Assembly (NCBI RefSeq): GCF_001194135.2 | Contig: NC_069004.1 | Coordinates: forward strand, 21,377,788-21,411,120 | DNA length: 33,333 nucleotides | From: Octopus bimaculoides | Taxonomy: Eukaryota | Direction of reading: 5' to 3' | The notes under the pieces: model-generated | Database searches by the model: none | What the model was told of the DNA's origin: nothing | The model's input: only the letters and a program-made list of their open reading frames with translations | Position numbers and translations under genes: made by a program | Shown here: positions 1-33,333 of the stretch, piece by piece | How the letters are laid out: each line of letters starts with the position of its first letter | Numbering within the stretch: position 1 is the stretch's first letter

Positions 1-280
1 TATACATATATATATATTTAAAAAAAACACATTCCACTGTGAAAATCCAAAATGACATTTCATACCTTCTTGCAAAATATCTTACGTCATAGAAATTTGC
101 ACTATATACCCGCTGACCTTTTCCGTCTAAGCAAGGATATGTAGTTAAGAAGTTCACTTTGCATTCACGTGATTCTGGGTTTGATCTGGTACCGTGGATT
201 CGTGGGCAAGAATCTTCAACCTTGGGTTTAATAATACCTTGTAAATGAAATATAGTGGACAGAAATTTTGCAGAATCTCG

Positions 281-306
281 GTGTATGTGTGTGTGTGTGT
301 GTGTGT
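281..306. repeat. (GT)n microsatellite
   Basis: Direct reading. Confidence 0.95.
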
Positions 307-624
307 TATATTCTTAAAATGTTGGATAATTATAATGCCCACTTCGGTATACTTAGTAAAGCCAGTAAGACACGACTATCTCTGACCTCCTATTATGTAC
401 TCTGGTACTTCACGTACTTCTCTTTACTTATAGTGCCTAAGTTATTCCATTCGTCACGTGGGAGGGGTGTACCATTATTACTAATTCCCTACAACAGTGT
501 GTGTGTGTCTCCTTTTGAGGTAACGTATGGGTTGATATCATCGTCTTCATTGATCACCAGTTGATGAACATAATTTCGGTCATATTCTGTTTTCTTCTTT
601 ATTTCTTTTTCTTCTTTATTTCTT

Positions 625-688
625 TTTCTTCTTCTTCTTCTTCTTCTTCTTCTTCTTCTTCTTCTTCTTCTTCTTCTTCTTCTTCTTC
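625..688. repeat. (CTT)n microsatellite
   Basis: About 21 CTT units read directly. Confidence 0.95.
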
Positions 689-746
689 ATTCACTTATTG
701 GCAGTTGCTAGGTCACCGTCAAATTTGATGGACAGGCTATAATATT

Positions 747-1150
747 AGAAGCAAGTGTGGCTGTGTGGTAAGAAGTTTACTTCCCAACCACATGGTTGTA
801 GGTTCAGTCCCACAGTGTGACACCCTGGACAAGTGTATACTACTATAGTCTCGCGCTGATATAAGCCTTGTGAGTGGATTTGGTAGACGGGAAATGAAAT
901 AAGCGTATATGTACATATATCTATGTGTGTATCATGTATGTGTTTGTCCTCCATCATTGCTTGACAACTGGTGTTGGTGTGTTTGTGTCCCCGTAACATA
1001 GCGATTCGGCAAAATAGACAGATAAAATAAGTATCAGGCTTAACAAAAAATTATAAGTATTGGGGTCGATTTGTTCGACTAAAATTCTTCAAGGCGGTGC
1101 CCCAGCATGGCCGCAGTCTAATGACTGAAACAAATAAAAGATAAAAGATA
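747..1150 (+). mobile_element. tRNA-derived SINE, family A, near full length, diverged
   Basis: A-box-like TGGCTGTGTGG, B-box-like GGTTCAGTCCC, internal TA/TG tract and 3' CCAGCATGGCCGCAGTCTAATGACTGAAAC plus an A-rich tail. Aligns by eye to the 12583-13023 copy. Confidence 0.9.
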
Positions 1151-1370
1151 GAATATTACAAAGACATGGATTGGATTGATGAATGGTTTTCCGTCTGTTT
1201 CGACGAAGGAGTTTCAGTTGTTCGAACAACTGAATTAACTGCTCATAAATTAGAGATTAAGTGGTTGAGTATTCCACAGATACGTGTACAATTAACTCAA
1301 AATCAGCGTGACATAGCCAAATGGCTGCACAATTTGATTAACTGGATATATGTAAAATATTGATTTCAAA

Positions 1371-1716
1371 CACCTTGGACAAGTGTCTTCTACTTTAGTC
1401 TTGGGTCGACCAAAGTCTTGTAAGTGGATTTGGTAGACGGAAATTGAAAGAAGCTTGCCGAATATATGTATGTGTGTGTGTGTGTACGTGCGTGTGTGTG
1501 CGTTTATCAGTGAGCGTGTGTCTTTGTGTCTCTGTTTGCACCCTTATCACCACTTAACAACCGGTGTTGGTTTGTTTACGTTCCCATAACATAGCGGTTC
1601 GGCAAAATAGAACGATAAAATAACTACCCTGGTATCAATTCGTTCGACTAAAAATAAAAACCTTCAAGGCAATGCTCCAGCATGGCCGCAGTCTAATGAC
1701 TGAAACAAGTAAAAAT
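1371..1716 (+). mobile_element. SINE family A, 5'-truncated
   Basis: Starts at CACCTTGGACAAGTGTCTTCTACT; same body and 3' end as the other copies. Confidence 0.9.
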
Positions 1717-1743
1717 ATTTTTTTAAACCGATGAAAGATAAAA

Positions 1744-1911
1744 CCAACAATTTCGGGTGAGGGAATAAGTCGATTACATCGACCCCACTTGCTCAACTGG
1801 TACTTTATTTTATCGACCCCGGAAGGATGAAATTCAAAGTGAACCTCGGCAGGATCTGAAGACAGACGAAATTCTACTAAGCATTTTGTCCGGCATGCTA
1901 ACGATTCAGCC
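1744..1911 (-). mobile_element. tRNA-derived SINE, family B, B-box region deleted
   Basis: Reverse complement matches the 9663-9877 and 28174-28367 copies (TTTCATCCTTCCGGGGTCGATAAAATAAAGTACCAG module). Confidence 0.8.
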
Positions 1912-2968
1912 TTAACATAAATGTAGAATATTGATATATGCAATATATTTGTCGTGAAGCCCAGAACCGAAACCTTACAGTTTTAGTAACTAGGATCAGA
2001 CCACACTTCTATCATGTGATGTGTCCTGAATACCAAACAATCTGCTTGCGGAAACATCACCCCATATTATAGAATATTCTACGATGTTTCCGCGTGAATA
2101 GGGTTATAAAAATGAAAGCTCATCAAAATCAGCACAAAGGTTCGAGATGATTCCAGGGAAGATAGACCAACACAGGATTCTGGACCCCTGCTCGAACAGG
2201 GTTTAAAAGAATCTTTTCGTCATAACTACTCTTCTCCAAGCACATAGCATGAGCACAATATTCTCATCTCTCTCGCCACACTAATAAGTAGCAAGCCAAT
2301 TTTTAGTCACAGACATGCCAGAGGTACACATAGAATGTACCAACAACATGTCCTTTAAACAGACACGTTTCCTTCGTTGCAGCTGAACCCTGGATTAAAG
2401 GAATTATCAACTATGAAGGGAGGTAATTTCCTACCTCGCACGCAAAACCATTCTTTTCTGTTATTAATGAACCACATTTGCTTCTAACACAACACAATAC
2501 ACCCTTGGTAAGCAGCTATGTAATTATGTAAATATTGTGATATACTTCTGTAGAAATAAATGTTACTGAAACAACGTTGAAGCTGGTTTTATTATGGGAA
2601 AGTATGCAGCCTAACATCATTTAAATATATCAACACCTATATCAGCCAGACCCACATATTCATATATGTAATCCACTGAATTGAAATACTTCAGTTAACT
2701 GAGATTATTCGTGCATTAAAAAGATAAATAAATTGCCTCTAGGGATTTAAAAAATCTAAAAATAAAAACCAAAGGAGATAACACCAATAAAAGCAAAATT
2801 TTCGGGAAATAAAGATTGATAGAGAGCGGAAAGGAATTGTTTTTAAAGCCAGTTGTTGAAAACAACTGTCATGTTTCGGTCTCATGAAACCTCTTCAGTG
2901 AAATACATTCTACTTTTTAACTTAGTGACAAGTCGACCCTAGAACTTCATTTTTAAGTCTGATACTTG

Positions 2969-3140
2969 TCTCTTTTGCCAAATCACTAAATTACGGGGTC
3001 ACAGACACAATGACACATACACAAACTCATATATATGAGAGGCTTCCACATAGTTTCTGTTTATCAAATTTATACACAAAGTATTGGTTGTCTCGGGGCT
3101 ATAGTAGAAGACACTAATCCAACGTGCTACACAGATGTGA
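2969..3140 (-). mobile_element. SINE family A, old degenerate fragment
   Basis: GGGGCTATAGTAGAAGACAC and GTCTCTTTTGCCAAATCACTAAATTACGGGG match the family A reverse strand. Confidence 0.65.
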
Positions 3141-3316
3141 CCTGCACCTAGGAAGCGATGCTAGTTTCGAATCCAAAATCAAACAGCGACCACGGATCTG
3201 AAGGCGTATCCACATTTTGCTGTCAGCATTCGGTCCGCCATATATCACACCAACTTGTAGATTCAATTTTTAAAGTTGTCGTTTAAGCTTTGTTTGTTAT
3301 ATTTGACTTTTAAGAC

Positions 3317-4014
3317 CAGTGGCGGCTTGTAGATAAAATTAGTGGAGTGCTGCTTCAGAAAATTTTTAGCTGTTGTTTTAATATTGTGTAAAAGGAAACA
3401 AACACATAAAAAGAAAATTTATACATAAACTTAATCGGTTCGCGTTTTAGCCACTGTCGGGTAGTGTGTTTAATTTGTTCACTGAACACTGCCGCGAATT
3501 CAACCTACCTTGTTTTTAAAAAAACCTCGCCAAATGATAATAAGTGGGGAGGGAATGTGCCCTATTTTTCAAATGCTGGCAGCAACACTGAAGCTGGAAG
3601 CAGGATAATGATCTAATTCTGCACTTTATCACATTCAAGAACATAAACACGTTTTTAAACACAACACACGCAGAGTCAAAAACAAAAACAACCTTTCACC
3701 CGGCACTGTCGTTCACGCAGTACTCTCTCTGTTGTGTGAAGTTTCCTATCTCGGACATATGAGCATGCGCACAACAGCCAAATACCGCGTTGCTGGAACT
3801 GTGAAGCGCACTGTTCTATACAAGGATTTTTGTAATTTTTTTTTCATAAACTAGGGGATGGCTATTGACATTAAGCTTAATGATTATATAATGTACAAGT
3901 ATAAAGAAAGAATTAAAGAAAAAAAAGGACTTATTACATTGAATGTTATCGATAATATCGAGTGGAAATCGGGGTTGGTGCAGTTCTGCAGTTCCTATAC
4001 ACAAGCCGCCATTG
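3317..4014. mobile_element. Non-autonomous hAT-type DNA transposon (MITE), 698 bp
   Basis: TIRs CAGTGGCGGCTTGT (3317-3330) and ACAAGCCGCCATTG (4001-4014) match at 13 of 14 positions. Identical 8-bp TSD TTTAAGAC at 3309-3316 and 4015-4022. An 8-bp TSD with CAG termini is typical of hAT. Confidence 0.85.
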
Positions 4015-5529
4015 TTTAAGACTGATATATCCTTTTTATTAACTATGAACAGGAGTGGAACAAATATTTCTCTTTTTATATATGCGAAACAATTTCCAGT
4101 AAATGAAGCAGACTTCCATATTTAAGTTTCACTTTAAACTTTCACTTTCTATACTTCATTTTCACTCCGTAAACAGGGAATTATTTCAGTTTCGATTGAG
4201 ATGAATATAAGAGTAGGAGGTTACAACAATGTCAATTGATGAAAAGAGACATTGCACGAGTGATAAGGAATATATCCGTCATAGCTTATAAACTCCTGAG
4301 CAAAATATTAGCAAATCGAGAAACTAAAAGATCAATTATTAATGCAATGGCACATGTAACTATAGATATATGTTTAATTATTAAGAACTTAGAATATAAC
4401 TAATTTTATGAATTAAGAAGAAATAAGACTGAAATTCTGCAAAAATGTAAACCGCTGTCATAGAAGCAAAGTAATGCCGATTTTTTTTCAGTTACGGGGG
4501 TTTATATGCCTTAATATTAAGACTATTTCCTATATTCAACTAACAAACGCACCCGTCCTTTGGATGGTTTAAGTTGCTTTGGTGGTATTTTTTTCACCAA
4601 ATATTTGAACTTCCTAGAAGGTTTATGAGTAGCACGGCAGTCTATGTTTCCGATTAACTTTGGAACGGAAAATCAAATTGAAGGCTGGTTATTGTGGAGG
4701 TCATTGCGCTTTAATGATCATAGAACATATAAGTTTGCAAGCGATGCAAAGTAGAGCTACTGAAGCGTTTTGGGAGTAGATTACGGACAATGACTACAAA
4801 ATATAGTTGTTTTGCGTGAAAGCGAAATTTCTTGTCAGAAACAGCCACATAAATGGTGTAAGAAAATTGAAGGAAGACGTTGAAACTTCCCCTCTGCGTG
4901 TTTATTTTATTCAACAGCACAGAGAACTATTTTTTCGGAGAGAAGTATGATTGGTACGTTCAAAAATGGCATACGTGCTTACAGTGTACGACCACTCTGA
5001 AATTGACTTCAGGTAACGAAAACTGAAGACAGAAAGAGTTTGACTTCAGTTCACGAGTACTACTTTGAATCTTTAGCAGTTCGCAGTGAAAAGATGTCGC
5101 GTTCGAAATATCATAATGAATGGGTAAATAAGTGAAACAACGCATTAGTAGGTAAACAAAGGTATCAACAAATAGAAGAGAGGAAAGGAAAGATCATGTT
5201 TCAAGTAACTCAGAATAAGTAAAGGTAAGCTTGCCAAAGTTTAATGCAGTTTAAATATAGAGATTAAGATTGTTTGGTATTGGATATTCACCGCGTACAG
5301 TGTTCCTAGTCAATTTAATCACCGTCGCAGGCGGACAGTCGAAATCAATAAATAAACAAATAAATCATTTCACTTTTATAATATTATCTAACCAAATAAT
5401 AATACACTATTGCAACATATAAATAAATAATAAATAAATAAATGTGAAAACTACTTAAAAATATTTTCTAATGCCAATATATGACCATATAAGATTTTAA
5501 AAGTATGGAAGTCCCTACATACAAAAAAA

Positions 5530-5748
5530 ATTATGTACTTACAACGAATTAGAGGAAAAACCCGTGTAAACCACCATTTTTCCTGGTTTGTCCATTTATG
5601 CAGGAGCTCTGGCCAAAATGTTATGGTGCATGACCATCATTGGGACATAATTAATGTGTGTAAAGTTTGGTGAAAATCGATTGAGAATTGTAGAAATGCA
5701 TGCATTAGTCAATATGCATACACATACTGTAATTTATATATAGTAGAG
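5530..5748 (+). mobile_element. Possible non-autonomous Helitron/Helentron-like 3' portion
   Basis: GTGTAAAGTTTGGTGAAAATCGATTGAG followed by a CATACACATAC tract and a TTTATATATAGTAGA end resembles such elements. Motif recall only. Confidence 0.35.
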
Positions 5749-5915
5749 TATACGGTGGAGGCTCATAATTCTATTTACAACATTTCACTCGCTACCGTTT
5801 CCTAATTCATGCAGGATTCGCATGTTTACGTATTTACCGCCATAAAAATCATAATCCCTAAATTTAACAGAAAAAAGGCGTGGGTATATTCTATTATTCT
5901 TTTGAATATGTTGAT

Positions 5916-5919
<4 letters not shown>

Positions 5920-5963
<44 letters not shown>
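5920..5963. repeat. (TA)n microsatellite
   Basis: Direct reading. Confidence 0.95.
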
Positions 5964-5966
<3 letters not shown>

Positions 5967-6327
5967 GTGAAATGGATACAGAAAATGAAACAACTTGCAT
6001 TGCGGGATAATTCTCTTCATCAACTACCATCGGGAAGTAATACCATCTTGACATCTTCCGACAGTCTCACGCCCTCTAACGGTGCTGAACAACATGACTG
6101 CTATTAAAGAATGACTAAAGTCTCTGAAACGGTGCGTCCCCGAGGAAAACGAATTTGGCTTTTGAAATCTGCGTTCCAATGAGAAAGTTGTCCGTAAATA
6201 ATAAAACATATATAATTTTCTACGAGAAATAACTCAACTTTACAGTTCTATATTTAAGAGATGAGGAATTATGTAGATTATTTACATTATTTACATTTGA
6301 CGGATATTTGCCATCTTGTTTGTTGTT

Positions 6328-6373
6328 AACACAACGTTTCGGCTGATATACCCTCCAGCCTTCACTAGGTGTC
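6328..6373 (-). ncRNA. Degenerate minimal type I hammerhead ribozyme motif
   Basis: Minus strand: GACAC CTAGTGA A GGCTG-loop-CAGCC GAAAC GTT GTGTT. Helix I, helix II and GAAAC are intact; the core reads CUAGUGA rather than CUGAUGA. Confidence 0.6.
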
Positions 6374-6420
6374 TTGGGGAAATTTCGAACCTGGGTTCTC
6401 AGTCCTAAGGTATTTTTCGA

Positions 6421-6458
<38 letters not shown>

Positions 6459-6460
6459 TT

Positions 6461-6986
6461 ATTCAGGAGTTTTATTTTTATAGCGTGCTTTCACTTCACT
6501 ACCGGACGCAGCTCTGTGTGCCTTGGGTATGTGCTGTGGTTTGCTGTGATGCTCTTATGCTTACTGTATTGAAAGTGTTTTGCGTAGGATGTGTGTTGTG
6601 CTGAGTAGTGCAATTTTCTGTATACTATATATACTTGTAAATCCTAGTGCTTTTGTTATGTATTTGTCTGAATATTTTTTTATCATACCTAATGCACCCA
6701 CTATGATAGGGATTGTTTCTGTTTTTAGATTCCACATTCGAGTTACCTCTATTTCCAGGTCTTTGTATTTTGAAAGTTTCTCCATTTCTTTTAGAGAAAC
6801 GTTGTCACCTGCTGGTATTGATACATCAATTAGAGAGCATTTTTTCCTTCATGATCTCTGACAACTATATCTGGCCTATTGGCCACTATATCTGGCCTTT
6901 TGGCAACTATATCTGGCCTATTGGCTTACTATATCTGGCCTATTGGCTTACGATATATGGCCTATTGGCAACTATATCTGGCCTAT
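6461..6986 (-). mobile_element. 5'-truncated R4/Dong-type non-LTR retrotransposon (RLE C-terminus and 3' UTR)
   Basis: Translates (one frameshift) as NRPDIVVRDH..CSLIDVSIPAGDNVSLKEMEKLSKYKDLEIEVTRMW..IPIIVGALG..QKIALLSTTHILRKTL, a PD-(D/E)XK endonuclease. It ends in (AAT)n. Confidence 0.85.
6863..6986. repeat. 21-22 bp tandem repeat, about 5.8 copies, derived from the LINE RPD codons
   Basis: Unit AACTATATCTGGCCTATTGGC; its reverse complement encodes ANRPDIV. Confidence 0.9.
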
Positions 6987-7185
6987 ATTATTATTATTAT
7001 TCAGGTCACTGCCTGGAACCGAACTCGTAATCTTGGGGTTAGTAGCCCCGAAACGTTGTGTTAACAACAAACAAGATCAGGACAAATATGCATCAAATGT
7101 AATGAACTCAACTTTAGATTGACAGATTTCTTTCTGTCACCATACGGCTCTCTCTCTTTTATGTTTTTCCCATATTCTTTATTAC

Positions 7186-7187
7186 TC

Positions 7188-7231
<44 letters not shown>

Positions 7232-7235
7232 TTTA

Positions 7236-7276
<41 letters not shown>

Positions 7277-7277
7277 N
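7186..7277. repeat. Compound (TCTG)n(TCTA)n(TC)n microsatellite running into a gap
   Basis: Direct reading. Confidence 0.9.
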
Positions 7278-7724
7278 NNNNNNNNNNNNNNNNNNNNNNN
7301 NNNNNNNNNNNNNNNNNNNNNNNNNNNNNNNNNNNNNNNNNNNNNNNNNNNNNNNNNNNNNNNNNNNNNNNNNNNNNNNNNNNNNNNNNNNNNNNNNNNN
7401 NNNNNNNNNNNNNNNNNATATATATATATATATATATATATAAAGACAAAATAGAGTGAAAAAACTTCAGACGTGTTATATGGTTAAAGAATATATTTAA
7501 ATCGTTGTGTTAGAAAAATGTTATAAAATTGTGCGTATAGTAACATTGCTTTTGGAGAAATAACTGGTTTCGTATTTTCTTTTCAAATTTCTTTACCTAT
7601 ATTGTGTCATGTCTTCGCTATGTTGTGAACTATGGAGTTCCAGACAGGTATAAGAGAGATAATCAAAAATGTTGGGAATGACTAGACTTTATTGATTTAA
7701 CATGATTTGGTTTAGAAGGAATAG

Positions 7725-7849
7725 AATGTTACAAGTGGTTAGGTTTTGCTTTATATTTTTTTCAATGAGGTGAGTTTCCTTATTTAAAAATGTTAGAAAT
7801 GGTTAAGCTTTGGCTTATATTTTTCAATGAAGTAGGTTTCCTTATTTAA
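7725..7849. repeat. Two-copy tandem duplication, period about 64 bp
   Basis: Units start at 7725 and 7789 (AATGTTA...TTTCAATGA...GTTTCCTTATTTAA). Confidence 0.8.
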
Positions 7850-7940
7850 TCTAACTTGTGTTGGTGTTCAATGGTATATTGATAGAATTGAAAGATTACA
7901 AATTGTGGTGGCAGATTTCTCCTAAAACAATGTTACTATA

Positions 7941-8286
7941 TACTCTTTTACTCTTTAATTTGTTTCAGTCATTTGACTGCGGCCATGCTGGAGCACCGCC
8001 TTTAATCGAGCAAATCGACCCCAGAACTTATTCTTTGTAAACCGAGTACTTATTCTATCGGTCTTTTTTGCCGAACCGCTAAGTTACGGAGACGTAATCA
8101 CACCAGCATCGGTTGTCAAGCGATGTTGGGGGGACAAACACACACATATATATATACATATATACCACGGGCTTTTTTCAGTTTCCGTCAACCAAATCCA
8201 CTCACAAGGCTTTGGTCGGCCCGAGGCTATAGTAGAACCATGTGGTTGGTAAGCAAGCTACTTACCACACAGCCACTCCTGTGCCT
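7941..8286 (-). mobile_element. SINE family A with internal deletion removing the B-box
   Basis: Reverse complement of 12583-13023 apart from about 40 bp lost at GTAGAA|CCATG (8237). Confidence 0.9.
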
Positions 8287-8490
8287 TTATAACATTTTTC
8301 TAACATAACGATTTAAATATATTCTTTAACCATATAACACAAGCCTTCTGTAGTTTTTTCACTCTATTTTGTCTTTTATACATCCAACCACGTGCTTTGA
8401 CATACCAACTCTCTCACCTATGTGTGTGTGTGTGTGTGTGCGTGTGTGTTAATTGTCACGCATGCTGCTCCCCCTCTCTCTTCATATGAC

Positions 8491-8563
8491 ATTTGCTCGA
8501 CTTAAGGCGGTACTCCAGCATGGCCGCAGTCAAATGACTGAAACAAGTAAAAGAATAAAAGAA
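8491..8563 (+). mobile_element. SINE family A 3' fragment
   Basis: ATTTGCTCGACTTAAGGCGGTACTCCAGCATGGCCGCAGTCAAATGACTGAAACAAG plus tail. Confidence 0.9.
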
Positions 8564-8904
8564 TATATATATATATATATATAATTATTAATAAGGAGTG
8601 TGGAGCGAGCAAATTCTTTTGTTACATAAATTTACAATTGTTTCACCGGCATTCGAACTCAAGTGTGTTGCTGTATCATTATATAATATACACAACTATA
8701 GACTCAAAGTGTATCACTAAGTCGATACAATCGAAAACCAATTCATCAGTAAATGGCTGAACAGAATTATACAACATTTTATTGAGTACATATGCATATA
8801 CAATGAATTTGAAAGGAGTATACTTCTGAATATACGAACAATTAAATTGGAATATTCTCCTTTTGGAAAAAAAAAATGAAATATACATGCTGATGCACAA
8901 CGTT

Positions 8905-9233
8905 ATGCATGCATGTATGCATACATACATACATACATACACGCATACATACATACATACATACATACATACAACAGGATACATAACAACCGGTTTGGAG
9001 CAAAGTATGGCTGAACATGGGATCTTGGGGAAAGAATGCAAATCCTTAATTTATATGCTACAAAAGATCACTATCTATACACTCACACACACATACATAT
9101 ATACATACAAACATACATGCACACACACATATATACATAGTACTACATACGTTGTACGTATGCTTGTGTGTATGTGTATGTATGTATGTATGCATGCATG
9201 TATGTATGTATGCATATATGTATGTATGTATGC

Positions 9234-9266
<33 letters not shown>

Positions 9267-9284
9267 TGTATGTATGTATGTATA
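8905..9284. repeat. (CATA)n and (TATG)n microsatellite cluster
   Basis: Tracts at about 8919-8972 and 9166-9284. Confidence 0.9.
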
Positions 9285-9662
9285 GAGTTTACAGATATAC
9301 AATGGAATATTCTATGATTTTGATAATCTGACTGTCAATTACCATGAATGCAAGAATGGAGAATTATAATTTTATTGCTTTGCATTTTTAATTTTCCGAA
9401 TTTCAACTTCATATTTTCATGGATTAGCACGGGAATTTTTATTCGGGTGTAGATGCATAAAAATTCCTTTTACAATTTTCTTCCTCCCATTGGTCTGTGA
9501 TAATTACTTTCTCGTCGTCTGTCTTGCGCGTCAGTATATATCTTGGCGTCTATGTTCGTGTGTAAATGTGGCCACTGCATTGAGTAGTGGCTGACACTTG
9601 AGAGACCTTTCTTTGGGCAAATTTACGGATTGCTTTTCCATCTTGCAGACGTACAAAAGAGT

Positions 9663-9877
9663 AATTGGTTTCAAATTTTGGTACAAGGCCAGCAATTCCG
9701 AGTGATGGACTAAGCCGATTAGATCAACCCCAGTGCACAACTGGTACTATTTTATTAACCCCGAAAGAATGAAAAACAAAGTCGACCTCAGTAGGATTTG
9801 AACTTTGAACGTAAAAACGGTCGAAATGCCGCTAAACATTTTGCTCGGAGAGCTAACGATTCTGCCAGCTCGCCCCT
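9663..9877 (-). mobile_element. SINE family B, full length
   Basis: Minus strand begins GGCGAGCTGGCAGAATCGTTAGC, has B-box-like AAGTTCAAATCC and the central TTTCGGGGTTAATAAAATAGTACCAG module, and ends CCAAAATTTGAAACCAAT. Confidence 0.85.
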
Positions 9878-9883
9878 TTTAAT

Positions 9884-9980
9884 AAAATATGGAGCGCTTC
9901 ACAAGTATGCGTGTCACCCTTGCGCAGTAACCCTGCTAGTCTTCTTTGTATCGTTCGAATTTTAGTATATCTACAACCGA
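9884..9980 (-). pseudogene. U6: U6 snRNA-derived retropseudogene lacking the first ~9 nt
   Basis: Reverse complement aligns without gaps to the human U6 sequence as recalled, from TCGG to ATATTTT, with 16 mismatches in 97 nt by hand count. The ACAGAGA box is mutated to ACAAAGA and the 5' stem is broken. Confidence 0.92.
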
Positions 9981-10477
9981 GTAATTAAAAACACAAACTA
10001 TTACCTAACCGTATGGTTTATACACTTTCTGAAGACAGGAAACAACATTATCTGCTGACTTATTCTATTGTTTTATGTTTATCCTTTTCTTTGCCCTTCA
10101 TCATATGTATCGACCATTGGATTTACATTATGGTTTATTCTGTATTATTTTCAATCTCTCTTTCTTGGTTTTTTTTGCAATATGTAAATATGTTCATATA
10201 AACACACCTACTGGTTATAAGTATAATTCGTAATAATACAAGTTTTCTCTAGCAAATGTATTATATACAAAACTCTGGTGAGCTGACATTCAATAGTATT
10301 GATGTGAGTTTATAGCTGCATATATTATATAAAAATATAGCAATGCTCTTGAATTCGAATGCCTGTACTGCCAGTACTTCTGTATCATCTATAATTGTTG
10401 AGTGCATTTTATTCCAACCTAACCAGGTGCCTCAACTTTAAGTACCTTATTCGACTGAATATTGTTATATTATAATA

Positions 10478-10483
10478 TACACA

Positions 10484-10514
<31 letters not shown>

Positions 10515-10547
10515 GCGCACACACGCGCGCACACACACACACATATA
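10478..10547. repeat. Alternating purine-pyrimidine (CA)n(CG)n tract
   Basis: Direct reading. Confidence 0.9.
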
Positions 10548-11769
10548 TGCAAGTGTCGTCTGAAAAGTTCATAGGCTGAACAGGACACTCTCACGGAATC
10601 TGACCAAATAAAGTTTATTTTTTCAACTTACACCCCCTTGCGGTCCACACACTTCTTTCATCGGTGTTACAGTGCTTCAATCCCGTTAGTGAGGAAGCTT
10701 CATCAAAATGTCAACAACAGCAGATATGATACCATCATCAATGCGACACTACTCCCCAGCCAAGTATTTTTTCATATTGATGAAAAATGATTGTCAGATG
10801 GGACCAAATTAGGAGAATAGGGAAATTGATCAACCAGCTCAAAGCCACAGTCGTACACAACAGCCCTTGAAACTAAGGACTTGTGTGCTGAGCACTTTCT
10901 TGATGAAACAAGACCCCTTTCCTGGGCATTTGGTCTTGATAGCCTTTTGTAACTGCCACAGTAAGTTGACATAGTATTCTCCATTGATGGTGTGGCCCTT
11001 TTGAAGATAGTTAATAAACACAATGCCTTTTCCATCCCCCAAAACTGAGGCTGTCATCTTCCCTACAGATAAAACGACTTTGGCATTCTTTGCAGATGAC
11101 TGAATTGTCTCTTTGTCTCTGGCTCAAAGTGATGGCGCCAACACTCATCTGGGTTAGGAAACGTTCAAGGAAACCAACTAGATTTGCCTCAAACAATGTT
11201 AGATTTTTCTGTGGTGTGATCAAACTGGTCCGCTTTTGATCAGGCGTCAGAAGACATGGCACCTACCGAGCAGAACCCTTCATCACGTCAACTTCATTGT
11301 GCAAAATATTCTCAACTCTCTCATGGGAATTGCTTATAGCATTGGCTATTTGATTTATATTCAATCGCTTGTCATCCATCACCATGTGGTGAACACGATC
11401 AATGTTTTCCAAGGTGGCTGTAGTTAAAGCACCTCCAGACATTGGTCATCTTCAAGATGACCCAATGTCTGCAGGTGCCTTCCTAAATTCAGCTTCCCAC
11501 TTTTGCACTGTTGACAAAGCTGGAGCGTCAGTTATCTACTAATGTAGCAACAATGTCAGCATAAATGTCCTGGGGGCTAAATCCTTTTCCTGTAGGTACT
11601 TGATAACACCACGATGCCAAATTTTATTGATTTTCAAGAGAAGTTGTTACTAGTTAGTTTTGAAGTCTTCTTTGAACAGTCAGTTTACTTGAAAAGAAAC
11701 AATGCAGTTATTAATAAGATTGAAATTAATGCATGCAAGATTTCACAGCTCTAGTCACAGTCAGCCTAC
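10548..11769 (-). mobile_element. Inactive mariner (Tc1/mariner) transposon
   Basis: Fragments PCLLTPDQKRT, GDGKGIVFINYLQKGHTINGEYY and PYSPNLVPSD (YSPDLAPSD motif). The first two catalytic Asp are disrupted. Left TIR CGTCTGAAAAGTTCATAGGCTGA follows a TA; only a partial right TIR TCAGCCTAC remains. Confidence 0.9.
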
Positions 11770-11770
11770 C

Positions 11771-11998
11771 TGTGCGTGCGTGCGTGCGTGCGCGCGCGCG
11801 CACTTGTTCCCCATCATCGCTCGACAACCAGTGTTAGTGTGTTTATGTCCTCGTAACCTAACGGTTCGACAAAAGAAACCGTTAGAATAACTACAAGGCT
11901 TAACAAAATATGTACTGGGGGTCGATTCATTTGACTAAAATTCTTCAACGTGTGCCCCACCATGGCCGCAGTCTAATGACTGAAACAATAAAAAAAGG
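11771..11998 (+). mobile_element. SINE family A 3' half, starting at its internal TG/CG tract
   Basis: Matches the 3' half of the other copies. Confidence 0.85.
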
Positions 11999-12508
11999 AA
12001 TATATACATATATACGCACATACACATATGCTCACACACACACATACACACATATACACACACATACAGGCACACACAAATGCATGTGTTTCGAGAAATA
12101 CGCCAAGGAAGTATTTTGTATTGCTGAATTCTATCAAACAGCTTAATGAAACAATGTAACTTTTTCCCTCAGATATTTACCCCCCCCNNNNNNNNNNNNN
12201 NNNNNNNNNNNNNNNNNNNNNNNNNNNNNNNNNNNNNNNNNNNNNNNNNNNNNNNNNNNNNNNNNNNNNNNNNNNNNNNNNNNNNNNNNNNNNNNNNNNN
12301 NNNNNNNNNNNNNNNNNNNNNNNNNNNNNNNNNNNNNNNNNNNNNNNNNNNCCCCCCCCCTATTCATCATGTTGACTAATGTTGGAGTTCTTAATAGCCT
12401 AATTACAGTTAAACTATTTACTGTGCACTTTGTTACAAGAGGCTGCAGATTAGATAGGCTGGAAAGTGTTGAACGCAACACATAAATACACGCGCATGTA
12501 TAACCATA

Positions 12509-12556
<48 letters not shown>

Positions 12557-12582
12557 CATCTATCTATAGTTACTATTCCCAG

Positions 12583-12756
12583 AGGCGCAGGAGTAGCTGT
12601 GTGGTAAGTAGCTTGCTTACCAACCACATGGTTCCGGGTTCAGTCCCACTGCGTGGCACCCTTGGGCAAGTGTCTTCTACTATAGCCTCGGGCAGACCAA
12701 AGCCTTGTGAGTTGATTTGGTAGACGGAAACTGAAAAAAAGCCCGTGGTATATATG

Positions 12757-12806
<50 letters not shown>

Positions 12807-13023
12807 TGTGTTTGTGTGTCTGTGTTTGTACCCCCAACTTCGCTTGACAACCGATGCTGGTGTGTATACGTCCCGTAACCTAGCGGTTCGGCAACAGAGA
12901 CCGATAAAATAAGTACTAGGCTTACAAAGAATAAGTTCTGGGGTTGATTTGCTCGACTAAAGGCGGTGCTCCAGCATGGCCGCAGTCAAATGACTGAAAC
13001 AAGTAAAAGAGAGTAAAGAGAGT
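12583..13023 (+). mobile_element. SINE family A, full length, least diverged copy
   Basis: A-box-like TAGCTGTGTGG (12594-12604), B-box-like GGTTCAGTCCC (12637-12647), internal (TA)(TG) tract and AAAGAG tail. Similar in style to described octopus tRNA-derived SINEs; family name not assigned. Confidence 0.92.
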
Positions 13024-13605
13024 AGTTGAACGAATATATCATTTGGTTTATTTCCCAGTGAAAAAATGGTGGCCAAAAAGTCACGTGATTCACTTTGTAA
13101 TCTCTTTACCAGATGTTGCTCAGTTATATTTATTGACTGTAAATTGATTGTAAACATCGTCGTCTAGAGGGGACACACATACACACATGAATTCTCACAC
13201 ATGCACGCACGCTAATACATACAATAATACTTCAGCCAGCTTTCAAGATCTGTTCCTAAAACTGCAGCAATAAATGAAACAACACTGTATGAAGTCGTAC
13301 ACAAACGATGGTAATGAACATCGCTTATCGACTCTCTGTTGCACCTCCAAGCACTTAATAACCTCAGATAATATTACATAATGTCATATTAACATATTGT
13401 ATGATGAAACTAAACAACAAATTTAATTAAGGTTTAATGTTATGAAGTTATTAATCAAGGGTACACAGGTTTATCTACATTTATCTATCTATCTATCTAT
13501 CTAAACCGGAAAACAAAAAGAAAGACAAGAAAAGAACGAAAAACAGACAACGAAAGAAAGACATAAAGAAAGAAAATTAGACAAAGAGAGAAATGGATGT
13601 CAATA

Positions 13606-13748
13606 CAGCACTGATACTTTATTTATCAACTTCGAAAAAATAAAAGACGAAGTTGACCTCGACTTGATTTGAACTCAGAGCGTAGAGAGCTGGAATGGTT
13701 ATTGCAAAGCAATTTATCTGACGCCTTAACGATTCTACCAATCGACTG
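13606..13748 (-). mobile_element. SINE family B, diverged 5' part
   Basis: GTTGACCTCGACTTGATTTGAACTCAGAGCGT...AACGATTCTACCA matches the family B reverse strand. Confidence 0.65.
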
Positions 13749-13989
13749 TCTTTTGTCTAAATCGTTAAGTGGTGAAATCAACGAGACGTTTTTCCAGCCT
13801 TATTAAATCTCCTTAACGAAACTTATACCTTAAGCAATATAGAGTTCAATATGTGTGTGTGTAAGTGTCAATGTAAATGTACATGTGTGCGTGGAAGGGG
13901 GTGCATTGCAGGAAATATTGTGTGACTGATTATGAATATCAACAATACTTAATGTGTTACACAAACTCATTTGATGACAGCCGGGTGTA

Positions 13990-14760
13990 ATTTGAACTAC
14001 ATTTGGTATCTATTTCTAGCAAATCGAGCAACCACATAGAAGCTTCCTTGTTTTACTGTTGTTATTTAGCAATAGGTCACATTTGAACTAACAGAACGAT
14101 GGTAACACAGCTTTGATCATCTCATCTTTTTTTTAGGGCTAACTGGGACTACACTGTTTAATATCTTCCCCCTTTTAAAGATGGTTTGGGTATGATATGA
14201 GGGAGATTAGGTTGTTATTTATAGCTGATCGAACAACCTCAAAAGGGGTCTTTTGTTGTTTTTGTTGTTGCTGATGGACTCCAAATCGGTTAACTTGCAT
14301 TTTAGTGTCTTAAAAAGTGAAAGTAAATTGCGATAGAAACCGAAAGTGACAAGTCACAACTTCATAACTTCACAACTATGTTTGTAGTCTAAACTAACAC
14401 AGGAAGCCCAACCATCCGATATCAAATACGTTTCTGGCAATATCTGTTACATTATAATGAGCTAAGTGTTTCTCGCATACTGTCAGGNNNNNNNNNNTCA
14501 CTAGGGGGCGCAGTTTACTTTCACTTATTCACTTCTTTTTTTCACAATAAACTGAATGCTAACCCCTCTGAGTCGACTTTGATTGCATTGACAGATAATC
14601 AAAGGTACTCCAGCTGGGACCTCCAGACTTTCAAGTCATAGTACACACAGACTACATGCTTTAATGTGTTCGTCTTTAAAGATGCTTAGCGTTTTATTTG
14701 AGTGTGGTTTGGTTGTTATATTTAGCAGGTCAAACAACCTTGTAGTGGACTTCTTTGTTG
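13990..14760 (+). repeat. Three degenerate copies of an unclassified repeat module (fourth near 16270-16330)
   Basis: Recurrent TTTAAAGATG...GATT(T/A)GG(C/T)TG(C/T)TATTT(C/A)TAGC...CGA(G/A)CAACC..(G/A)TAGA motif at about 14020, 14200, 14700 and 16280. Confidence 0.5.
14498..14511 (+). promoter_or_regulatory. CTCF-like core motif
   Basis: TCACTAGGGGGCGC versus consensus CCASYAGRKGGCRS, one mismatch. Sits directly against a 10-N gap. Confidence 0.3.
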
Positions 14761-15649
14761 TTGTTATTTAGCTCTAAATCACAGGCATTCAAGCAGTGAC
14801 CGTCAAGCCATTTCCCCTACGCACAGCACACCAACGATCGATCGTTGAGCGTTTCACTTTCACGTTTGTTAATCTCAATGACAAAAGTGGAACTAAAGGA
14901 CAAAAGTCAACGATTGCCCCCTCCCCACCCAACCGTCTCTTCGACACCTGTATTTCTCAATGTGTTCGTTGTTTTTGACAATCAGGGTAGCGGTTCCTNN
15001 NNNNNNNNNNNNNNNNNNNNNNNNNNNNNNNNNNNNNNNNNNNNNNNNNNNNNNNNNNNNNNNNNNNNNNNNNNNNNNNNNNNNNNNNNNNNNNNNNNNN
15101 NNNNNNNNNNNNNNNNNNNNNNNNNNNNNNNNNNNNNNNNNNNNNNNNNNNNNNNNNNNNNNNNNNNNNNNNNNNNNNNNNNNNNNNNNNNNNNNNNNNN
15201 NNNNNNNNNNNNNNNNNNNNNNNNNNNNNNNNNNNNNNNNNNNNNNNNNNNNNNNNNNNNNNNNNNNNNNNNNNNNNNNNNNNNNNNNNNNNNNNNNNNN
15301 NNNNNNNNNNNNNNNNNNNNNNNNNNNNNNNNNNNNNNNNNNNNNNNNNNNNNNNNNNNNNNNNNNNNNNNNNNNNNNNNNNNNNNNNNNNNNNNNNNNN
15401 NNNNNNNNNNNNNNNNNNNNNNNNNNNNNNNNNNNNNNNNNNNNNNNNNNNNNNNNNNNNNNNNNNNNNNNNNNNNNNNNNNNNNNNNNNNNNNNNNNNN
15501 NNNNNNNNNNNNNNNNNNNNNNNNNNNNNNNNNNNNNNNNNNNNNNNNNNNNNNNNNNNNNNNNNNNNNNNNNNNNNNNNNNNNNNNNNNNNNNNNNNNN
15601 NNNNNNNNNNNNNNNNNNNNNNNNNNNNNNNNNNNNNNNNNNNNNNNCC

Positions 15650-15722
15650 TACGGGCATATGGCGTAATGGTAAGAGCACGGGCTACTAACCCCAAGATTC
15701 TGAATTCAATTCCAGGCAGTGA

Positions 15723-15769
<47 letters not shown>

Positions 15770-15944
15770 TCGAAAAATACCTTAGGAATGAGAACCCAGG
15801 TTCGAAATTTCCCCCCAGACACCTAATAAAGGCTGGAGGGTATATCAGCCGAAACGTTGTGTTAACAACAAACAAAATGAGGACAAATATACGTCAAATG
15901 TAAATAATGTAAATAATTCCTTATCTCTTAAATATAGAACTGTA
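15650..15944 (+). mobile_element. SINE family C, apparently complete
   Basis: A-box-like TGGCGTAATGG (15660-15670), B-box-like GAATTCAATTCC (15702-15713), (AAT)n, then the same tail as 6243-6420 reversed. Confidence 0.85.
15818..15863 (+). ncRNA. Degenerate minimal type I hammerhead ribozyme motif
   Basis: GACAC CTAATAA A GGCTG GAGGGTATAT CAGCC GAAAC GTT GTGTT. Core reads CUAAUAA rather than CUGAUGA. Confidence 0.6.
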
Positions 15945-16040
15945 TTCACTCAAGTCATTGGTCGGCTCGGGACTATAATAGAAGACATTTGGCCAAAGTA
16001 TCACACAGAAGGACTGAACTCAAAACCACATGGTTGCAAC
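15945..16040 (-). mobile_element. SINE family A 5' fragment, diverged
   Basis: TTGGTCGGCTCGGGACTATAATAGAAGACA...GGACTGAACTCAAAACCACATGGTTG. Confidence 0.7.
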
Positions 16041-16051
16041 GTGATCTACAC

Positions 16052-16130
16052 TAGTGCTTCTCAAAGTGGTGGTCGCGGATCGGTGCCGGTCGCAAGCCAT
16101 CAGCTGCCGGTACACGGCGAGTTTCCAGAA
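16052..16130 (+). mobile_element. hAT/Charlie-like terminal fragment
   Basis: TAGTGCTTCTCAAAGTGGTGGTC resembles Charlie-type TIRs. No partner TIR or TSD found. Confidence 0.4.
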
Positions 16131-17138
16131 TATGGCTTATTATTTTGAAAATGTAGAATGTCATATCTTTTTAAAACATTTATTATATCAAATGTTTTTT
16201 GCATAGTTTTTTCACGGACCATATTGGGCTTGAGCGGAACTCCGTTTGACACAACCTTTATTAGTGTGCAGTTTGTTAGAGATTTGGCTGCTATTCCTAG
16301 CAGATCGTGCGATGCCGTAGAGGCTTCCTCTTTAACTCCTTGCATTTGTGTGTGTGTGTGCGTGTGTTGCTTCACCCTCACTGTGAAACTTAACAGTAAC
16401 AGAAAGAAAAATCACAGAAAACTTACCTCTCTTGATTATCAAAATCCAGTTGCTTTCTTCCTTTGGTTTTCTTTTACTTCCCTATATTACACAGGTATTT
16501 TATTGTTTCCGTGACTTATATATTATAATTAACAATAGTTACTGCTAATTATGGAAAATAAATGGAATAGATGTGGGTTTTGAGCAAATTGGAGTTTGGA
16601 AACTTCTGACATCAAATAAACCATCAGGTACATTAGTATTCTACTCTTTGTTCTTCTCTCTAAGATCTTCTGGTTTTCCTCTGTTTTTTGCCGGAGATCG
16701 TGAATATTTGTAACGNNNNNNNNNNNNNNNNNNNNNNNNNNNNNNNNNNNNNNNNNNNNNNNNNNNNNNNNNNNNNNNNNNNNNNNNNNNNNNNNNNNNN
16801 NNNNNNNNNNNNNNNNNNNNNNNNNNNNNNNNNNNNNNNNNNNNNNNNNNNNNNNNNNNNNNNNNNNNNNNNNNNNNNNNNNNNNNNNNNNNNNNNNNNN
16901 NNNNNNNNNNNNNNNNNNNNNNNNNNNNNNNNNNNNNNNNNNNNNNNNNNNNNNNNNNNNNNNNNNNNNNNNNNNNNNNNNNNNNNNNNNNCACGAATTT
17001 CCTTGAAAATGGTATTTGTCCGATTTCCTTTCGACACTTAGGACACACTTACGTATGAATGAATAAGAAATAGTATGTTACGCTCTTTTTTGCCCCCTCA
17101 TTTCTCGTGCTGAACTTGCATTGTTTCCGCTGATCGTG

Positions 17139-17287
17139 TATGTATGTATGTATGTATGTAAGTATGTGTGTGTATGTATGTGTGTGTGTATGTATGTATG
17201 TATGTATAGCCGCCTAAAAAGAAAATTTCAATTCATTTAAAATCTTCCACATACGAAGTCCTTCAAAGCACCTACACCTACCTCAAT

Positions 17288-17331
<44 letters not shown>
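17139..17331. repeat. (TATG)n and (TG)n microsatellites
   Basis: Direct reading. Confidence 0.9.
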
Positions 17332-17336
<5 letters not shown>

Positions 17337-18174
17337 ATTTTACGAAGTCCTTTAAGATGTCTATTAACGTGATGATGTTTCTTTTTCTATATTTTTAGAA
17401 TATTTTAACAGCTTTTGTCTTCTCTACGTCACTTCCGAATAGCAAGATGACTGACATTATTTAAACAATTTCTACTTCAACTATCATTTAAATCCCTCCT
17501 CCGCCGGTCGTTTTTAGCCTTTACTGTTAGTCACATACAACCAGCTTAGCCAAGTAGGACAAGCATAACGACGAAGAATTAAAAAGATAAGGCAATACGT
17601 GTGTTCGTGTGTGCGCGCGCGCGCGCGTGAAGGAAATAGGCGAGGAGACCATATGACGAAAAGAAAAAATAAGTATGAAAAATAAAACTAACGGAACCTT
17701 TTGACAGGATGGACTCGTTGGTAAGGGTGGTTAGGTTGTTAACTAAGCTTTTTATGTAAATAGTTTATTTCTTGTCAAGTCATTACTGATATGCACTTAC
17801 ACACACATACACACATATATATATGCAAACATGTGCACACACACACACATGAGTGTGTGTTATCATATTTGTAGTAGCAACAATGTTTGGCTATAAAAGA
17901 TAAAGGGGCTTTATTTGATAATATTTAATGGGGTTTCATAAAGGAGGAAAACAATTTTTTAATTATCTTTAAGGACAAACAAAAAAAAGGAAAGGCAATT
18001 GAAATACCATATAGTAAGAATGGGGAAACAAAATGTGAGGTCAACATAAAGACAAAAAATGCTCTTATGTTTTAAATCGGGAAATTGTTACGATTATTTT
18101 CACTTGGAATCGTCCGAATGTATATTTATAAACACATGCGCGCGCGCGCACAGGGAATAGAATTCCTTGTAAAA

Positions 18175-19695
18175 ATAAAAACGGCATTAATCCCCGAAAA
18201 GATACTTTTGTCTCTAAAAACGGGACCAAAATCCAGCTGCCTTCTGGACAATCCCCTAATAGCTATAGCTGCCCTAATCAAAAGCTTTCAGTTGATCCAA
18301 ATTGATAAGGGTACCACCGAATTAAGGTTTGTTACCCACCCACTCTACAATGTATTGTATGCGGTGGAAATTTCCTTGGATAAATTTGTTAAGGTTTCGC
18401 GCTGGTTAATTGCTTTACCGACTAAACTAACAAATGCCAGCCTGTTTGCAAGTACCTTTGGTAAAATATTAAACTCTACATTCAGCAAAGTTATGGGCCA
18501 AAAATGATCAATAACGTATTCTTTCTTCGTGTCGTTTCTCTTCGGTTCGACTGCCAGCTGCTGTCGACGTTCACCAAGACGTCGGCAAACAAGTTTGGCA
18601 AAGACATATAAAACTCGTGAGGCAAACAAGTTCCGCAAAGACATAAAACTCCTGAGGCAGACCATCCAAACCAAGCGATTTGCTTCTCGTACAACCACTT
18701 AACGCCTTCCTTATTTCAACTGCTGATATGTTTTTTGTTTTTTTTTGTGCAGCATTTCACATCTTCCATCGAATGCCACGGTATGCCGTTCAGGTAGGTA
18801 CAAAAATCCACCATTTCTGTTTCACCGCTCGCCTGAAAAGTTAAGCAAAGTGTCGCTGGAAAGCTGCCTGCACCTAATTGAATAGTATGCGCCCATTCCA
18901 GTTCTTCGTGCCTCTTTCATCCAGCTCCTTCGAACGGCTTGCTTTCCCTCGTATCTTAGAACATGCGCCTTAGTTCTGGCAATACAACCTTCGTATTTTA
19001 TTGATCCAATGCTATGCTATTCTCGTCGCAAGCACGTCGGCTATGGTACTTTTCTAATTGCGTCATTAGTTTCCACGTTATTTTATTTTCCTTAATTGCT
19101 ATATTTTTGCTTAGCAAATAACCAGCTTTAGAGCACTCCACCACCGATAATTGAATATCATCCATGTCAACTACCACCTTATTAATTCACAAATATGGCC
19201 TCCGTAGGCTTTGCACACCAAACACATGTTCAGTTTCCAATGGCCGGGTATCTGTCTATAAGTTGGGTATTTATTTGTCTATAGAATTTGTCTAAGTCGA
19301 CCGATGCAAGTCACCAAATTTGCGTTTTGTGAATCGATCTGTTGAAATTGTGGCCACCCTACATTATTATCAAATTTCCAATATAGATATAATCTGGATG
19401 TCTTCATAGTTGCTCGGTGTCTACATCGGCACAACGACTAGTTGTTAAGAGAATTAAAAATGCTTGAGGAATTTGTGAGGTTTTTACACTCCGTCTCCTA
19501 TCGGATAGCCCTACACAATCCTTGTAGCATCATCTTAGATACTATTCTAGTCTCGTACTAGTACTAAAGAGCGGGGCAATCCCCAGAAGGCTTCTGAGAA
19601 ATTCATCGGAATGTGACATAGACGGCCAATCTGAAGGCACACTTCTTTTGAATCCTTTCAGACCCGGTATCATCGACTTACCGTCCGGGTCCAGG
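18175..19695 (-). mobile_element. Decayed L1/Tx1-type LINE ORF2 (APE C-half, linker, RT N-half)
   Basis: Broken frames give LDPDG..AFRLAVY, PGHWKLN, EGCIARTK, KSLGLDGLP, FWPITLLNVEFNILPKVLANRL and INLDQLKAFD. These parallel the plus-strand element at 30996-33127. Confidence 0.88.
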
Positions 19696-19699
19696 TAGT

Positions 19700-20010
19700 T
19701 TGTGACCTTTACTGTGTCTATGGAGATAGTTTCTTGTATTTGTGCTCCAGTGAGAAATGCCTATTTATTAAGTGAAGGAAAATCTTGTCTGCTGTTGAGT
19801 GAGGATTGGGTAAAAACTAAATAAGCATTCTGTCTTTAGTTCTTTTGATGATTTCTTTAATGTTTTATAAGCAAGTTTGTTCAAACCCATTGCATCATTA
19901 TAGTACGGTGCCGTCCTATCAAAGATTAGAAATTTCCTTGCCTACACCTTTAACAATACTACATGGGCTGTAGGATCCTACGTTAATCTAAGTTTTCATT
20001 TTGCTTCCTA
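19700..20010 (-). mobile_element. Penelope-like element ORF fragment (RT to GIY-YIG linker)
   Basis: Translates with frameshifts as FDRTAPYYNDAM and PNPHS..DKIFLHLINRHFSLEHKYKK..TVKV, matching the FNPP.S..IG..FL.LIDKHFP..H..K.FNRNTVKVSYS signature as recalled. Confidence 0.65.
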
Positions 20011-20353
20011 AAGAGCTTACAGGAATCACTTGTTACGTCCAGGAAATTGACTACTCTACGGTTAGTAACCCTAATAATTTTTCTACCGAGAAATTTGGAT
20101 GTCTATATGATATCTTTCTTGAACCTATATAACGTGTGTCAGAGAGGTAGTTATACTCCCAGGCTAAATTACACAACGAGCTCCGTTCCACATTTAAAAA
20201 ATATTGTGTGTATATANNNNNNNNNNNNNNNNNNNNNNNNNNNNNNNNNNNNNNNNNNNNNNNNNNNNNNNNNNNNNNNNNNNNNNNNNNNNNNNNNNNN
20301 NNNNNNNNNNNNNNNNNNNNNNNNNNNNNNNNNNNNNNNNNNNNNNNNNNNNN

Positions 20354-20388
<35 letters not shown>

Positions 20389-20959
20389 ATAAGGCACGTG
20401 GTATGACATCTTGAGTTTCGGTGAATATTCACTTCGTCAGCTACTGTTGAATTAAATATGGTCACTTGTTTAGCTATGCATTTCGACTATACACCTTTTA
20501 CAGGAACAGTTAGAAAATATTTTTAAAATGTTAAACTGAAAGTTTATTCCAGTTTATATATTTGTTCATTTCATTTCTTTCTTATTTATTTATTTAGCGT
20601 ATTTTTCGAAGCTTCAGTTTAACTGTTTTCTGGAGAGATTTGATTCGACAATTCTGCGCGAATCAGCATTCTCACATCAACTGAATAATTGATAGAATCC
20701 TTTTAAAACAATTTATCCAAAAAATATGCTGAACTCAGGTGTTTGTATTTATTTAAGATATTAGTAAAATAGGGCAAGACCAGACACAATTGTATGGATG
20801 GATACCTATTTACGTATGTATGTATGTATGTATGTATGTGTGTGTGTGTGTATATGTATGTATGTATGTATGTATGTATGGCTTTGTATATAGAAATATT
20901 CGGATTGGTGTCCGAGGCTATAGTAGGTCCACTGGGAATGAGAGACCCCTGGTCTTTCT

Positions 20960-21560
20960 CTAAGGCCTCTCTCTAAGAGAGAGCTCTACTGAGCTGAATA
21001 TCTTGCACTTTGCATGTCTCTGAGTTCTTGGTGTTGCTAGCAAAAGTTCTTGTGGTGCTACGCAAACCGCAGTCGACTTAAAACCCTTGCACAGGCATTG
21101 TTGGCCATTACCTTTACCACTTACCTTTTCCCTTTTTTTTAATTTAGTATAAATTTTGATCGGCCACTGACTTGGTAGCAAAGTTGTGAAGGAAAGCATC
21201 ATCCTTTAAATCTTAAAAAGGTCTTGCAGATTTTTATCGTCTCGGATATTGCGATTAATTAAGGATTTCCTTCTCTCCCCAAGAACCCAAGTTCAGCTAT
21301 ACTTTGCTCCAGCCGTATCCTGTTGCTCTAATAATAATGGGAATGAAATTGAAAGTGTATATTGGGTACTGGATTTGCAGACTCCTTATTAATGGTCCAT
21401 AGACGTCCTCTTTCTCTTGTATTTTTCAAATCAGATTGGCGCCCAGAGGGCAGCTGATTTCCGCGACAGAACAAACCTTTCATTTGTGCTCCCACACGAC
21501 AATATCTGGCCAGTCGCGATTTAACTTGGTAGCTGTTTTGATTTTTTAGTTTGACCAATA
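20960..21560 (-). mobile_element. RLE-type non-LTR retrotransposon 3' fragment (second family)
   Basis: KIKTATK..WPDIVVWEHK*KVCSVAEISCPLGAN...EKEDVYGPLIRSLQIQYPIYTFNFIPIII; the 3' UTR boundary is approximate. Confidence 0.7.
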
Positions 21561-21595
21561 TTCTTCTGACCCATCGGTCTCATTATGGTCTAAAT

Positions 21596-22000
21596 ATGTA
21601 TGTATATATGTATGTATATATGTATGTGTGTATATATGTATGTATATATGTATGTATATATATATGTATATATGTATGTATATATGCATGTATATATGTA
21701 TATATGTATGTATATATGTATGTATGCATATATGTATGTATATGTGTATGTATATATGTATGTATATATGTATGCTTGTATGTATATATGTATATATGTA
21801 TGTATATATGTATGTATATATGTATGTATATATGTATGTATGTATATATGTATGTATATAAATATGTATGTATATATGTATGTATGTATGCATGCATGTC
21901 TGTATGTATGTATGTATCCATGTATGTATGTATGCATGCATGCATGTATGTATGCATATATGTATGCATGCATCATGTATGTATGTATGTATGTATGTAT
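21596..22000. repeat. Long complex (TATG/TA)n microsatellite
   Basis: Direct reading; source of the spurious YI/HT/CM ORFs. Confidence 0.95.
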
Positions 22001-22275
22001 AGATTTGTATGTTTTATGTATGTACTCTCATGCATATAGTTGCATATCTAGACGTGCTCATATATGTTTAAATGATAAACTTCTGGAAAATTTTACAGAC
22101 TTTTACAGTTCCAGTGATGGATTGGATCTATAGTCTTCGAATTAGCTTTCTCCTTTCTGGTTTTGAAAGGCCTAATTTCCCAAGATTGTTATTTAGGCAG
22201 TATGTCATATATCACAGGGCCCCAATAATTACAGGCATAAATCTGAACTTGTAATCTGGATAGAATAACTGCAGA
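22001..22275 (-). mobile_element. RLE-type retrotransposon extreme C-terminus and start of 3' UTR
   Basis: LQLFYPDYKFRFMPVIIGAL*...LGKLGLSKPERRKLIRRL*IQSITGTVKVCKIFQKFII*, homologous to the 21330-21420 translation. Confidence 0.75.
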
Positions 22276-22279
22276 TAAC

Positions 22280-22310
<31 letters not shown>

Positions 22311-22354
22311 TGTATGTATGTATGTAGGTGTGTATGTCTGTATGTTATCAATCA

Positions 22355-22545
22355 GTTTCATTTCTGTATTTCTTGTCCATAGAGAAAGAGCCGGACTCTA
22401 ACATAGATTCAAGGCTCCTTCATTGGAACTTTTATCAACATCATCTAGGTATTTGTGCATATGTGTGTGTGCAGTATTTGGTGTTAGTGTATGCGCAGAT
22501 TTGTATGTTTGTTTTATGGATGCGTTTTTATGTATGTATGTATGT
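22355..22545 (-). mobile_element. Probable 3' UTR of a further copy of the same RLE family
   Basis: Shares AGATTTGTATGTTT(GTTT)TATG with 22001-22018. Confidence 0.45.
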
Positions 22546-22647
22546 ATGTATGTATGTATGNNNNNNNNNNNNNNNNNNNNNNNNNNNNNNNNNNNACGAA
22601 ATTTTGATTGATCAAGCCTGGTTGGTAACGCTATATCACACATATGA

Positions 22648-22648
<1 letters not shown>

Positions 22649-22705
<57 letters not shown>

Positions 22706-22799
22706 GTGATTCGGCATAAGAGAACGATAGAATAAGTAGTAGGCTAACAAAGAATAAATCTTGAGTCGATTTCTTCGACTAAAGTAAAAGAATGAAAGA

Positions 22800-22874
<75 letters not shown>

Positions 22875-22875
22875 T
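22649..22875 (+). mobile_element. SINE family A 3' fragment between (TG)n and (AGAT)n, terminal segment deleted
   Basis: TTAGTGATTCGGCATAAGAGAACGATAGAATAAGTAGTAGGCT...GTCGATTTCTTCGACTAAAG. Confidence 0.7.
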
Positions 22876-23737
22876 AATATCAAAAAGTTTTCGGACTAGT
22901 TATGTTTTACCATCATCTCCTTTGAACTACTCTCCTTGCACAACAATACACAGGCCCTAGCNNNNNNNNNNNNNNNNNNNNNNNNNNNNNNNNNNNNNNN
23001 NNNNNNNNNNNNNNNNNNNNNNNNNNNNNNNNNNNNNNNNNNNNNNNNNNNNNNNNNNNNNNNNNNNNNNNNNNNNNNNNNNNNNNNNNNNNNNNNNNNN
23101 NNNNNNNNNNNNNNNNNNNNNNNNNNNNNNNNNNNNNNNNNNNNNNNNNNNNNNNNNNNNNNNNNNNNNNNNNNNNNNNNNNNNNNNNNNNNNNNNNNNN
23201 NNNNNNNNNNNNNNNNNNNNNNNNNNNNNNNNNNNNNNNNNNNNNNNNNNNNNNNNNNNNNNNNNNNNNNNNNNNNNNNNNNNNNNNNNNNNNNNNNNNN
23301 NNNNNNNNNNNNNNNNNNNNNNNNNNNNNNNNNNNNNNNNNNNNNNNNNNNNNNNNNNNNNNNNNNNNNNNNNNNNNNNNNNNNNNNNNNNNNNNNNNNN
23401 NNNAAGGATGGGTCATCAGTGGAATACTGACGGAGATCTTGACAGACTTCGACGCGATGTTTTTTTTTCTGCTCGATGGTCAGCAGCAGGGGACGAACTT
23501 GGCAGAGACACGCCGCATGTTCAATTCAGACGTTAGGGTTGCCTGCTTTTGAAGCGCACGTGCGTACGACTCATTGCCTTGTCAATGAGTAAGATTTTTT
23601 GTGTAAGATTTTTTGCGTACATGGAGGAGATGTAAACGGACCCCCACCCCCACCCCCACCGCTTAAATTTTTTTTTTTTTTACGGAATCCCACATTTTTG
23701 ACTATGTAGATTCCGATTCTGGAAATAAATTTGCTTA

Positions 23738-23874
23738 TCAAATCCACTCACAAGGCTTTGGTCGGTTCGAGGCTATAGCAGAAGGCACATGTCCAAGGTG
23801 CTACGCAGTGGGACTGAACCCGAAACCATGTTGTTAGGAAGCAAGCTTCTTACCATACAGCCACTCCTGCACCT
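23738..23874 (-). mobile_element. SINE family A 5' half
   Basis: CAAATCCACTCACAAGGCTTTGGTCGG...GGGACTGAACCCG...CAGCCACTCCTGCACCT. Confidence 0.88.
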
Positions 23875-24199
23875 ATATTACGTAATTTTTCTAATTTTTA
23901 GAATTTTTGAGTAAACTGGCGTCGCAAATGGAAATGGTATAGAAACGTGTTTGTGGAGTGAATAAATATATATTTATACATAATTCCCATTATCCTTGTT
24001 ACCCCTGCTCCCCCTACATCTGCACAGACGTTTTCATAGAAGAGTTCTTGGTAGTCGTAAGGTGTTGGTGGATCTTTACAGAGCGGTACTAGCTAGTCAC
24101 CATCATAAGACAAACCACAATTAGAAAAACTATTTCATCTTTATCTTTAAGGTTTTCACAGTTGCCATACTAACATCGTATAATGACAGGAGACACAAA

Positions 24200-24340
24200 A
24201 CCCGGGCAGGATGGCATGTAGGTATATCTGAACCCTAAATAAACCAGGCACACCAAATTTGTCAACCCATGCAATCCAATTCTCAAGGACTAGAAACATA
24301 CAACACTGATGATGCATCCTAGGGCATCCATGAGTTGTAT
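24200..24340 (+). mobile_element. Possible Penelope-like 3' end with hammerhead remnant
   Basis: ATACAAC A CTGATGA TGC-loop-GCA TCCATGA GTTGTAT: helix I, core and helix II present, GAAA absent. Weak ISEP*INQ resemblance to a GIY-YIG C-terminus upstream. Confidence 0.3.
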
Positions 24341-24372
24341 CTATTTATCTATCTATCTATCTATCTGTCTGT

Positions 24373-24434
<62 letters not shown>

Positions 24435-24837
24435 NNNNNNNNNNNNNNNNNNNNNNNNNNNNNNNNNNNNNNNNNNNNNNNNNNNNNNNNNNNNNNNNNN
24501 NNNNNNNNNNNNNNNNNNNNNNNNNNNNNNNNNNNNNNNNNNNNNNNNNNNNNNNNNNNNNNNNNNNNNNNNNNNNNNNNNNNNNNNNNNNNNNNNNNNN
24601 NNNNNNNNNNNNNNNNNNNNNNNNNNNNNNNNNNNNNNNNNNNNNNNNNNNNNNNNNNNNNNNNNNNNNNNNNNNNNNNNNNNNNNNNNNNNNNNNNNNN
24701 NNNNNNNNNNNNNNNNNNNNNNNNNNNNNNNNNNNNNNNNNNNNNNNNNNNNNNNNNNNNNNNNNNNNNNNNNNNNNNNNNTATATATATATATATGAGA
24801 CCAAAGTGTACGTACGCCGCTATATGTATATAAAAAA

Positions 24838-25670
24838 GGAATACAAAAAATGGGACAAGAACGGAACAGGCGACAACAAAACATCCAGACAGTTAGATGA
24901 TATAAAGAGGGACAAGAAAAAACAAGGACGGGTGATTCAGAGTTTTCTTTCGTCAATCGAGTTCCAGATTATCTTTGCAGTTTCGGCTGGTTACACTCGT
25001 TCGAGTCTCTTATTCTTTCATTCTTTCTTTCAGCCTCTTCCCACGTACATCGTTCTTTCCACTCTTCTTTCTTTCTCTCTCCCTCTCTCACACTTCCTGG
25101 CCTTCCCTTCATTCTCACCTTCCCTCCTCTTTCACTCCACTCTGTCCCTTTTCTTTTTTCTCGTCCCTTCCCAATTCTTCTATCCCTCTGCCTCTACCTT
25201 TCTCCTCTCCTTCCACGTGACTGGTATTCGGCCAAGCCTGACCTTTCTTTCTTAGTTCAACTACCATCCATGCTTGTCATCTCTTATGTACCTGCCGTAA
25301 GGTTTCACTTCCACACACGCTAGCTCAATTTAATTCGTCCTTAGTCGAAAGACACCTGTTGTTAATGTCCTGTTGTTTGCATTTGTATTTGTGTACCATT
25401 TCGCCGTTTTTTTCCGTCCTTGTTTTTGTATACATTCGGTGTTTTCTTCCAAGGAATCTAGTGCTCTTAGCTTAGATTTTCCTTTGGGCTGGCCAGATTG
25501 GAGCAGTCTCGAGTATAACCAGCCGAAACTGCAAAGATAATCTGGAACTCGACTGACGAAAGACAACTCCGAAAGACCCGTCCTTGTTTTTTCTTGTCCC
25601 TTTTTGTATCATTTAACTGTCTGGATGTTTTGTTGTCGCCTGTTGCGTTCTTGTCCCACTTTTTGTATTC
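24838..25670 (+). mobile_element. Unclassified non-coding repeat with ~160-bp inverted terminal arms, in (TA)n
   Basis: 24838-24999 is the reverse complement of 25510-25670 with about a dozen substitutions; the interior is pyrimidine-rich. Confidence 0.75.
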
Positions 25671-26149
25671 TTATATATATNNNNNNNNNNATATATATAT
25701 ATATGAGTGAGAGAGAGAAAATAGAATAAGAAATAGAAAGTCCTTGGTACACTATTATTTATTTTAAAATAAATAAAATTAGCTTTTCTGATAATTTTTC
25801 CACTTTAATAATTAGATGTTTATAAGTTATTAGGTGCCTACAAAAAGTAGATACGAGTTTTTCGCTTAAGAACAGTTTTCAAACTGATATTTTAGAGTTT
25901 TTTTATCCATTATGTAGGTAGGACTGTTTAATTACAAACACACACACACACACACACACACATATTTATATATGCCGTAGGTCTTTAACTCTTTAATGGA
26001 GTCGGAGAGGCGCGCAGTCGTGACGTTGGCATCTTGGGTACTTCTGTAGACCTGGCGCACCTCATCCCACTCCAAGTCTGACCTCAGACAGAAAGAAGTT
26101 AGAGATTGAGAATAATCGGCCCCTAGTACTTTATCAAAATCATCTTCCT

Positions 26150-28085
26150 TCAATTTTGTTTCCATTTCTTGCGGAGTGTCTTCCCAGCATCTAGGACAAA
26201 GAAACTCACTGTATACATTGGTAGGCCATTAAAGTAAACACACCAGATTGTTCATTTACAAAGTCATGTAATAGAAAAAAAAGAAAAGAAAGATAGAGGA
26301 AAGAAGGTAAAAAATAAAACAAAGGAAATAAGGGGGAAAGGGAAGAAAATTCACAGCGACAAAACTCTTCTCAATACGTGTGACGTACCAGTTAAGACAA
26401 TTTTTTGCACTTCCTGCGTGGATGGTAAGCCAGGGATCATCCTAGAATAATTTTCAGTTCCTTTTTTTGATCATTCCAAGTACTCCTACAATCACTGGTA
26501 TTGCAACCGTCTTGAGATGCCACATTTTCTCAATTTCAATTAGCAAATCTTTATATTTTCTGAACTTATCAAACTCTTTTGCCGAGATTTTATGATCACA
26601 AAAATGCTCATGTCAACCAATAAACAGATTTTATTGCTTTGGTCTTTCACAATAATATCTGGTTTATTAGCTTTAATGGTCCGTTCTGTATATACTGGAA
26701 AGTCCCAAAGAATCACTACATTTTCCCCTGTTACAGCCCCAGGATGGTGCTTGTACTATTTGTCAGCAATTTTGATTTTATAATGCTGACATGTTATCCA
26801 GTGTAGATTTATGCTCTACTGGTGCTAAAACCTTACACCCAAAGATTAGGTGGTCGACTGTTTCAATCTCATCGTTGCAGTCTCAGCACTTTGGGTCTAC
26901 TACATTTTACATCACAGAAGCTTGGTAGTTCGGGGTCAATAAGTTCTGATCTTGAGTTGCCTTCGCTCTCTGCCTTTAACTCTGAGCTCTGTAGTCACTG
27001 ATAGGTGTGCTTCTGGTCTACATCAGCTTGTTTGCTATGGGCCACATATTTGGCATGCAGAGGTTTTTTTCCTACCTATCAGCCAATTGTTCAAATGCTT
27101 ATTGCTTTGCGCTTGATTTCACCTTCTTTGCAACAATTTCCACACTTCCATCATGCTGTTCAATCTGGATATTATGCATGAACGTACTAGTAATTGTTTT
27201 GCTCCCCTTCATGACAGAACGAAGCTTCATACGCTGTCGTTTCGAGATATTTGGCCAGTCCAATTGTCGTGGTTTTGTAAAAGATTTCAAACTGGATCAA
27301 GCCTTGACCTCCTTGGGCTTTGGGAAGGTAAAGACGATCTGCGTCTGCCTTAAGTCAGCAGCTTATGGATTTTTCTGTCAATCTTCCTTATTTCGCTCGT
27401 ATTTCAGTTCAACACATTGAAGCTAAATAACAACTGGAACTACTAAGGGGTTTATGGTTAACACCTTGTTACGTGCAGTTAACTCTGATTTTAAGATTGC
27501 TCGAACTCTTCTGTAACATTCCTCCTTGAACTTCTCTTCCATGCTTACATGCTGAATGCCATATCCCTCATTTATTCCGAGGTATTTGTAAGTTTGTTCC
27601 TACTCAAATTATTTTATAACTGTGTCAACATCTAATTCCACTGAATGTGAGGTCTTCAGTTTCCTCTTTCTGGAAAGTGGCCTTGGTACATTTATCAAAC
27701 CAAATTCTATCCGATATCATCATTGAATGCGTTCACAGTACGCAATAGACCTTCAAGCTCATTATTGTCGTTGCCATAGAATTTTAAGTCATCCATGTAA
27801 AATAGGTGACTTATTTTCTTGTCATCAATTTTATACCTATACCCTGTTCTGTTAAGTTCATTTTATGGGGTATCAGGGCTAAGCAAAAAAATTAGAGGTA
27901 AAAGCATCACCATGGAAAATGCTACACTTGATATAAATATTGTTTGTATTCTGTACTCCAGTAGAGTGGTATAATTGAAGATTCGTATTCCACTCTGTAT
28001 TATTATTTTTTTTCCCTATCATTCAGAATAGCCAAATTATTTTTGTATATTCTCCATAGTTGATGCATTCATATTTATATGTCTC
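26150..28085 (-). mobile_element. Decayed R4/Dong-type LINE (RT C-half, CCHC knuckle, RLE, 3' UTR)
   Basis: HLFYMDDLK (YMDD at 27788-27799), FGLDKC, DPKC*DC...ETVDHLIFGC, LWDFPV..ANKPDIIVKD, KYKDLLIEIEKMW and VQKIVLTGTSHVLRRVLSL* (stop 26351-26353). Confidence 0.9.
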
Positions 28086-28173
28086 TAAATCAAAAGATCG
28101 CCTTAATATTTTCGATTTTCATTTTGTTTTCTATATTTTTAATTTATTCCCTTAATATTTTTCTGATATCGCA

Positions 28174-28367
28174 GGCGGCGAGCTGGCAGAATTGTTACCG
28201 CGCCGGGCAAAAACGCTTAGCACCATATCATCTGTCTTTACGTCGCTGGCGTTCATTCTGCCTTTTATCCTTTCGGGTTTCAATAAAATAGTAGCAGTTG
28301 GTCGAAGTAGTCGACTTGCTTCCCCTCACCCCCGAACTTTCTGTCTTTGGGCCAAATTTGAAAGCAA
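28174..28367 (+). mobile_element. SINE family B, B-box region deleted
   Basis: GGCGGCGAGCTGGCAGAATTGTTA...GCCTTTTATCCTTTCGGGTTTCAATAAAATAGTAGCAG...GCCAAATTTGAAAGCAAT. Confidence 0.82.
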
Positions 28368-28875
28368 TATTTTTCGATGTTGCTATTGAATTTGTTCTTA
28401 ATTTTCGATTTTATAAATATTTTTGTTTCTATCGTTAATGCATTTTCCCGGTGAATAACAATTTGTTGTTATTTTGTTGTAGTTTAAGATGGAATATTAT
28501 TTAGTCGATGAAACTGCAAAGTTTGATATTCCATGCACAACAGTCTTTAGTAGTTGAGTGAGATCTCTTCTAACATTTGTTTAGACATTTTTGTTGTTCA
28601 TATTCATGTTGTTGTCGTTAAAGCTTGTATATCAACATGGCTGATGTTGTTTACTGCACTATTTCTATTGTCGCAAAATAACTTTCTATTGATGAATTTT
28701 ACTTCAGTAATTTATCACTTTTTACGTTTGCTGGTGATTTTCCGAGACCTTTAGCATTCAGTTTGGTTGATCTTTACTGGTTTTTAACAATTTTTTGGCG
28801 ATTATGAGCTGTTATTTCAGCGACTGTTTACAACAATAAGTTCCTGATCGTAAATAGATCGTAAATGGACTATTT

Positions 28876-29249
28876 TCACTTGTTTCAGTCAATGGGTTGC
28901 GGCAATGCGGAGGCATTGCCAAGAAGGGTTTTAGTCGGCCAAATCGACCCCAGAACTTATTTTAAAATGTGCTACTTATTATAACTGTCTCTTTTGCTAA
29001 GCTACGGGGACGTAAATAAACTAACGCCATTTGACAAGAGGTGGTATGGACAAAGACAAATACACATACATACATACATACATAAGACAGGCTTCCACAG
29101 TTTCCGTCGACAAAATTCACTCAAAAGGCATTGGTCGATCAAGGGTTATTGTAAAAGACACTTGCCGATGGTGCCGCGCAGTAGGAGTGAACCCGAAACT
29201 GCGTTGTTGCAAAGCGAGCTTCTTAACCACATAGCTATACCTGCACCTA
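28876..29249 (-). mobile_element. SINE family A, near full length, diverged
   Basis: Reverse strand carries head, internal (TATG) tract and 3' end. Confidence 0.8.
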
Positions 29250-29719
29250 AAAAATAAAACAAAACAATCGAAAAAATATCGAAACAAAAATGAAACTCAA
29301 GTTCTATCAAAAGCAGCAACACATTTTAATTGCAGTTAAAATAATCTTTTCTGCAAAATGATTTGAACCGTTAGACCCGGAGAGAAAGCAGAGTTCTAAA
29401 ACCTCACGGATAGTCATAGCATTGCTTCAAGTTTATACAAACTATGAAATACATTATTCCCTTTCAATTATATTTTCGCTGAAGCGTCTGTGCGCTTTTT
29501 CGTTTGCTGAGTTCCATGAAGATGAAACAATTTTAAAGTAAGTTATTTTTATGGAAACGAAATCCTTAATCCGTAATCCTTAATTTGTTGTTAATCTCTA
29601 TTTTCTATCACTTTGATTAACTCTGGTAGCAGACCTATGTAGAAGTGGCAGAGGTGTGGCCAAACTATTTGGCTTAGTATACCTGTATGATGAAATGAAG
29701 TTGGTGTACATCGCTGTTA

Positions 29720-32700
29720 ACAGTTCTCGCATTTCCTTTTAGTGTTAATCAGATTATATTCTCATAGAATATCCAATATGCCACGGAAAACTCAGCTGTC
29801 TGAAACTCAGAAAAGAAACGTTTCCAAAGAAAAGAATGAAAGAAATGTTGCTGTATTGGCAAAGACACAACGCCTAAATGAATTTTCTCTCCTTCGAATA
29901 AAAGAAAGCTTAAAAACTAATGATGAAGAAGCAATACGAGGCGTTGCTTCTGAGGCACCAATTGCACTCCCAAGTACATCTGCAGAAAATAGGGGTAAAG
30001 TATCAGCTCAAAATAATAACAGTAATGAATCACCAGATATTACAGACATGGAATCTAGCGCAATCATAGTATCTAAACTCAGCCGTGTGGTTTTTCTGCC
30101 AGAAAAAATTGTCCATATTCTTTCGATCAAGATCGGCTTTATGTCAAAGTAAAAATGTCTCCAACACCTACTCAGAATCTGGCGAGTGGAAAATGCTCCT
30201 GAGAGTGAAGTACAAAGATGCCTTGGGCGTGTGTGGCAACAAAAGATCCACATCATCCGAAGAAAGAAATTTGGAACTATTGAAGTGAAATTTGGGACGG
30301 TAGAAGAAGCTAGATGTAATTCTCCAACCACCCTGAGGAACAACAACTTTTTCTTAATCCCCAGCTATCACTTGCCAAGATTAGGGTGTTGAATGTTCCG
30401 CCAGAAATATATATTACCTGATTAGTGGCGGCGGTCTTGGCAGGTTTAGAAGAAGACGAAGTCAGAATATTAGAGCTCAAGAAACTACCTAAGCAAAACT
30501 GGTTAGGGTTAGGTATGGAACTGACCTTGCAATGCAGGCAGGCCCATATCGACCAGCTGCCCGATCTAATCGATCTCGCGGATGGTACTCACCTGTCAGT
30601 GTTTGTGGAGCGTAGAAAGCCAAAATGCCACACATCTGGATCTGTAAATCACTTAAAGGCTTTATTCCCTAAAACAAGGAATAGTAAAGTCCCACTGCTA
30701 CCAGTGAATGATGGATTTTATAATTCAAGACAAAAACAAAATAGAGACAGAGTGAAAGGAATTTGAGGAATTCATCCTCAAAACCCCCAAGGACAGACAT
30801 TTAATTAGAACATTGTCAAACGTTTATAAAACTATAACTGAAAAATTCCTAGGTAGTGTGGGGATTTTAAAAACATCTGTTGATAAAAGGCTATTAGAAA
30901 AGCCTTTTAAAAATTTTTCACCAGTAGAAAGGCCCGGAACTTCCGGGCTTCTCGAAATCCAAAGTGAGTAACCTCATTTTCTTTGTCCGACTAGCATGGC
31001 TGTTCTGAGAATGGGATGTGTGAATGTGCGTGGCCTGGGATCAGCTTGGAAGCAAGGTCACTTGCTCGACGATCTCAGGTCACTCGATTTAGGTGTAGCT
31101 GCCATTAGTTAAACAAGGATGGCCGGAAAACACGCTCTAGCATCCATTTTCGAGGACTACGAGGTATTCTCATCTTGTTATCTATTGGGGACAGGTGGCG
31201 GTGTAGCAGTTCTACTCCGGAAATCCTTAGATCTCCAAGTACGAGCTATCTTCATGGACCCACATGGTAGGATGGTGGTCCTGGACGTGAAAGGCAGCGA
31301 ATGTGGCGCCTTTAGACTGGTGGCGGTTTATGCCCCAACAGGGGCTGGAAGGCCAGATTTCTTCAGGCGTCTTGAAACATTCTTGGGAACATCTCGCATT
31401 TTAGTACTAGTGAAGGAATTGGAATAGTATTTTGAACGCACAGGACTGTCTGGGTTTAGTACATAGTAGAAGTAGGTGTAAAAGCCTCGAAAACCTGTTC
31501 AGGACTTTCCAGCTTTCTGACAGGTACCGACTGGATTTCCCTGATGTGCCATTATGGATATGGAGCAACCAAAGCAGGTCATCCAGATCGTATTTAGATA
31601 GAGTATTTCTTAGGTCAGAGGATAGGGATAGCATAGGTTGTCCACAATTTAAATTGGTTGGCTACACAGATTACAAATTTGTGAAATGCCCAGTCGATTT
31701 AGTTAGGACCCGTAGACAGGGACCCGGTTACTGGAAGTTGAATGTGTCCGTATCGGCTCACAAAGACTACAGGGACCGGATTAGCGAACTANNNNNNNNN
31801 NNNNNNNNNNNNNNNNNNNNNNNNNNNNNNNNNNNNNNNNNNNNNNNNNNNNNNNNNNNNNNNNNNNNNNNNNNNNNNNNNNNNNNNNNNNNNNNNNNNN
31901 NNNNNNNNNNNNNNNNNNNNNNNNNNNNNNNNNNNNNNNNNNNNNNNNNNNNNNNNNNNNNNNNNNNNNNNNNNNNNNNNNNNNNNNNNNNNNNNNNNNN
32001 NNNNNNNNNNNNNNNNNNNNNNNNNNNNNNNNNNNNNNNNNNNNNNNNNNNNNNNNNNNNNNNNNNNNNNNNNNNNNNNNNNNNNNNNNNNNNNNNNNNN
32101 NNNNNNNNNNNNNNNNNNNNNNNNNNNNNNNNNNNNNNNNNNNNNNNNNNNNNNNNNNNNNNNNNNNNNNNNNNNNNNNNNNNNNNNNNNNNNNNNNNNN
32201 NNNNNNNNNNNNNNNNNNNNNNNNNNNNNNNNNNNNNNNNNNNNNNNNNNNNNNNNNNNNNNNNNNNNNNNNNNNNNNNNNNNNNNNNNNNNNNNNNNNN
32301 NNNNNNNNNNNNNNNNNNNNNNNNNNNNNNNNNNNNNNNNNNNNNNNNNNNNNNNNNNNNNNNNNNNNNNNNNNNNNNNNNNNNNNNNNNNNNNNNNNNN
32401 NNNNNNNNNNNNNNNNNNNNNNNNNNNNNNNNNNNNNNNNNNNNNNNNNNNNNNNNNNNNNNNNNNNNNNNNNNNNNNNNNNNNNNNNNNNNNNNNNNNN
32501 NNNNNNNNNNNNNNNNNNNNNNNNNNNNNNNNNNNGGCAGATTTGTTTGGCAACCTCTTGACAGATGTCTACAGTAACTGGCAACAGAACGGGAGAATTC
32601 CTATTGCTGTTAGCCGAGGTGTGGTAACACTGCTTAGAAAGGACGTCGACAATGGGGACGTGCTATGAATTTTCGGCCCATAACTCTGCTAAACACAGAG

Positions 32701-33127
32701 TTTAAGATTTTGGCCAAGGCATTAGCGAAAAGTTTGGCGCTTGTCGTTGTCGGAGAGGTACAAACATGCGCAATCCCGAATAGGTCTATCCACGACAACC
32801 TCCATCTTATGCGATACATCGTAGAGAGGGCTGGGACTAAAGTTGGCTTCGGTGGGGCCCTAATCAATTTAGATCAGTCGAAAGTTTTCGACAGGGGAGA
32901 ACATCGCTACTTGAAAGCCGTCCTTAAAGTGGTCGGTTTTGGACACGTTTTCAGAGGCTGGATTGTTGCAATGCACAGCGGCACCTGCTCGATGGTCAAA
33001 GTAAATGGCCAAATATTGGAACCGTTTAGTATTGCACGTTCAGTTCGTCAAGGTTGCCTACTGTCATCTCCTCTGTATGTGCTGGCTCTCGAGCCACTGC
33101 TGCGGAATTTGGAACAGCTAAGAGGTA
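29720..33127 (+). mobile_element. L1/Tx1-type LINE: ORF1 and ORF2 (APE plus RT N-half), 3'-truncated, inactive
   Basis: ORF1 remnants from ATG 29778 with a decayed knuckle CHTSGSVNHLKAL. ORF2 from ATG 30996: GCVNVRGL, ISET motif broken by TAA at 31110, VYAP, GPGYWKLN, then past the gap NFRPITLLNTEFK, LINLDQSKVFD and RQGCLLS. It stops before YADD. Confidence 0.92.
31792..32535. other. Assembly gap (largest of many N-runs; others include 14999-15647, 16716-16991, 22962-23403, 24435-24781)
   Basis: N-runs; lengths are scaffolder estimates. Confidence 0.99.
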
Positions 33128-33162
33128 GTAGTGCGCCTTATAAAGCCATCAAATACGGTGTA

Positions 33163-33333
33163 TTTTCTTTTATTTTTTTATTTGTTTCAGTCATTTGACC
33201 GCGGCCATGCTGGAGTACCACATTTAGTCGAACAAATCGACCTCAGGACGTATTCTTTGTAAGCCTAGCACTTATCCTATCGGTTTCCTTTGCTGAACAG
33301 CTAAGTTACGGGGACGTAAACACACCAACATCG
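33163..33333 (-). mobile_element. SINE family A 3' half, running off the window
   Basis: TTTCAGTCATTTGACCGCGGCCATGCTGGAG...GTTACGGGGACGTAAACACACCAACATCG. Confidence 0.9.

Follow-up and report, generated by a model that had tools for sequence, protein, structure and literature searches.

The closest described counterparts of the locus analysed here come from the platypus, where the 3' partner of U6 is either L2 or the SINE Mon-1 (Doucet et al. 2015, PMC4476161). U6 is 5'-truncated in almost all of the platypus U6-L2 chimeras, and a TSD of 1-9 bp could be identified in 72.5% of 40 chimeras (PMC4476161). These platypus fusions have been ascribed to template switching, and their partners are elements of the 'stringent' type without a poly(A) tail. 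The lizard Anolis carolinensis has fusions of U6 with L1-like, L2-like and RTE-like LINEs and six with AnolisSINE2 (PMC4476161). The authors argued that in genomes with 'stringent' LINEs the U6 copies occur as chimeras and not as poly(A)-tailed or 3'-truncated pseudogenes, and concluded explicitly that non-LTR retrotransposons in general have the property of switching to U6 (PMC4476161). The locus reported here lies on the minus strand of a 33,333-nt stretch of the Octopus bimaculoides genome (the window), which consists of AT-rich (34% GC) draft DNA that is interrupted by N gaps and contains SINEs, a LINE and many microsatellites. It closely parallels the platypus U6-Mon-1 and U6-L2 fusions and the lizard U6-AnolisSINE2 fusions. 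As in platypus, a truncated U6 stands 5' of a tail-dependent element in the same orientation, and a short TSD surrounds the whole unit; unlike in platypus, the host is a mollusc, the SINE is full length, a 5-nt filler separates the two parts and there is one ancient locus instead of a surveyed set of 40. With the Anolis fusions it shares the joining of U6 to a SINE, the lizard SINE being mobilised by a non-L1 LINE in a vertebrate host.

Other systems resemble the octopus locus in part. The U6/L1 chimeras of human and other mammals (Buzdin 2002/2003; Garcia-Perez 2007; Moldovan 2019, PMC6789731) are likewise reported to have U6 on the 5' side, the retroelement on the 3' side, a shared TSD and an oligo-U end. 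They differ in that U6 is typically full length, L1 is 5'-truncated with a poly(A) tail and the TSDs are longer, and in that experiments have demonstrated the joining of the RNAs by the ligase RtcB (PMC6789731). In the crocodilian SINEU elements (Kojima 2015, PMC4494074), a SINE-like element has also gained snRNA-derived sequence at its 5' end, plausibly through a template switch, but the heads are derived from U1 or U2 and form a propagating family of thousands of copies, whereas for the octopus unit no sign of propagation was seen in the DNA and protein sets searched. Comparable, too, as products of LINE template jumps outside mammals are the chimeric retrogenes of Magnaporthe grisea, both bipartite and tripartite (PMC2104539); they differ in their fungal host and in being built from other RNAs, without the U6-SINE architecture.

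Anatomy of the U6-SINE unit

Read along the minus strand, the unit consists of a TSD, U6 nt 10-106, the filler ATTAA, a full-length SINE and a second TSD. The initial annotation had proposed a U6-SINE chimera enclosed by one 8-bp direct repeat. This was confirmed by the Rfam match, the SINE alignment and the repeat at the outer junctions, and the single integration that it assumed was supported by every test run inside the 33-kb window. The locus is thus probably a bipartite retrocopy, in which a decayed, 5'-truncated U6 copy and an octopus SINE were inserted in one event.

The U6 part was detected with Rfam model RF00026, which gave one match (9988..9883, minus strand; 75.1 bits, gathering score 44, E=1.7e-17). 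U6 was the sole RNA to reach the gathering level in the window, and a permissive Rfam scan of the same DNA added only sub-threshold matches to miRNAs and snoRNAs that were driven by microsatellites. By local alignment to canonical U6, homology was confined to U6 nt 10-106 (9884..9980, minus strand), with 81 of 97 positions identical; U6 nt 1-9 matched at only 2 of 9 positions, both in the alignment and by direct reading. The ACAGAGA box reads ACAAAGA (within 9952..9940), and the pairs of the 5' stem were flagged by Rfam as non-canonical. The mismatch over nt 1-9, the non-canonical 5' stem and the ACAAAGA box therefore identify a 5'-truncated, decayed pseudogene. With nt 1-9 non-homologous, the altered box and 16 mismatches in 97 positions, it departs from a functional U6 gene. 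Lacking its first 9 nt and with them most of its 5' stem-loop, this copy would have been dead on arrival as a gene, and since insertion the element has decayed by ~16-20%. At its other end the copy keeps the natural oligo-T terminus of U6 (TTTT, 9887..9884), and the ending CCATATTTT given in the initial annotation was found on the minus strand at 9892..9884.

The T-run of U6 is followed by the 5-nt filler ATTAA (9879..9883, minus strand), which may be non-templated or a 5' leader of the SINE, and then by the SINE itself in the same orientation. The spacing of about 5-7 nt that had been indicated holds, with 5 nt counted to AAGG and 7 nt counted to GGGG. The SINE occupies 9667..9878 (minus strand), its tail homology reaching maybe to 9664, and its head is AAGGGGCGAGCTGGCAGAATCG. 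An A-box-like motif is present in the head (9867..9857), followed by a B-box-like motif (9804..9794), a conserved body motif (9774..9741) and a tail ending in GGCCTTGTACCAAAATTTGAAACC (9690..9667), all on the minus strand, the tail being delimited by homology to other copies.

Several copies in 40 kb of the O. vulgaris genome, reached through two octopus proteins, served as the SINE reference. The translated head and core of the SINE, used in a probe peptide that included an octopus SINE consensus, was 82-95% identical over ~41 residues to SINE-derived segments of annotated O. vulgaris and O. bimaculoides proteins. The focal SINE spans positions 0-176 of the 176-nt O. vulgaris head and core consensus at 79.4% identity. 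A young O. vulgaris copy (L127:10143-10375), which is bounded by a 21-bp TSD (19 of 21 positions matching), has AAGGCG... as its SINE 5' end. Since the 5' end is fixed by this copy and the alignment begins at position 0 of the consensus, the focal SINE is 5'-complete and starts at 9878, in agreement with its initial description as full length. Its head and core are homologous to copies bearing TSDs, which places it in the octopus SINE family. Three relatives were found in the window, at 1744-1911 (minus strand), 28174-28365 (plus strand) and ~13610-13684 (minus strand), and these are older and more diverged.

The tail was compared with three copies, one in the window (28174-28365) and two in O. 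vulgaris, which together define the tail consensus. Homology of the focal tail with all three extends up to ...GAAA..AAT, a homology by which the SINE keeps the 3' end that its LINE would recognise. The three reference tails run on as ...AATATT, and the focal copy diverges after AAT, thus being without the terminal ATT only. There is no poly(A) tail on the focal SINE.

ARAGORN recognised no tRNA in the window, nor did it do so in the O. vulgaris SINE consensus, and no Rfam tRNA was obtained in the window at E<=1. OR2 of O. vulgaris has been classed as a CORE-SINE (PMC5804259). Alignment of the focal element to a MIR consensus returned only GGGG.TAAT..AATAGTACC with a score of 24, against a null of 17+-2.3 with a maximum of 28. 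Because its head is not recognised as a tRNA and its CORE similarity to this MIR consensus is not significant, the element is given no narrower name here than octopus SINE, with motifs that resemble an A box and a B box.

Searches with patterns of the SINE head gave no match among the genome contigs or viral contigs searched. The body motif was seen in more than 120 metagenome contigs, in which it belongs to a different SINE from another organism with ~30-44 nt in common. Homologues of the reverse transcriptase were found in non-octopus ENA contigs and in short Logan contigs, which carry the LINE alone, and three ORFs of the window had no exact match on record.

The direct repeat and the age of the two parts

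Within the 33 kb, the sequence GAGTAATT is present at 9659-9666 and 9979-9986 and nowhere else. In the orientation of the element it reads AATTACTC, the 5' TSD copy lying at 9979..9986 and the 3' TSD copy at 9659..9666 (minus strand), and the two copies form an exact repeat. The positions originally assigned to it at both outer junctions are thus exact, with two qualifications: the 5' copy falls within the nominal U6 span of Rfam, and the AAT of the 3' copy also belongs to the SINE-tail consensus. U6 homology in fact stops at nt 10, precisely where the 5' repeat copy has its inner edge, and this copy overlaps the true homology by the two nucleotides TC (9980-9979, equal to U6 nt 10-11), and this 2-nt overlap represents microhomology at the 5' junction. 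On the other side, the 3' repeat copy begins at 9666, right after ...GAAACC. Its first three nucleotides (AAT) could be either SINE tail or target, and 3 of its 8 bases are therefore ambiguous, as all the reference tails continue with AATATT.

The frequency with which such a repeat would arise by chance was assessed by 200,000 random placements in the window, the boundaries being set independently from the start of U6 homology and the end of SINE homology. Exact repeats of 8 bp or more turned up in 0.23-0.34% of the placements when +-2-3 nt were allowed around both boundaries, and in 1.6% when +-10 nt were allowed. No repeat of at least 6 bp was present at the right places flanking U6 alone or the SINE alone. 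A separate TSD around the SINE alone, which had been named at the outset as an observation that would speak against a single event, was thus not found at a length of 6 bp or more, and there is one TSD for the whole unit and none for either part. Both flanks are unique in the window, and no paralogous empty site was found there. The 5' flank was also considered as a decayed SINE tail, a reading that was rejected on alignment scores lying inside the shuffle null. The element is old (16-20% diverged), and mutation could have created or erased small repeats.

A comparable insertion is provided by the window copy at 28174-28365, which has its own 10-bp TSD, AATATTTTTC, found only twice in the window (28154 and 28366), with 8-10 extra nt separating the TSD from the SINE head. 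This copy shows the same type of target and a tendency to 5' additions. Both targets have TT/AAT at the presumed nick (n=2), and in both copies the start of the TSD matches the SINE tail, by AAT in the focal element and by AATATT in the copy at 28174-28365. Since both TSDs start with tail-matching bases, it is suggested that the nicked target annealed to the 3' end of the RNA and acted as primer.

One important question is whether the two parts are of the same age. The U6 part diverges at 16 of 97 positions (16.5%) and the SINE at 36 of 175, a value (<=20.6%) that is an upper bound, given that the O. vulgaris consensus is not that of the focal copy's own subfamily; the difference was not significant (Fisher p=0.52). 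The two parts are similarly old, as co-arrival would predict, and this comparison could have spoken against co-insertion. The adjacency is also informative. We estimated the density of heads of this SINE family in the window at ~6.6e-5 per nt per strand, from which an unrelated U6 ending no more than 10 nt upstream of a same-strand head would be expected, by our own estimate, in less than 0.1% of cases. The minus strand carries, in this order, the U6 end ...CCATATTTT, 5 nt and the SINE head AAGGGGCGAG, an arrangement that corresponds to Group IV of Doucet 2015, with the natural 3' end of U6 (oligo-T) joined to the natural 5' end of the SINE.

Competing explanations for the unit

Taking template switching, ligation and read-through together, a single-event chimera of some kind is quite probable. 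The opposite explanation, namely that a U6 pseudogene and a SINE became adjacent by accident in two independent events, is considered unlikely. According to it, the 8-bp repeat would be fortuitous, or composed of a 5-bp chance match plus the AAT of the SINE tail. AT-rich DNA (34% GC) favours chance repeats, 3 of the 8 bases of the 3' copy do match the SINE-tail consensus, the repeat could have been chosen after inspection of the sequence, and the age of the element is compatible with independent events. Against this stand the low chance of a repeat of at least 8 bp (0.2-0.3% within +-2-3 nt, 1.6% within +-10 nt), the presence of the 8-mer nowhere else in the window with neither part having its own TSD, the same-orientation adjacency within 5 nt, expected in less than 0.1% of cases by our own estimate, and the agreement between the ages of the U6 and SINE parts. 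Still less credible, and in our view extremely improbable, is a DNA-level origin, in which a genuine U6 gene was copied together with its type-3 promoter and decayed, a SINE being inserted beside it later. This explanation draws on a TATAAA motif at 10017..10022 (minus strand), which lies at -33..-28 from the virtual U6 nt 1, where the TATA box of U6 would sit, and which would be met by chance in ~1% of such 11-nt slots. In 30.4 kb, TATAAA was counted 19 times on one strand and 31 times on the other, and the motif at 10022..10017 is most likely a chance match in AT-rich DNA. A gene copy would need at least 7 mismatches in the 9 positions of U6 nt 1-9, against 83.5% identity elsewhere (P=8.8e-5); in addition, the 5' stem of the U6 copy cannot pair, and the outer 8-bp repeat and the missing SINE-only TSD would be left unexplained.

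Two further explanations retain a single insertion and differ in how the U6-SINE RNA or cDNA came into being. One is ligation before reverse transcription, in which an RtcB-type ligase would join the 2',3'-cyclic phosphate of U6 to a 5'-OH RNA and the resulting U6-SINE RNA would be retrotransposed through the SINE tail; for human U6/L1 chimeras this mechanism has been demonstrated (PMC6789731). Ligation predicts an identical anatomy with a TSD, and the end of the U6 copy at its natural oligo-U terminus is compatible with it. RtcB requires, however, a 5'-OH acceptor, and a full-length Pol III SINE transcript begins with a 5'-triphosphate. The SINE at this locus is 5'-complete, so the 5'-OH acceptor would be lacking, and the 5 filler nt are left unexplained by ligation unless they are a processed 5' leader, which makes this origin quite unlikely. 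The 5' truncation of U6 fits ligation and template switching equally. The other explanation, to which we assign the same low probability, is a source locus in which a SINE followed a U6 gene or pseudogene at a distance of 5 nt and transcription read through the weak T4 terminator and the co-transcript was retrotransposed. The ATTAA filler would then be plain DNA of the source locus, the T-run and A-rich sequence after U6 (TTTTATTAA) is like the TT/AAT target of the SINE, and 5' extensions from flanking DNA have been described for SINEU-2 (PMC4494074). Nevertheless, read-through demands a prior coincidence, a SINE landing 5 nt past the end of U6, together with passage through the terminator, and in tests that are weak ones the U6-SINE junction had no second copy in the window, in the 40 kb of O. 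vulgaris or among U6-antisense ORFs. These tests consisted of a search of the window and of the 40 kb of O. vulgaris, neither of which yielded a second U6-SINE unit, and of protein searches with an ORF of 55 aa lying antisense to the SINE head, the junction and U6. A word-index protein search gave no candidates for this ORF, and 35 matches were obtained among 1.84 billion representative proteins. Twelve of the 35 were read: in 10 the ORF lies antisense to a U6 gene of another eukaryote, the remaining 2 are repeat proteins with no relation to U6, and none reaches the SINE. Recurrence of U6(nt 10-106)-ATTAA-SINE, or of its full-length parent, at many loci that differ in their flanks, either as a U6-headed SINE subfamily or as the output of a source locus whose transcription starts at a U6 promoter and passes the terminator, is very unlikely. 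A U6-headed SINE subfamily would, if true, be the first, the snRNA heads known so far being those of U1 and U2 in crocodilians.

Proposed insertion route and significance

A single target-primed insertion, during which the reverse transcriptase switched from the SINE RNA to the U6 RNA, is moderately likely, and template switching is favoured over ligation. The joining of a natural 3' end to a natural 5' end is thereby read as the signature of end-to-end template jumping. We infer the steps of this insertion from the anatomy of the locus, which is what was directly observed. A LINE endonuclease would nick the target at TTTTT/AATTACTC, and the freed ...AATT-3' end could anneal to AAU near the 3' end of the SINE RNA, the tail consensus of which is ...GAAAAGAAUAUU. 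The reverse transcriptase would then copy the SINE RNA all the way to the 5' terminus, add or copy ~5 nt and jump end to end onto the oligo-U 3' end of the U6 snRNA, which would be copied up to about nt 10. The end of this cDNA may have been joined to the upstream target DNA through the 2-nt microhomology (TC), and staggered cleavage of the second strand would have left the 8-bp duplication. The partner LINE of such an insertion would be predicted to share the 3' end ...GGCCTTGTGCCTAGAGTAGAAAAGAATATT.

With regard to novelty, the initial annotation rated the locus too highly, as U6 chimeras with non-L1 LINEs and with the SINEs of these LINEs had been published (PMC4476161). No report of a U6 chimera in a cephalopod or any other mollusc was found in the full-text literature among the matches listed, and one may exist elsewhere; the octopus locus is plausibly the first U6-retroelement chimera noted in a mollusc. 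The octopus lineage is known for large SINE expansions.

A single decayed locus alone changes little. If confirmed by an empty site, it would bring a lophotrochozoan into the range of U6-retroelement chimeras, beside vertebrates and fungi, and would support the published view that non-LTR reverse transcriptases generally jump onto U6 RNA. In genomes dominated by tail-specific LINEs, chimeras would be expected as a main route to U6 pseudogenes, and a genome-wide census of them in octopus could therefore serve to date and fingerprint LINE and SINE activity.

Further SINE copies and their insertion sites

The window contains another SINE copy whose tail is of the same type as that of the U6-joined SINE; together with its flanking repeats, it spans positions 28154-28375 (plus strand). 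An exact 10-bp repeat, AATATTTTTC, was found on both sides of this copy and occurs only these two times in the whole window, with 8-10 additional nucleotides lying between the 5' repeat and the SINE head. The target starts TT/AAT, as it does at the U6-SINE locus, and overlaps the AATATT of the SINE tail.

Tandem SINE copies were observed in O. vulgaris, at 12664-12972 and 5729-6110 of genome sequence L128, where about 8-27 nt separate one tail from the start of the following head. This arrangement fits insertion into or beside older SINE tails, which are similar to the preferred target.

SINE sequence in metagenomes and in annotated proteins

The 24-nt SINE body motif TTTCATYCTTTCGGGGTYRATAAA gave exact matches in more than 120 JGI metagenome contigs (L001-L120 among them), with a mean GC content of 45%. 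The metagenome copies are embedded in another SINE-like repeat, with GGCACAGTGGTAGAACG... as part of its consensus near the motif. This repeat and the octopus SINE have no more than about 30-44 nt in common and, therefore, the TTTCATYCTTTCGGGGTYRATAAA region looks like one among the deeply conserved SINE body domains.

SINE-derived segments (...ELAETLARWAKCLAVFRLPLRSEFKFRRGRLCLSSFRGR) were also detected in annotated Octopus proteins, namely P0108 and P0110 of O. vulgaris and P0109 and P0111 of O. bimaculoides; the intervals L127:10001-10351 and L128:10001-10354 of the O. vulgaris genome sequence belong to this set. The segment is internal in P0108 and C-terminal in the other three, and the annotations include 'EF-hand domain-containing protein' and 'Cytochrome P450'. 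These segments represent either SINE exonisation or gene-model artefacts.

Other repeats in the window

A second abundant repeat, recognized by the marker GACTGCGGCCATGCTGGAGCA, has seven copies in the window (at 1098, 1673, 7975, 8511, 11953, 12967 and 33197), where chance alone would give 0. The SINE copy at 1744-1911 (minus strand) is immediately adjoined by one of these seven. A LINE that carries a reverse transcriptase domain (RVT_1) was located at 29742-33333 (plus strand), where it is broken up by an N gap (31792-32535) and its 3' end falls outside the window, and at 18212-18540 (minus strand). At the DNA level it shares 75-79% identity with short Logan contigs (runs SRR11869384/85/91/94) and with ERZ23872315, a metagenome contig from ENA. 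Microsatellite arrays of (TATG)n and (CA)n occupy 8900-9290, 21600-22030 and other positions. Many Rfam miRNA matches (mir-297, mir-3149, mir-466 and others) fell on these arrays, all of them under the gathering score, and were rejected as simple-repeat artefacts.

Upstream motif and antisense ORFs of U6

A TATAAA motif is present on the minus strand at 10017-10022, that is, at -33..-28 from the virtual U6 +1 (the position where nucleotide 1 of U6 would fall). This slot is where a U6 TATA box would be expected; the probability of finding the motif there by chance is about 1%.

Many short 'proteins' ending in ...KYGTLHEFACHPCAGAMLIFSVSFQF were encountered in public collections (P0073-P0107, from the representative protein library). 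This ending corresponds to U6 genes translated antisense as far as a TAG stop codon, and these 'proteins' are, therefore, spurious ORFs. They could act as handles to locate U6 loci where resources hold proteins only.
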